Shown: in pieces, positions 1-64,000 of the stretch
Numbering within the stretch: the stretch's first letter is position 1
How the letters are laid out: every line of letters begins with the position of its first letter
Source: an uncultured Nitrososphaerota archaeon
Lineage (GTDB): Archaea; Thermoproteota; Nitrososphaeria; Nitrososphaerales; Gagatemarchaeaceae
Length of the DNA stretch: 64,000 nucleotides
Direction of reading: 5' to 3'
NCBI GenBank assembly: GCA_963718895.1
Contig: CAVRAG010000007.1
Span: 768,001-832,000, forward strand
Translations under genes and position numbers: made by a program
The notes under the pieces: generated by a model
Seen by the model: only the letters and a program-made list of their open reading frames with translations
Told to the model about the DNA's origin: nothing
Databases searched by the model: none

Positions 1-102
1 TTACGCCTCAGATTGGAGAGGCGGAGGTCTACGCGCGGCGAATGGTTATAAGGCTCGGACCCCTCGATGAAGCTCGCTCTCGTAGAGCATAGATGAGCTC
101 AA

Positions 103-895
103 TTGTCGACCAGTGGTGAAGAAGGAGGTCACGAATCGGCGCCAAAGGCGGAGAGTGGTGCAGGGTCAGAGGGAGGAGGTCCCGCCGCTAGCACACCGAA
201 GGCCTCGACGGAGTCGAGTCCCAGTGCTCCATCGTCGGTTGAGACCGTGACCACGCCCAAAGGAGAGTACGATGTACAGCAGGAGTCTGTTCCGGCAAGA
301 ATCGAAGCAAATAGGGTGGATTTAGGGCATGAAACGCCTGCACCCGGTTTACAGGAATCGAATAGCATTCTCTCATCTGCGCCGAGTGATGGGAGTGTGG
401 AAGTAGGCGCGAGCAATGACAAGATTCTTAGCCATCAAGTACGGTGAAGTTCCGGCTGCGAAGTCAGGAGACAAACCAGAGACATTCTACTTATGGCAAG
501 GACACAGTGAGGACCCTCAAGACGCTCCAAGCCTCGAAGAAGCAAAAGAGGAGGTAGCATATGCGGGTGTGCCTTCTAGGCCCCTCGAAGAGGGCGAGCA
601 AACCAAGAAGATAGAAGAGGCCAAACTCAAGAATCCTGCCGATTACCTCGCCCCCCTCGAGCCTGTGGAGCCCGGAACATACGTCGATCTCGACAAATAC
701 CATTATCACATGAGAGAAAGGCACGAGGGGATTGGAATAGCCAAGCCCGGTCCCATCAATGCAACCATGGATGCCAATAGCGTGAGCTTTGAATCAGCGT
801 TGCCGCCATATGAAGAAATCCGTAAGCGCGATAACCCCGAGACCAAAGATTCTAATGAGCCTGGGGAGGAAGAGGAAGATTCGGGTCTGGGCTGA
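103..895 (+). CDS. Acidic, low-complexity hypothetical protein (one apparent frameshift near 420)
   Basis: ORFs 103..447 and 416..895 overlap in different frames; S/E/P/G-rich N-terminus and acidic tail (EPGEEEEDSGLG); TATA-like ggttataa near 44-51. Confidence 0.55.
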
Positions 896-1042
896 GATCT
901 CCAGTGTGATTCGGAGTGAGTCAAGCCTAGCTTGCCGTTTTGCCATCCTCCTCAGGTGCATGTCGGAGTAGAGGTCGATCTGTCTCACTTAGGACTAGCT
1001 AACTAGCTACAGGTTGTTCCCGTGAAGAGGGCGGGATGCAGT

Positions 1043-3667
1043 TCAGCGATTTTCCTCAAAGGAGGCGCTATAGGCTCGTTTGAAAAGCTCGATGCCTCTT
1101 GGCGTAGTATTCGTCTCCCTTAGGAGGTACATCTCCAATGCTAGCAGACTCATCTGCAGCGTTTCTTCTTGGTATCCCATCTCCTTCACAGCATCGACTA
1201 GCACGGATTGGAGTCCCTCTATCCTCTCCTGGTCGTTCTTCTTTTTCAGAGCATCATCTACTCCTTGCCTTACTTTGGGTTGCTTCAGAAGAGGCTCGAG
1301 GGCAATCATGCGCTCCCAGTCTTGGTTAGCTCGGAAGTCTTTCGCATGCGCATCGTAGAAGGCGCGCATCGTCTCTGAGAGCAGGGCTTCACTCTCTTGA
1401 GGGGTCGCACTCTCCACCATCGAGATGTCGATCAGGTAAGGGCCGTGAAAACCACCCATGGAGACCATCGCCTGACCCCTCGCCAGGTACATCAGATACT
1501 GGTTCTGCTCTTCCCCAAGTCCCATGGCCTCACTCATGACCTTTCTTTCGTTCCCATCGACCAGCCCGTGCGTGATCTTCAGGTTGGTGTTCTTGATGGC
1601 GTCAGGAGCGAGCTTCGTCGGCGTCTGGTCCACGATTATTATCCCGACTCCGAACGCCCTTGCTTCATCTATCATCTCGCTTAGGGTCTCGACTGCCTTC
1701 GCCTCGGAGTGGGCACCGGTGAAATCCCCGCCGGCGGCCACCTTTGATGTGGTCGAGAAAAGCCTGTGCGCCTCCTCGATCAGGATTACCTGTCCGAGCT
1801 GCGAACTCGCGCCTCGAGCCTCCAGATGCTCGTAGATCATGCCGAAGATCACGCCCATTAGGAAGCTCTTCTCCTCGTTGTCGGCGATCAAACCCAACTC
1901 CAGTATCGTGGGTTCCCTCAGCAGTTCCTCGATCTCGATGTGGCCTGAGAACATCAATCCCTTCCCGGCGATGAGTAGGCTGTGAATCCTCCTTCGCAAC
2001 GCTTCCCTGATCTCGCCGATCGTATCCTTCTTGTACTCCAGCCTATCCACCACTCGCATCGTCTCGACGTAGAAATCGTACATGTCCGGCGTCTCGCCAC
2101 GGGTCGATGTCGCCAGGCCCCATCCTCGTCTGGTGTACGTGTTGTAGAGAGCTTCTTCGAAGATCTGCGGCAGAGGTCCCCACATTGTGAAGCTCGCCTT
2201 CAGTACTGACTTGAGCATCTCTATGTGCCTGATCACGGGGACTCGATCTGGTACGGCAAAGGGGTTTATCCTAAATCTGTACCTCATTTCATCACCGAGG
2301 GTGAAGACCCGAAGCCCTGGGACGGCCTTCGAAAGTGAGCGATACTCTGACTTCACTGGCTCGATTATTATGAAGGGGGTGGGCTTCTCGCCCGAGCGGA
2401 TTTGGCTCAGAAGCCATTTCGCGGTCTCTGTCTTGCCCCTTCCTGGCATCCCAGAGATGAAGCAGTGCATGGTGAGGTTGTTCTTCCCAATCGTCAGCGA
2501 GTTGTTTGTCGTCGCGCCTCTGTCGAGAATGGTCCCGAGCCTTATCTCTGAGCCCGAGTCGCCGCTATCATCTCTCGCGGGAGGGTTGACGGCACACTTC
2601 ACCACTGGATATACATCAAAGCCTGGCATCTCCTCCTCTGGAAGGTTGACGAGGGCGGCGAGTTCCCGGGACGTCAGGGGCGTGCACAGGCTCGGGGTCT
2701 CGAATATCCCGATCTTTGGGGTATTTCTCACGTGCCAGAACTCCAGGTTCCTTGCTGCTGCCCGCAGGTAGCTTGCGTATTCGTCGGCCAATCCAGTAAT
2801 CCGGATAATCTCGGGCTGGGACGCTTCACCCACGAAGCTACTCTTGAGAATCGAGGCCAGTTTGGCATAACCGCCGGCGGAGCGGGCGCCGAAGTAGTAG
2901 GCGACATCCCACATCCCTATCGCTTTTCCTGACCGGATACGGTCCAAATCGGTTGTAAGTGCCTCTACGTAGTCCTTCAGGTATCTGTCGCTGACCTGTC
3001 GAGTCGCAGAGACCTTGGAATCATGATACGAGACGCTGGCGAATTCTTGGTTTCCCTCTATCTCGTTCATCAGTATCTCTTCCGTCCCAATCAAGTCAGT
3101 TCTTCGGAGCGGTCTTGCCAGGACTAGGGACCACCACTCTTCGTGCTCTCCGCCGCTCGCATCTGTCATGCAGCGCAGGACTTGGTTCAGCTGGCCAGAC
3201 TTGAGACTCGGTATCCCGGTCAGGAGCCCCCCGAACTTCGTGGACCCGGCGATTCTCATAAGGATTCTCGCCGCGGATGAAGTTGCTTCCTCTGAATCGT
3301 CCAAGACAAGTCCCGGACACTTGGCCCGGTAGAGCGCGACTACGGGCGCAAGCGTCCCGGCGTCTGGTGGGCCTCCGGCTCGGAGCTCCTTCTCATAGGA
3401 TTCGAGAAGAAGGTACATGTCGATTCGATTTTGCGTTCCACGAACGAGAATACCAAAGTCTAGATTCAGAGTCCATAGCGAGACCACTACGTCCTCCACA
3501 TTCGTTCCACCGGATGGAATCCGCTCGAACCTTGCGGCTCGATAGCCTGCGACCTGCGTGACTACCGTGTTCTGCAGGAGGTCCTGTAGCTTCTCGTGGT
3601 CCCCCGAGATGCCTTCGATCGAAGCGTTGCGAAGGATACCCAGCTCGTCCTGCGGAGGACTAGTCAA
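1043..3667 (-). CDS. Large HerA/FtsK-superfamily (DUF87-type) ATPase with long N-terminal extension
   Basis: 874 aa intact ORF; Walker A SGMPGRGKT, IIEPVKSEY, FRINPF, Walker B ILIEEAHRL, DQTPTKL...IKNTNLKITHGL. Confidence 0.9.
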   Translation of the reverse strand: MTSPPQDELGILRNASIEGISGDHEKLQDLLQNTVVTQVAGYRAARFERIPSGGTNVEDVVVSLWTLNLDFGILVRGTQNRIDMYLLLESYEKELRAGGPPDAGTLAPVVALYRAKCPGLVLDDSEEATSSAARILMRIAGSTKFGGLLTGIPSLKSGQLNQVLRCMTDASGGEHEEWWSLVLARPLRRTDLIGTEEILMNEIEGNQEFASVSYHDSKVSATRQVSDRYLKDYVEALTTDLDRIRSGKAIGMWDVAYYFGARSAGGYAKLASILKSSFVGEASQPEIIRITGLADEYASYLRAAARNLEFWHVRNTPKIGIFETPSLCTPLTSRELAALVNLPEEEMPGFDVYPVVKCAVNPPARDDSGDSGSEIRLGTILDRGATTNNSLTIGKNNLTMHCFISGMPGRGKTETAKWLLSQIRSGEKPTPFIIIEPVKSEYRSLSKAVPGLRVFTLGDEMRYRFRINPFAVPDRVPVIRHIEMLKSVLKASFTMWGPLPQIFEEALYNTYTRRGWGLATSTRGETPDMYDFYVETMRVVDRLEYKKDTIGEIREALRRRIHSLLIAGKGLMFSGHIEIEELLREPTILELGLIADNEEKSFLMGVIFGMIYEHLEARGASSQLGQVILIEEAHRLFSTTSKVAAGGDFTGAHSEAKAVETLSEMIDEARAFGVGIIIVDQTPTKLAPDAIKNTNLKITHGLVDGNERKVMSEAMGLGEEQNQYLMYLARGQAMVSMGGFHGPYLIDISMVESATPQESEALLSETMRAFYDAHAKDFRANQDWERMIALEPLLKQPKVRQGVDDALKKKNDQERIEGLQSVLVDAVKEMGYQEETLQMSLLALEMYLLRETNTTPRGIELFKRAYSASFEENR

Positions 3668-4505
3668 GTTCGACTTCGTCGTCCTTTAGCGGGGCCCGGG
3701 ATCTCGACCTGAAAAGGTCCTTCCCCAGTTCAGAAGCTCCGGTCTTGGCGACGGTCCTTTCGATCTCTCTCTTGGCACTATAGCTACTATCGGCCAAGTG
3801 ACCGACGACCAAAGGGCCTAGCATCTGGTTCAGCGTGTCTACCCTGCTTTCAAGACCCTTCATCATGGTCTTCTCGAAATCCAGTCGTCCCTCTTGATTC
3901 TTGCGGAAATCTTCCTGCAGTCCCCTGAAGGAGGATGTGACCTGTTCAGTACCGGCTATCACCTTGCCCATTCGCTCTTCCTTTATCGCGCCCAACCTCG
4001 CATTTCCGCCCTGAGCGATCGTGAACCCGGCTCGGACGCTCCCAATCGCTATCACTATTATCACCGCCAGTGAGATAATCGACGCGTACGAAGGAATGCT
4101 CTTTGACAGGATCGGGTCGACTACGAACGCGAGGAAGAGAATTACCAGAGCGGCAGTAGCGCCGATCTTGGCGAGGTCTATCAAGGTGGTGACATGGACG
4201 TGCCGCCTCATAGAGGGTTCGTGGTAGGTCGAGGAGATCTCTTCGAGGGATGTGTCGAGCAGATTCTCCATTTTCGACTGGACGCTATGAAGCCTCGTAG
4301 TCTCCTCGTCGAACTTGTCCTCCGCGCCGTCGATGAAGTTCTCCAGCTTCGCGCTCACGTGCGTGAGGTTACCAAAGACGGATTCCATTGCAGTTGGGAT
4401 GGTCTGTGAGGGGGTCAGAATCGTGGGGGGCGAGTGCGGTTGAACCCTGATCGGTAATTTCTCGTCGGAAATCGCCATCTCATCGTCGGGGTCGTCGGCA
4501 GGCAT
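3660..4505 (-). CDS. Two-TM membrane protein with coiled-coil segments, translationally coupled to the HerA ATPase
   Basis: 281 aa; hydrophobic IGATAALVILFLAFVV and IISLAVIIVIAIG; 8-nt overlap with the ATPase start. Confidence 0.8.
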   Translation of the reverse strand: MPADDPDDEMAISDEKLPIRVQPHSPPTILTPSQTIPTAMESVFGNLTHVSAKLENFIDGAEDKFDEETTRLHSVQSKMENLLDTSLEEISSTYHEPSMRRHVHVTTLIDLAKIGATAALVILFLAFVVDPILSKSIPSYASIISLAVIIVIAIGSVRAGFTIAQGGNARLGAIKEERMGKVIAGTEQVTSSFRGLQEDFRKNQEGRLDFEKTMMKGLESRVDTLNQMLGPLVVGHLADSSYSAKREIERTVAKTGASELGKDLFRSRSRAPLKDDEVELD

Positions 4506-4612
4506 AGCGTCAAAGTCCTCGTATCAACTACACCATTGAGTATTTATGACTTGTCAGCTGGAAGGAACCCTAAGGCTTTGGAGAGGAATTGAAAGACGGA
4601 GTGACAACGTAG

Positions 4613-5103
4613 TTGCCGAGTGATGGAAATGATATTCAAAGCGGCCAGTCGACACTCCAAGCTGCTCCTTCTCCCGCACAGACCAATCAACCAAAGAGCG
4701 CGGAATCTGGCGCCAACGGGTCAGCGGTTGACACCAAGCCGATGGGTGAAGTTGATTCTGTCCTGTCCGAGAATCCCAAAGTGAAATCCCTCAATGCAGA
4801 GGAATCAAACTCCATCAAGAATGCAATCTCCACAGGTTCCGGCACACAGATTCCGCAGATCGAGTAGCTTTCGAGTTCGTCTTAACCTTCCAAGTCGACA
4901 CCTCCAGCAGATGAGACCAACCTTGGCGACGCCAATTGTCATCGATGGACTCCACACCAAGGAACGGGCAGAGGGCTGTTGACAACTCTAAACTCGATTC
5001 CCTGAAGCCGCGCCTGAGATGGAAGGTGAGAAGGAAGAGAGGGGGATTGCAGGAGCGCAATGAAGACGAGCCATTCATCGGTGAAGACGAGGGCGAAGAG
5101 TAG
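4613..5103 (+). CDS. Acidic low-complexity hypothetical protein (frameshifted)
   Basis: ORF 4613..4867 plus a downstream frame ending ERNEDEPFIGEDEGEE*; shares ESNSI and the acidic tail with 103..895. Confidence 0.45.
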
Positions 5104-5282
5104 GATGATAGAGGTGACGAGGATTGATGGCGATCATCGGACTCGCGAACTCACGATAGCGGAATAGCAAGCCTCACAGGTGGAAAGAGCTCTCCCCGTG
5201 ATGTGGGCATCAGTCGGTCGGACCTCTTGGCGGGAAGCCTTTTAGATTCCGGAGCAGCCCGATTGAGACCGGCCAGGGTGGA

Positions 5283-7384
5283 TTGAAGGCGAATCGGGAA
5301 ATCATTTTGGGGGTAGACCTGGGAACCACAAGTTCCTGCGCAGCAATATTTGATTCTAAGGGCCTCCGAATAATCTCCACTCAGGGCATATCTGCTGAAG
5401 CGGAAAAGACATTCCCCTCGGTAGTGGCCGTCACCGGCGAGGGTCGCGTCGTGGTAGGAGAGAGGGCCAGGCTTCAGCTCTCGAATAACCATGAGAGCGC
5501 CGTGAGCGAGAACGAAGGGCAAGCTCGGCACGAACTATAGGGTGAGTTTGAATGGAAAGGAGTACACCGCTGAGCAGATAAGCGCCTTTATCATCCGGAG
5601 AATTCGGAACGAGACAGACAAGGTGCTCGGGTATCCCATCAGGAAGGTGGTCATGACCGTACCCTCGTACTTCAACTACAATCAAGATCGAGCTGTACGA
5701 GAGGCTGCAAATTTGGCAGGACTAGAGTTGGTCAGGCTGCTCCCTGAGTCCGTGGCAGCGGGCGCCGCCTGGTGCGTCGACAGGCCTGACTGGGAGGGAG
5801 AAAATGTTGGTGATCTCCCTTGGAGGGGGTGGTCACGATGTGGCAGTTATGAATACAGGAGGAGGGGTGATGCAAGTCCTCTCTACGATCGGGCAACCCG
5901 AGAGCGGAGGAGATAGCTTGGACTGGGCCATCGTCGAGCTCTTCCTGGAGGACATCAAGAACACGACGAGAACGAACCTTAGAGACGATCCAGCCTCCAT
6001 GGTCCGGTTGAAGCTCGCCGCGGAGAAGGCCAAGATGGAACTCTCGAATTTGGATTCGACGAATGTCACACTCCACTCTTCCAGCGCTTCCGAAATACTT
6101 AGATGGAACTACACGCTGACGAGGATGAAGCTAGAGGAGCTGGCGGCCCCTATGATATCGAAACTGGAGGAGTCGGTGGGCGACGCTCTCGAATCGGCAG
6201 AAGTCCCTGCGTCGGCGATTGACAGGCTGATCCTCGTCGGAGGAATGACGAGAATCCCGTTCGTCAGGACCGAATCGAGGGATTGGTCGGCAAGAGCGCA
6301 GAGGCGAAGGTCGACTTAATGTACGCACCGGCCCTCGGCGCGGCAATCGAAGCATCCGTTCTTGACGGCCAGCGGAAGGACTTCCTGATTCTTAGAACGA
6401 CGAGGCTCTCGCTCAGCGTCGACTAGGGGAGGGAAGTGTGACCAAAATCGTGAGCAAGAACACCACAATCCCCACCAAGCAGACGAGGATATTTTCGACG
6501 GCGGCGGACCTCCAGACGGCGGTCACGATTCGCGTGCTCCAAGGGGAGAGCGCGATGGCCTCCGACAACCTCCCTCCTAGGTACACTCGGGACTCGATGC
6601 AGTCCCCGCTCCCAAGGGGGTCCCTCAGATCGAGGTCGGCGTGGAGATAGATGCTTCCGAAATTCTGCGGGTCGTCGCCAAGGACCTCGGAACGGGAAAG
6701 AAGAAGGAGATGTCTCTCTCGAGATGGCACACGCTATCCGGTTCGACGAACACCGCACGCAGAGGCTCCATCGCTGAGACACCCGACGCGTCTCAGAGCG
6801 TCACTGCGACAGCCGGGACAGGCCCGGCCGCTGGTCGTGAGAGTGGCGGCCCTCCCGAGGCTGAAGAGCGGCGAATCTATCAGGAGAGGAGTGAGAAGGT
6901 GGTTGCATCAACACCTCTTCAGCACAACAGCAGGGAAGATTGGGAAAGGGTCTATCACCGCGACGTACGTCTGGCAGAAGGGGCAGCCGTGCGCAACGTC
7001 CTCGAAAAACTTCTTGCGGTGCGGGATGACCTCGATGCGGCGATAATGGCCATGGAAAAGCGAGGGGATGAGGGCCCCCTCCTTGAGGGTGTGAAAATGA
7101 CCCTCAGGAAGCTCGATTCGCTCATGGCGACAGAGGGCGTGAGGCCCATCGAGGCGGTCGGAAAGCTGTTCAACCCGCACCTGCACGAAGCAATAGATAG
7201 GGTTCAGGGTACGGGGGACAGAGACCTGGTGATTGAAGAGATTCGAAGGGGATTCATGTACGGGGACAAGGTCCTCAGACCGAGCTCTGTGAAGGTCGAG
7301 CTGGCGTCTCGGACGAACGACAATCGAACAACTGATTGGGCCGAGAGCCCGGGCCTTGTATTCCTATGGTGGGCGCGAGGTTAA
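5283..7384 (+). CDS. Atypical Hsp70 (DnaK) fused to GrpE (several apparent frameshifts)
   Basis: [65 protein letters not shown]; last ORF 6641..7384 joins [19 protein letters not shown] to GrpE motifs FNPHLHEAI and [18 protein letters not shown]. Confidence 0.85.
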
Positions 7385-7895
7385 TCGAAGATCACCTCGG
7401 TCAAGCCGCCACCTCGGCAGAAGCCAGAAGGCGACGGGAGGCAGACAACCAATCAAGGACGGCGGGGGGTTAAATAGAGTGACGGATGGTTTGTGTGCCC
7501 GACTCCGCGAAAATGACTCTCTCGCCCTGAACGGGAGACGATACACAGGAATTACCTGAGCCGCAAAAACGTGGTCACGAGCGCAAGGGTCTTCCACGGC
7601 GAGGCGGCCAACGGGTCGAAGAGGAAGACATCATCTTTGACTTTCCAGCGAATGCCGTCCTGGTGAAATCCCGGGAGGGCGAAACAGCGCATGTCTGCCG
7701 ACGAGGCGGACGAACAGGCGAAATCGCGCAAAGCGGACTCAGGCACCCGACCACGGCTTCTCCGAAACCAGACCCACGCTGCAGGCTCAGGTGGCCGTCT
7801 GCCCCATCTGGGATGCGTTTCAGCGTCGTTTCCCGATTTGTGGCGTGCGTGGGACCTGGCGGGAAGGAAGCTGCGGTCGAGCACAGGAGCTGAAA

Positions 7896-9146
7896 ATGCC
7901 GGATGCAAACCTACGAAAACCGGACGAAGTGGGGAAGACCGACCTTGAGCAGTACGACGTCGAGCAGGCCATCGGCATCGTCCGCGGGCTGGGAGAGGGG
8001 CTAATCGAGGCGACGGCGCACTCGAAGCACCACTTCCGCAGGGAGTGGCTCGACCAGCTCGTAGAACGGTACCGGAGACAGCCCGGCAAGCCCGTCATCC
8101 ATCTGGACGACCTCGGCGACGAAGTAATACCCACGCTCTCGGGCGGCGCTCGCGAGTTCCTCAGGCCCTACTGGGAAGGACTCGTGAAGGAGCACGGCTC
8201 GGAGTGGGGTGCCCAGAAGTTCAGGTGCGTCTGGGACATCTTCTCGGCGAGAGGGAACGTCTCGAGGTGGGCGAAGCTCGGGAACTGGAGGAGGTTCTCC
8301 GGGCTGAGGGGGCTACACGTCGACGACCTTGAGCCCTATGTCGTAGCACTGCGGGCGTCGAGCGTTGGGACCAGCAGGGTGATACTGAACCCCAAGCTGC
8401 CTTTCAACCTCGCGACGCCTGCGGGAGCGAAGATCATAGGGTACAGGGGGGATGCTGCATACAGGACATCAGCATTCCACAACCTCGAGCCGGTGCTTCA
8501 CGAGGACTACAAGCAGGCGATCACGGAGACGATAGGCGGGAATCCGTTCACGACCACCTCGAGAGAGGATGGTTGTAACAGGACGAACGTCGGAGTCTTC
8601 GTGACAATGCTGCAGTCTATCGCAGGCATCGACAACACACAGAAACAGAAGAGAGCATGCAACCCATTCCCGAGCTGGTTCTTCACCATCCCAAGCGATG
8701 TGATGGCGGCCGGTTTGAGGGCAATCTGGGACTCTGAGGGCTCGCCGGGCAAAGAACTTAGACTGGGACAGACCGTCGCAGTCGAGAACGCTAGTCCCAA
8801 GTTGAGCGCTCTGGGAATCGGAATCAAGAGACCCTTCAGCTGGCTGGAAGAATCAGCACAGGAGACGATGGGAGCAAAACCACCGATGCTTCTCACATCG
8901 ACAGCGCTGCTCTTATACACCTTCGGCATAGATTCGTATGTTGGACCGCAGAAGACTTGGAGAAGCAAGGACCAGCTCACAAGCGTGTTCTGGGTCCTCT
9001 CCATCTACAGAAAGCGGAACATGGAACTCTTCCGACAACACATCGACTTCCTGTCCACAGACAAGCAACAGAGACTACGAGACGCCATCGAGAACACAGA
9101 TCCGTCTTCCCCTTCCTCCTCTTTTTTTTCTCCTAGGGTGACTTGA
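7896..9146 (+). CDS. Free-standing LAGLIDADG-like homing-endonuclease-domain protein
   Basis: NPKLPFNL..AKIIGYRGDA (degenerate motif 1), AGLRAIWDSEGS (motif 2), LLYTFGIDS, WVLSIY..NMELFRQHIDFLSTDKQQRL; probable ATG at 7896. Confidence 0.7.
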   Translation: MPDANLRKPDEVGKTDLEQYDVEQAIGIVRGLGEGLIEATAHSKHHFRREWLDQLVERYRRQPGKPVIHLDDLGDEVIPTLSGGAREFLRPYWEGLVKEHGSEWGAQKFRCVWDIFSARGNVSRWAKLGNWRRFSGLRGLHVDDLEPYVVALRASSVGTSRVILNPKLPFNLATPAGAKIIGYRGDAAYRTSAFHNLEPVLHEDYKQAITETIGGNPFTTTSREDGCNRTNVGVFVTMLQSIAGIDNTQKQKRACNPFPSWFFTIPSDVMAAGLRAIWDSEGSPGKELRLGQTVAVENASPKLSALGIGIKRPFSWLEESAQETMGAKPPMLLTSTALLLYTFGIDSYVGPQKTWRSKDQLTSVFWVLSIYRKRNMELFRQHIDFLSTDKQQRLRDAIENTDPSSPSSSFFSPRVT

Positions 9147-9427
9147 TGAAATACAAAGTGTACGCTTCGATCAGTCACGTCCCCGAAGAACGCTCGGTGA
9201 AAGCGGACTTGATTCTCGTAACCAACGGTGAGGGTAAGCTTGTTGACTACTTGCCGGGCCCGGCTACCATAGACGGGTACGAAGGGAGGTTTACTAAGAA
9301 CAAGGCTAAAGAAAGCGCGAAAGACTGGGTCAACGAAAGCCTCGAAATCGACACGAAGATAGATGACGTTCGACTCGTGCCCTATCCGCGGTTGAGCAAA
9401 ATGCTCTTCAAGCTTCAGAACAAGTGA
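9143..9427 (+). CDS. Small hypothetical protein
   Basis: 94 aa ORF overlapping the upstream stop; a paralogous N-terminus at 11874 supports coding status. Confidence 0.7.
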   Translation: MMKYKVYASISHVPEERSVKADLILVTNGEGKLVDYLPGPATIDGYEGRFTKNKAKESAKDWVNESLEIDTKIDDVRLVPYPRLSKMLFKLQNK

Positions 9428-9540
9428 TTGCTTTCTCTTGTTCGACGTTGCCGGCTAAATTCGCGGGAGCTGGAGGAGCGGAAATCGAGGGCAAGGAAGG
9501 ACGGGAAGACGCCGTTGGAGCAGCGCCAGTGTAGTTGTGA

Positions 9541-10170
9541 CTACACCGCTGTTCCGACTGTGGGCACGATCTGCGGGAGGCTCTTCTTCTTGAGGAAGAG
9601 GAGGCCAACCGCACCTAGCACCACAGCCAGGCCCGTTCCGACAACCGCGAACTGGGGCACGGTCGCTGTGACTGTGAGGGAAGCTACCTCAGTGTAGGAG
9701 CCACCACACTTCACCTCTGTACCGGTCTGAGAGCACGCGTAGATGGTCAGCGTCTCCTGGCCGTTTGTGGGAGTTACTGTGGTTGGCGCAGTCAGCGACA
9801 GTGTCATAGTCGAGGGCGACCCGTACGATGCTCCCTCACAGGTTCCTGATGGGCACGTGCTCACAGTCCCTGATGCGGGAGTGAAGGTCCAGCTCCATCC
9901 GTTGTCGGTGCCTGCGTTTGAGCTGCATCCGCTGCCTACGGGGCAGACGTAGTAGTGCATCGTCGTGCCGGAAGGCGCGTTGCTTGCATAGAACTCGAAG
10001 GTCGCGGACCCTGTGGATCCAGGTCCGGTCAGCGGTATTGTGTTACCCGACGCGCAACCGCTTACGCATTGCAAAGATCCAGAATACGGTGTTGCCATTG
10101 CGGTTGGCAGCATCATGAGAGCGAACATTGCTCCAACAGACGCCAGTACAGCGAGCTTCCTCAGTTGCAT
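9541..10170 (-). CDS. Secreted Cys/Thr/Ser-rich surface protein with PEF-CTERM-like anchor
   Basis: Signal peptide MQLRKLAVLASVGAMFALMMLPTAMA; C-terminal VPQF + TM + KKK. Confidence 0.8.
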   Translation of the reverse strand: MQLRKLAVLASVGAMFALMMLPTAMATPYSGSLQCVSGCASGNTIPLTGPGSTGSATFEFYASNAPSGTTMHYYVCPVGSGCSSNAGTDNGWSWTFTPASGTVSTCPSGTCEGASYGSPSTMTLSLTAPTTVTPTNGQETLTIYACSQTGTEVKCGGSYTEVASLTVTATVPQFAVVGTGLAVVLGAVGLLFLKKKSLPQIVPTVGTAV

Positions 10171-10309
10171 ATTCTTCTCGTGGTTTGGGTCGGTTATAAG
10201 GCCTAAGAAGCCGAAATCAATGGACGTGTATTTGAAATTCATGTCTAATTTGGTGGAGAATTCGCAAAAAACTTGGGTGTTTTCTGAGGGCTGCGGGGCA
10301 CGTAGTAGG

Positions 10310-10903
10310 TCAGGGCAGGAGTCCCGGGATGTTGGTCGAGGTTACTTGCAGGTCGATCGTCGGAAAGTTGCCGAGTGTGAGGTTGAGGGCGACCGGGGGC
10401 AATCCGAGCCGGTAGAAGTAAGCAGTTGTGAGCAGCTGGGCATCCGCGGTCTCGAAGGAGTCGGCCGTCACCGACATCACCTTCCCCTGGACAACTTGAG
10501 TAGTCGAGTATTGACCCGCGATGGCGTCTTTTCCAGTGAGAAAGAAGGTCGAACCATGGTTCAATCCCGGAGTGACCCAATCTACTCGGTGGTTGCTGAT
10601 TGGCGCTCCATTGCCGACGGTCACGTTGTCCATGGATAGGACCTCGGCCTTGGTCGAGTTCATGGCGAGGACGCGGATTGCGTACGTCATCGTGACAGAG
10701 GAGCCATCGACGCTTGTTGTCCCTGAATATACCACTTCCGCACCCGGGACCACCCAGGACGGGAGCCCCTTGGTCTCTCCGGTCGCAAATCCCGAAGTCG
10801 GGGCCATGGCAAGCAGGAAGATCGCGGCCAAGACCGCTGAGACGCCGACGATGAGAATGATGAGGCGCGTCCTGCGGCTTGGGCGCGAGTGTTTCGTCCT
10901 CAT
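10310..10903 (-). CDS. N-terminally anchored extracellular protein
   Basis: Basic N-terminus followed by TM LIILIVGVSAVLAAIFLLAM; PSWVVPGAEVVYSG starts a beta-rich body; probable start 10903. Confidence 0.7.
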   Translation of the reverse strand: MRTKHSRPSRRTRLIILIVGVSAVLAAIFLLAMAPTSGFATGETKGLPSWVVPGAEVVYSGTTSVDGSSVTMTYAIRVLAMNSTKAEVLSMDNVTVGNGAPISNHRVDWVTPGLNHGSTFFLTGKDAIAGQYSTTQVVQGKVMSVTADSFETADAQLLTTAYFYRLGLPPVALNLTLGNFPTIDLQVTSTNIPGLLP

Positions 10904-11101
10904 GAGCTGAGAGAGCGGGCGCTCTAATAACGACCACGGAGTGGGATTCTGGTTACGGCAGGGTTGCCGCTTAAATCGGCCGATGCAGTATGACGGCATG
11001 TCCACGGGAGTCGCAAAGTTAGCCTACGAGGATGTTCCTGCCTCGGAAATCACAAGGCAGACGCACTCGGTACCGGTTCAGACCTCGTTAGGTGGAAACC
11101 A

Positions 11102-11518
11102 ATGACAGGTGACGACGAGATCCCCCGGTTGAGGAGGACCTACAGGTACGAAGTCAGAGTGACTGGGGTAGGGAGGGAAGTCTCAATCCTGTTTACCAAC
11201 GAAATCGCGACAGACGACTCTACGTTGACTCTCGATCCCGTAGAGATAGTCAATAACCACAGGCTGTACACACTGAAAGACAAACGCGCATCTATCCGTT
11301 GGCCAGGGTGGTCGAGATCAAGCTCCGCGGGAACAACCCGGAACGCAGTCAAGCCACAGCGAGCGCGGAAGACGCAGAGGAGACCGCTGAGGCAACAGCC
11401 ATCGCGAACTCGTGGTGCGGTCGATGATGTCGAGGCGGTCCCAAGAGGTCTTCGTGGCGACCCTGCCGTCTGCGGGTTCCTGAGGCGACCCCCCCGGAGG
11501 AACAGAAATGGTAATTGA
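11102..11518 (+). CDS. Hypothetical protein (3' half probably frameshifted)
   Basis: Preceded by aggtgg; first ~65 aa look globular, the rest looks off-frame. Confidence 0.4.
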   Translation: MTGDDEIPRLRRTYRYEVRVTGVGREVSILFTNEIATDDSTLTLDPVEIVNNHRLYTLKDKRASIRWPGWSRSSSAGTTRNAVKPQRARKTQRRPLRQQPSRTRGAVDDVEAVPRGLRGDPAVCGFLRRPPRRNRNGN

Positions 11519-11821
11519 CCTCTTCATGGCTCTTCTGAACGCCACCCTAGGGTTCGCCGCGGGGTTTTCGCAGGCCTCGTCGCCTTTGAGCTGGCCAAGC
11601 ACAGCGGCGGGAGGCTGAGCGAGAGGTTCGCGATGCTCGCAGCCCTCCTCGGCTTGCTAGTCGGGACCGGCTTCGGCGTTGCCCTCTTCGGTGGTCCACC
11701 AAGCCCGACTCCGGTCTGGTTGGCGGTTTCTGGCGCCGACGGGTCGCCGCTTCTGGGGTACGGATCGCAGTGGTACACCTACGTCGCCATCCGGAAGCAC
11801 CCCGAGCGATACACAGACTAG
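11508..11821 (+). CDS. Small membrane protein (frameshifted)
   Basis: MVIDLFMALLNATLGFAAGF continues in another frame as AGLVAFELAK...FAMLAALLGLLVGTGFGVALFGG. Confidence 0.5.
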
Positions 11822-11873
11822 CGTGGACCAGGGCAACTGAGAGGCGGCATAACTTGGGTGTGAGAGGGACGAC

Positions 11874-11980
11874 ATGAAGGCGAATCACGGGTACAAAGTG
11901 TATGCCTCAATCCGTCACGTTCCGGAAGCGTCCGCGAAGGCGAACCTGATTCTTGTCACGGACAGCGGGGGCACTTCAAA
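11874..11980 (+). pseudogene. Truncated paralog of 9143..9427
   Basis: YKVYASIRHVPEASAKANLILVTDSGG versus YKVYASISHVPEERSVKADLILVTNGEG; similarity stops where the low-GC block begins. Confidence 0.7.
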
Positions 11981-11991
11981 TGGCGTTGCCT

Positions 11992-12978
11992 CTATGATTC
12001 CCGCGATAGCTTGTACATCGAGTCGACCAACTCATACATCCCCTCTGTCTTCCGAATCAAGCGCATGTTGATGAGCGAGTCAATTGACCTTTGCAGGCTT
12101 TTGTCATCCGGCGTTGATCCATAGTAAGCACTGCTAAGGGCCTTCAGTTCTTTCCAAGTACATCGCTTTTCGAATGATGAAATGGCTTTCATGATTGAAA
12201 GTTCGAGTGGACCGAGACTCTTCAGCTCGTCGTTTAGGACGTGCTTAGCGTTGTCCTTGACTTCGAAAAGGGATTTCTCGTGGCTGATTCCCTGGCTCCT
12301 TTTCGCGCCGTAGAAGGATAACCATCCCGGAATGCCGCTGAATGTCTCTGTAGCTTCTGTGATTTCCTGCTCCGAAGATTTGACTTTGCATATGCGAAAC
12401 CCCTTCTGGAGGAAATCTCTGCTTGTGGAGGAATTGAAGGGTTCCAGTTCTATCTGTTGAGTTGGTCTACCAAGCATTGATGGATCGTTGGACAGTCGCT
12501 TAATCATGCCGGTTGCTGATCCCGAGAATAAGAACTTCGCTTTGGATTCATTGTACGCTACTGAAAGCAGTTTTGGAAAGGTTGGATCGTTGATGTTCTG
12601 GATTTCGTCCAGAGCAATTGTGACTTCTGGGAGATTCCTGAGGAATTGTTCGAGTGTTCTTACCGGTTTCTTCTCGAATTCAGCTTTGACTAGTTTCAGG
12701 TCTAATGTGATTTTGGCTTTTACCTTTGCACTTACCAGGTCTATTATCCGGTTGCCAAGATCGGGGATTGCTAGGCAGGTTGAACTGTCGATGAATACGC
12801 CGTTTCTTTCCTTGGTTATCGTCTTTAGGATCGATGTCTTTCCGATTCTTTTCGGTCCTATTACGAGTACCCAGAAGCCGGCATCTAGTTGTTTTGTGAT
12901 GTTCGTTAGCTCTGCGTCTCGCCCATACATGAGATTCCTGTTTTCCTTTGGGCGAGTGTCAAAGTATGGACATGGCAA
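11992..12978 (-). CDS. Archaeal AAA+/P-loop ATPase with C-terminal winged helix
   Basis: YFDTRPK..LMYGRDAEL, Walker A GPKRIGKTS, Walker B IALDEIQ, FSGIPGWL, wHTH-like LQRSIDSLINMRLIRK..GMYELVD; probable TTG start 12978. Confidence 0.9.
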   Translation of the reverse strand: MPCPYFDTRPKENRNLMYGRDAELTNITKQLDAGFWVLVIGPKRIGKTSILKTITKERNGVFIDSSTCLAIPDLGNRIIDLVSAKVKAKITLDLKLVKAEFEKKPVRTLEQFLRNLPEVTIALDEIQNINDPTFPKLLSVAYNESKAKFLFSGSATGMIKRLSNDPSMLGRPTQQIELEPFNSSTSRDFLQKGFRICKVKSSEQEITEATETFSGIPGWLSFYGAKRSQGISHEKSLFEVKDNAKHVLNDELKSLGPLELSIMKAISSFEKRCTWKELKALSSAYYGSTPDDKSLQRSIDSLINMRLIRKTEGMYELVDSMYKLSRES

Positions 12979-12983
12979 AGATA

Positions 12984-13127
12984 ACCCTCGCCAGTAGCTG
13001 GCGTGGGTAGATGAGAAAAGAGTTTTGATTGGATACAAGAATGGAATCTAGGAATGTCAGAATGTAGGGGACTTTGCAGTAGTTGGTACTTGTAGTAGTT
13101 ACCCTCGCCAGTAGCTGGCGTGGGTAG
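12984..13127. repeat. Two identical 27-bp palindromic direct repeats (12984..13010, 13101..13127)
   Basis: ACCCTCGCCAGTAGCTGGCGTGGGTAG twice, separated by 90 bp; dyad ACCC-T-CGCCAG-TAG-CTGGCG-T-GGGT. Confidence 0.9.
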
Positions 13128-13325
13128 GGGAATTGGCATATTGAATTTGAAGAGTCGTATGAGGTCCAGGAGTGAAAAAGAATGGATCGCAATCCGAGCG
13201 ATTTCCAGAACATGACAGGAATTGAACTTGGTGTTTCCGTGGTTCCGACTCTGGGATGAAATGACTTGACCTCAGTGATAAGATTGACGATGGCGATGGT
13301 GGACGATTTGAAACCTGGTCATTGC

Positions 13326-13358
13326 AAAAATTGTGATTTATAGTTGGCACTATAAACC
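13326..13358 (-). terminator. Hairpin plus U-tract downstream of the candidate ncRNA
   Basis: GGUUUAUAGU-GCCA-ACUAUAAAUC followed by ACAAUUUUU on the minus strand. Confidence 0.5.
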
Positions 13359-13359
13359 G

Positions 13360-13563
13360 GGGCCACCCCGCTCTGCACAACCCTGGCTTTACGCCTCCGG
13401 GCATGTCAAGCATCCACGAGCCTCCATGCCAACACGATTAACGCTCCCAGCATGGAAGACATGAGCCGGAACCTCACATCCTTCCTTCACTACCGGAACC
13501 GTAGCGGCCTTGTCGAACCACGGATGTTGCTAAACAGCTCATGTGGGGATAGGGGTAACTATC
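13360..13563 (-). ncRNA. Candidate structured non-coding RNA, family not recognised
   Basis: Several nested stems with G-U pairs valid only on the minus strand; TTTATAAC box (13594..13587) about 24 nt upstream of the closing stem; no convincing ORF. Confidence 0.5.
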
Positions 13564-13779
13564 GAGATTCGATCCACCAAGGGCATGTTATAAACTATAC
13601 CGATGGTATCCAATCATCAAAACTCCGAAGTCATGCAAATCAGGTAATCTAGGTAGCCATAACACTTGGATCTCCAGCTCCAGTAGGCTGGGTTAACGAG
13701 TAGTCGCCGGCCTAGATGGGAAGAATGCGAAGGAGGTCAGACATGAATACGCGGTTAGTGGGAGCTAATCGGCTTTCAG

Positions 13780-16700
13780 TTAGACGTCCTTGGTCTTCAG
13801 ACTTCGCTCGATTAGTTCTTGTTCGTCTTCTCCGACGTCATATAGTTTGTAAACTGCTTCATCCAACTCATTCTCAATCACACTGATTCCACTCTTCAAG
13901 TCCCTAAGTTCAGCCTGATTATCCGTCAAGTATCTCTCCCAATCGTCCTGTTCGTCGAGTTTCATCCTCCGCCTTGCTGCTCCTTCAATCTCACGGCGGA
14001 CATCTTTGAACAAGAGTCCAGTTATATCCTCCAAGTTCCTAGGAATTCCTATTCCGAAATTATCAGCAATCCGACGGAGAATTCTGTCTTTCACCCCATA
14101 ATACTCTGGATATAGTCTTGAAAGTCTCTCCGCCAGTCCTGCAATATTCGATTGTTCAGTCATCGAAATGTTCTTCACAGGGAGGCTTCGAATCTCAGCA
14201 AGTGTGGTCTGTCTAAAATCATCTTTCAAAGCGATGGATGATTTCTTGGTGTACAGAAACGAGAACAACTTAGAATTCAGTAACAGCGAGAATGTAGAAT
14301 GGGTTGAACTTGCCCGAGTAGTCCTGTGTGATTACGAACGGGTTGAAATCCTTATTCGTTATTATTCCTGAGTCTTCATGGAAAGCCATAAGGCGATTCT
14401 GGCGATTCACAATTCTTCTTACCAGGATTTTCGGTTGTGTGTACAAGTGCTGAATACTCTTTGCCTTACGAAAGTCAATGAAGGCGGAAGACTTGATGAA
14501 GAAACGGTATCTATTGGCGTCGGCCTCGAGTAAGAAACGGGAATGGTCTTCCGACATATTAGGACTTTGATACAGGAAACTTACTCGTGACGATTCCTTG
14601 ACAGGAATCAGTGAGAGGAGGACCAAGTTCTATACTTCCCTTCCGAACTTCTTCCAAGATTTCGTATGTGCTATCGTTCGCGAAGACCTTGAGGTTTGGT
14701 TCAAGAAGAACTCTCCTCGTCTTCACGCATTCAGAATTCTCAACCTCGATAGCAGTGATTTTCTCGTCCTTCTCGTATTCGTGTGCAAGGAATGATTCAC
14801 TCTCCTTATTGTTCCTAAATACGACTATTCCAGTATCTACGTATGCATCCGGGAAGACGTCAAAGGGCAGGTTCACCAAGTTTCGCAAGCTTACTTTCTT
14901 GTCCACGAATAGCATCTTGCGAAAGGTGAAGTAGTTGTCCCCAGTCTGCCATGTCAGAGGCATGATGAATCCAATGAAGCCTCCTTCCTTTATTAGGTCG
15001 AGAGCTTTTTCAACAAAAATGACCGGAGGTATCGTACTTTCTGAAAATGCCATCGTAGTTAGCCACGTAGTGGCTGCTTCGTCGTCCTCCATTTCCTCCA
15101 GCGGAATGTATGGTGGATTCGAAATGACAACATCAAAGCGACCTCCAATCTCCTTGAACTCATTCTCCCCAGTCGAACCCTTTTCCATGAGTAATCTCTT
15201 TGTCGAGGATGATACTATTTCCAATCCGGATGTTCTGAGACAGGTCGATAAGTTTTCGATTAGTACTTGCTATCTTCAAGAACAAACTCAGTTTTGTAAT
15301 CTCGACCGATTCTTCGTTCACATCCACCCCAAAAATATTGTTTTCAACGATTCTCCTCGCCTCCTCCTCCTCCTCCCACTTCTTGAGCGAGTAGAATTAG
15401 GTCGGAGGGGAGTTCTTTCTTGTTCCTGTCTTCACAAGAGTATATTCGCCTTTCAATTCCTTGAATGCTCTAATCTCTTTGTGAACGTCCAAGAGTATGT
15501 CCACCGCCTTGATTAGGAACGCTCCACTCCCACAAGCTAATCTACAATATTAAGGGCCTTGAATCTCTTCTCCAGCGAATTAATATCGTCAGAATACTCT
15601 TCAATCAGCTCAGAAATCGTAGTTGTCCCGTTCCTTGAAAGGGCAGGTATTATCGTATTCCTGCATATGTAATCGGTCACAAAGTCTTCGGTATAGTAGA
15701 TTCCTCCCTTCTCCTCCTTGAAAACCTCACTTCACCTTGAATCTCCTCCAAATCCGTAAGTGATTGTTCGAAGATGTGCCCCAGTATCTTCACATCAACT
15801 TCAGACTGAAAATCAAATGATGACAAGAATAGGAGATTGCCGATGATGGGAATCAGTCTACTCCTGAATCGCTTCATTACTAACTGGGAAATCTCATCTA
15901 ACTTCATTTCATTCTTCAGATTGGAGTGTTGGAGAATATCTCTGAAATAGGAATTGCTCCTGATATCCCTAAAAAAGACGTTCGGAGGAATCTTCTCTCC
16001 AAACAAGCCACCGTTGAATCCGAATATCTCGATTGGAGACTTGGAACCCTTGTCCAACCTCTCGAACAAGTTCGAAATCGTATCAGATGCGTATAGCGAG
16101 TATTCTGACACTATAGCGGGATTCAGACTCTCAAGAATTGACTCTGAGAAGATTCTGCGTTTGATATTGCCTGTCCCTTGAGCGAAGAACATGAAGTTCA
16201 TTCGGTTGAGGAAGAGCTGGGCGTAGTGTAACGATTCTTGGTGACTTATTTTACCATTCTCTTCGAACTCCCGGAGCAACATTAGCCTCGTTTCATGATA
16301 AAGTTTGTAGAATTCGCCCGTGAAGAGTCTCTCTTCTATTGAAGACTCGTAAAGTAACTTCGGTATGAAGTCCCGATCTATTATGCTTTCCTTTGAGAAG
16401 ATTGAAATGAACTCCCTCAGTTTCTCGTCAATTCCTCTGGTGCTCAGGAAGTCAAAGAGGTGATCACACAATACCCCTTGGCCTTGTCAATTAGGACAAA
16501 GTACTGGTAGTTTGTGGCTATACCATAATCGAAGTTGCCACTTCCCATGTAGTTCCAAGTTTGCGTTATGGGAGTCTTGTGTTCGGGCTTCTCTCTACTT
16601 TGCTCAGCGAATACGTGAGCAGTGGCCGTTCCTTTAGCCTCGATGCAGACCCCTCCTTCTCCTGAGGGGTTCCTGAAACTAAACTCTACGTTGCCTCCTC

Positions 16701-16895
16701 AAAATCCAAGTCCTCGGTCACTGAATATCCAAGAACACCTTGAAGAATCAGTACAGCGAACTTCAGGTAGTTTCTCTCCTCCCGCTCAATTTCGCCGGAT
16801 CTAAGGAGATATATCCACTTCTGAGCATTGAACTTTTGTTTTAGAGTTGGCTTGATGGCTGAGCTCATCCTCGCAATAGTTCGAGGGTTGAACAA
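13780..16895 (-). CDS. Type IIG (Eco57I/TaqI-C-like) restriction-modification enzyme (many apparent frameshifts)
   Basis: Fragments in order: CIEAKG nuclease, FNGGLF, VKILGHIFEQS, YTEDFVTDYI, ACGSGAFL, IFGVDVN, VISNPPY, FPDAYVDT, KILVRRI specificity region, LDEAVYKLY C-terminus. Confidence 0.9.
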
Positions 16896-16927
16896 GGCCT
16901 CGTCGCTAAGGGTCGAATGCCATCAGG

Positions 16928-17900
16928 CTACAGGAAGTCCCCGATATTTTGAGCTTTCTTCGCTAGCTCAAGCTTCGTGTATACAGGACTCCGGGGCACG
17001 ACTCCCCTTCTTCCCTCCTCGGCCGTCAGTTTAAGCGGCTTGGGTAGTTGTTCTCTTGTATTGAGGATAATCTGGAATTTCCCAGAGTCCTTATAGGGCC
17101 TTATCGTCTTAACGGTGCCTATCCATCGGATTGAGGAAATGGGCAGCTTGATAGTACATGGCCACATACTTGATTTGTGGGATGATAGAGGGAGACATTA
17201 AAATACATACCACATGTTCTCGCCTAGGAATGTTTCTTCAATCCCTTTTTGTTAGCCGGACAAACTATGGTATCGACATCAGCGATATTCCTCACCCCCT
17301 TTGACACTGAAGCCTTGATTTCTTCCTGGAACTCCGAGAACTGATAAGCGACCACACCTTCTTAAGTGAAGTGAATTTCCTCAGCTCAATAATGTCCGGT
17401 TGAGTCGCAAGTTGGCGGAGCACAAAATTCAGGTCCTCAGAGATCTTTTCGTCTATTATGACTATGAACCCATAGTCATTATCAAACACAACGCCATCCC
17501 AGAGATATGAGAAGTTAGGGTAGTGACCTTGCATTAAGGCGCTTACTGCTTCTGAGATTTTTGTATTATTCTTGATTTCTTCTAACAAGACACTCTTAAG
17601 TCGTCGAGACCCGGTGTTGAAGGAGCTTACGAGAATCGCCATAGTTGCAAGCCGATGTCCTCATCAACATCATCAGGATGAGATTTCGTTTTCTATCACA
17701 TAGAGCTTTGGACGTCCGCTTGAGAAACTGATTACATAACCGTCTGGAATCGATGCAATATCACCCTTCTGGGAGTTCACTTTCCTCTTTATGTCAAGGT
17801 AGACCGAATCCTCACCAAAGATGAGGTGACTATTCTCGACCACTACTCTCTCAAGCTCTTCCTCCTTAGAATTCTGCGCTTTGAAATAGTCTTCCTTCAA
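16928..17900 (-). CDS. PD-(D/E)XK-like nuclease with C-terminal putative reader domain (frameshifted)
   Basis: EEELE..IPDGY..LYVIENE N-terminus; C-terminus DTIVCPA..EETFLGENMWY..IKYVAMY..PISSIRWIG..PYKDSGKF..PRSPVYT. Confidence 0.65.
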
Positions 17901-18016
17901 CGAGGAGCCGGCTCATGTCTCTCGTGCGGCAGAGTAGAGACGACCAAGATAAGGCCAGTTGTTCGTAAAACGTTATAACCATCGCGCCTCGGACGGGTTC
18001 GAAGCAGGAATAGGTT

Positions 18017-20208
18017 ATGCCGAAGTTCAAGTCGACAACAGAAGCGCTCAAAATCGTCCACGATAGGGAACACATACGCAACCTAGGGATCATCGCCCAC
18101 GTCGACCACGGGAAAGACGACCGACCTCTGACTCCCTTTTGGCGGCTGCGGGATGCTTTCACCCTCCGTTGCCGGCCAAGCGTTAGCTTTGGACTACATG
18201 GAGCTGGAACAGACAGACAGATGACGATCAAGGCAGCGAACGTCACTTTGTACTACGAAGAGGATAACAGCCGTATGTAATCAATCTAATCGATACGCCG
18301 GGCCACATCGACTTCACCGGGAAAGTAACGAGGTCGTTTGAGGGCCGTTGACGGCGCAATCGTCGTCGTAGACAGCGTCGAGGGGGTAATGACCCAGACC
18401 GAGACTGTCACCAGGCAAGCGCTCGAAGAACGGGTCCGTCCGGTCTTATACATCAATAAAATCGACCGTTTGATAAAAGAGCTTCGATTAGCGCCCGAAA
18501 CGATGCAGGAGTGGCTCTTCAACATCGTCAAGGACTTCAACCGCCTCATCGACACGTACGCGGAGCCGGAGTACAAGGAGAAGTGGAAGGTGACGGTCGC
18601 GGACGGGCAGGTCGCCTTCGGCTCGTCCAAGGACAAGTGGGGCTTCAACTTCGGTCATGGCCAAGAAGGTCGGGCATGTCGTTCAAGGACATCATCGACG
18701 CCTACCAGACGAAGGGCCCGAGGAGCTGGGCAAGAAGCTCCCGCTCCACGAGGCGCTCCTCGGCATGGTCGTCAAGCACCACCCGCCGCCCCACGTGGCG
18801 CAGGCGTACCGCATCCCCAAGATCTGGCAGGGCGACCTCAACAGCGACGTGGGCAAGTCGCTGCTGGCCTGCGACGAGAACGGCCCGATGGTCATGATGG
18901 TCACGAACGTCGTCGTCGACCCGGCCGCGGGGCTTGTGGGCGTCGGCAGGCTCTTCTCCGGCACCGTCACCAACGGCGACCCGGTCTACCTCCTCAACTC
19001 GAAGAAGGAGGGCAAGATCCAGTCGGTCCAGCTATTCATGGGCTTCCAGAGGGAGATAGTCGACTCGCTCCCGGCGGGCAACATCCCCGCGCTGCTCGGG
19101 CCTCGACATCCGGTCCGGCGAGACGATATCGACGCTCAAGGACGTCGTCCCGTTCGAGTCGATACACTACGTCTGCGAGCCGGTCGTGACGACGGCGGTC
19201 GAGGCGAAGCACCCGAGGGACCTCCCCAAGCTCGTCGAGGCGATGCGCAGGCTCAACATCGAGGACCCGAACCTCATCATCACCATCAACCAGGAGTCCG
19301 GCGAGACGCTGATGGCCGGCATGGGCGTGCTGCACCTCGAGATAGCGACGACGATGCTCCAGCAGCAGGGGCTCGAGATAATCACCTCGCCGCCCATCAT
19401 CAACTACAGGGAGGCGGTCAGGCCGGTCGGCGGGCCCGATAATGTCGCGCTCCCCGAACAGGCACAACAAGATATTCATCAAGGTCGAGCCGCTCGACCC
19501 GCACATCGTCGAGCTCATCAGCAACGGCACCTCAACGAGATGACGGACAAGAAGGGCATCCAGAAGACGCTGAGGGACAACGGCTGGACCTCGGACGAGG
19601 CGAAGTCCGTGGTCGGCATCGACCCGAAGGGCAACATGCTCACGGAGGAGACCAAGGGAGTCCAGTACCTGCAGGAGTCGATGGACTCCATCAGGGCGGG
19701 CTTGGAGGACATCATGAAGAACGGGCCGCTCGCCTACGAGATCTGCAGGGGCATCAAGGTCACGCTGACCCACTACGTCCCGCACGAGGACCCGGCGCAC
19801 AGGACCTACGCGCAGCTGATGCCGGCGACGAGGAGGGCCATGCTCGGGGCGATGCTGATGGCGAACCCGACGCTGCTGGAGCCGATCCTCGGGATAGAGG
19901 TGAAGGGGCCGGGCGACCTCATCGGTGCAATCACGGGCGTCATCAGCGCCAAGAGGGGCAAGCTCATCAACGTCGAGCAGAGGGAGGTCGTGACGATAAT
20001 CCAGGGCGAGATCCCGGCGTCGGAGACCTTCGACCTGTCGCAGGTCATGAGGGGCGCGACGGCGGGCAAGGCGACCTGGAACACCAGCTTCAAGCTCTGG
20101 CAGTCGGTCCCGACGAACATGCTCCTGCCGCTGGTCACGGAGACGAGGAAGAGGAAGGGCCTGTCGCCGGAGCCGCCGACCCCGTCAGAGTTCATCGACA
20201 AGGAGTAG
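18017..20208 (+). CDS. fusA: Archaeal translation elongation factor 2 (apparent frameshifts)
   Basis: [65 protein letters not shown]. Confidence 0.97.
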
Positions 20209-20847
20209 GCGTGCCAGGCGCCCACAAGGCGCTGAAAGATAGGATAGCGTGGCTGTGGCGGAAGAAATGGCCGTCCAGCCTCTCTCCGGCTCTTCCGCCG
20301 CAACCGCGCCGGGTCCCTCGGCTCAGATGATCGATTCCGCCCTTTCCGGACTTTCAATCAGGACACATTGTCTTGGATGGAATTCTGGAGTACTCAGTCT
20401 GGTCGCAATGTCGATGAAGTTCAGAGTGAAGATATCCAAGGGAGACAAAGTTCTATGCTCGCGAGGGTCCCTGAACTCGAGAGGTCCCACCCAGGAAGGG
20501 CGAGGGACGAAGGAAAGCATCTAGTCAGTCTATGAGTTGGTTGGGGCAACGCAGCGCGACGAGGCTGAATCTCCTCTCGCTTGGTTCGCGGCACGACGAC
20601 GAGCCGAGGTTTAACCTCCTCTTCCAGATGGACAATCTTCCAGTTGGCACTGTATGCTACGAAAAGCACGGAGTTAATGGTGCTGTCGATAAGTTTCCAC
20701 ACCCGGTTCATTTCAATCCTCTCTTGCGGAGCCACGTTGCCATACCGGTGGGCGAAATCGATGTGGCTTTATGGCTTTGGCTTTGAACGGGTTCAGTCGT
20801 CGAACTCGAGTATGACCTGACGTGCGACAAGACCCGGGTGCGATGGT

Positions 20848-21035
20848 GTGCAGTTGAATCCGTTCCTCGACGGGAACAAGAGGATGGCGTTCGCGTCGGC
20901 GGCTGCCATACTGAGACTGGAGGGTTTCGAGGTGGTCGCCTCTGACGATGACGCAGTCAGGTTCATGCTAGAGATGGCAGCGAATAAGCTCACACTCGCC
21001 CACGTGTCCGCCTGGCTGAAGGATAGGCCTAGAGT
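20848..21035 (+). pseudogene. C-terminal half of a Doc/Fic toxin
   Basis: LNPFLDGNKRMAF matches HPFxDGNKR with His replaced by Asn; N-terminal half absent. Confidence 0.7.
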
Positions 21036-21361
21036 TGGAATAGGAAAGAATGCGCTTCGCATGAAGGGCAAGCGTGAGGGGGTCGTCTGGAGTCAGAGGA
21101 AGAGGCCAAGAGAAGAGCGATAGAGGAGACGCTGGAGACTCAAAAGGCGCTCATGAAGAAGCTCTCCAAGCTGTGAGCCCCCGGTCATCCCGAACACGAC
21201 TTTCTTGCCGCATCGGACCGTTCCTTGATGGCCGTTGCGGCCGTCGAAGCGCGATAGCCTTTCCGCGGAGCCACAGACGCCCTCAGAGTTCAGCGAGAAA
21301 CAGTAGTGATCTGGAAACTCGTTGGTGCGGATCGATTCACCACGTCGGTACCGCCCACCGC

Positions 21362-22248
21362 TTAGGGACTACTTGCGGCTAACCAACGATGAACGTCGGG
21401 GATTCGCCCAACGAAGAGGTTAGGTGCCCTTCGTTCTTCTCCAGGTGGGCCTCGGCCCGAGGGATGCGGGAAGCGAACCACTCTCCGTGTGAGAAGGGCA
21501 CGAACTTGTCGTGCTCGCCGTGCCAGACTTGAACAGGATCTTGATCGAAGCAGGGTCGAAGCCCCAGGGCTTGGAGATGGCGAGCCCATCGTCACAGAGT
21601 CCCCTTATTCCGGTCCTGTAGGCTTCTTGCATCGTGTCTGCATCCACCCCGCCAATTCATCGGAGGCAAGAGCCACTTTGTCCTCCTCAGACAGCAGGTT
21701 GCGAAGATTTGGGCGAGCTCGAGAGGAGAAGCCTTCAAGATTGAGTCAGCGTCCCGACGGCTCTTCAGTTCCCATTCGGCCTCATTGTCCAGCATCAGCT
21801 TGAAATCCTCGACGTTGAACTCGCCCGTCCCAGCGAACCAATCGATGCCCTCGGCAGGATATGGCGCGCACCCCCTAGGCTTGCGGCGGCTACGACTCGC
21901 TGGGGGAGGGCTGCGGCGCAGGCCAGGGCGGGAGCTCCTCCGCCCGAGTGACCCCATACCGCGAATCTATCCAGCCCTAGGCTGTCTGCGATAGCCTCTA
22001 CATCGGCGGCATCGTCGGATTATCCTCCGCCCCGGGACAGGAGTCGAGTTTCCTAATCCGGGCTGGTTAAACTTGTAACTGATCACCCGAATGTGGCGAC
22101 GCGCTGCGTCAGCGACGTGTGGAGGATAGAAGAGCCTTGAACATGGGGTACCGTACAGGGCGAAGATGGGCAGTCCGCTTGGATCCCCCGCTTCAGAGAT
22201 TTCCAGCATACGGCCAGAAGACAGGTGGACGGCAAACTCCTTGGCCAT
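21362..22248 (-). CDS. Alpha/beta-fold hydrolase (frameshifted)
   Basis: GDPSGLPIFALYGTPCSRL, WGHSGG nucleophile elbow, APYPAEGIDWFAG, KPWGFDPASI across several frames. Confidence 0.8.
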
Positions 22249-23097
22249 GCAACGAATCGAGATACGAAGGCAATACATGAACCTTCCCGGCGTGTAGTGA
22301 TTAGGGCTTCTCTTCCGTCGAGACAAGCGACTGGATGTCTGTGATCAGGAGTGACACTCTGAGAACAAAGACAGTCCAGGAAGCAAACACGGGAAACCAG
22401 TACACTACAAGTGAAGCGGCGGTGGCGGCGCCGCTCGAGTTCTTCCATCGACAGGGAGTAGCCAGAGTCAGGCTGCTTGACTATGTGCCGCTTCGGCCGC
22501 ACAGGTCCCTCCTTAGCTCAATTACGCTCTCGAGCAGGAGAATTTCCTCAGGGAGAGTCTCGGGAGACCTGTCCGAGGCAGCGACGACCCGGCGGAGCAT
22601 TACAGGCTCCAGCTCGGCGAGAAGCGAGCAGACTGCGGAGCGATCGTCGGACTCTGTCACGGGCTCTTACCGTGAGTCGCGGCCCCTCTCCTTCGGGTTA
22701 TCCAGCTGTCGACAATCCCGTTGAGCCACTCCTCCCGTTCTTTCTTCGGTGAGGCCAGCTTCTCCCTTAGGTGCGCCAGGGCCCGCTCGTACTCCTGAGG
22801 CGTCATGGTCATGTCCCAGCACCTTGTCCAGCGATTTAAGCGCATAGGACGTCGTTTCGAGCCATTCCCGGAAGCGGGTTGGAGTTCATCAACAAGGAGT
22901 GGACGACGTTCCGTCACGGGTCGCTCAAAGAGGGAGAGCTTGATGCCTCCAGCTCGGTCCAATCGCCGTGAGGGGGTAGGTCGTGAATCGGGTTTAGCCT
23001 AGGGCAGAATCAGGCGGCCATTTCCGTCCGTCTCCAGCCAATGTTCACCACCCCCTGAATCGCGGCTCCGAGTCGGCTCGCGCACCGTGGATGCAGG

Positions 23098-24078
23098 TCA
23101 GGTGCCGGTGTCTCCGCCGTAGAGTCTCTTGAAGACACGGGAAATCGCGAAGGAGACCCAGAGCAGGGAGTCCTTGTCCCTCCCCCTGACGATCCTGAGC
23201 GCCCAGAGCCCGTCGGCCCCCTCGCGCGCCTTCAGCCAGTGCAGCGACTCCTGCAACTCGGGCTCGCCCCGGTCCGTTCCCATATCGAGAGCGTGTCCAG
23301 GGCCGAGACCAAATCGGTGAACCAAAAGGGAAAGGAGAACTCGGTCCAGTAGGAAGGGTCTCCCCTGTCCGGATATGCGTCCCTCGCGAGAAGCCTGGAG
23401 GAGAGGCTCCGCGCCGCCCGTCGAGCGACCTGCGACCTCCTGTATCTGGGGTGCGACGCGAACGCCCTCAGACCATCCGGTAATCAGGTGGAGGACGGCT
23501 TGGCACGATCGGGTTCGACCAACCCTTCCCTCATCGAGATCACGTCGAGCTTCAGGCCTCTCGTCCGCAGCGGGAGGGCCCAACCCCCATCGTCCTGCCG
23601 CATTGAGGCGAGCCACTCGAAGCCCTTCCCTATCCTGTCGTCTTTCTGGTATCCCGCCTTAATCATCAGCTCCATCATGGCCGCGGTGTAGTACGGCGCG
23701 TACTGCTGCCCCAGGATGCCCCTGATGTCGCCGTCTCCTGTCTGGTGGGAGAGCAGGAACTCGCACGCCCGCTGTATCGGAGGCTTTCTCGGGTGAACCC
23801 GTACTTCTCGATGAGCTCGCCCAGGTTGCGGAAGGTCTCTATCTGGTCATAGTTCTCCTGGGTTCGGATCCCGGATTGCCGCCCCGGTAGCTCCACCCCC
23901 CGTCGGGCCTCTGCCTTCTGAGCAGCGCCAGGGCCGGAGGTCGGTCCCACAGCGAGCGCAGGTCCTGTTCCTCATCGAGCGGTTGCTTCCTGGCGTTGAG
24001 GGCGACCGCCGGGTTGTGCGAGGAGACCAAGGGAGCCAGGGGGTCGTAGTTGAGCGCAGTCGTCCACTCACGCCCCAA
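23098..24078 (-). CDS. Prenyltransferase/squalene-cyclase repeat-like (alpha/alpha toroid) protein (frameshifted)
   Basis: Repeated QW-like motifs LLRRQRPDGGW, WLASMRQDDGGW, WLKAREGADGLW. Confidence 0.7.
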
Positions 24079-24272
24079 TCGATTCCTGCCCCCGCGGGCG
24101 TGACCCTGAGCAGGATAAAGGATTGATTGACCGCTCGAGTGCTGGGCTGAAAAGAGAGAGGAGGTCCGGCGCGGTGTCAGAGCGCGGTCTCTTGGCGAAC
24201 CGGGCGGTCGAACCGGCCGCGCTGCCGGTTTTTGAAAGAGCGGGGGAGCGAAGTAGGAAATGGTACCTCTCC

Positions 24273-24644
24273 TCAGACGAATGTGACGCCCTTCAGGCAT
24301 TTGAGGTCTTTGTCGCTCGTATAGAGTTCTGCGTCGTGATGCTGGGCGGTCGCGTAAATCAGGGAGTCGGCCATGTGAAGGCCGTGCTCAAGGCTGTGGT
24401 CAGCGGCTTCGAGGGACAGCGTCTGGTCGATGTCGACGATCTTGGTCTGGCTCAGTGCGGCGACCGCTTCAAGGGCCGTCTCCTCGTCCTTGGCTTTTTT
24501 CACTTTCCTGTAGACCTCGTACAGGGTGACGACGGAGGTGATTATCTCCGACGGCTCCGTCCCATCGATGACCCGATTGAATTGCGGAGCCCTGGGACCG
24601 TCTGTGAAGCGCTCTATCCAGCCGTAGCTGTCCACGCTAATCAA
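24273..24644 (-). CDS. vapC: VapC PIN-domain toxin
   Basis: VDSYGWIE, TLYEV, LHMADSLIYATA, TSDKD. Confidence 0.92.
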   Translation of the reverse strand: MISVDSYGWIERFTDGPRAPQFNRVIDGTEPSEIITSVVTLYEVYRKVKKAKDEETALEAVAALSQTKIVDIDQTLSLEAADHSLEHGLHMADSLIYATAQHHDAELYTSDKDLKCLKGVTFV

Positions 24645-24849
24645 TTTCGGTCTGACTCGTCGCGAAGGTCGGTCGTGTCAAGCCCCTTGACCATGCCCTT
24701 CGTGTCTCATCGAGCGGACAGGTACGTACTGCAGGATTCCCGATGCTGGTGATCGCGACGATCATGTCCCCTGGTCGAATCTTCGCCTCTGCCCGCAGCC
24801 TTTCGGGAATCACGACCTGATACTTCTTGGACACTTTGACCGTCTCCAT
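24637..24849 (-). CDS. AbrB/MazE-type antitoxin
   Basis: VKVSKKYQVVIPERLRAEAKIRPGD; overlaps the vapC start; C-terminus looks frameshifted. Confidence 0.85.
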   Translation of the reverse strand: METVKVSKKYQVVIPERLRAEAKIRPGDMIVAITSIGNPAVRTCPLDETRRAWSRGLTRPTFATSQTEID

Positions 24850-25039
24850 CGTTAGTCGCTTCGTATTACGATATACCTATCGATAAAAAGGCTTCCTCTC
24901 CTTCTCCAGTGGTCTATGGTCCGCGCCCGGAGACGTCGACGCCTTCCGACCTCATCGAGAAGGAACAGCCAGGACCCGCTTTTCGATTCCTGTCGGGTCC
25001 GCTCAGAGGCTGGGGAGAGGCTCCCAGGGCGGGCATCCT

Positions 25040-25435
25040 TCATGTTCCCAACAGAGGCTTGAAACTTGTGCCCCACCCCTCAAGGCTCAGCCCGACAGCT
25101 CGAAATGGCCTCTCCGAGAAATCAATCTGGAGACCCACCACGAAGGGGAGCATGACCCTGAGCTGAAACACGAACAGCTGATTCGCGAGCGTCATGGCGA
25201 TCAGCCTCTGTATCTCATGAATCTTTTCCCTTATCCAATCGTCGCAAAAACCGGCGAGATTCCCCAGGTGCTGCGACAGTTCGAGCATGAGTTCCTGGGT
25301 CGTATTCCTGTGGGCTGCTTGGAGGTTTAGGAGCGGAAGAAGCTTCTTGGCGATCGCTGTCAGTTTCTCACGCTCGCCTAGCACGACCTCAATGTCATAT
25401 CGTCGCCGTTCCTCTTCCGACGCTTTCGGTCTCAA
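25040..25435 (-). CDS. Hypothetical protein
   Basis: 131 aa ORF with helical-looking composition and no recognised motif. Confidence 0.4.
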   Translation of the reverse strand: MRPKASEEERRRYDIEVVLGEREKLTAIAKKLLPLLNLQAAHRNTTQELMLELSQHLGNLAGFCDDWIREKIHEIQRLIAMTLANQLFVFQLRVMLPFVVGLQIDFSERPFRAVGLSLEGWGTSFKPLLGT

Positions 25436-25630
25436 GTTCTCGGTTTTCGGGAGTTGGAGGAGGAGATAAGGATGCTAACCCGCCTGAGAAGGACCCCTCT
25501 GAGGAGGAGAAGGCTCCGCCAGAGGCGGCGCTCCCGGCGGTCAGGTTAACGGCGGGACCATCTAGCGCGCGCCGCGGGAGCGGCTTGCGAAGGGGAGGAC
25601 ATCGAGAAGTGCTCCTCGATTCGTTGTGAC

Positions 25631-26428
25631 TCACCTGTTACGTTCGCTTCGCATGAACAGGTAGGTACCTAGAATCAGGAGCCCTGTCGCGAGGGCTAGG
25701 CTGATTATCAGGTCGATAGCCGGGTTGTACAAGACCACCTGACCATAGGCGGGCGTGCCTTGGTAGAAGACGCCCCGCAGCAGGTCCACAAGATAGGTGG
25801 CTGGCATCAAATGAACGAGGACGCCCAGCACGCCTGTCGAGTCCTTCACAGGGATGAGGGCTCCCGAGAGGAACATCTGGGGGAACATGACCATGATCGT
25901 TGCACGGTCTACCCCCTTGGGGCTGGAGCCGAAGATCCCGCTCAGTAGGACACCCAGGGCGCCGCCCAACAGGAACACGACCGGAACGACGAGCAGCATG
26001 CGTCCGATGCCCCCCAAACTGAGCGGTATGCCCATGGCGAATGCCACCACGAGAAGGGCGACTAGCGAGACCACGCCCGCGAAGCTGCCGCCGATTATCT
26101 TCCCGATCGGATCGAGTACCTCGACACGGGCGAGACGAAGATCTCCTGGGTGAATCCGCTCTCGCTCTTCGATGAGAGAGGTCACACCCATCATCGTGAA
26201 CTGGACGAGCAGGTTGGCGACCATCCCCAGCAGCGCGAACTGCATGTAGTCGTACCCCAGTCCGGCGCCAAGGTTCTGCCCGATCGTGCCTCCCAGTATC
26301 CCCAGGAACGCGATCGGAAAGAAGAAGCTGAATAGGAGGCTGGTCTTCCAATCTCGGACGTAGCGCAGCACGTCCCGGGCGGCGATGGTCACCGACGCGT
26401 TGAGCTCTCTCTGAATCGGCACCTTCAC
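25631..26428 (-). CDS. ABC-2 type exporter permease
   Basis: Six TM segments; FPQMFLSGALIP, MPATYLVDLLR. Confidence 0.9.
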   Translation of the reverse strand: MKVPIQRELNASVTIAARDVLRYVRDWKTSLLFSFFFPIAFLGILGGTIGQNLGAGLGYDYMQFALLGMVANLLVQFTMMGVTSLIEERERIHPGDLRLARVEVLDPIGKIIGGSFAGVVSLVALLVVAFAMGIPLSLGGIGRMLLVVPVVFLLGGALGVLLSGIFGSSPKGVDRATIMVMFPQMFLSGALIPVKDSTGVLGVLVHLMPATYLVDLLRGVFYQGTPAYGQVVLYNPAIDLIISLALATGLLILGTYLFMRSERNR

Positions 26429-27362
26429 GCCGCCTCCTCCTCCTCTTGCCCGTTGCTGACCAGGTCGATGTAGGCCTCCTCGAGCGTGGGCTCGTGAAGG
26501 CGCATGAACGACAGCGGGGTCTTAATCCGCGAAAGGATGTTCTGCGGCGTGCTCTCGCTGAAGCGGACCCTAAGGCGTCCGTCCTCCGTCGACTCTGGTC
26601 CAAAACCAGCGAGCTCGGCCCTCAGGGAGTCGCGATCCTCGGCATCGAGCAGCAGGTAGTTGCCGACCATCAGGTTCTTCATCGCCTCGGGTGAGCCCAG
26701 GAACAGCATCTTCCCGCGGTTGACGATGCATATCCGGTCAGCGCTCTCCGCCTCTTCGATGTAGTGGGTGGTCAGGAAGATCGTCGTCTTCTTCTCCCTG
26801 TGGACCTTCTGCAGATAGTCCCACAGGGAGGCCCGGCTGACGGCGTCGAGCCCCGTGGTCGGCTCGTCCAAGAAGAGTATCTTCGGGTCGTGCATGAGGC
26901 TGCGGATGATCTCCAGCTTCCGCTTCATTCCCCCCGAGAAGGTCTTGACCTGCTCGAAGATCTCCTCAGTGATTCCCACTACCTCCGCAAGCTCCATCAA
27001 CCTATCTCGGTAGTTCTCGGCATCAGGCCATAGGTTGGCTTGTAGCCATAGACTCCGTAAAGGCAGACATGAAACCGGACGTTCTCCTCTGCGGTCAGAT
27101 TAAGGTCGAGGCTCGGGTTCTGGAAGATGATGCCGATGCTCTGGCGGACGTCCTTGGGTTGTCTGTCCAGATCATAGCCACCGATGCTTACCGTGCCGCT
27201 CGTCATCGCCAGCGTCGTGGTCAGGATGGAAATGGTCGTGGTCTTTCCGGCACCGTTCGGCCCGAGAAGGGCGAAGAACTCGCCAGGATAGACGTCGAAA
27301 CTTAGGCCGTCCACCGCGGCGGCCTCGGAATGGCGGTAGCTCTTGACCAGGTTCTCTACATG
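26425..27362 (-). CDS. ABC exporter ATP-binding subunit, DrrA-like (one frameshift near 27000)
   Basis: GPNGAGKTT, FSGGMKRKL, LFLDEPTTGLD, LTTHYIEEAE, PTLEEAYI; start uncertain. Confidence 0.92.
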
Positions 27363-27404
27363 AATCACCGTCTTATGATCTTGTTCGCCACGCTTCAACA
27401 CCGT

Positions 27405-27432
27405 ACTTAACATAGTTAAGTGCACTTAACTA
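27405..27432. promoter_or_regulatory. Probable TetR operator
   Basis: ACTTAAC-ATA-GTTAAGT (27405..27421) overlapping the perfect 20-bp palindrome TAGTTAAGTGCACTTAACTA (27413..27432) between divergent genes. Confidence 0.7.
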
Positions 27433-27487
27433 CACTAAATAAACTTATCTCCGTTTAGCGTATATACAGAGTCGACGTCTCGATACA

Positions 27488-28179
27488 GTGATGAGAGTTC
27501 GAGTAGCCAGGGCGCCGCACATTGAACCTGAAGCGGTCATCAAGGCGGCCTTGGAGGATCCTCGATGCAGAAGGCCTCGAGCACGTCACACTGCGACGGA
27601 TAGCGTCGAAGTTCGGAGTCCAAGCTCCGGCGCTGTACTGGCACTTCAAGGACAAGCAGGACATCATCGATGACATGGCACAGGCGATCCTGGTGGAGGG
27701 CGGGTTGGAGGACATTGAACGTCCGGCCGTCGCTAGGGCTTGGGCCGACTGGCTGGTCGAGACAGCCCACATCGTGCGCAAGGCCGTGCTTTCTCACAGG
27801 GACGGCGCCCGTGTCGTGTCAGGCGCCTCTCCCTTTCGCGGCGGAGATCCTGGCGAAGGCGGCGACTCTTACAATGCAGATCCTGAACGACGCCGGTTTC
27901 GACATCCTCCACGCAGCCCTTGCTACGGTGACCACCTTCGACTACGTTTGGGGGTACGTCACCGCAGAGCAGACCGGCGAAGGGCCGGAGTCTGAACCCG
28001 CGTCTCAACGAGGATCAAGGGGTCCGTCCCCCTTCGGGTCGGGCATGATGGACGCATTCATGACAGAGATCGACATCCTCAGCTCGACAGAGAAGTTCGA
28101 TTGGGGACTGCGAGTGATCGTAAGCGGCTTGGAGTCCGCGCTCGTCGACTCGACGAACGGCACGAGGACCAAGCCTTGA
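27488..28179 (+). CDS. TetR-family regulator with TetR_C-like domain (frameshifted)
   Basis: GLEHVTLRRIASKFGVQAPALYWHFKDK; FDWGLRVIVSGL. Confidence 0.9.
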
Positions 28180-28386
28180 GTCCTCACGGGTCGCCTCCAA
28201 GGAGCAACCCGCACCCCCGGCGCTTGAAGACTCGAAGGATATCCTCTCAGATCACGGATGGTACGATTCAAGTTCAGGAAGATATTTTGGACGATTCCCG
28301 TCGCTCCGGGCACTCTTGCTTCGGTCCTCGTCGTTGAGACTTGTATGGTGACCGCTGAAACTTGAGGTAACAGCCTTGTCGTATAC

Positions 28387-29502
28387 TCAGAGGCGCGTGA
28401 AGCTCTCCACGGTCTTCACATCGAGCCTCTTTAGCAGTGCGACGACGAGCCTTACTGCAGCGTCGATGTCCGAGAGGTCGGCGACAGCGGAGTGGGAATG
28501 AATGTGCCTCGTCGGCACGCCCAGGACGATTGAAGGACACCCAGCCTCATTCACATGGAATCTGCCCGCATCGGTCCCACCCTTGACAGTTGAAAGCTGG
28601 TGAGGTATGCGTTCCTTCTCCGCAGTCTCGATCACGAACGATTTGAGGCCCTGGTTTGGTATCATCGACGTGTCGAACGTAAGGATGCTCGCACCCTCCC
28701 CCATCCTTGCTGGAGCATCCTGTGGTCTGATGCCGGGCACATCTCCTGCTATATCGACCTCCAGCGCGAACGCAACGTCGGGGCGGACCAGATTCGCGAC
28801 GGTCTGTGCCCCCCTGAGACCCACCTCCTCCTGCACCGTCCCGGCGACGAACACGGTGTTGGGGTGCTGCACCTTGCCAACCTTCAGCCGCTTGAGAACC
28901 TCCAGTCCTACGAAAGTCCCAATCCGGTCATCGAATGCCTTCCCCATCACGACGGTGCTGCGTCCCAACCTGATGAACTCGGAGAGCGGCGCGACGGGGT
29001 CGCCGATGCGTACGCCGAACCCCTTCTCAGCCTCTTCCTTACTGGTGGCGCCGATGTCGATGAACATCGAATCCAGCTTGACGACCTTGTCCCTCTCCTC
29101 GGCGCCCAATAGGTGCGGCGGTTTGGACGCGATGATCCCTGTCACGTCTCCCTTCCTCGTCCTCACTGTCACCCGGTGACCCAGCAGCACCTGGTCAAAC
29201 CATCCTCCTAGAGGGCTGAAGGTCAGGTATCCGGATTCCTTCTCTATCCCGTTTACGACAAAGCCGACCTCATCCATGTGCCCAGCCAGCAGGACTCTGG
29301 GCGAATCGCTCTTGCCCCGCTTCTTGAAAATCACGGAACCGAGCTTGTCGAAGGAGACTTCGTCGCTGTACTTCTCACCGGCTTCCTTGACGATGCATGC
29401 GGTCGCGCGCTCGAACCCGGACGGACCGAAAGATTCGGAGAGATTCTTGAGGAGGGCAACGGAATCGGCGTCGACTGCCACACGCTCGCGTGCTCGCTCC
29501 AT
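28387..29502 (-). CDS. M42 family (TET) aminopeptidase
   Basis: AGHMDEVG, GKAFDDRIG, QEEVGLRGA, GGTDAG, RHIHSH. Confidence 0.95.
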   Translation of the reverse strand: MERARERVAVDADSVALLKNLSESFGPSGFERATACIVKEAGEKYSDEVSFDKLGSVIFKKRGKSDSPRVLLAGHMDEVGFVVNGIEKESGYLTFSPLGGWFDQVLLGHRVTVRTRKGDVTGIIASKPPHLLGAEERDKVVKLDSMFIDIGATSKEEAEKGFGVRIGDPVAPLSEFIRLGRSTVVMGKAFDDRIGTFVGLEVLKRLKVGKVQHPNTVFVAGTVQEEVGLRGAQTVANLVRPDVAFALEVDIAGDVPGIRPQDAPARMGEGASILTFDTSMIPNQGLKSFVIETAEKERIPHQLSTVKGGTDAGRFHVNEAGCPSIVLGVPTRHIHSHSAVADLSDIDAAVRLVVALLKRLDVKTVESFTRL

Positions 29503-29667
29503 CGATATATCTGCATCGTCAGGACGAGACCGGGGCGGCGTCTTGCGCAGAGGTCGATGTTGCCGTCATGGCTAGAGTCATCGTGAGCGCTTTTGCCCGG
29601 ACCTGTGACCTACGGCCTCGGCCTGGGACAACGTTTACAGACCAAGGGACGCGAAGGTGGGGCTACG

Positions 29668-30708
29668 ATGAGGCTGATGAGAGCCGCCAGGCTGCACACC
29701 ACCGGGAGGGACTTGAGCGTAGACTCGGTGCCCGTTCCACAGTTCGGAGCCGATGATGTCCTGTTGAAGGTGGAGGCGGCGGGCATATGCCACTCGGACG
29801 TCAATTACCGAGAAGGCATCGCTCCGGTTGCCAAACTGCCCATCACCCTCGGCCACGAGTTCGCCGGGACGGTAGTCGGGAAGGGTGCGGCGGTGGTCGA
29901 CGTCGAGATTGGCGACCGCGCCTGCGTGCACTACGTGATTGGCTGCGGAAAGTGCGGATTCTGCGCATCCGGCCGGGAGACCTACTGCGATCAGTATCGG
30001 ATGATCGGGAAGGATGTCGACGGTGGCTTTGCGGAGTTCGCCTCCGTGCCCTCCCGAAACGTCTTGAAGGTCCCTCGTACCGTCCCCGTCGACGAGGCTG
30101 CGATACTCGGCTGTGCCGTCTCGACCGCCTACCATGCCCTCCGAAGAGGGAGGGCGAGGGAAGGCGAGACTGTCCTTGTCAACGGTTTGGGAGGTCTCGG
30201 GCTTCACGCGGTCCAGATCGCATCCAGGGTCTTCAGGGCGAAGCAGATCATCGCCGTGGACGTCTCGGATGCCAAGCTGCAGCTTGCAAAGAAGTTCGGG
30301 GCGGACTCGTTGGTCAACGCGAGCGAGGAAGGGGCAGCGGAGCGGATCCTCGAGCTTACCGACCGCAGGTTCGCCGACCTAGCGCTCGACTTTGTCGGTA
30401 GGAGGGGCACCGTCGAGAACCTCCTCCGCTGGATCGGCAAGGGAGGGAGGCTGGTCGTCGTCGGGATAAGCGCAGACAGCGTGACACTCTCCCCGTACAC
30501 CGGGCTCATCGGCAGGGAGGTCGAGCTCATCGGAGTCAACGACCATCTGAGGTCCGAACTCTCCGAGTTAATCCGGCTCGTCGAATCAGGGACACTGGAC
30601 CTCTCGCACTCGATAACTCACAGGGTCGGGCTCGAAGACGTCAATCAGGGGATGCGGGTGCTCCGGGAACAGACGGGAAACCCGATTCGAATAGCCGTGA
30701 CGATGTAG
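29668..30708 (+). CDS. Zinc-dependent alcohol dehydrogenase (MDR)
   Basis: GICHSD, LGHEFAG, CGKCGFC..C, GLGGLG; probable ATG 29668. Confidence 0.95.
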   Translation: MRLMRAARLHTTGRDLSVDSVPVPQFGADDVLLKVEAAGICHSDVNYREGIAPVAKLPITLGHEFAGTVVGKGAAVVDVEIGDRACVHYVIGCGKCGFCASGRETYCDQYRMIGKDVDGGFAEFASVPSRNVLKVPRTVPVDEAAILGCAVSTAYHALRRGRAREGETVLVNGLGGLGLHAVQIASRVFRAKQIIAVDVSDAKLQLAKKFGADSLVNASEEGAAERILELTDRRFADLALDFVGRRGTVENLLRWIGKGGRLVVVGISADSVTLSPYTGLIGREVELIGVNDHLRSELSELIRLVESGTLDLSHSITHRVGLEDVNQGMRVLREQTGNPIRIAVTM

Positions 30709-30806
30709 CGCCGCTTACCCTCGGCCACCTCTTCCTGCAAAGAGTAAACTAGAGGAGCCGGAGAGACCTCGGACTGCCAATCTTGCGCGGCCCAAAGTCC
30801 GATGGG

Positions 30807-31424
30807 ATGATAGTGGTCTTCGACGTAGAGGGTGTGCTCGTCGACGGCGAGTTCCTCCCCGAGCTCGCCGAGCTGGTAGGCAAGAAGAGGGAGGTCGAGG
30901 CGCTCACCATGAAGGGCATCAGGGGCGAGATAAGCTGGGAGAAGGGCCTCGCGAAGAGAATCGACCTGGTCAGGGGCGTGAGCTACTCGCAGTGCATGCG
31001 TGTCGCTAACTCGCTCCCGATGATGAGAGGGGCCGTGGAGGCCACGGAGGCTCTCCGGGAGATGGGGTGCCTGATGGTCGGCATCAGCGGAGGCTTCTCC
31101 CTGCTCACAAACAGGGTGAAGAGTGAGCTGGGTCTCGACCACGCTTTCTCGAACGAACTCGTGTTTCACGACCGGAAGCTCGTCGGCTACGGGCTACTTG
31201 TGAACGTTAACAAGGGTCAGATCCTACGGACCGCTTTCGGCGACAGGTTCAAGGGGATGAGGAAGATGGCGGTCGTCGACGGGGCCAACGATGTCGACCT
31301 GTTCGACCTCGTGGACGTCAGGGTCGCCTTCAACGCCCAGGAGATAGTGAGGAAGAAGGCTGACGTCCAGGTGGACGTCAAGGACCTCCGCGGGATAATC
31401 GACCTCGTGAAGGCCAGGCAGTAG
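30807..31424 (+). CDS. serB: Phosphoserine phosphatase (HAD IB)
   Basis: FDVEGVLVDGE, TMKGIRGEISW, ISGGF, DGAND. Confidence 0.85.
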   Translation: MIVVFDVEGVLVDGEFLPELAELVGKKREVEALTMKGIRGEISWEKGLAKRIDLVRGVSYSQCMRVANSLPMMRGAVEATEALREMGCLMVGISGGFSLLTNRVKSELGLDHAFSNELVFHDRKLVGYGLLVNVNKGQILRTAFGDRFKGMRKMAVVDGANDVDLFDLVDVRVAFNAQEIVRKKADVQVDVKDLRGIIDLVKARQ

Positions 31425-31872
31425 TCAATCAACCTCCTTCTCTCGACCGTGCCGCCGGACCTTCAGAACCTTGGTTGATTGGAATTCGCGAGCGGAAATC
31501 GTCTATATTCGGAAGCACCCGGAAGGATTCGGGACATTCTGGACGAATACCCCAATATATTTTATAGGACACTTTCATTGGCTGGTTGGGCAACGTCTTC
31601 CACACTAGGATTTCTCGCCCTCTCTCCGGTGTGGGACTTGAGGGCTGCCTTCTGAGCTCGAGAAGCGCTCACCCTCATATTCGACTGATTTCCAACTGTT
31701 CTTTCGAGGCAGACCACTCGTCCCAAGAGAGGCGGGGAGCCGCTCTTCTTCCGGGAGAGCGCGGCTCTCCTCCAGGGGCTAGCTCTTCGAGACCGAACCG
31801 GATCTGCTGAACCACACCCGCATGAGAGTAATCAAGTCCATTTGTCAGCGTGCCCTGCTCACGCCGCGGTCC

Positions 31873-33786
31873 TCACGGTCTTATCCCAACCTTGCGGCAG
31901 AAGTCAGGAAAGCGGGGGTCCTTTCGCATCTGCGCGAAGAGCGGGTCGAACCTTATCGAGAATGGCCAGGAATGCGTCTCCGCCTGCCGCATCAGGACCC
32001 TGAACGCCTCATCGAGGTTTCCCAGCGCAGCCTGCACGAGGAGCTCCGCGTTGAGCCTGAAGGACTCGTTCTCGTTGGCGAGTACACCCTCCAGCAAGCC
32101 TTCAGCCTCCTTCCGCTTTCCTGCAAGTGCGAACAGGAGGCTCTGTGAGACGGCTATCATGGGCTCGTCGGGGCTGAGGCCGCGGGCCACGTCAACCATC
32201 TTCTGCGCCTCGCCGAAGTCCTTCTTCTCCATGTGATAGTCGGCGATGCTCAGGTAGATCTTCGGGTTCTTCGGGTTGAACTCTTTCAGCCTGGTCAGTA
32301 CCTCGCGGGCCTGACCGTCCTCTCCGACCCACGAGGCGGTCGCAGCCAGCATCTCGCCCGGCCCTGGTGAGAGCGGGTCGAGTTCATAGGCCCTCCTGAA
32401 CATCGACAGGGCTTCGTGGGGAGTGTGCATTATGGAGTCCACGACCCCGAGCGACATGTACGCCTCCGACAGGTTCGGGTTAATCCGGACGGCGACCTCG
32501 GCCTCGACGAGCTCCGCATCGAACCGGTCCAACATCGAGTGGACTCCTGCCATAGCCGAGTGCGCCTCTGCGAGCCCCGGGTCCAGCTCGAGTGCCTTGA
32601 CTGCGGCGGCCTCGGCGTTGTTGGCCATCGCGCCGAAATCCTCGTATCCGCTCACCGCCAGCATGTGCCAGGCGTTCGACAATCCGGCGTATGCGCGGGC
32701 GAAGGTCGGGTCCTTCGAGATCGCTCGCTGAAGGAGGGCTACCGTCTCCCTCATGCTCGCCTCCGAGGTCTCGTAGGAGAGTTGCTTCGCCCTGAGGTAC
32801 AGCGTGTACGCCTCGATGTCGCTTGTGTCCCTCTGCGCATCCCGGGAGAAGAACCCGGCCGAGAGCGAACCCGCGACCTTTGAGGCCACGTCGCTCTGTA
32901 TGGCGAAGATGTCGTTCAGTTCGCTGTCGTAGTTCGACGACCACAGGTGCTCCTCCGTGCGGGCGTCAATCAGCTGGACCGAGATCCTGATCTTGCTGCC
33001 CGCCTTCCTGACGCTCCCCTCGATTATCGAGCCCACGTCCAGCTCCCGGGCTATCTCCGAGACCTTCTTCTCCTTCCGCTTGTAGCTCATCACCGACGTC
33101 CTCGCTATCACCTTCAGGTCGCGGAGATCTGAGAGCTTCGTAATCAGCTCCTCGGTGAGCCCGTCTGCGAAGTACTCGTCGCTGGAGTCGGGACTGATGT
33201 TGACGAAGGGAAGGACGGCCAGTCTCTTACTTGGCCCCGAGTGCCCAGCGTCAGACGGTCCCCGTCTTGTCATGACGATCCTGTAGACCTCGACAGGGAG
33301 GTCGACGTTCTTCAGCTCTACGCTTCCCATCTTCTCGATCTTGAGCGCTGACTTGTTCCTGACCTGGTCGAAGACCTGCTGTGAGATGCATACTCCCCCA
33401 GGCTCTGCGAGCGGTTCGATCCTTGAGGCAACGTTGACCGCGTCGCCGTGGATGTCGCCCGACCCACCCACCACGTCCCCAACGTGAATCCCAATCCTGA
33501 GGTCCACCCTCCGGGACGGATCGGCCAGTTTGTTGTGCTCCCCCATGGTCTTCTGTATCTCCACCGCACAGAGCAAGGCGTCGAGCGCGCTCTTGAACTC
33601 GACTAGGAAGGCGTCTCCGATGGTCTTTACCTCGATTCCGCCGTGGGCGATGAACTGGGCGCGGAGAAGACCGCGGTGTTCTTCCAGCAGCTCAAGTGCG
33701 AGGGACTCGTTCGTCTGAGACAGGCGGGTGAACCCCACGATGTCCGTGAACATGATGGCCGCGAGCCTCCTCTCACCGTCTGGCAT
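31873..33786 (-). CDS. Class III adenylate/guanylate cyclase with TolB-like and TPR domains
   Basis: IMFTDIVGFT, VKTIGDAF, RIGIHVGDV, DIHGDAVNVASRIE, LAVLPFVN..YFADGLTEELI, TPR repeats. Confidence 0.95.
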   Translation of the reverse strand: MPDGERRLAAIMFTDIVGFTRLSQTNESLALELLEEHRGLLRAQFIAHGGIEVKTIGDAFLVEFKSALDALLCAVEIQKTMGEHNKLADPSRRVDLRIGIHVGDVVGGSGDIHGDAVNVASRIEPLAEPGGVCISQQVFDQVRNKSALKIEKMGSVELKNVDLPVEVYRIVMTRRGPSDAGHSGPSKRLAVLPFVNISPDSSDEYFADGLTEELITKLSDLRDLKVIARTSVMSYKRKEKKVSEIARELDVGSIIEGSVRKAGSKIRISVQLIDARTEEHLWSSNYDSELNDIFAIQSDVASKVAGSLSAGFFSRDAQRDTSDIEAYTLYLRAKQLSYETSEASMRETVALLQRAISKDPTFARAYAGLSNAWHMLAVSGYEDFGAMANNAEAAAVKALELDPGLAEAHSAMAGVHSMLDRFDAELVEAEVAVRINPNLSEAYMSLGVVDSIMHTPHEALSMFRRAYELDPLSPGPGEMLAATASWVGEDGQAREVLTRLKEFNPKNPKIYLSIADYHMEKKDFGEAQKMVDVARGLSPDEPMIAVSQSLLFALAGKRKEAEGLLEGVLANENESFRLNAELLVQAALGNLDEAFRVLMRQAETHSWPFSIRFDPLFAQMRKDPRFPDFCRKVGIRP

Positions 33787-33965
33787 GGTAATCGTTTGGA
33801 TTAGCCCAGCGGGTTTCAGATAAAGTTCTTGTGGATGTCTTGGGAGTATCTACAGGAGAGGGCCGGCAAAGTATTCCCTGTCGCATAGGGGGTCCCGTCT
33901 GGAATTTCGGACGAGAAGAACCCGATAGCCTTATCTTGGTTGTCAAGATTTCGGCCCCGCGGGAT

Positions 33966-35399
33966 TTGAGCGCGGCCAAAGACTCAGCGGTAGCTCCACC
34001 GCACGTCGGCTTGGTGCTGGCGCTGCTCGTGATGGCTCAGTTCGCGGTGGTGATGGACTTCTCCATCGTCCAGATCGCCCTGCCAACCATCAGGTCGGAG
34101 CTCGCCATGTCCCTCGCTGACCTGCAATGGATAGTCAGCGCCTACGGCCTCACCTTCGCGGGATTCCTGCTCCTCAGCGGCCGCCTTTCTGACATTCATG
34201 GACGCAAGAGGTTGTTCCTGGTGGGGATCTTGGTCTTCTCGTTCTCTTCACTGGCGGCCGGGTTGGCTAGCTCGGAGCTGGTCCTGATCGCAGCCAGGGT
34301 GGTCCAGGGGGTCGGCGCCGCTCTGATGTCAGCCACCTGCCTGGCTCTCATACTGAGGATCTTCGGACCTCTGGGCAGGCTCAACCAGGCGCTCGGAATC
34401 TTCACCGCGGTCTCGTCGGCTGGTTTCACGGCCGGAGTGCTGCTAGGCGGCGTCCTCACCGAGGCGCTTGGCTGGAGGTGGATCTTCTTCGTCAATGTTC
34501 CCGTCGGAATCCTGGTGGCGGTGCTCTCGCTCAGGATCATCCCCGACCCGGCGACGGGGAAGGCGGCCAGCCAGAGCCTGGACCTGCCGGGGGCCATCTC
34601 GGTCACCGCAGGGCTCATGCTGTTGGTCTACGGGCTGAGCGAGATGGGGAGTGGGGACGTCTCATATCTAGCTTACGCCGCATTCGTCTTCGCCGCCCTG
34701 GTGCTTGTCTCGTTCGTGGCCATAGAGCGTCGCACGGCCGCGCCCATCATGCCCCTGTCCTTCCTCAGGAAGAGGACCATCTTCTTCGCCAACGCCACGG
34801 CGCTCCTCACCTTCGCCACGACGACCTCGATGGTGTTTCTCCTGACGACCTATCTGCAGGTGCTGCTCTCCTACCCCGCGCTCTCCTCCGCCGCCGCCCT
34901 GGTCCCAGGGGCGCTCGTCTTCTTCTTCTTGGGAGGGTTCGGCGCGCCGCGACTGGTAAGGCGGTTCGGCGCGAAGCCCGTGCTGGTCCTGGCGATGATG
35001 GCTCTCTCGTTGGGCATGCTCCTTATGGCGCGGGTCTCGGCGAACTCAAGCTATGCGACGGTCGTACTGCCCGCCCTCCTCCTGGCATCCCTCGGCGGCT
35101 CGCTGTCAGCGACCGCTTCGAACATCGCGGCACTCACGGGCGCGCAACGGGGGGAGGAGGGCATAGCCTCGGGGCTCATCAACACGTCAAGACAGGTGGG
35201 CGGACCCATAGGGCTAGCCTTGGCAGTGAGTGTCATCGGACTGGTGACCCACGGGCAGGGGATAACTGGGTCGGGCACCGAGGTCGTGGCGGCGTTCCAG
35301 TACGCGTTCATCGCGTCCGCGGGCTTCGCGGCGGTTGCGGTGGTCACTTCGGTCCTGCTCCCTGGAAGGACGGTCAAGACGACCCCTGTTGGACACTAG
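33966..35399 (+). CDS. MFS drug:H+ antiporter (14-TM DHA2/EmrB-like)
   Basis: DFSIVQIALPTI, GRLSDIHGRKR, GWRWIFFVNVPVG. Confidence 0.95.
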   Translation: MSAAKDSAVAPPHVGLVLALLVMAQFAVVMDFSIVQIALPTIRSELAMSLADLQWIVSAYGLTFAGFLLLSGRLSDIHGRKRLFLVGILVFSFSSLAAGLASSELVLIAARVVQGVGAALMSATCLALILRIFGPLGRLNQALGIFTAVSSAGFTAGVLLGGVLTEALGWRWIFFVNVPVGILVAVLSLRIIPDPATGKAASQSLDLPGAISVTAGLMLLVYGLSEMGSGDVSYLAYAAFVFAALVLVSFVAIERRTAAPIMPLSFLRKRTIFFANATALLTFATTTSMVFLLTTYLQVLLSYPALSSAAALVPGALVFFFLGGFGAPRLVRRFGAKPVLVLAMMALSLGMLLMARVSANSSYATVVLPALLLASLGGSLSATASNIAALTGAQRGEEGIASGLINTSRQVGGPIGLALAVSVIGLVTHGQGITGSGTEVVAAFQYAFIASAGFAAVAVVTSVLLPGRTVKTTPVGH

Positions 35400-35475
35400 G
35401 CATCCAGGAGTCAGTCCACGCTCCGGGCGAAATCACGCGATAGTGCCAAGAACCCGGGCAGCGGGCGAGTAACCC

Positions 35476-36261
35476 TCAGGGGTTTTCTCTGTCCTTGATC
35501 TCTTCTCCTTCGAAGACGAAGAGCCTTGGTCTGCCTCCCTCCAGCCGCACGTATGTGTTGTGTATTGGCGCGGTCGTGATCCATGAGCCTGTGTTAGCGA
35601 CAGTCCCCGCTTTGTTCACAAATGGCCGGTGGGTGTGCCCGAAGATGAGGACCTCCCCTGGCTGCACCGTAGCGCAGGCCTTCTTCTCGACCCCGCCCAG
35701 CGTTTCCTTGAGCCTCTCTTGGGGATCTAGCTGCAGCACCTCGGTCGTGCGCCGGATGCTGCGCCCGTTCACGAGATTGGAGAAGAAGTACTTCAAATCG
35801 CCTTTGTCGCGGGTTAGCGCAGCCCAGATGTGCGTGTCCCGGTCGCCCTTCTCGTCGGACATGGCGTGGCAGAGAGACTCCATAAAGTGTTCTCGCTGCA
35901 TCTCGTCGAATTCCCAGCCGTGGAGGAAGTTGCAGGTCACCGCGTCCTGCTGAAGGGTGAGGTTCCTCATGAAGGTCACGGGGTATCCTCGTCCCTGAAG
36001 CTTGAGGACGTGAAAATCGTGGTTTCCGGCGATGTAGTATACGTGCATCTTCTTCTGAAGGAGTATTATCTGGTCAACGACATCCTTGTTCTCGAGGAAG
36101 ACTCCCGAGGCGTCCCTCCTCCACATGTCCACGACGTCCCCCAGGAGGACCAGGTCGGTCACGCTGGCGTCGGACTGGAGTTGACCGAGGAAGCGGAGAA
36201 ATGCCGCTTTGTCTGCGGTCTCGATTCCGAGATGCTGGTCCGAGACAACTACTATCACCAA
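35476..36261 (-). CDS. Calcineurin-like metallophosphoesterase (LpxH-like)
   Basis: SDQHLG, LGDVVD, GNHD, HG, GHTH, NTGSW. Confidence 0.9.
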   Translation of the reverse strand: MVIVVVSDQHLGIETADKAAFLRFLGQLQSDASVTDLVLLGDVVDMWRRDASGVFLENKDVVDQIILLQKKMHVYYIAGNHDFHVLKLQGRGYPVTFMRNLTLQQDAVTCNFLHGWEFDEMQREHFMESLCHAMSDEKGDRDTHIWAALTRDKGDLKYFFSNLVNGRSIRRTTEVLQLDPQERLKETLGGVEKKACATVQPGEVLIFGHTHRPFVNKAGTVANTGSWITTAPIHNTYVRLEGGRPRLFVFEGEEIKDRENP

Positions 36262-36502
36262 GTGGAACTCCCTGATTACGAAGAGCAGCCGTTACATAGG
36301 TCTTGCCGAGCTGAGACAGGAACGGCTGGGGGACAAGCTCTAGGAACTGATTGGATTCCTCCGAGGTTGCAAACGACCCTGCAGTGCTAGTAGTCGGTGG
36401 GTCCGCCCCACCAGACCCGGCGTGATCCGAACCAGTCTGGCCCTTCTGTCTCCAAGCGCGACACCTATTTTAGCCGGTTTGACTTGGCCGGTTCCATCGC
36501 AA

Positions 36503-36859
36503 ATGGTCGACAAAGCCGCGCGTCGAGTCCGCAGCGAGGGTGAAGGAGGCGAAGGATACTGCGCCCTTTGCAAGGAAGAGGGCAGACCGAGCGAGACGGC
36601 GCGCGACGTTCTGACCATCAGGCCGAGAGAGGGCGGAAGGCCGATGAGGGTCCCGCTCTGTCTTGCACACGCCGAGGGGCTCGGCAAGCCAGGCTCGCTG
36701 TACGACGTGGTCACCCCGCCAGCCAGAGTCGTCCCCGCAAAGGGTCTCGCTCGTCAGACCCGCCACGTCGAGGGGAAGAGCGAGAAGGGGAACATCAACA
36801 GGACGCTGCGCCGGGCCGAGAGATACAGCAAAGGCCAGAGAGGCCGACTGGGAGAGTAG
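36503..36859 (+). CDS. Small putative zinc-finger protein
   Basis: CALC...LCLAH with basic C-terminus; probable ATG 36503. Confidence 0.55.
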   Translation: MVDKAARRVRSEGEGGEGYCALCKEEGRPSETARDVLTIRPREGGRPMRVPLCLAHAEGLGKPGSLYDVVTPPARVVPAKGLARQTRHVEGKSEKGNINRTLRRAERYSKGQRGRLGE

Positions 36860-36908
36860 TGTCCTCCTGGTGCTAGACCCTCGGAAGACTGGGGGAGTTG
36901 CGAACGTT

Positions 36909-38564
36909 CTATGGGGCTCTCGCCGACGAGTGCCTTCCGAGCGAGTCTCTGATCACCGCGGAGACGCCCGGTTTCAGGAACGGCTGGAACGGGAGCAGGT
37001 ACCTCACGCCCTTCGCCCTCTCTATCGTTCTCGTGCCATTCTCATCTCGGTAGCTGGCTAGGAAGGCGTCGGCCACGAGCTTCATCCCTTTCTCGCTTGT
37101 GGCAGTTCTGCCGGAGAAATAGAGGAATTCGGCGAGATCCCACGCAGGATCGCCGTCCTCCACGGTCTGCTCGAGGTCGAAGAGATTAATCTCGTCGTCG
37201 CTCACGATCACGTTCTCCGCCTTGGTGTCTCCGTAGACGAGGCCGTCCCTGTGCATCTTGGCCAGGGTCTTGGCGTACTTTTCAACATACCTCGTGTCAG
37301 ATCCTTTCCCGCCTGTCACCTCTCCAACGCACTTTGACAACGGGACCCCCTTGACGTACCTCGTGACGAGGATCTTCTCGTCTGGCGCGATGCCCACGAT
37401 GCGGTGAGTCGGGATTCCGAGTTTGCGCAACCGGAAGACGCCCTCGTACTCCCGCTGGAGCATCGCAAAAGGTGTCATCTTGAATTTCTTTCCGGTGAAC
37501 GCCCACAGGTTCAGGAGAGCCCACTTCACTGACCGGAGGTCAGGGAAACTCTTGAGGATGAATTCCACTCGTTTCCCTTCGCTCGAGATTTCGAGCAGCT
37601 GCGTTGAAGTGTACACCTGCCCCTTCTTCCTCTGTTTGAAGGTATAATCTCCCTTGAACCCAGAAAGTCGCGCAAGCTCCTCGGTTATCCTGCTCGCGTC
37701 GTCGAAGATCACACCTTCTTCGAGTCGGAGCAGTTTCCTGGGGCGCATGAGCTCGACGGGCTGCTCGAAGGTTCCTCCTCGGCTTCCTCTCGCGGGCGCT
37801 CGGGCCTTAACGACTCCAGTCCCCACCAGGACGTCCTTGCCCGTTGCTTTGACTTGCGACTCCCCCTCCTTGACGGGTGATATGAGGGCGACAATCTTTG
37901 AAAGCACATCCGTGGGCACTTCACCTGGCAGAATCCTGACCCATTCATCGGTGCTCTTGATTATCCCGCTAGAAGTGAGAGATTGTGACGCCTCACGAAA
38001 GACGCGGACGGCAGACTCTGAGTTCTCCTTCCTGCTGTCGCAGCTGTAGGTGTGCGCAAAGGGGTGGATCGCCTCCGGATAGGACGCCGTTCTCTTGTGC
38101 AGCTTGTCGAAGAGAAAGTACTCGTAGGGAATGATCAGGTCTGAAGAAAACCCACCGTACTCAGACTGGACCTCGCTAAGACTCTCGACGATGACCCTCC
38201 TCTTGTACTCGAGCTCTACACTTCGAAGGAAATCCGCGCCAATCAGGGGTTCGTAGACGTTCAGGAGTCTGCCCACGACGAACTCCTTTGAAGACGATCG
38301 GCCTGCCTCTTCACGCAGCACGGCCTCATCGACTATGAGCGCCGATGCTCCAGGCGGACCGTGGACTCGCTCCAACTTCGTTCCCTCCTTGTAGAATCTC
38401 GCGACGATCAGCAGATCGTAGTCGGAATCCCCTCTGGCGCACCCTGCGACCCGGGACCCGTAGGCGCATAGAGCAACTGTGTCCTCTCTCTTAACCAGGC
38501 TCTCGGCGAGGCTTCGGATGCTTGCCTTCTCCTTGGCGGTGAGTCTGCTCTTCAGGGGTTTCAC
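36909..38564 (-). CDS. Pol-beta-type nucleotidyltransferase fused to a Bud32/RIO-like kinase
   Basis: N-terminal YGSRVAG..DSDYDLLIV; C-terminal ILKSF, REYE, YGDTKAENV, LFDLEQ, AWDLAEF. Confidence 0.85.
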   Translation of the reverse strand: MKPLKSRLTAKEKASIRSLAESLVKREDTVALCAYGSRVAGCARGDSDYDLLIVARFYKEGTKLERVHGPPGASALIVDEAVLREEAGRSSSKEFVVGRLLNVYEPLIGADFLRSVELEYKRRVIVESLSEVQSEYGGFSSDLIIPYEYFLFDKLHKRTASYPEAIHPFAHTYSCDSRKENSESAVRVFREASQSLTSSGIIKSTDEWVRILPGEVPTDVLSKIVALISPVKEGESQVKATGKDVLVGTGVVKARAPARGSRGGTFEQPVELMRPRKLLRLEEGVIFDDASRITEELARLSGFKGDYTFKQRKKGQVYTSTQLLEISSEGKRVEFILKSFPDLRSVKWALLNLWAFTGKKFKMTPFAMLQREYEGVFRLRKLGIPTHRIVGIAPDEKILVTRYVKGVPLSKCVGEVTGGKGSDTRYVEKYAKTLAKMHRDGLVYGDTKAENVIVSDDEINLFDLEQTVEDGDPAWDLAEFLYFSGRTATSEKGMKLVADAFLASYRDENGTRTIERAKGVRYLLPFQPFLKPGVSAVIRDSLGRHSSARAP

Positions 38565-38728
38565 AAGCCTACCGTGGTTCGAATCCTCCTGACGTATATA
38601 TAGCAGAAAGCGTCACAACTTGCCAGTGCGTGAACTCTGATTCGAGTGCTCCGCCGCTGGCGGATACGAACGCGTTCGGACCTTCCGTTCTCCTCGCACC
38701 TCCAGGAACCGGGGAGCTGGTGCTGAGG

Positions 38729-39190
38729 ATGAAGGAGGCGAAGGAAGCCAAGAACGCATTCACCGTGGCAGGCGCGATCGCGGTCGTCGCCGGACTGATT
38801 CTGATCGCGAGCGGGGTGCGTTCGGGCTCCCTTCTCCTGACAGGCCTTGGCTACGTCGATAGGTATCTGGGATCGACGATAACTCCCGATGGCGAACTCC
38901 TACTTCACCTGGCCATAGTGATGCTCACATTCATCGTCGGGCTCGGCGGGATCCTGGTGGTCGCCGGAGGGGTGATGCTGCTGCGCAGACACAGCTTTGC
39001 GGGAAGGGTTCTGATCGGGCTGGGAGGGGGCATGGCCGTTCTCGGGCTCATCTTCTCCATGGCCGAAGCCCTGTACGTCACGGGCCTCTCTGCCCCCGTA
39101 TTTCACGAGTCGTATTTCACTTTGTATTGGTTCGGCTCGATACTCGCCACCATCTCGGTCCTCCTCTCGAGAAGGGCCCGGCGTCGTTAA
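38729..39190 (+). CDS. Four-TM membrane protein
   Basis: Four long Gly-rich hydrophobic segments. Confidence 0.75.
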   Translation: MKEAKEAKNAFTVAGAIAVVAGLILIASGVRSGSLLLTGLGYVDRYLGSTITPDGELLLHLAIVMLTFIVGLGGILVVAGGVMLLRRHSFAGRVLIGLGGGMAVLGLIFSMAEALYVTGLSAPVFHESYFTLYWFGSILATISVLLSRRARRR

Positions 39191-39230
39191 GCAGGAGGGC
39201 ACTCATCCTGTTCGACAGAATCCCCGGCGG

Positions 39231-40166
39231 TCAGACGATCGTCGGATCATCTCTGGGGGCCCTGGGAAGATGCTTTGATGACGCGTACCTGAGGAGGGCG
39301 TAGGCGACGACGGCCAGCATGGCCACGGCTGCACCGATGTACGGAAGCTCGCCTGCGGTCGATGCCAGCGCGCTCGGGTTCATCGCTCCCGCCAGTATCA
39401 CGGCGAAGAGGAGCATCCCGTCGGAGATGACCCAGACGACTCTGTAGGCGGTGCTGGCGCCGTAGGGACCCTCCTTCTTTGGCGTCATCCTCCGGTCTAT
39501 CTCGCCCCCGACGTAGTTCATCAGGCCGGCGACGATTGCGATGGACAACGGGAGGGCATAGGAAAGAGCCACGCCGTGCCAAGTCAGGTCGATGAACTTG
39601 TGGATGCCCAAGGCCGATATCAGAGCAAGGAGGAGGACGAGGCTCGCCGAACCGACGAAGACACCCGTATCGAGCAACCTTCCCCCGAGACCCGGTCCGT
39701 AGGTCCTCCTCCACGGGAGCGGCTCCGGGTCGGGTTTGAGGTCAGGGTCAGATCTCTGGGAGAGCGCGTGCGGCTCGTTCTGGTAGAAGTAGACCTTCCT
39801 CTTGGGGTCGAGGGGAATCCTTTGACCGTGGGAATCGTAGACCGATCCCTTGACGAGTCTGGTGAAAGGGTAGAGCCACTCGACGCCCCTGTCCTTCGTG
39901 GTCGTGAGAGCGTCGAGGAAGGTGTGGAGGAAGGCGCCGATACCCAGGAACGGATTTACCAGGTAGACAAGAGCGAGGAAGACGAAGTTGTGGCAGAGGG
40001 CGCGATGAACCTGATGACGCCGGAACGAATCCCGGCTGAGAAGGCCGTATTCCCTGTCGAGGTCAGGAATCATCGAGCCGACGGCCACGAGTAGGATGGT
40101 CTCGGGCTTCCCGAAGAAGACCGAGGCGACCGCTATCCCGAACATTACGTGGGTGGAGAGATTCAC
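39231..40166 (-). CDS. Membrane-bound metal-dependent hydrolase (YdjM-like)
   Basis: TH, GSMIPDLD, HRALCH, HTFLD, WLYPF. Confidence 0.85.
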   Translation of the reverse strand: MNLSTHVMFGIAVASVFFGKPETILLVAVGSMIPDLDREYGLLSRDSFRRHQVHRALCHNFVFLALVYLVNPFLGIGAFLHTFLDALTTTKDRGVEWLYPFTRLVKGSVYDSHGQRIPLDPKRKVYFYQNEPHALSQRSDPDLKPDPEPLPWRRTYGPGLGGRLLDTGVFVGSASLVLLLALISALGIHKFIDLTWHGVALSYALPLSIAIVAGLMNYVGGEIDRRMTPKKEGPYGASTAYRVVWVISDGMLLFAVILAGAMNPSALASTAGELPYIGAAVAMLAVVAYALLRYASSKHLPRAPRDDPTIV

Positions 40167-40343
40167 GTTGGCACCTCCGCTTCCGCTGAGCGTTCAGGTT
40201 TCACGAAGAGAGAGTGCCAGGTCATCTAAAAATCCCTTGCCATGATTCTTCAACTCTAAAGCCTGGATCCGGGTAGCAGACGGGGCCTCCTGAAGGAAGA
40301 ATTATCCCTAGGGAATTTAAGCGTCCGACTGGCGAGAAATGGC

Positions 40344-40925
40344 TTGGTCGTAAACTTCCTCTTCTTGGTCAGGCATGGAGAGACCGAGGCCAACAGAGAG
40401 GGGATAGATGCAGGCGCGCTTGACTACCCACTTACGAAGAAGGGGCTGAAGGATGCGTCCTTCATAGCCAAGACCCTCTCGAAGTCGAAAATCGACTCCG
40501 TCTACAGCAGCCCGGTCTTCCGCGCGGTCGAGACCGCGAGAATCGTGGCGCGTCCGCACGGGCTCAAGGTGAAGATCTTGGAGGAGCTGACAGAGGCGAA
40601 GCTCAAGCCGCAGTTCGTCGGCAGGAAGGGAAGACACCACATCCTGACCACGCCTGCGGCGTTCTCCGAGACCAATGAAGAGCTGATGGCGAGGACGAGG
40701 AAGGCCATCGAGATAGTCAAGAAGAGGGCAAGAGGGAACGCCGTCTTGGTCTCCCATGGTGACGTGGTCACGGCAATGCTGGAAGATGTTGTGGAGAGGA
40801 GGGTTGCCGATGAGAGGTACTACGTCCTCCATCCAGACCCCGCGTCCCTCAGCATAATCGCGACCAAAGGGAGACCGTTCCTTGTCCTCTACAACTACCG
40901 TCGCAAGATGCTCGCTCGTCTCTGA
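40344..40925 (+). CDS. Histidine phosphatase superfamily protein
   Basis: VRHGET, SSPVFRAVETA, LVSHG. Confidence 0.92.
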   Translation: MVVNFLFLVRHGETEANREGIDAGALDYPLTKKGLKDASFIAKTLSKSKIDSVYSSPVFRAVETARIVARPHGLKVKILEELTEAKLKPQFVGRKGRHHILTTPAAFSETNEELMARTRKAIEIVKKRARGNAVLVSHGDVVTAMLEDVVERRVADERYYVLHPDPASLSIIATKGRPFLVLYNYRRKMLARL

Positions 40926-41110
40926 CCCTGGTTTCGACGGTTAGTGCGCGAACCCGTGAGAGCCCCCCGAGGGGGTTCAGGTCGCCGACGCTCCGGCTTC
41001 CGTCGGCCCAAAGGGCTCGTCCTCGCCGTCTGACGGTCATCTGCGACCCCGGACCCGCCGCTCGCCTGAGAAGCACTAAAATAGTTGGGAAGCGCGCTGG
41101 GGAGACACCT

Positions 41111-42301
41111 GTGATACTCGAGCTACCGAAGCGGACCGAGCACATAGGGTCGGTCAGGCTCCACGATATCCAGAGAGTCTACGAGCTGGACTCCGGCACC
41201 AAGAAATTTGCCACGAAGGCCAGAGAGGCGGTTGCGACCATCTCCCGGGACGAGATAGACCGCATCAACCAGAGGATGGCGATAGTCGTCCCCACGAAGG
41301 ACGAGAGGTCGAAGCTGCTCGAGGGTGTCCTGAGCGGAATCCCGCACGATTGCAGCGTCATCGTCGTCTCCGGCAGCTCGAGGTCCCCCGTGGACAGGTT
41401 CGAGACCGAGAGACAGATCATCAAGGAGTTCAACCATTTCGTCCAGGACGATATCCTTCTCATTCACCAGGAGGACCCGGGCCTTTCCGAAGCTTTCAGG
41501 AGCACCGGGTTCGGCTCGATCCTCGACGAGAGAGGGTCGATTAGGGGTGGAAAGGCCGAGGCCATGTTCACGGGGATAATGCTCGCCAGGATGATGGGGA
41601 AGGAGTACGTCGGCTTCATAGACTCGGACAACTACTTCCCGGGGGCGGTCCACGAGTACGTCGAGATCTACGGGGCCGGTTTCCTGCTCTCGGAGTCTCC
41701 CTACTCGATGGTCAGGGTGTCATGGGTGAACAAGCCCAAGGTGGCCGAGGACCGGCTGCAGTTCCCCAAGTGGGGAAGGGTCTCGGAGGTATCGAATCAG
41801 TGGCTGAACCGTCTCGTGGAGAGCCACACGGGGTTTGGCACCGAGGTTATCAAGACGGGCAATGCAGGAGAGCACGCAATGACCATGAAGCTGGCCGAGC
41901 TTCTCTGCTACGCGGCGGGTTTCGCAGTCGAGCCGTTCGAGATCGTCAACATCCTGGAGCAGTTCGGGGGGTTCGCGCCATCCGACCATCCCAGCGCGAT
42001 GTCGTCGGGAGTCGACGTCTTCCAGATAGAGACCCAGAACCCTCACCTGCACGAGGAGAAGGGAGAGAAGCACATAGAGGAGATGCTGCTCGCCTCTGTA
42101 GGCGCCATCTACTCCTCGGCGGCGTGCCCGCCCGCGCTAAGGGAGAGCATCCTGGCCGCCAAGATTCCGGGCGAGGAGCCGGGGACGCCGAGGAGGGAGT
42201 ATGCCGCCCCAGCGAGAATCAGACCCCCGATCGAAGTCGATCTTGAGAGGTTCGTTCAGACCCTCGAACGGGAGGCCCGGACGCTGACCCGGTTCCCATG
42301 A
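41111..42301 (+). CDS. mpgS: Mannosyl-3-phosphoglycerate synthase (GT55)
   Basis: LLEGVLSGIPHDC, GGKAEAM, GFIDSDNYFPGAVHEY, WGRVSE, TGNAGEHAM, NPHLHEEKG. Confidence 0.95.
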   Translation: MILELPKRTEHIGSVRLHDIQRVYELDSGTKKFATKAREAVATISRDEIDRINQRMAIVVPTKDERSKLLEGVLSGIPHDCSVIVVSGSSRSPVDRFETERQIIKEFNHFVQDDILLIHQEDPGLSEAFRSTGFGSILDERGSIRGGKAEAMFTGIMLARMMGKEYVGFIDSDNYFPGAVHEYVEIYGAGFLLSESPYSMVRVSWVNKPKVAEDRLQFPKWGRVSEVSNQWLNRLVESHTGFGTEVIKTGNAGEHAMTMKLAELLCYAAGFAVEPFEIVNILEQFGGFAPSDHPSAMSSGVDVFQIETQNPHLHEEKGEKHIEEMLLASVGAIYSSAACPPALRESILAAKIPGEEPGTPRREYAAPARIRPPIEVDLERFVQTLEREARTLTRFP

Positions 42302-42978
42302 AAGAGACCGAAAGGACCTCGGACCCCCCGAGGCTAGTCGCCTTCGACATGGATGGAACGCTAATCGCCGGCCGGGTAATCTTCACCCTGGCTCACAGGC
42401 TCGGCTTCGAATCGGAGCTCGACAGGGTCGCCGGGGCTGGCGGTCCGCGTTATGCCAGGTCGCAGAGGGTGGCGAAGCTCATCGCGGGACTGAGCGTCTC
42501 CGAATTCGCCGAGGCGGTCGACGCGATGCCTCTGAACGACGGCGCGTTCGAAGCGATGAGAGCGCTGAGAGCGCAGAGATGGACGGTCGGTGTCATAAGC
42601 GACAGCTACACGCTCGCGACGGAGATCCTGGCGAGAAAGCTGAGCCTGGACTTTCACATCGCCAACACACTGGTCGTGAAAGAGGGCGTCATCACGGGGG
42701 AGCTCAATATGCCCATGGGATGGGAGAGGGTAGGCTGCACCTGCAGGCAATCGGTCTGCAAGAGATACCACCTTACCAGGGAGGCGGAAAGGCGCGGGGT
42801 GGCGATGCGGGACACTGCCGCGGTCGGGGACTCCGGGTCAGATTCTTGCATGATAGAGGCCGCGGGGACTGGAATATGGTTCAACGTACGCTCGGGGGGC
42901 GCTCCGCGAACTGGAAGTCGGGTGGTGAATGCGGCAGATCTTCGACTCGTCTCGGCCTTCCTGACTCGGGACCAATGA
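42298..42978 (+). CDS. HAD IB (SerB-like) phosphatase coupled to mpgS
   Basis: AFDMDGTL, ISDSY, CTCRQSVCK, VGDSGSD; ATGA overlap with the mpgS stop. Confidence 0.88.
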   Translation: MKETERTSDPPRLVAFDMDGTLIAGRVIFTLAHRLGFESELDRVAGAGGPRYARSQRVAKLIAGLSVSEFAEAVDAMPLNDGAFEAMRALRAQRWTVGVISDSYTLATEILARKLSLDFHIANTLVVKEGVITGELNMPMGWERVGCTCRQSVCKRYHLTREAERRGVAMRDTAAVGDSGSDSCMIEAAGTGIWFNVRSGGAPRTGSRVVNAADLRLVSAFLTRDQ

Positions 42979-43051
42979 GGGTCTCCTGGAGCTCGCGGGG
43001 AGGGGCCGAGGAGGTGAGGTTCATCGCCTGCGTCCGGCAGGTCGAATCATG

Positions 43052-43696
43052 TCAGCCTAGCTTCCTGATCACCGCCTCGACCCGCCTTCGCTTTGTCGCC
43101 TTCTCCATCTCCCCGAGTCGCGAGGAGAGCGCCCCGACGAAGACGGCCTTCCTCTCGTCTTTGATTATGCTGAGGGCGTTCTCGGCGTACATCGGGAGCT
43201 GATTTGTCGGGCAGTTTCTGAGCTGAGCCATCAGGAGAGGGAAGGCCTCATCAGCGTACCGGTCGACCGAACAGAGCTTGATCAGGATGCCCACGGCGTG
43301 GTCCCTGGCTATGACCGAGTCTCCCTCCGAGGCCGCGACGACTCTCGCGACGCCAGAGAAGGCGGTTCCGGGGTCCTGGAGGGTGATCGTATCGAGCGCG
43401 GTCATGGCACCCCAGACCAGTCGCTTGTTCTTGCTCTCGAGCAACCCGAGAAGTTCCCGACCATGGCCGGCAATCAGCGAGGGGTTGAGCGCACCAACCT
43501 CGTACAGGACCTTGATACAGGCGCCCTGGATGTTCCTGTCCTTGTTCCTGAGATTCTCGACGAGTTCGGTGACCGCCTTCTTGTCCCCCTTGGCTGCAAT
43601 CCGCCTCGCCAGCTCTTGATTGTAGACCTGATCTCTTCGACCAAGCGAGGTCACCAATTCGCTCAGGATTGTCACCTCTTGTTGCACCTGGGGCAA
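43052..43696 (-). CDS. HEAT/ARM-repeat helical protein
   Basis: LGRRDQVYNQELA, LLESKNKRLVWGAM, QLPMYAE. Confidence 0.75.
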   Translation of the reverse strand: MPQVQQEVTILSELVTSLGRRDQVYNQELARRIAAKGDKKAVTELVENLRNKDRNIQGACIKVLYEVGALNPSLIAGHGRELLGLLESKNKRLVWGAMTALDTITLQDPGTAFSGVARVVAASEGDSVIARDHAVGILIKLCSVDRYADEAFPLLMAQLRNCPTNQLPMYAENALSIIKDERKAVFVGALSSRLGEMEKATKRRRVEAVIRKLG

Positions 43697-43840
43697 ACTG
43701 GACCTCTGCGGAGAGCAGGCATACGGCCACGGGCGGATCTCACCTGTGTGTCATCTTTCCCAATTTCGGCTCCGTGTCCGGGCAAGAGGACCAGGCCTAG
43801 TCCAGACTCGGTGGGGCTGCCAAGAACAGACGAAAGACTC

Positions 43841-44020
43841 CTAGGACCTTTCAATCGAGGCCTTGACTTTGCGCATGAGTTCGGGGCTCAAGTCGCTCGG
43901 TTCCAAGCCGTGCACCTCAACGGCATGCTGGCTGATTTGTTTGGTGAGCTCTTCCTCGGTCTTGGACGAGAAGACCGCGTCGCAGTCGAACCCTGCAGTC
44001 TTGCAGGCGTATCGAAGCAT
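43841..44020 (-). CDS. DUF1059 small metal-binding protein
   Basis: CKTAGFDC..TEEEL..HAVEVH. Confidence 0.85.
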   Translation of the reverse strand: MLRYACKTAGFDCDAVFSSKTEEELTKQISQHAVEVHGLEPSDLSPELMRKVKASIERS

Positions 44021-44195
44021 TGTCGGAGTTTGTCCCAGCTTGGCGCATATAATCCTTGCTTCCAAGGGTCATCGGCAGCGCAGTCGATTCTGCAACCTCT
44101 CGACGTTATTCAAAGAGCCCAGGGGACTGGTCGACACGGCTTGGCAACTACTTTCGCCCTTCGGCCTCATCTCGTTTCACGGCGTCGAGAGACAA

Positions 44196-44780
44196 TTATT
44201 CCACTGTTGGGATCTCTTTGGTAAGCTTCGACAGAAGAGACTCGACCAGCTTGGAACGTTTCTGCACCGAGGATATCTTCTCTCCTAGAGACGAATCAGG
44301 CTCTTCTAGCGTGCTGTCGACGGAACAGTCTTTGAAAGGAGATGAGAAGTCGTCGAACGCTGACGAAAGCTGGTCCACGAGTTCCAGGTCGTCTATGAAC
44401 TCGATCAGTCTCCCGAGGTCACTCCGCAGAGTCGGAACAACGTACTCATCAAGATGCTTGCTGTGGAACATGCAGAAATTCTTCACTTTGTTCCTGTTGG
44501 CCTGGGAATGGTCGTTGAGATAATCTCCCAAATACTGCTGCAGTTTCAGGTAGTTCTTGTCCACAAGCTCCAGATTGGACAGCAGCCGCGTCCCAAAATA
44601 CTTCTTTTCGAGTTCTTGTCGTCGGAACTGTGTCTCGATGATGCCGTTTATCTTGCCGTCGGCTCTCCGCTGCATCAGGAATATCGAGACTCCTATCGCG
44701 ATGCTCAACAGAGCCAGCACGGCGTCCACAGATTCGAAACTTGTCAGATCGAGCATCCGGTTCACTAGGATACCAGGCAC
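44196..44780 (-). CDS. Hypothetical protein with N-terminal TM
   Basis: 194 aa; VLALLSIAIGVSIFLM followed by a helical body. Confidence 0.7.
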   Translation of the reverse strand: MPGILVNRMLDLTSFESVDAVLALLSIAIGVSIFLMQRRADGKINGIIETQFRRQELEKKYFGTRLLSNLELVDKNYLKLQQYLGDYLNDHSQANRNKVKNFCMFHSKHLDEYVVPTLRSDLGRLIEFIDDLELVDQLSSAFDDFSSPFKDCSVDSTLEEPDSSLGEKISSVQKRSKLVESLLSKLTKEIPTVE

Positions 44781-44849
44781 TGGTTCTTAAACGCAAACGT
44801 ACCGCGAGTGGCGAATGTCCAATATTCCGGGTCTTCTGGAGAGATTCCC

Positions 44850-45791
44850 ATGCGAGCAGCACAGTTTAGCAGGTACGGCGGACCCGAGGTAATCGAGTTC
44901 AACGCTACCGCAGTTCCACCTAGGGTCAAGGAGGGACAGGTGCTGGTGGAGGCCCACGCGGCTTCGCTCAACCCGGTAGATTCGGCGGTCAGGGCAGGCT
45001 ACATGAAGGCGATGCTGCCGCTGACTTTCCCTGTGACCGTTGCGGGGGATTTTGCGGGCGAGGTGAAGGAAGCAGGACCCGGCGTCACGGCTCTGAAGCC
45101 CGGTGACCAGGTCTTCGGCTTCGCCCCGGTCATCGTGGGAGGCTCTGGCGCTGCTGCGGAGACCATTACGTCGAACGCCCTGATGTCAGCCCGCAAGCCA
45201 GTCTCGGCCAGCTACGCTGAGTCAGCGGCGCTGCCCCTCGCGGGTGTCAGCGCGGTGCAGGCGCTGGAGGACCACATGAAGGTCGCGCCGGGGCAGAAGG
45301 TCCTGGTCCAAGGTGGAGCTGGAGGCGTGGGCTCTTTTGCCATCCAGTACGCGAAGCACCTCGGCTGCCATGTCGCGACCACGGCGAGAGGGGCCCAGGA
45401 GGAGTTCGTCCGCAGCTTAGGCGCGGACGAGGTCATCGACTTCGAGCTAAGGGGGTTCGACACGATCATCAAGGACTACGATGCCGTCCTCGACACCGTC
45501 GGAGGTGAGGTCTACAAGAGGTCCTTCGCAACTCTGAAGAGAGGTGGGGTGCTCGCGTCGCTGGTGCAGAATCCGCCGGACCAGGAGCTGGCCTCAAAGT
45601 TCGGCGTCAGGTCGGTCTATGTCTCCGCACAGCTCAACACCCCCGCTCTTAATCATCTGGCCTCCCTCGTCGATAAGGGCGCCCTCAGGTCGAAGATAGA
45701 CAGGGAATTTCCACTGGACCAGACTCGTGAAGCCTACGCCCATTTCGAGAACGGTCACCCCAGAGGCAAGGTAGTCGTCAGAATCAGATAA
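44850..45791 (+). CDS. NADPH:quinone reductase-like MDR oxidoreductase
   Basis: YGGPEV, SLNPVD, GGAGGVGSFAIQ, GKVVV; no zinc ligands. Confidence 0.93.
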   Translation: MRAAQFSRYGGPEVIEFNATAVPPRVKEGQVLVEAHAASLNPVDSAVRAGYMKAMLPLTFPVTVAGDFAGEVKEAGPGVTALKPGDQVFGFAPVIVGGSGAAAETITSNALMSARKPVSASYAESAALPLAGVSAVQALEDHMKVAPGQKVLVQGGAGGVGSFAIQYAKHLGCHVATTARGAQEEFVRSLGADEVIDFELRGFDTIIKDYDAVLDTVGGEVYKRSFATLKRGGVLASLVQNPPDQELASKFGVRSVYVSAQLNTPALNHLASLVDKGALRSKIDREFPLDQTREAYAHFENGHPRGKVVVRIR

Positions 45792-45829
45792 GCAGGGCAG
45801 GACGGTTCCACGAACTCGTCCTTCTAGCC

Positions 45830-45951
45830 GGGCAGAATCGATGGAGGAACAACTGAGCCGTAGGGCCCCGTACATCTTCTTCTGCAGAGGCCACTTTGTA
45901 CCAGCACCACCCTCGTTGCCAGGGTCCGGGGACGAAGACGTATGTCTCCAT
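45830..45951 (-). pseudogene. Internally deleted alpha/beta-hydrolase remnant
   Basis: METYVFVPGPWQRGWCWYKVA resembles the esterase N-terminus FVLVHGAWHGGWCW; followed directly by LQKKMY. Confidence 0.55.
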
Positions 45952-46046
45952 CGTGATCAGCGCCCTCCTTGATCTCCGAAGAAGGACCGGAGGATGTCAG
46001 TCTTCCCCTCCACAGCGCCTCGCCCTAGGATGCGTTGCCCCGGCCG

Positions 46047-47297
46047 CTAGATCTCTGTGTGGGCGACGTTGCGCCTGTTGAAGTAGGCGAATGTCCAGTC
46101 GAAGACCACGCCGAGCCTGCTTCGGGAGGTCGAGATCAGCGAAAGGTGCACCACCCTCCAGGCCATCCAGCCCAGGAAGCCTGACATCTTGAGCCAGCCG
46201 AGGTCGGCGATCCCGGAGTTCCTGCCCAACGACAGCATGAAACCCCTGTCGCGGTAGGCGAAGGGTTCCACCGTTCCTCCAGCCATAAGAGTGGGGAGCG
46301 CAGCGGCGAGCCACTTGCCCTGCTGGACCGCGACCGACGCCGTCTCCGGCAGTCTCTTCCCGGTCTTCCTATCCAGGAGGTGGTCGATGTCGCCCAAGGC
46401 GAAGACCTCCGGGTGCCCGCTCACCCTCAGGAAGCCGTCGACTTTGACGCGCCCCCTCTCCTTGTCGACCTTCAGTGAATCGATGAGCGGGGCGGGCTTG
46501 ACTCCGGCCGTCCAGAACACGTTCGCGGACTCGATCAGCTCCCCGTCCTGCAGAAGGACGCCCCGCTCGTTCACCTCGACCACCTTCGAGGAGGTCCGGA
46601 CCTGGATTCCCCGTCGAGCGAGGAATTCGGTCGCCTTCCGGACTGCATACTCCGACTGGCCGGGCAGCACCGTGGGGAGTGCCTCTATCACGGTGACCGT
46701 TGGCCGTTCGGCTATCTCGGGATAGTCCTTGGCCATGACCTTGACAAGGTCTCGGATGGACCCCACGAGCTCGACTCCAGTCGGCCCCGCGCCGATCACG
46801 ACGTATGAGAGGAGAGCGCGTCGGGTCTCGTCCGACTTCTCGATGGCCGCCCTCTCCATCGACCCGATAATCTTGTCGTGCATCAGCTTCCCATCGTTGA
46901 TCGTCTTGAGAGAGAGCGTGTTCTCAGCCACCCCCCTCACCCCAAAGTCGTTGTTCACCGAGCCGACGGCAAGTATCAGGTAGTCATAGCCCAGCTCCCC
47001 GAAACTGGTCTGGACCGCCCTCGCGTCAAGGTCGACAGAGGTGACATCACCCTCCAGGAAGCGGAAACCTCGCGTCCTCGCCTGGGGCCGCACCGTCTGC
47101 GCAAGGTGGTCCATGTCCACGACGCCCGTCGCGGTCTGGTAGAGCAAAGGTGTGAAGAGGTGGAAGTTCCGGTGGCTGACGAGGGTGACCTCCTCCTCGA
47201 GGTCCCTCCTCAGGTGGACGGTCGCGGCCATGCCCGCAAATCCGGACCCGACGATTAGTATCCGAGGCTTTGTCGGCTCGGAGGAGACCAAGGCCAT
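46047..47297 (-). CDS. ndh: Type II NADH:quinone oxidoreductase
   Basis: GSGFAG, FTPLLYQ, GAGPTGVE, WTAGV, VFALGD, AVQQG. Confidence 0.92.
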   Translation of the reverse strand: MALVSSEPTKPRILIVGSGFAGMAATVHLRRDLEEEVTLVSHRNFHLFTPLLYQTATGVVDMDHLAQTVRPQARTRGFRFLEGDVTSVDLDARAVQTSFGELGYDYLILAVGSVNNDFGVRGVAENTLSLKTINDGKLMHDKIIGSMERAAIEKSDETRRALLSYVVIGAGPTGVELVGSIRDLVKVMAKDYPEIAERPTVTVIEALPTVLPGQSEYAVRKATEFLARRGIQVRTSSKVVEVNERGVLLQDGELIESANVFWTAGVKPAPLIDSLKVDKERGRVKVDGFLRVSGHPEVFALGDIDHLLDRKTGKRLPETASVAVQQGKWLAAALPTLMAGGTVEPFAYRDRGFMLSLGRNSGIADLGWLKMSGFLGWMAWRVVHLSLISTSRSRLGVVFDWTFAYFNRRNVAHTEI

Positions 47298-47457
47298 ATC
47301 CGCGGGCCAAGAAACGAGCGAATATCAATCGATTGGTCAAGCGGTCGCTGGGCGACTCAGCAAGGAGCCCACCCGCGCGACGGAGGAGGCAGACGCCAGC
47401 GACTCTGCTGTCCTATTCGCGACAGCCTTATATGAAGCGCTCCCGAGTTTGCTCGCG

Positions 47458-47778
47458 ATGGCTCAGTATTCGTTCGAACACTTTGCCAAGGACTTTCCGG
47501 AACTAGCCTCTACGTACCTCGAACTCGTCGAGGCGCAGAGATCCCTGAATGGACTTGACGCGAAGACAAGACAGCTCATCAACATCGGAATCCAGACCGC
47601 CAACCGCAACCTGAGGGGCGTGAAGTACCACGCTTTTATGGCGAAGAAGGCGGGCGCCACGCGGGAGGAGGTCATGGGCGCCGTAGTCTTGAATCTCCAC
47701 CTTCGGGGGGTCGGCGTCGTGCTCGACACGCTTCCGGTCGCCATAGCAGGATTCGAAGGCAAGAACGTCAAGCGGTAG
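47458..47778 (+). CDS. Carboxymuconolactone decarboxylase (CMD/AhpD-like) family protein
   Basis: LDAKTRQLI, H..MAKKAGATREEV; probable ATG 47458. Confidence 0.85.
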   Translation: MAQYSFEHFAKDFPELASTYLELVEAQRSLNGLDAKTRQLINIGIQTANRNLRGVKYHAFMAKKAGATREEVMGAVVLNLHLRGVGVVLDTLPVAIAGFEGKNVKR

Positions 47779-47834
47779 AGCTGGATCGGGAAGCGCGGTC
47801 CGGAAGCGGTATCCACGCGGCCCCTTCGACCAGT

Positions 47835-48254
47835 TTAGTCAGACACTGGCGCGTCGCGGGCCCTGGGCACGTCCTCCTGGACCATGGCCGTCATCACAAT
47901 CGATATCATGACGTTCGGCAGGTCCACGCCGAGCTTGGCGACGGCCCTCGTGGGCGGACTCTCAGGAAAGTGCTTTGCGTAGGCCGCGTTCATCCGTTCA
48001 AAGTGCGCGGGGTCCTTGAGCAGGATCGTCACTCGCACGACGTCATCGAGGCCGGCTCCGGCGGCTCGGAGGATACTCGCGGAGTTGCGAATGGCCTGGT
48101 CGGTCTGCCCCTCTATGGTCGTCGCGTCCACCTTCTTCGTGTGCGGGTCGATGGCCGTGATGCCCGACAGGAAGACCATGTTTCCTGACTTTATGGCTTG
48201 ACTGTACAATGCCGAAAGCGGGACGTCCGAAGAGGATATGACCTCCATCCTCAT
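47835..48254 (-). CDS. RidA/YjgF family protein
   Basis: YSQAIKSGNMVFLSG, FERMNAAY, PPTRA. Confidence 0.92.
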   Translation of the reverse strand: MRMEVISSSDVPLSALYSQAIKSGNMVFLSGITAIDPHTKKVDATTIEGQTDQAIRNSASILRAAGAGLDDVVRVTILLKDPAHFERMNAAYAKHFPESPPTRAVAKLGVDLPNVMISIVMTAMVQEDVPRARDAPVSD

Positions 48255-48356
48255 GGCCCACCATTGTTAAGGAGGGGAGCTTATAGATTGTGGCAGCCGC
48301 CCGGTGAAGCCTCGGTCCGAACGGCGTCTCGCCGAGGAATTGACGGAAGTTGGTCG

Positions 48357-49185
48357 CTAGGGGTGGACCCGCATGGACAGATTCCCGCTCTCCCAGGGCT
48401 TCATCACGAGATCCCATGGTGTCACCAGGGCCTCCCTGCTCCGGATCACCAGGCAGTTGCCCCACTCGCTCTTCACCAGAACCGCCGCGGTCCTGAGGCT
48501 CGTCCGCGATCCGACCTCGACTGGAGTCGTCCTGTCGAGCGAGCCTATCCGCGCCTCGAACGCGCTTCCCATGGGGCCCCCGTGAAAGGGTTCCAGGAGG
48601 GTGGGGTCGAAGACCCGATCGATTATGGTCCTGTCGGAGACGTAGGTCCGTTCACCGGAGATGAAGACGGTCCTGTGCGAGAGCCGGAACATCGTGGTGA
48701 GAGCCTTCCGGACCGTAGTCTTCGCCGGCAAAGAGAATATCGGGCTGGACACGTCCTCGACCGTCAGGTCGGATGTGAACTGTCTTGTCTGGTACAGGCC
48801 GAGCAGGTCGTCCATGGTTATGAGGCTGAAGCGCACCTCTCCGTCTACCATGCCGTTGACAATCGCAATCCCCAGCTTCCGCCTCTTGAGCGCCTCGAGG
48901 ACCCCCTCGAGGTCGTCCTCCATTCCAAAGGACTCTAGCGTGCTCGACCCTTGCTCGCAGGGTCCTTCGAGGAACTTCTCGTAGGACTTTGGAGACATCT
49001 TCATGAGCTTGGGCAGGCTGGAGAACCCGGAGACGGCGCGGGTGCTGGTCGGGCCTTCATCGATCGGCACAGCGGAGATGTCGTTCATACGCAGAAGGTT
49101 GAGCACGCTCAGGAGCGGATAGGCAGGCTTGACCGAGGGGTACTTCTTCTCGAGGAGACGAGGAAACGCGTGATCCTATCTTCAC
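48357..49185 (-). CDS. CBS-domain-like protein (paralog of 58728..59558; one extra base near 49170)
   Basis: Aligns along its length with 58728..59558; TVRKALTTM..SHRTV, LVTPWDLV. Confidence 0.75.
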
Positions 49186-49269
49186 AGCCTCACTCCTGTG
49201 GGGGCGGTTAATAATTTAGTGCCAATGCGAAAATCCAGACCCTGAAGAGTTCGAGGAGGTGTACCGGCC

Positions 49270-49680
49270 CGGTAGAGTTGCTTTCGGAGGACGACTTCGG
49301 ACATCTGGCTATCTCCAGGCTCGGCCCTGTGCCGGCGGCCCGAGATGACGCCCACCGCCAGCAGGATGATGCCCACCAGAATCAAGACGCGATGGCCAGG
49401 AGGCCGAGGAGGAAGAGGGCGAGCGAGGTCATGACTGACTGCGGGGCGTTGCTCAGTGTGTGAGTCTTGGCGGTCGGGGTCGGGGTGGCGAGGGTGGTGA
49501 TTAGGGAGGCGGGGGCGGTATGTAGGAGATTGTGGTACTGGTTGAGTTCTGGCCTCCGGAAGATGACGTCTGGTTAGGTTGAGCGCTCGCGGACGATGGG
49601 GGAGCAAATGCAAAGCAGAGAGAGAACGCTATTGCGACCGTCAGGACGGCAATCTTCCGAGAATCTCTCGCCCACAACCC
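49270..49680 (-). CDS. Secreted S/T/P-rich protein with C-terminal TM (frameshifted)
   Basis: KIAVLTVAIAFSLCFAFA signal, S/T/P linker, ILVGIILLAVGVISGRRHR. Confidence 0.45.
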
Positions 49681-49879
49681 GACTCCAATTACCCGTCGAC
49701 CTAGATGAGTGTTGAATCGGCTACTCGTCAACGCCAGAGGCGCCAGAAGCGACAGAGGTTTGCAGACAAGCTTCGTTCCATCCCTGAACAAGGTGAAGTG
49801 TCACACGGGCCCGACCCCCGGCTGGGATGGGTGGTCCCGCAGTGGCACCAATTTATATCGGTCGAGATTCGTCGCACGC

Positions 49880-50365
49880 ATGAAGGAAGTGGTCTTCAGG
49901 CCCGTCGGGGTCGTTCACACAGACGCTTCGTCTGAGTCGATAAAGAGCAGGGTCGCGGGGATCAAGTCGATGGTCGAGGTCTTCCCCGAGTTTGAGCCCG
50001 CGCTGGAGGGACTGGAAGCGCACTCTCACATCTTTGTGCTGGCGTATTTCCATGAGCTGAGGCCTGAGCAGATAGGTCCGCTCAAGGTGAAACCGAAGGC
50101 GCTCCTTAGGTTCGGGGTCAAGGCCGAGAAGCTTCCCACGGTGGGGGTCTTCTCGCTCGACTCGCCGACGCGCCCCAATCCCATAGGCCTTGCGCTGGTC
50201 CCCCTCGAAAAGAGGGAGGGAAGGAAGCTGTTCGTCACCGGGCTGGATTTCTTCGACGGCACCCCTGTTCTGGACATCAAGCCCTACCAGGACAGCTATC
50301 GCGTCGACGACTACAAGATGCCGGAGTGGCCGGCCAGACTGCTGCGGGAGGCCGGGCACGCCTAG
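49880..50365 (+). CDS. tsaA: TrmO/TsaA-like SAM-binding protein (tRNA t6A37 N6-methyltransferase family)
   Basis: FRPVGVVH, GVFSLDSPTRPNPIGL, GLDFFDGTPVLDIKPY. Confidence 0.88.
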   Translation: MKEVVFRPVGVVHTDASSESIKSRVAGIKSMVEVFPEFEPALEGLEAHSHIFVLAYFHELRPEQIGPLKVKPKALLRFGVKAEKLPTVGVFSLDSPTRPNPIGLALVPLEKREGRKLFVTGLDFFDGTPVLDIKPYQDSYRVDDYKMPEWPARLLREAGHA

Positions 50366-50461
50366 TCTCGACGCCACATCCGGTCCCGCGGCCAATTCAG
50401 GACCCGGCGAGCCGAGCGTCTCCTTTCGAGGGTCTGGGCCGGGGAAGGAAGCGATCAGCCC

Positions 50462-52704
50462 TCAGTACTCAGACAAGATTTCGCGAATCTCCTCCGTGGA
50501 GACGGGGATGGACCGTATCACAGCGTTCCTTCGTCTCGAGGATAGTGCGTTCTCTACGGCGTTCACGATGGCCGGCAAGGAGCCAATCGTCCCGGCTTCG
50601 CCGGCCCCCCTCGCGCCGTGAAGATGCTGTGACGTGGTCAGTTGAACGGGGGCGTGCGAGAACCTCGGTGTGGCCATGACCGAGGGCAACAGATACGAGC
50701 CGCTCAACCGGCCGTCCGGGTCGTACCCCACCCTTTCCTGGAGGGCTTCCCCTATGGACTGCACTATGCCGCCATCCACCTGCGACGTGAGTGCGGACCT
50801 GTCCAGGACAGTGCCAAAATCGTCGAAGGTCAGATGATGAACCACCTGGACCGAGCCGGTCGAGGGATCCACCTCCACCAGCGAGATGTGACAACCCGAC
50901 GAGAAGGTGGAGGTCTCCGACCTGTAGGTCGCTTCCACGGCCACCTCGGACCCTAGCTCGCCAGCCGCTTGTGCGAAGTCGAGGTCGCGGCTCCTCCCGT
51001 CTTTGTACGTCTGGTGAAAGAAGCCAGCTCGGAACTTGACGGAGGTCGCGTCGCCGCAGGTGGAAAGAAGGCGCTCCTCTATCCGTTTGACAAGGGTCCC
51101 ACAGGAGAGCATCGCCGCCGAACCGGCGTACGCGATGCTCCTGCTGGATTGCGTGCCCATCCCCGGTCGGCTGGTCCTCGTGTCGCCAAATCGCACCTCG
51201 ACGGAGCCCCTCTTGGTGTGCAACCTGCTCGAGACGATGTTCGCCAGCGCCAGCTCGCTCCCCTGCCCCGTTGGGGCGACCCCGACGAAGAGGACGAGCT
51301 TGCCTCCCTTGGTGAGCTCCAAGCGGACCGTCTCCGCTGACGGAGGCGCCGACTCGGCGAGGTAGAACGACACCCCGAGTCCCTTCAGTCTCGGTCCCCT
51401 GGCTGAGGACGCCCGGCGAACCAGTGCGCGCGTCAGGCTCGACGTGCGGGCGGCCTCTAGCAGGTCCTCGAAGCGCAGCCTCGGTATCAGGACACCAAGC
51501 GGGCTCGTGTGGACCGGCGAGTCGTCGCTAATCAGGTTCGTCCTCCTCACCGAGAATTGATCGAGTCCGAGCCTGCTTGCGATCTGGTTCATTACCCGTT
51601 CAAGGATGAAGGTCGCGATCGCGCCTCCCGAACCTCTGATGGTCCCCATCATCATCTTGTTTGTGGCGACGGCTTTGACACCGACGTGCACGTCCCCGAT
51701 ATCGTACGGGCCGGTGGCCATAGCCATCATCTGGTTGATTGCGGTCGTGCCTCGTCCAACCTCGTTCCCCGGCCGCTCCAGCGAGCCGCCGGCCGAACCG
51801 CTGAAGTAGGCGCCGGCATCAATGGTCGCTCGATCCTCGAACGCAAGGACTCTGCCAGAGACGTCATAGCCTACCTGGACTTCGTGTATCTCGTCGGGTC
51901 TGTGCCCTAGGGTCACCAGCTTCTCTTCAGGGAGCGGTATCCACTTCACGTTGCGTCCCAGCCGCACGGAGACCAGGTAGGTGGCCAGATCCTCCGCGGC
52001 AGGGAAATATCTTTGAGCCGAAAGCCCCTCCGACCGCCGTCTGAATCACACGTACCGGCCTCGACCCCGTCGTGGAGTCGAGCAGGAACTGCTGCAGTTG
52101 ATAGGGGGACTGGGTGGTGGAGTAGGCCACCGCGCCCCCGGGGGCTTGCTCGATTACTATCCCTCTCCCCTCAAGGGGGTATGCGGAGAGCCGGGGGAGG
52201 CTGAAGCGCAGCTTGAGCGTATGCGGCGACCTCCTCATCGCCGCCGAAGGGTTGCCGGCGCGGATTTCCTGTTCGAAGACGACGTTAGACGAGGCGGTCG
52301 AGAGCCACTTCTCCTTGTCCCTGATGGCTCTCGCGGGGTCCGAGACGACGGAAAGGTGTTCGTAGCTCACACGTATGCCATCAAGACCATCCTCGAGCGA
52401 CGCCTTCTTGGAGGCGACCACCGCCGCGACCGGCTGGCCCTGGTAGACCACCTCGGACTCAGCCAAAGGATACTCCCGCCAGACCTTCGGAGCGAGGAGG
52501 TCCTGGAGATCCGACCTGGTGAACACTCCGACGATGCCATCCGCCCCCTTGATCCCACTGGTTTCTATCTGCCTGATCTTCGCGTGGGCGAAGGGTCGAT
52601 CTGAGAAACGCTAGGTGAAGCTGATCTCTGGCGTCAAGGTCCTCGACAAACGTGGCCGACCCCGAGATGTGCGACCGGAGCTCCTTCTCGGGATGTCTGA
52701 CCAT
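50462..52704 (-). CDS. Xanthine dehydrogenase/CoxL-family molybdopterin-binding large subunit (two apparent frameshifts)
   Basis: ISGSATFVEDL, YQGQPVAAVVA, VGGAFGSK, PTGQG, SSRS, QVDGGIVQSIG, GARGAGEAG. Confidence 0.9.
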
Positions 52705-52805
52705 GGAAGAAGGGAGCCAGCGGCGGGGAGATAAGGTTAGGCCGGGCTCGAGACGGCCCGCCAGTGGGGTCGGCCCTTGGTCGTCGCCGATGGCTGCAGC
52801 GGGCG

Positions 52806-53153
52806 TCAGGCTCGGGTAATCTCGAGGATGCGGTTCGTCCTGTGCAGCTTCTGCCGGATGGTGGCCCTCACGAGTTCGCAGGCCTCGATGATCCTGTCGT
52901 CGGTTATGCTGTAGTAGATGTTCAGCCCGTCGCGCCTCTTGGCGAGTATGCCGAGCTGTCTGAGGATCGTCAGGTGCTGGGAGAGGTTCGCCTGCCTTAT
53001 CCCGGTGGCACTTGCGAGCTCGCTGACAGACATCTCGCCTCCCTTCAGGGTGCTTATGATCAGCATCCGCTTGGGATGGGCCAGGCCTCTGCAGAACTCG
53101 GCCTGGATGTGGTACAGCTCTGCCTCCGCGTCGCCGTCCTGTTTCTCCGGCAT
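52806..53153 (-). CDS. ArsR/SmtB-family regulator
   Basis: LAHPKRMLI, QANLSQHLTILR, RRDGLNIYYS; Cys in FCRG and EACE. Confidence 0.92.
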   Translation of the reverse strand: MPEKQDGDAEAELYHIQAEFCRGLAHPKRMLIISTLKGGEMSVSELASATGIRQANLSQHLTILRQLGILAKRRDGLNIYYSITDDRIIEACELVRATIRQKLHRTNRILEITRA

Positions 53154-53171
53154 CGCTCCATCACCCCTGTC

Positions 53172-54413
53172 TCAGCGGCTCTGGACCTGGGCCACCGTGG
53201 GCTTCCCCACGTCCTGCGGCTCGACCAGCGGAGTGCTGGTCTTGCCGAAGTAGAGCCCCATGAGCCACTCCATATTCCCCTTCATCGTTCTCCAGTACAT
53301 CCGGGAGAAAGACCTCTTCATGTAGTACTTGACCATGGAGGGGCTCTGATCGGCAGCGGGCGAAGTGAACGTCGCCGAGACGAACATCGCCCGGTGCCTC
53401 CCTACCTCCATGGGGCAGTTTATCCTGCCGTTGTACTGCATGGATTCCGAAGAACCTCCGAGCCCGAGAAGGATGTTCTCGGCCACAACAGGGGACTGAA
53501 GATGCGCCACGACCCCTGATTTTGAGATCGGAATCGCCGTCGCGTCTCCGATGGCGAAGGCGTCGTCGTGTCCCTTCACCCTCATCGTACCCTTGTCGGC
53601 GGGTATCCACCCGTCTTCGTCGCCGAACCCGGAATTCCTAATCACGTCGGTTCCGTGGTGGGGGGGCACGGCTATCAGCAGGTCGTAGTCGACAGAATCC
53701 CCCTCGAGGGAGTACATCTTGTGCGCAGCGGGGTCGACCGACTCGGCGTTGAAGAATGTCACTAGGTTGATACCTCTCTCCTCATACAGGGGCTCTATCA
53801 CCTTTGAGAGCGTCTCCGCCGGGTACGGCCGGGGGTACGGGGTCACGAAGCTTATCTCAACCTTGTCCCTCAAGCCCTTCTTGCGGTAGAACTCATCGAC
53901 CATGAACGTCGCCTCGTTCGGCGAGGGCGGGCACTTGTGTGGAACCCCTGCGATGGCTACCACGATCTTCCCGCTCTTGAACTTCTGAAGCGCCTCCCAG
54001 GTCCTCACAGCATCCTGGGGTCCCGTGTGGAAGTTGAACGACGCCTCCTTGAGGCCAGGCAGGCTCCCAGGGTCTGCGAACGCGCCCGTCGCCATTACTA
54101 GGTAATCGTAGCCGAGCTTCGTCCCGTCGGTCAAGGTGACGGCCCTTTCCTCGAGGTCTATCTTGGTTGCCGCTTCGTTTCTGAAGTTCACCCCCTTGAG
54201 GACCAGACCCGCCTCTGGCCTCATCAGCCCCTCGGGCGGATGTCCCTTGAACGCCACGTCGAGGTAGCCAGGCTGGAACGCGTGCTGCGCGCTTTCGCCG
54301 ATGAGGTCGACGGCGGCCTCCCCTCGGTGGATCTTCTCTTTCAGGCTCTTGGCGAGGAGGTTCGCGGTCAGCGTGCCTCCGCTTCCAGACCCGACAACCA
54401 GCAGATGCTTCAT
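53172..54413 (-). CDS. sqr: Sulfide:quinone oxidoreductase-like flavoprotein (two-Cys type)
   Basis: GSGSGG, FQPGYL, KCPPSPNE, AIGDAT..SKSG, INCPME. Confidence 0.82.
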   Translation of the reverse strand: MKHLLVVGSGSGGTLTANLLAKSLKEKIHRGEAAVDLIGESAQHAFQPGYLDVAFKGHPPEGLMRPEAGLVLKGVNFRNEAATKIDLEERAVTLTDGTKLGYDYLVMATGAFADPGSLPGLKEASFNFHTGPQDAVRTWEALQKFKSGKIVVAIAGVPHKCPPSPNEATFMVDEFYRKKGLRDKVEISFVTPYPRPYPAETLSKVIEPLYEERGINLVTFFNAESVDPAAHKMYSLEGDSVDYDLLIAVPPHHGTDVIRNSGFGDEDGWIPADKGTMRVKGHDDAFAIGDATAIPISKSGVVAHLQSPVVAENILLGLGGSSESMQYNGRINCPMEVGRHRAMFVSATFTSPAADQSPSMVKYYMKRSFSRMYWRTMKGNMEWLMGLYFGKTSTPLVEPQDVGKPTVAQVQSR

Positions 54414-54432
54414 GGTTCGGTCCCCAGTTCGC

Positions 54433-54681
54433 CTATCTGCCTTTCTTCGTTATCTTGACGAGCAGTCGGATGTGGTCCTTCTCGTCTATGATGTCGAGGA
54501 GTTCGTTCCCACTCTTCCTGCACCAGGCCTGCACGTCGGGCTTCGCTGCGGGATCCGTGGCTAGGAGCTCGATGATGTCGCCGATCTCGGCCTTCCTGTA
54601 GGCCTTGAAGAGGTCGGTTATCGGGCCAGGACAGGATGTGCCGCGCGAATCAACGATCTTGTGCTCTTGGACTATCGACAC
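54433..54681 (-). CDS. tusA: TusA sulfur carrier
   Basis: DSRGTSCPGP, LATDP, AWCRKSGN. Confidence 0.92.
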   Translation of the reverse strand: MSIVQEHKIVDSRGTSCPGPITDLFKAYRKAEIGDIIELLATDPAAKPDVQAWCRKSGNELLDIIDEKDHIRLLVKITKKGR

Positions 54682-54691
54682 TGTGGATCGC

Positions 54692-55195
54692 CTAGATGAA
54701 GATTATCTGCGCCTTGTCGCTCAGTTCGAGCATCGTCGCCGCACCTACGATGTCGTCGACCTCCGGCAGCAGCATCTCCTTGGTAGTGCCCATCACTTCC
54801 AGGGTGGTCGAGCAGGCGTGGAGCTTCACCCCAAGATCTTTCGCCGTCTTGATCATCTCGGGAATCGAGGGCACCTTGGCCTTTCCGATTCGGCCCTTCA
54901 TCATGCTCGTGGCCATGGACGTCATCCCAGGTATCATGCCCAGGATGTTCGGCATTGGGAGACCCGGGTTTCCGACGGAGGCGACCTTGAGGTTCGCCGA
55001 TGTCTTCGTCGTAACGGCGTTCATTCCCCAGAAGGTGAAGAACATGTGGACTTCCTTGCCCATGGTGGCCGCCGTGGTGGCTATCATGAAGGCGGGGTAG
55101 ACCATGTCCAGCGTGCCCTTGGACAGGATTATCATCAGTCTCTCTACCTGTTGGGTCTCTGGCTCAGTCTTTTCCATCACTGTTTGTTGGCTCAT
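54692..55195 (-). CDS. DsrE2 (DsrE/DsrF/DrsH-like) sulfurtransferase-family protein
   Basis: SKGTLD, FFTFWGM, GVKLHACSTT, DIVGAAT. Confidence 0.9.
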   Translation of the reverse strand: MSQQTVMEKTEPETQQVERLMIILSKGTLDMVYPAFMIATTAATMGKEVHMFFTFWGMNAVTTKTSANLKVASVGNPGLPMPNILGMIPGMTSMATSMMKGRIGKAKVPSIPEMIKTAKDLGVKLHACSTTLEVMGTTKEMLLPEVDDIVGAATMLELSDKAQIIFI

Positions 55196-55206
55196 TCAGC
55201 TCACTT

Positions 55207-55230
55207 GTATATGCGCATATTCGAATATAC
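55207..55230. promoter_or_regulatory. Probable ArsR operator
   Basis: GTATATGCGCATATTCGAATATAC: overlapping perfect palindromes ATATGCGCATAT and ATATTCGAATAT, about 12 nt upstream of the operon start. Confidence 0.65.
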
Positions 55231-55416
55231 TAAAGGATTAGCCCGAATAGGTTAGGTTCCACGATCAGAGGCCACGGCGCCTCTGTAAGCACAAACGACT
55301 CGTCCTTCATCACGAATCCTGGAACCCGTCTAGCAGTTGACCTTGAGCTTTCACCCTTCCCGCGGCCAACGCTCCACCGGTCCTAGTCTCAGGGACGGCC
55401 TCTGGTCGTTGCGGGA

Positions 55417-55854
55417 CTACTCGGTCTTAGTGTGTTCCCGAACTTCTCTCAGCAACTCGCCGTTCTTGCGTAGAGCGTTCGTCAATCCCTCCAGGGCGCG
55501 CTTCGATTCGGGATGAAGGTGGTGCTCGATCCCCTCCGCGTCGTTGTAGGCGGTCGTCTTGTCCACCCCCAGCATGGTGAGGAACTCCACGAGTATCTCA
55601 TGTCTTGACACGACCGACCTTGCAACCCTCTCGCCCTTCTCGGTAAGCCTCATCCCACGGTAGGGCTCGTAGGAGAGATACCCGCCGCTGGCAAGGCTCT
55701 TTATCATACTCGAGACGCTGGACGCGCCGACCTTAAGACTCTCCGCTATGTCCACCGTGGTCGCGTAACCTTTGTCCTTGACAAGGTGGTATATGGCCTC
55801 CAGGTAGTCCTCCGTTCTTGGCGTCTGGTGCTTGAGTTGGGTCGCTCTCGCCAA
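55417..55854 (-). CDS. mntR: DtxR/MntR metal-dependent repressor
   Basis: TEDYLEAIY, RHEILVEFL, DAEGIEHHL; probable TTG start 55854. Confidence 0.9.
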   Translation of the reverse strand: MARATQLKHQTPRTEDYLEAIYHLVKDKGYATTVDIAESLKVGASSVSSMIKSLASGGYLSYEPYRGMRLTEKGERVARSVVSRHEILVEFLTMLGVDKTTAYNDAEGIEHHLHPESKRALEGLTNALRKNGELLREVREHTKTE

Positions 55855-55875
55855 AGTTCCTCGGGAACCGAGAAA

Positions 55876-55947
55876 TTTTGATGGCTTAAAAATATTGTGA
55901 ACCTTCAATAAAGTTTTGATTGGCCGAGAAATATTAGATGCGTCTAA
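55876..55947. promoter_or_regulatory. DtxR/MntR-type operator boxes
   Basis: TTAGA-TGCG-TCTAA (55934..55947) next to TATA tttaaata; weaker TTTTGA-TGGC-TTAAAA (55876..55891). Confidence 0.6.
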
Positions 55948-55982
55948 GTTTAAATACCAAGCGCTTCGCCTGCAATGCGAAC

Positions 55983-57302
55983 ATGAGTGCAAGCCCCGAC
56001 AGAAGTCTCAGGCCACCTGAGCAGATGGAAAGGGTGGAAGTCACTGAGCGCCAGAGGAGCAATCCGAGGATCACTCTGCGCGACTTCTTTACATATCTTG
56101 GTCCGACCCTGATCGTGAGCCTCGCCTACATTGATCCCGGCAACTTCGGGACGGACATAGCGGGGGGCTCGCAGTACAACTACGGCCTGATCTGGGCGGT
56201 CTGGATGGCGAGCGTCTTCGCCATGATGCTCCAGTACCTTTCCGGGAAGCTCGGGATTGCCACGGGGACCGGTCTCGCGCAGCTGATTAAAGGGTCGCTG
56301 GGGACCAGGGCGAAGATAGTTCCGTACTGGCTCGCCGCCGAGATTGCCATAGGAGCGACCGACCTGGCGGAGTATCTCGGGACGGTCATAGCACTAAACA
56401 TTCTCTTTAACATCCCTCTCCTCTACGCTAGCATCTTCGGGGCCCTGGATGTCATCATCCTTCTGGCGCTGACGAGCAACCGCTTCCGGGTGATAGAGTA
56501 CTTCTTCATGGTCTTCGTCTCTGTGATAGCGATAGGGTTCCTCTACGAGCTCCTGCTCTTGAGTCCGAGCGTTCAGCAGATTGCGATTCACTCCGTTTCA
56601 CCTGACATCTCCAGCGGCACCCTGTTGGTCGTCGTTGGGATAGTCGGCGCCACGGTCATGCCCCATGTCCTCTGGCTCCACTCCTCTCTGACCTCTAACA
56701 AGCTGGCAAGGTGGGGGATTAGGAAGGGCGATCACGCCTCTAAGAGGAAGTTCCTCAAGCTGCACCTTCGGGAGACCGTGATCGTCCTTTCGATCGCCGG
56801 CTGCGTGAACGTCGCGATCCTCGTCATGGGGGCATCCGCATTCTACAGGTACGGGTACACGAACATCCAGCAAATCAGCCAGGCCTATGCCATACTCGGG
56901 CCCCTTTTTGGCCACTATTCTGACAAGATCTTCGCCATAACACTACTCGCATCTGGAATTGCTTCGTCGGTCGTCGGAACGCTCGCCGGGCAGGAGGTCA
57001 TGACCGCGATGATCGGAGCCAAAATCAACCCGTATCTGAGGCGTATCGTCACCCGGGGAATCAACGTCTTCCCCACGACCGCGTGCATACTCCTCGGCAT
57101 CAGCCCGCTGGCGCTGCTCTTCTACAGCCAGGTGTTCTTGAGCATCCTAATCCCCCTCCCGATGCTCCCGCTGATCTACTACACCGCGAAGAGCAGCGTG
57201 ATGGGCCCGTACGTGAATAGGCACGCGACGACCGTCGCCGCGCTAGCGGTCGGGGGGGCGATAGTGTTGCTGAACATCGCTCTGATCTATGTCAGCATCT
57301 GA
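55983..57302 (+). CDS. mntH: Nramp divalent metal transporter
   Basis: AYIDPGN, GATVMPH, GTLAGQ; probable ATG 55983. Confidence 0.95.
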   Translation: MSASPDRSLRPPEQMERVEVTERQRSNPRITLRDFFTYLGPTLIVSLAYIDPGNFGTDIAGGSQYNYGLIWAVWMASVFAMMLQYLSGKLGIATGTGLAQLIKGSLGTRAKIVPYWLAAEIAIGATDLAEYLGTVIALNILFNIPLLYASIFGALDVIILLALTSNRFRVIEYFFMVFVSVIAIGFLYELLLLSPSVQQIAIHSVSPDISSGTLLVVVGIVGATVMPHVLWLHSSLTSNKLARWGIRKGDHASKRKFLKLHLRETVIVLSIAGCVNVAILVMGASAFYRYGYTNIQQISQAYAILGPLFGHYSDKIFAITLLASGIASSVVGTLAGQEVMTAMIGAKINPYLRRIVTRGINVFPTTACILLGISPLALLFYSQVFLSILIPLPMLPLIYYTAKSSVMGPYVNRHATTVAALAVGGAIVLLNIALIYVSI

Positions 57303-57441
57303 GTTCCGCGGGAGTGATTTTCGCGCCAACACGAACCCTCTCGCTGACCCAGCTTCGTTATGATCGCCCCGCAGTCGCGAAGAGTTCAAAGAAGGGTTCC
57401 TGAGAAAGAATTAAATCCGCAGCACTAGTCCACGTACACGT

Positions 57442-57873
57442 TTGCCGAACGATTCGCACGAACAGGTGACCGCTATGTTGCGGAAAGTTCCTCTCTTCTC
57501 GACACTTAGCAGCAAGCATCTGAAGACGATAGCCGCGAGCGGTAAGGAGCTCACCTACGTTCCTGGTCAGCAGATCGTCGAGGAAGGGAGCATGGGGGTC
57601 GGTTTCTTTCTGATACTTGACGGTCGTGTACGGGTGCGCAAGGGGAAGAAGACGCTCGCTGAGCTGAAGACCGGCGACTTCTTCGGAGAGATGTCCTTGT
57701 TCGATGAGAAGCCGAGGTCGGCGACCGTGGAGGCCACGGTCGACACGAAGTGCCTCGGGATAGCGGCGTGGTCGTTCATCGGCATGGTGAAGGCCAATCC
57801 AGACATCGCGGTCAACTTGATGAAGGAACTGGCGGCCAGGCTGAGGTTATCCAACAAGGCCCTCGCCGAGTAG
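57442..57873 (+). CDS. Stand-alone cyclic-nucleotide-binding domain protein
   Basis: LRKVPLFS, GDFFGEMSL..PRSATV; no HTH. Confidence 0.92.
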   Translation: MPNDSHEQVTAMLRKVPLFSTLSSKHLKTIAASGKELTYVPGQQIVEEGSMGVGFFLILDGRVRVRKGKKTLAELKTGDFFGEMSLFDEKPRSATVEATVDTKCLGIAAWSFIGMVKANPDIAVNLMKELAARLRLSNKALAE

Positions 57874-57985
57874 ATCCGTAAAGCAAAGACCGGTGCTGGG
57901 AGCGAGGGGTCGGTCGCCCTCACGGAAGGTTTCTGGGGAGCCTGCACCCGCCTCCGGGACCGGACTCCGACAGCGACGCCGCGCC

Positions 57986-58429
57986 CTAGTAGGAGCTTGG
58001 GTCGAACCGGTTGGCTTGGCCGGAGTGGTCGTAGAGGCCAATCCAGTTTCCGTCTGGGTCCTTGACGAACCCGATGTGAACGGCGTCGGTTCCCGAGACA
58101 TCCGTTCCTGCCAGGGCTTTCGGTATCGAGACGACCTCTGCGCCCTTGGACGCCAGGTCCTTGAGGGCTCCGTCGACGCTCTCGACTTTGACTCCGATGT
58201 GGTCCAGCCCCTCTCCGGGTTCGTACTTTGTTGCGTAGGGCGAGCCGGCCGGATACCAGTTGAGCTCCAGTCTCTGACCAGAGCTAGGGTCTCTCAGGAG
58301 TACGTACCTGCCTCCGCCGCGGGTGCTGAAGTCGCCCGTCCTCAGTATCTCAAGGCCGAATACCTCCGAGTAGAACTTCGTGGACCTGTCAAGGTCGGTC
58401 ACGCGAATCCCGAAGTAACTGACGAACAC
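57986..58429 (-). CDS. VOC/glyoxalase family protein
   Basis: GIRVTDLDRSTKFY, LELNWY, LDHIG, DPDGNWI; probable GTG 58429. Confidence 0.9.
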   Translation of the reverse strand: MFVSYFGIRVTDLDRSTKFYSEVFGLEILRTGDFSTRGGGRYVLLRDPSSGQRLELNWYPAGSPYATKYEPGEGLDHIGVKVESVDGALKDLASKGAEVVSIPKALAGTDVSGTDAVHIGFVKDPDGNWIGLYDHSGQANRFDPSSY

Positions 58430-58727
58430 GCGGGGGAGAGCCCTCCCGGCGGTAATAAGAGTTCGGCGAGAGAATAGACTGGGTCTCGACTCGCGCTCCG
58501 GGATTGTGGTCTGAGCCGGGCTCGCGAGTCCTCTCCTGAGGGCTCCTACTCCCCTCTGTCGCGAAACCGAGCGCGCCGTCTGTCCGATCGTTTCATACCT
58601 GTGAAACACGAGTCATCCGGCATCCAGCATTCACGGTCTCGCCGGCCCTGCGTTCTCCTCGAGACGGCCAAGTTCGGGTCGCCCGGACGCGCCGAGAATG
58701 CCGAAGCACCCCTAGGGGGTGCGCTAC

Positions 58728-59558
58728 CTAGGATCGAGAGTGTATCGTCAGCCTTCCGGCTTCCCAGGGCTTCATCACGACGTCCCAGGCAGTCACGACG
58801 GAGTCCCCGTCCCTGATCGCCAAGCAAGGGCCCCAGTCGCCCAGCCGAAGGGCTGCAGCGTGCATGCTCGTCCGTGCCCCGACCTCAATAGGCGTCATCC
58901 TCTCCAGAGACCCAATCTGGGCCTCGAGCGTGTCGGTCTTCGCCCCTTCGCGGAGGGTCTCGAGCGTGGCCGGGCCGAGGACTCGGTCGATGATGGTCCT
59001 GTCGGATATGTACCTCCTCTGTCCGGATATGAAGACTGTCCTGTGAGTGAGACGGAACATTGCGAGGAGCGCCTCCCTAATCGAGGTCCTCCCGGGCATC
59101 GAGAAGATCGGGCTTCCGACCTCGCCGACGAGCATGTCGGTAGTGGCCTGTTCCGTCCCGTAGAGGCCCAGCAGGTCGATGAGGCTGACGAGTATCGTCC
59201 GCGGCTCTCCCCGGACATTGCAGTTGACCAACGAGAAGCCCAGCTTCCGCTTCTTGAACGCTTCGAGGAGCATCTCGACGTCGTCGTCGAGGCTGAAGGA
59301 GTCAAGCTTCTCTGAGCCGCGCTCGCAAGGCCCTTCGAGGAACTCGTCGAAAGCCTCCGGAGACAGGTTCATGAGCTTGGGCAGGCTGGAGAATCCGAAC
59401 ACGGCTCGCCTGCTCGTCGGACCCTCGGAGAGGGGTACGGCCGCGACGTCCTCCATGCGGAGGAGGTAGAGCACGCTGAGAAGGGAATACGATGGCTTGA
59501 CGGTCGGGTACCTTCGCTCCAAAAGTCGAGGGAATGCCGAGCCTATCTTCAAGCCCAC
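58728..59558 (-). CDS. CBS-domain-like protein (paralog of 48357..49185)
   Basis: Intact 276 aa ORF; SIREALLAM..THRTV, VVTAWDVV. Confidence 0.75.
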   Translation of the reverse strand: MGLKIGSAFPRLLERRYPTVKPSYSLLSVLYLLRMEDVAAVPLSEGPTSRRAVFGFSSLPKLMNLSPEAFDEFLEGPCERGSEKLDSFSLDDDVEMLLEAFKKRKLGFSLVNCNVRGEPRTILVSLIDLLGLYGTEQATTDMLVGEVGSPIFSMPGRTSIREALLAMFRLTHRTVFISGQRRYISDRTIIDRVLGPATLETLREGAKTDTLEAQIGSLERMTPIEVGARTSMHAAALRLGDWGPCLAIRDGDSVVTAWDVVMKPWEAGRLTIHSRS

Positions 59559-59823
59559 GCAAACGGCCGCGGTTCGGAGTAGTTAACACGTCAGTATCAA
59601 TCCAAACCAACTGCAATTGGCACCTGACCGGTGCTCTTGGAGATCCATCTACCTCCGCATCCGAATTGCGCGGTCTTTCTCCTCGTGATCGAGGTCGTTG
59701 CGCCGGACCGTGCCGAGGCGAAGCCTCCGGTACCTTGCGCCGTCGTGCCCCGCGCCCGGCACGTGCCGAGCAACCCCCGAGGATGGCCGGGTTGGTCCCG
59801 CTGGACGGCCGCAAACCAGGTCG

Positions 59824-60438
59824 CTACAAGCTCTGATACATCGCGCCCATGAGGCTCGAGAGGTCATCCTCCAGCTGCGCGAACGACTCGCTCGAGGAGA
59901 GGTGGGCCAGCAGGACGACGTTCCCGACTGTGCAGATCCCGTTGGTCACGGCTATCCCGTCGACATCTTCCCCGTAGGCATAGCAGACCCCGTACCGCTC
60001 GTAGCTGCTGAGTACGCTCGTGATGTCGGTGTACCCCGAAAGCCCCTTCACGTTCGACGAGAAGACCCCGTAGTAGGACTGGCTGGAGTTGACAGAGCCG
60101 AAGACAGCGACCGTCATGTTGGCGGCCGACTGGCTCGAGGAGAGGATCGCGTCGGCCGCGCTCTGCTCCCCCGGGTAGGCGGTCCGTAACTGTCCCGTAG
60201 AGGTGGTGTCGTATCCGGCTGGATTCTGCTGCACCGCAGCCATGATCACGGAGGACGCTGACACATCGTAGGAAGTGCTCGCCGTCTGCGTATAAGTGGG
60301 ACCCGGGGACGAACCGGCCTCGCTGAGAGCGTAGACGGCGAGTAGCGCGACGAGGACCACGGCCACCACCCACACGATTGTGCTCTTCTTGAGGTACCTT
60401 CCCACAGACCTCCCGGGTTCAGGCTGGCTGGCGCTCAT
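59824..60438 (-). CDS. Membrane-anchored extracellular protein
   Basis: KKSTIVWVVAVVLVALLAVYAL followed by an S/T/Y-rich domain with two Cys. Confidence 0.75.
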   Translation of the reverse strand: MSASQPEPGRSVGRYLKKSTIVWVVAVVLVALLAVYALSEAGSSPGPTYTQTASTSYDVSASSVIMAAVQQNPAGYDTTSTGQLRTAYPGEQSAADAILSSSQSAANMTVAVFGSVNSSQSYYGVFSSNVKGLSGYTDITSVLSSYERYGVCYAYGEDVDGIAVTNGICTVGNVVLLAHLSSSESFAQLEDDLSSLMGAMYQSL

Positions 60439-60523
60439 CGAGGGTGTTCGGCCGATGGGGAGTTTCCGATTTAAATATACCCGACGAACCCCGATTGAAC
60501 GAACCGTTTGGACCCCGTGCGCC

Positions 60524-61120
60524 ATGAGTAGGTTGGGGCCTGAGGATTACCAGAGCAACAGGCACATCCGGAAGATAATGCGTCTGGCGCGCGCGACGAA
60601 GGGGGATGTCTTCTTCGACCTTGGTTGCGGCATGGGCAAGCTATGCGTGGTCGCGGTGACAGAGTTCGGAGTCGCGAAGGCGGTGGGCATTGAGCTGCAC
60701 AAGGGCCGCGCGACCAAGGCGGCTCGGTATGTTCGCCGGCTCGGGCTGTCCGACCGGATCGAGATCTGGAACGAAGACTACATGGAGTCCGAACTCGGAG
60801 AGGCTACCATAGTCTACTGTGGCCACAACGAGGCCGAAGAGGATGTTCCCCACTTCGAGGAGGTGCTCGGGGCTGGAAGCAGGTTCGTCTCGCTCTTCCT
60901 CCCCTTCGTCGGGGTTATGCCCGATGCGGTGGATTACCCATTCTACCTCATGACGTTGCCGTTCAAGAAGACCAAGGACGTCTCGCGCTGGACCACCGCG
61001 GTGCTCTCCAAGAGGGCCACCCTGGAGGAGCTCTACCAGGAGCTCGACAGCGACCGGGAGTACCGCTACGACAAGCGCATGACGGGTCGGCTCATGAAAG
61101 AGAGACTCGGCGGCTTCTGA
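60524..61120 (+). CDS. Class I SAM-dependent methyltransferase
   Basis: FFDLGCGMG, AVGIE, EATIVY; probable ATG 60524. Confidence 0.88.
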   Translation: MSRLGPEDYQSNRHIRKIMRLARATKGDVFFDLGCGMGKLCVVAVTEFGVAKAVGIELHKGRATKAARYVRRLGLSDRIEIWNEDYMESELGEATIVYCGHNEAEEDVPHFEEVLGAGSRFVSLFLPFVGVMPDAVDYPFYLMTLPFKKTKDVSRWTTAVLSKRATLEELYQELDSDREYRYDKRMTGRLMKERLGGF

Positions 61121-61203
61121 TCCAATCTATGGCGGCGGACGGGGGAGGCTCCCATTGGGCACGGCTTGCGGGAGGCGGCCTCCGGCATGGACTAGGAAAG
61201 CGA

Positions 61204-61836
61204 CTAGGAGAGACGGGACAGCCACCTCTGGGCCGCCTCGATGTCAGCTTCGGTGAGCTGGTGCCCGGCGGCGTGCCACTCTAGCGTGACCTCCGCCTTC
61301 CCTCGGCGGAGCATGTTCGCGAGCGCCTCGGGTTGGTCCTTCGGCACGATGATGTCGCCAGTCCCCGCTTCGATGAGGACGCGGACGTCTGAGAGGTCAG
61401 GGACGACCTGCATCGTGAACGGGACCATGGGCCTGAAGAGGACGGCGCCGGCGAGGAGGCCCGGTCGGAGGAGCAGGAGGCTAGCGGCGATGTTCGCGCC
61501 GTTCGAGTACCCGACGGCGATCACCTTCTTGCCGAAGCCACGCTTGGTAGACGTCTTCTCTACGAATCTTGCCAGTTCCTCGGTGCGGTAGGCGAGGTCG
61601 TTGAGGTCGAAGACCCCCTCGGCGAGGCGCCTGAAGAACCTGGGCATCCCGTTCTCGAGGACCCTGCCGCGAGGACTTAGCAGGGCGGCGTTCGGGAGGA
61701 GCTGGCTCCCCAGTCCCAGCAGGTCGTTCTCGTTTCCGCCCGTCCCGTGGAGGAGCAGGAGCGTAATCGGGCCGTCATTCTTCGAGGGCACGAACCTGTG
61801 GATGAAACCCGACGAGTCGGGGTCGGAGCCGGGCAA
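61204..61836 (-). CDS. Alpha/beta hydrolase (MhqD-like carboxylesterase)
   Basis: LLHGTGGNE, PRFFRRLAEG, GYSNGA, GH. Confidence 0.92.
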   Translation of the reverse strand: MPGSDPDSSGFIHRFVPSKNDGPITLLLLHGTGGNENDLLGLGSQLLPNAALLSPRGRVLENGMPRFFRRLAEGVFDLNDLAYRTEELARFVEKTSTKRGFGKKVIAVGYSNGANIAASLLLLRPGLLAGAVLFRPMVPFTMQVVPDLSDVRVLIEAGTGDIIVPKDQPEALANMLRRGKAEVTLEWHAAGHQLTEADIEAAQRWLSRLS

Positions 61837-61849
61837 CTTACCCTCTCGC

Positions 61850-62920
61850 TCAGTTTGGTTGCGATAAGGCTTCCGGACGCGGAGGCGTGGCCGGGTAGAC
61901 CGGGGGCCAGGCGACGGGGTTACCCTCGTCGGTCTTCTTCAGGAAGGCCTCGATCTCGACCCTCTTGGGCTCCACCCACTTCGGGAGGACCAGCCGCGAC
62001 CCGAGCGTCTCGCGCGATTCGTCGGCTGTGTAGCCCGGACCCTTGGTCGCCACCTCAAGGAGGTTGCCGTCGGGATCCCGGAAGTAGAGCGAGTGGAACC
62101 AGAACCTGTCGATTATCCCTGAGTTTCCGATCCCCACCTCGTCCAGGTGCCGCATGATCTTCAACTGGTCCCTGTCGTCCTCCACCGCCATGGCAATGTG
62201 GTGCACGCTGCCCCTGCCGACGTTTCCTTCTCGGGCCGCTCCGGAGACGAGGTAACGGATGAAGTCCGGTCTGGCTGAGTTCCCGATTGCAAGTATCGTG
62301 GCGTCTTCTTGGTCCGGATCGGCTAGGGAGAAGTTGTTCTTGAGGCCCACGAACTTCTCGAAGAACCGGGCGGTCAGCTTGGGGTCCGACGAGATTGGAC
62401 TGGCGTGGTCGAACGTGGTCAACCTCATGTCGCCGGTGATCGCCGTGACTCTCGGGACGCTCCTCACCAACTCCGCGACGTCGCCCTCCTTGAGCTTCTC
62501 GTCGTTGGCTGCGCTGAGCTCGATGTTCACTCCGTCCGGGTCTCTGAGGTAGATGGAGACTCTCCTGTCCCGTGGCAGGGGACCCACCACGTGCACCCCG
62601 GCCGCGCGGAGCCACGAGAGCCAGGCAGGCAGGGCATCCAGCCGGGGGACCGTGTACGAAAGGTGGTGCGGAGAGCCCAGACCTACCTCACCCGGGGACA
62701 GCTCAGGCCACTCGAAGAACGTTATCGCGCTTCCCGTAGTGCCATTCTCGTCGGCGTAGAACAGGTGGCGGTGGAAGATGTCGTCCTGATTGACCGAGAG
62801 CTTCACCCTGCGCAGCCCCAGGACCTCGGTGTAGAACCTCCGGTTGACCTCCTGGTTCGCTGTGACCAGCGTGATGTGGTGGAGACCTTGGACGAGTCCA
62901 TCCACAGATTGAAAAGCCAC
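61850..62920 (-). CDS. Ring-cleaving dioxygenase, two-VOC (MhqO-like)
   Basis: GLHHIT, SVNQDD, HHIA, DRFWFHSLYFRDPDG, EVATKGPGY. Confidence 0.92.
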   Translation of the reverse strand: MAFQSVDGLVQGLHHITLVTANQEVNRRFYTEVLGLRRVKLSVNQDDIFHRHLFYADENGTTGSAITFFEWPELSPGEVGLGSPHHLSYTVPRLDALPAWLSWLRAAGVHVVGPLPRDRRVSIYLRDPDGVNIELSAANDEKLKEGDVAELVRSVPRVTAITGDMRLTTFDHASPISSDPKLTARFFEKFVGLKNNFSLADPDQEDATILAIGNSARPDFIRYLVSGAAREGNVGRGSVHHIAMAVEDDRDQLKIMRHLDEVGIGNSGIIDRFWFHSLYFRDPDGNLLEVATKGPGYTADESRETLGSRLVLPKWVEPKRVEIEAFLKKTDEGNPVAWPPVYPATPPRPEALSQPN

Positions 62921-63087
62921 GTAGCGAGGAGGGGCACTCTCCCATTTATACTTGGTAGTAGAGCGCTACTGATTACGTCACCGTCCCATGACTAGGTAAG
63001 CTCAAGGTCACCGAGTGATGGCCAAGGCGTTCGGCGCATGCCAAATGTTGAATAACTCGCCATGTGCTTACCACTGCGGCGTCCAGA

Positions 63088-63321
63088 ATGGCATCAGACG
63101 ATCGCGAATTCCAGAAGAGAAAAACAGACCTTGAAGAGAAGCTAGGGAACCTCGAGAGCGAGAGGGTTTCATTGATGTCGGAGGTGGAAGCGCTGAGACA
63201 GAAGCGGACGCTCCTCGACCTCGAGAAGAAGGGAGCGACCCTGCAGGCCACCGTGGACATGCTGAAGATGGAAAAGGCCGACCTAGAAGGACAGATCTCC
63301 AACATCGAAGGTACTCAATAG
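63088..63321 (+). CDS. Small coiled-coil protein
   Basis: Continuous heptad pattern LEEKLGNLESERVSLMSEVEAL. Confidence 0.7.
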   Translation: MASDDREFQKRKTDLEEKLGNLESERVSLMSEVEALRQKRTLLDLEKKGATLQATVDMLKMEKADLEGQISNIEGTQ

Positions 63322-63328
63322 CACAGCG

Positions 63329-63751
63329 CTAGGAAGTAGCAAGCTCGTTCTTCAGGCGGTCGCGCTCCGCTTGGAGGTGCTTCACGTGTTTCTCGAGCTG
63401 ACCGAGTTCCGACTCTAGGCTCGATATGACCTTGTCACGCAGCTGTCGGGTCATGACCTCGTCGTGGTCCAGTTTCTCCTTCTGGAGGGCGACCATCGCC
63501 AGTTCCAGCTCGGATGCCTTCGTCTTGTTCTCCCCCGCTTCCTTGGTCAGGCGGTTGAACTCCGTCTCAGGAACGAGAAGGTAGTGGATGCGGCCGAGCA
63601 CCCTGGGGAACGTCGTGTCGCACCTGGGGCACCTGTACATCCCCACGTCCCTCTTGATCACCCCGCGTTCACCCTGCTCGGGTTCGACGACCACCTTGTA
63701 GACCCTCTCCGGGGAAGCGACAGACGCCTTGCAGTTAGGGCAAGCCGGCAC
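63329..63751 (-). CDS. Zinc-ribbon (Cren7-like) domain plus coiled coil
   Basis: CPNC..PERVY..VGMYRCPRC..F followed by about 70 aa of heptads. Confidence 0.7.
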   Translation of the reverse strand: MPACPNCKASVASPERVYKVVVEPEQGERGVIKRDVGMYRCPRCDTTFPRVLGRIHYLLVPETEFNRLTKEAGENKTKASELELAMVALQKEKLDHDEVMTRQLRDKVISSLESELGQLEKHVKHLQAERDRLKNELATS

Positions 63752-64000
63752 GTCTCATTGTTCGGCAGGTCGAGCATTTATGCGTGATGGGAAGGAAACG
63801 GCCGTCACCCTCGGGGGCGGCGGCAGATCGAACCTGGACGCCGTCCACTATCGTCGTCCGCCCGTAGATGCGCACAAGTCAGCCTTTAAAGCACCGTCCG
63901 CTGGACAGAGCCGTGTCCATGGCCAGTCACCGAGCAGGCTCCGATATCGAGGGCCTCTTCTGCGGTGCCGACGAACTGATAGGTCTCGTCTCGACGAGGA

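Follow-up and report, generated by a model that had tools for sequence, protein, structure and literature searches.

The three components of the Hsp70 machinery, the Hsp70 itself, its J-protein and the exchange factor, are nearly always separate proteins whose ratio tunes the chaperone cycle. In the solved complexes it is the beta domain of GrpE that touches the Hsp70 ATPase domain, and the second protomer of GrpE rests its N-terminal stalk on the beta substrate-binding domain. These canonical DnaK-GrpE complexes (1DKG, 4ANI and 8GB3, and human mortalin-GrpEL1, 9BLS) bring together the same two families as the gene described here, but as two proteins rather than as one polypeptide running from DnaK into GrpE. 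Lid-less DnaK and Hsc70 truncations engineered in the laboratory end, like this fusion, just past the beta domain, though without GrpE; in these, ATP still governs substrate release and the kinetics are faster. A looser analogy is offered by the eukaryotic Hsp110/Grp170 exchange factors, which likewise carry an Hsp70-like body and exchange function on one polypeptide. Hsp110 lacks a GrpE domain, its Hsp70-like body acting as the exchange factor, whereas the fusion has a classical GrpE attached. With regard to stoichiometry, the solved complex has one Hsp70 per GrpE dimer (1:2 Hsp70:GrpE) according to PMC11685456, where the fusion would be fixed at 2:2. Extra, non-housekeeping Hsp70 and GrpE, with some of the Hsp70s truncated, occur in the GAP1-N2 GTPase conflict systems (Kaur et al. 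2020, PMC7159879); these are separate genes, described in actinobacteria and firmicutes, and their neighbours are a GAP1-N2 GTPase and an FNIII protein fused to DnaJ or TPR.

The window analysed here, a stretch of 64,000 nucleotides from a soil archaeon, carries on its forward strand a gene (5283..7335, at 773,283-775,335 of contig C7; about 683 codons once seven one-base assembly indels are allowed for) in which a DnaK without its lid leads into a GrpE. The ends of the gene, a TTG start at 5283 and a TGA stop at 7333-7335, were placed by tblastn searches in which this genome's DnaK and GrpE served as queries; the stop is this TGA because a G is missing after 7314, as short reads and a protein of a second assembly (P0002) indicate. 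In its essentials the reading stands: an Hsp70 without a lid runs in frame into a GrpE, and the genome has a separate canonical operon. The likely product is a lid-less DnaK-GrpE fusion of about 683 residues. This architecture is real, rare and new; its function we infer. That 5283-7335 is one intact gene, that its breaks are one-base assembly errors and that its product of about 683 residues is a self-exchanging homodimer seems to us, taken together, reasonably probable. The preliminary description had seen an uninterrupted ORF at 6641..7384 (+ strand, 247 aa, GTG start) joining the end of an Hsp70 beta domain to GrpE. The ORF exists as described, but it is merely the 3' tail of the larger gene, and its C-terminus is misframed, the last 23 or so codons (after 7314) being out of frame. 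The DnaK body upstream (5283-6640), which went unmentioned there, is broken into six or more pieces that between them occupy all three frames. At the locus, five matches to HSP70 and one to GrpE exceed the Pfam cut-offs (six HSP70 matches in a second scan). When the gene is read through with X at the breaks, it aligns at 49% identity, with 8 gaps, to residues 1-488 of this genome's DnaK, and at 40% identity to residues 73-220 of its GrpE.

The Hsp70 nucleotide-binding (ATPase) domain (5283..6378, + strand) lies in four frame pieces, identified by alignment to the genome's own DnaK and by matches to PF00012 profile positions 1-63, 103-183 and 189-345, which pass the family cut-off, and to positions 341-434; the DLGTT, GGGxHD and GGMTRIP motifs are present. 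The interdomain linker and beta substrate-binding domain (6379..6739, + strand), placed by the same alignment, match PF00012 positions 400-506 (as 400-446 and 444-506), and NTTIPTK, FSTAAD and VTIxVLQGE are kept in the beta domain. Other well-conserved motifs are altered: LLPESVAA stands where canonical DnaK has INEPTAA (the NEPTAA-type motif), the hydrophobic interdomain linker reads DFLILR against DILLLD, and the GrpE stalk motif, LQADFENYRKR in canonical GrpE, is changed as well, a pattern that would fit relaxed constraint. The coupling of ATP hydrolysis to substrate release, a trait of the Hsp70 family, is putative for the fusion.

Homology to DnaK ends at ...TLS, residue 488 of the 628 in canonical DnaK, and just 46 or so codons (6740-6856) separate this point from the GrpE stalk helix, so that a lid of about 110-130 residues is impossible in any frame; a short-read contig confirms the sequence immediately past the beta domain, at the lid position. 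Two earlier claims are borne out here, the absence of the alpha-helical lid and the presence of the end of the beta domain in the ORF, whose opening 33 or so residues correspond to positions 456-488 in this genome's DnaK. The lid is replaced by a linker rich in T, A, G, S and E (6740..6856, + strand) that is predicted to be disordered (AlphaFold2 pLDDT below 50 over ORF residues 24-68). A linker had been described at about 50 residues; it is present, but measures about 46 residues if counted to the GrpE stalk and about 70 if counted to where the Pfam match begins.

The GrpE part is, as modelled, complete, with stalk, bundle helices and beta domain. The GrpE domain claimed for the ORF is confirmed by Pfam at residues 96-219 (E 6.6e-29, 101.1 bits against a cut-off of 25.8), the match reaching from position 39 to 163 of the 165 in the PF01025 profile, and a phmmer search of solved structures gave six hits, all of them GrpE. 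The AlphaFold2 model of the ORF, built on 63 alignment rows, has a mean pLDDT of 79.4, with values of 96-98 over residues 101-220. Its helices (ORF residues 73-140 and 146-164, pLDDT 82-98) make up the stalk and both four-helix-bundle helices (6857..7132, + strand), and its strands (residues 167-221, pLDDT 97-98) the C-terminal beta domain (7139..7303, + strand); beyond residue 222 the pLDDT drops to 52-72. Foldseek returned 12 matches at E <= 0.001, and the 11 listed are GrpE or GrpEL1 chains, with a target TM-score of up to 0.76. Seven columns (G150, G174, F177, P179, G204, R213 and V219) are invariant in the 63 aligned GrpE sequences, an alignment whose first row is the ORF, so that these residues are kept by definition. 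Acceleration of ADP release from the Hsp70 ATPase domain, the function of the GrpE family, is putative here.

That the GrpE part would dimerise had also been proposed, and is supported in silico: the homodimer prediction scored 0.72 against 0.00 for the best of three controls, although the model's memory of solved GrpE dimers may explain the pass. Of 30 proteins whose solved structures are pairs of one chain, 20 reached this mark, as did one of 23 solved as single chains. At least 47% of contacts were in common between runs, with a partner pLDDT of at least 77, and the predicted interface falls on ORF residues 105-165, within the stalk and bundle helices.

As the preliminary description had anticipated, a canonical dnaK operon lies elsewhere in the genome, on contig C8, in the order grpE-dnaK-dnaJ; the order within the fusion is DnaK-GrpE. 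The absence of dnaJ near the fusion was likewise upheld, since tblastn with the genome's own DnaJ found no match in the window, and the two J-domain (PF00226) matches in the genome are both on C8. Pfam scans of the 18 ORFs between 416 and 16471 found no GTPase, FNIII, TPR or DnaJ, though small or frame-broken neighbours could escape such scans. The locus thus resembles the GAP1-N2 systems in having an extra Hsp70 and GrpE, but differs in having no such neighbours among the 18 scanned ORFs. Pieces of a restriction-modification gene, broken-looking, lie at 13780-16471.

The seven frame breaks are all +1 or -1 shifts on the + strand. One base too many is present at about 5508 (frame +3 to +1 between 5510 and 5515), at 5796, at 6571 and at 6593; one base is missing at about 6258 (frame +2 to +1 at about 6256) and at 6423, and one G at 7314. 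We read the TAG at 6424-6426 as a product of the shift at 6423 and not as a nonsense mutation. Four of the seven are contradicted by independent data, the other three being those at 5508, 6258 and 6423. A short-read contig from run X1 (5674-5856, depth 4) has one base fewer at 5796, the omission of which yields an open frame of 249 codons over 5509-6256. Another contig from the same run (7101-7470, depth 2.8) has an extra G behind 7314, and P0002 from the second assembly ends ...ASRTERQSNN, the same C-terminus as that of the G-corrected ORF. The second assembly's P0001 is without the shifts at about 6571 and 6593 and carries another shift, peculiar to it, near 6990, which two short-read contigs (6947-7097 and 6959-7109, with 0 gaps) do not bear out. 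These short-read contigs have a depth of 2-4, give one contig per difference and come from a single study that is a possible source of the assembly; their cover excludes 5200-5549, 5857-6608, 6760-6787 and, in some runs, most of 6942-7100. An exact look-up of the other frame pieces for second-assembly versions found one piece, from the present assembly alone.

The damage is not peculiar to the fusion. Eleven kb away, the EF-2 gene (about 18010-20208), the genome's sole EFG_IV match, is scattered over three frames, and tblastn with the intact 730-aa EF-2 of a relative (G007) finds it in four pieces in the window. One class I aminoacyl-tRNA synthetase is also split. In the fusion's correct-frame pieces there are no stop codons in about 676 codons, at about 50% protein divergence, and the Nei-Gojobori comparison with the genome's own DnaK gives a dN of 0.44 and a dS of 1.49, a ratio of about 0.3 with dS near saturation. 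Because four of the seven breaks are contradicted, EF-2 is equally damaged, in-frame stops are lacking and dN/dS is about 0.3, we read all seven as assembly errors.

A second member of the architecture, P0118, is an independent fusion on an unrelated metagenome contig of 1,236 bp, with the same junction: it shares 36% identity with the window fusion over 368 columns, and its DnaK homology ends at the same place, ...xLS. P0118 comes from one short contig truncated at the 5' end, and its single-sequence fold has a mean pLDDT of 36. A second GrpE match was found in none of 40 relatives and none of 24 other genomes of the family (f1); of the matches to P0118 in 400 genomes of the phylum, none of the 150 listed spanned both halves, 99 more lying outside the listing; and no longer fused homologues were found for the 247-aa ORF (6,150 candidates) or for P0118 residues 160-353 (1,048 candidates), both of these last being weak evidence. 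Scanning metagenome and genome contigs with an alignment of the ORF and P0118 gave 160 loci, essentially ordinary grpE genes, six of which (L043, L074, L086, L157, L177 and L192) have a DnaK match at most 700 bases upstream on the same strand. L157 and L177, from Ktedonobacterales, are separate genes, with a DnaK of 595 aa that has its own stop; in the other four the DnaK match reaches residue 583-628 of 628, and the lid is present.

A search of near-length proteins with P0118 found, among the 120 proteins listed, eight with HSP70 and GrpE Pfam domains. The check on domain architectures suggested in the preliminary description thus recovers P0118, but the other seven (P0154, P0158, P0159, P0166, P0203, P0214 and P0239, from long, high-GC ENA contigs) are, as we read them, read-through artefacts, so that the search is misleading alone. 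All seven keep the lid helices, followed by an Arg/Gly-rich wrong-frame stretch and then GrpE, in keeping with the signature of such an artefact: a complete lid, a wrong-frame low-complexity stretch over a lost stop, and a GrpE from its own start. The window fusion departs from it, having no lid and a junction backed by short reads and the second assembly. In the seven ENA sources, as in L157 and L177, grpE lies just downstream of dnaK on the same strand, in adjacent dnaK-grpE-dnaJ genes; in the two Ktedonobacterales operons these are separate genes, unlike the fusion. A 508-aa open frame around grpE in another relative (G004) is an upstream non-coding read-through of an ordinary grpE-dnaK pair. 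Searches of the literature for a DnaK-GrpE fusion found no description.

The trees show the fusion to be an additional, rapidly evolving copy that stems from the dnaK and grpE of this archaeal lineage itself; the canonical operon beside it is untouched. The DnaK part is nested in the genus beside the genome's own canonical DnaK (99/93 on 164 columns; the tree on 487 columns gave a starred set of four rows), and the GrpE part falls with P0118 in the family's GrpE group (93/91). The fusion's end branch has 0.9-2.2 changes per column, against a median of about 0.02-0.04, and its composition is odd. AU tests of the monophyly of the window fusion and P0118 gave p values of 0.25 (DnaK part) and 0.29 (GrpE part). 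The apparent sister position to the genome's own DnaK would imply a very recent duplication, but the date is unreliable because synonymous divergence is about 1.2 on the fused branch, far above the 0.3 or so on the canonical branch.

How such a protein might work can be sketched from the solved complexes. The GrpE part would dimerise through its stalk and bundle like free GrpE, giving a homodimer with two Hsp70 units. Because the tether leaves the C-terminus of the beta substrate-binding domain, it would start near the place of the stalk. Of the two tethered ATPase domains, the GrpE beta domain would hold open only one at any moment, and ADP release would no longer limit the cycle; loss of the lid would give fast substrate on- and off-rates, and the outcome would be a rapidly cycling Hsp70 of low dwell time. 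A J-protein from elsewhere would still be required, and two J-domain genes stand on contig C8. Our fullest proposal, which is possible but doubtful, is of a natural single-chain Hsp70 machine: a homodimer with the GrpE stalk in the lid's place on the beta substrate-binding domain and two ATPase domains alternating on one asymmetric GrpE dimer, a half-of-sites, self-exchanging counterpart of Hsp110 in an archaeon. Its origin would lie in a duplication of the grpE-dnaK-dnaJ operon, after which a deletion removed everything between the beginning of the lid and a point inside the following grpE; today it would be a fast-evolving accessory gene in a variable region, with P0118 as the second member of its family.

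Other readings of the locus have to be weighed against this, beginning with those that deny the junction. It is very improbable that a lid-less dnaK is followed by a short grpE as a gene of its own, with an indel in the linker at 6760-6787 hiding a stop. Indels do occur in this part of the assembly, a stop stands in frame 0 near 6768, and seven of the eight HSP70+GrpE proteins retrieved are artefacts of that kind; but a short-read contig of 151 bases (6609-6759) begins within the beta domain and continues into the linker with no indel, and further contigs cover 6788-7109, also without indels. Reads across 6700-6900, on which the preliminary description had placed weight, are thus in frame and free of indels at 6700-6759 and 6788-6900, with the 28 linker bases at 6760-6787 uncovered, and the frame they fix is identical up to 6759 and from 6788. 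P0001 has the beta domain, linker and GrpE stalk in a single frame, with the same linker residues, those across 6760-6787 included, and with no stop between the domains, as had been claimed. Moreover, the GrpE frame is without a start codon between 6770 and about 6895, so that a separate GrpE would miss most of its stalk; P0118 is independently uninterrupted; and the lid and wrong-frame Arg/Gly-rich stretch of the artefacts are both missing. Scarcely credible is a chimeric misassembly of an Hsp70 fragment with a grpE from another place or organism. This is a metagenome-assembled genome with an estimated contamination of 5.4% and local quality problems, but the 151-base contig spans the passage from beta domain to linker, the same junction stands on an independent 45.5-kb contig, and GC content does not vary along the locus. 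Even the best stretches share just 67-69% of their DNA with the canonical locus, so the fusion was not built from the canonical genes; the same figure rules out gene conversion, or polishing with reads from the canonical genes.

A decaying duplicate, in which operon duplication and deletion left a dnaK-grpE pseudogene with some real frameshifts and no functional protein, is in our view quite unlikely. Seven frame breaks within 2 kb of deposited sequence speak for it, and those at 5508, 6258 and 6423 stand outside the contradicted set, but the other four are absent in independent data, and the shifts differ between the two assemblies, as random errors would. Other genes nearby, such as the restriction-modification pieces at 13780-16471, also look broken, yet the essential single-copy EF-2 in the same window is equally damaged. 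The altered conserved motifs, the very long branch, the odd composition and the gene's occurrence in one of the 25 family genomes searched are in keeping with decay, whereas the lack of nonsense codons in about 676, the dN/dS of about 0.3, the GrpE part with its 101 bits and pLDDT of 96-98, and the distant P0118 with the same open architecture all stand against it. An intact fusion might instead act mainly in trans, its GrpE dimer docking canonical DnaK while the lid-less Hsp70 holds the client, as a prokaryotic counterpart of the Hsp110-type exchange factors, themselves relatives of Hsp70. Canonical DnaK is present in the genome, the GrpE part is intact and descends from that of the lineage, the fused ATPase half has altered motifs, and a free partner site is conceivable with one Hsp70 per GrpE dimer, as in PMC11685456. 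We regard trans action as unlikely all the same, since the tether would favour the fusion's own ATPase domain by local concentration, and canonical GrpE is still there for canonical DnaK.

The self-exchanging homodimer encoded by one intact gene is the reading we hold most probable. With respect to method, searches for the HSP70+GrpE architecture in metagenome protein sets yield mostly read-through artefacts, and real genes may hide behind clustered frame breaks in conserved genes of long contigs. The fusion would provide a compact construct for structural work and a test of the geometry of recent full-length Hsp70-GrpE structures, in which the stalk lies beside the substrate-binding domain. 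If the reading is true, this archaeal lineage has carried out an evolutionary experiment on intramolecular ADP release and lid loss in the Hsp70 cycle.

The ORF at 6641..7384 (+ strand, 247 aa) is present in the ORF listing of the window exactly where the preliminary description had placed it, with a GrpE Pfam match at residues 96-219 (E 6.6e-29; 101 bits, cut-off 25.8). The opening ~33 residues of the ORF correspond in alignment to residues 456-488 of the canonical DnaK encoded in this genome, where the beta substrate-binding domain has its final strands. The description of an uninterrupted DnaK-GrpE ORF holds for this beta-domain end, the linker and GrpE; it left unmentioned the remaining Hsp70, which lies directly upstream, scattered over three frames. 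The pieces of the whole gene (5283-7335, +) lie at 5283-5510, 5515-5796, 5801-~6256, 6256-6423 and ~6426-6570, with a few codons near 6574-6588 and the last piece running from ~6596 onward, and each of the four upstream pieces scanned passes the HSP70 Pfam cut-off. When each break is bridged with an X, the gene aligns colinearly with residues 1-488 of the genome's own DnaK (49% identity, 8 gaps) and, after the DnaK part, with residues 73-220 of the genome's own GrpE (40%). DnaK homology stops at ...TLS, the site where lid helix A would begin, and the GrpE stalk helix begins ~46 codons farther on, leaving room for a lid in no frame; the lid is indeed missing, as had been claimed. The original observation is real and its reading largely right; the deposited sequence understates both the length and the preservation of the fused gene.

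All seven disruptions (5508, 5796, 6258, 6423, ~6571, ~6593 and 7314) are one-base shifts; the lone in-frame TAG (6424-6426) is the mere result of one of them, and the correct-frame pieces contain no stop codons. Independent data cover four of the seven (5796, 7314, ~6571 and ~6593), and all four contradict the window sequence. At 5796, a contig assembled from short-read run X1 (5674-5856, depth 4) omits one base exactly at the change from the second piece to the third, giving a single open frame of 249 codons (5509-6256). A second X1 contig (7101-7470, depth 2.8) carries an extra G behind 7314, with which the stop becomes TGA 7333-7335 and the C-terminus equals that of P0002, a protein of a second assembly (a 45.5-kb ENA contig). 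Another protein of that assembly, P0001, is 97% identical and runs uninterrupted through ~6571 and ~6593; it has its own, different shift at ~6990, unsupported by two gapless short-read contigs over 6947-7109. Two assemblies with differing shifts present the pattern of random indel errors. Short-read support is thin, at depth 2-4 with one contig per difference, and all runs come from one study, maybe of the source sample.

Similar damage is seen in conserved genes of the same contig. The EF-2 gene (~18010-20208, +), 11 kb downstream of the fused gene, is spread over three frames; its three-frame translation, inspected by eye, shows at least 10 frame changes, and the correct frames are free of nonsense codons. 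A tblastn search with the intact EF-2 (730 aa) of relative G007 recovers it as four pieces in three frames. Since this gene is the genome's only EFG_IV match, it cannot be a spare dead copy; we read its breaks as a cluster of one-base errors that the assembly introduced into a conserved gene. Elsewhere on the same contig (C7:10009-11902, -), a class I aminoacyl-tRNA synthetase gene is likewise broken over two frames, matching profile positions 2-182 and 185-409, which again points to sporadic indels; three other class I synthetase genes are whole. The genome is in 11 contigs, yet its estimated completeness is only 80.5%. Taken together, the EF-2 and synthetase splits, the whole synthetases and the low completeness indicate that the damage is patchy and strikes conserved genes, and the breaks in the DnaK-GrpE gene are taken to be of the same kind. 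Nei-Gojobori estimates for the fused gene against the genome's own DnaK (dN 0.44, dS 1.49) give a ratio of ~0.3, rough because dS is near saturation, which agrees with the breaks being assembly errors; the corresponding ratio for the canonical DnaK copies of this genome and relative G015 is 0.08.

The junction itself is in frame. One 151-base short-read contig (6609-6759) starts within the beta domain and reaches the linker without gaps, and four more cover 6788-7109, also gapless; the only part of 6700-6900 lacking short reads, 6760-6787, has identical residues in the second assembly. The strongest independent support for the fusion is P0118, a metagenome protein of 353 aa from a 1,236-bp JGI contig, which is cut off at its 5' end and runs from the last part of the ATPase domain through the beta domain and a linker to a complete GrpE. 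Its DnaK homology ends at the same ...xLS position, and it is 36% identical to the fused protein over 368 alignment columns.

The GrpE half is well formed. An AlphaFold2 model of ORF 6641..7384 (alignment of 63 sequences; mean pLDDT 79.4) has a helix at residues 73-140, a second helix at 146-164 and a beta domain at 167-221, with pLDDT 96-98 over 101-220; the linker (24-68) falls below 50, and the tail past residue 222 is of poor confidence, as an out-of-frame stretch would be. Foldseek gave 12 matches with E <= 0.001, and the 11 listed are all GrpE or GrpEL1 chains, as GrpE are all six sequence matches to solved structures. The dimerisation proposed for this domain is matched by a predicted homodimer of two copies of residues 60-232, which scored 0.72, the best of three controls scoring 0.00; among proteins solved as one-chain pairs 20 of 30 attain this mark, and among those solved as single chains 1 of 23. 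At least 47% of contacts were common to the runs, partner pLDDT was at least 77, and the interface lies at residues 105-165. GrpE dimers have already been solved, so this score shows likeness to them rather than binding.

The organism is an archaeon by its SSU rRNA (1447 bits on the archaeal model vs. 1088 on the bacterial). Another contig, C8, carries the canonical genes in the order grpE (225-codon open frame), dnaK (628 aa), dnaJ (368 aa), and 34 kb away on it lies the only other J domain found in the genome, in keeping with the report of no dnaJ beside the fusion. We saw no operon partner among the neighbouring genes. Divergent from the fused gene, within 1043-4505 (-), are an intact 874-aa HerA/DUF87-like ATPase and a 281-aa ORF that it overlaps by 8 bases, the latter lacking Pfam matches and having a hydrophobic segment. 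Directly downstream is a 451-aa ORF (7791-9146, +) with a weak, below-cut-off LAGLIDADG_3 match (E 0.0017), and two secreted-looking ORFs nearby have no Pfam matches. A terminator-like hairpin with a T-rich tail (7336-7352, +), a pattern match only, directly follows the corrected stop and lies inside the ORF as deposited; such sites are no more numerous in the region than in shuffles. The 12000-18000 stretch has a GC content of 43-47%, vs. ~60% around it, and holds MmeI/Eco57I-like restriction-modification pieces (chiefly 13780-16471, -), with Eco57I/N6_Mtase and MmeI helicase-spacer matches in consecutive ORFs that resemble fragments of one MmeI-like gene; an ATPase_2/STAND-like gene (11992-13038) lies next to them. 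The stretch may have been acquired as an island, its breaks being due either to decay or to assembly errors of the kind described above.

In a DnaK tree on 164 columns (46 rows, with the loci of all 22 relatives and 22 of 131 others), the DnaK part groups as sister of the genome's canonical DnaK (99/93); on 487 columns (22 relatives and 13 of 128 others) it falls in a starred set of four rows with that copy and the copy's two nearest relatives. The GrpE part (22 relatives and 26 other loci) lies within the family's GrpE group (93/91), in a polytomy also containing P0118, and the AU test does not reject a grouping of P0118 with the fused gene (p 0.25 for the DnaK part, 0.29 for the GrpE part). 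The branches of the fused gene are very long and its synonymous divergence is at odds with a very recent duplication, which limits the claim on origin to this: both halves derive from this archaeal family's own genes. Precisely this gene order and junction would result from a tandem grpE-dnaK-dnaJ copy in which a deletion ran from the lid start to within the next grpE.

The fused gene is rare. A second GrpE match is absent from all 40 relatives; in 400 genomes of the phylum, no match among the 150 listed covers both halves, and two collection scans gave 160 loci without a fusion among them. Besides P0118, both Pfam domains occur together in seven further collection proteins (P0154, P0158, P0159, P0166, P0203, P0214 and P0239, on ENA contigs of 11-231 kb). 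All seven retain the lid helices and reach GrpE via an Arg/Gly-rich stretch of the type expected of a wrong frame in high-GC DNA, and several begin or end likewise; we read them as dnaK-grpE read-throughs from error-prone assemblies. Such apparent artefacts of high-GC, indel-prone assemblies are a trap for architecture searches. Two Ktedonobacterales MAG loci (L157:197-2569 and L177:976-4013) carry separate genes in a dnaK-grpE-dnaJ operon; their DnaK (595 aa) matches canonical DnaK in tblastn only to residue 483, its last ~110 residues being unlike the usual lid. No natural DnaK-GrpE fusion was found in full-text literature searches, though domain-architecture tables in supplements might list some; the two matches to DnaK/Hsp70-GrpE fusion phrases are, by their titles and abstracts, engineered fusions. 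The GTPase-centred conflict systems of actinobacteria and firmicutes (Kaur et al. 2020, PMC7159879) differ in having extra Hsp70 and GrpE as separate genes, and the words fusion, paralog, truncated and lid are absent from the main text of a 2026 survey of archaeal DnaK-DnaJ-GrpE.

The fused protein would dimerise via GrpE. Linking the stalk by its N-terminus to the C-terminal end of the beta substrate-binding domain seems compatible with solved complexes, where the GrpE stalk lies against that domain. The fused GrpE would hold open one of the two tethered ATPase domains at a time, making nucleotide exchange intramolecular and fast; substrates would bind and leave quickly with the lid absent, and a J-protein encoded elsewhere in the genome would still be required. 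ATPase domain, interdomain linker and stalk all have altered motifs, which may reflect a changed allosteric cycle or relaxed constraint. The fused protein, with a predicted activity, combines two very well-known families in a domain arrangement that is new and has so far been seen in two lineages.
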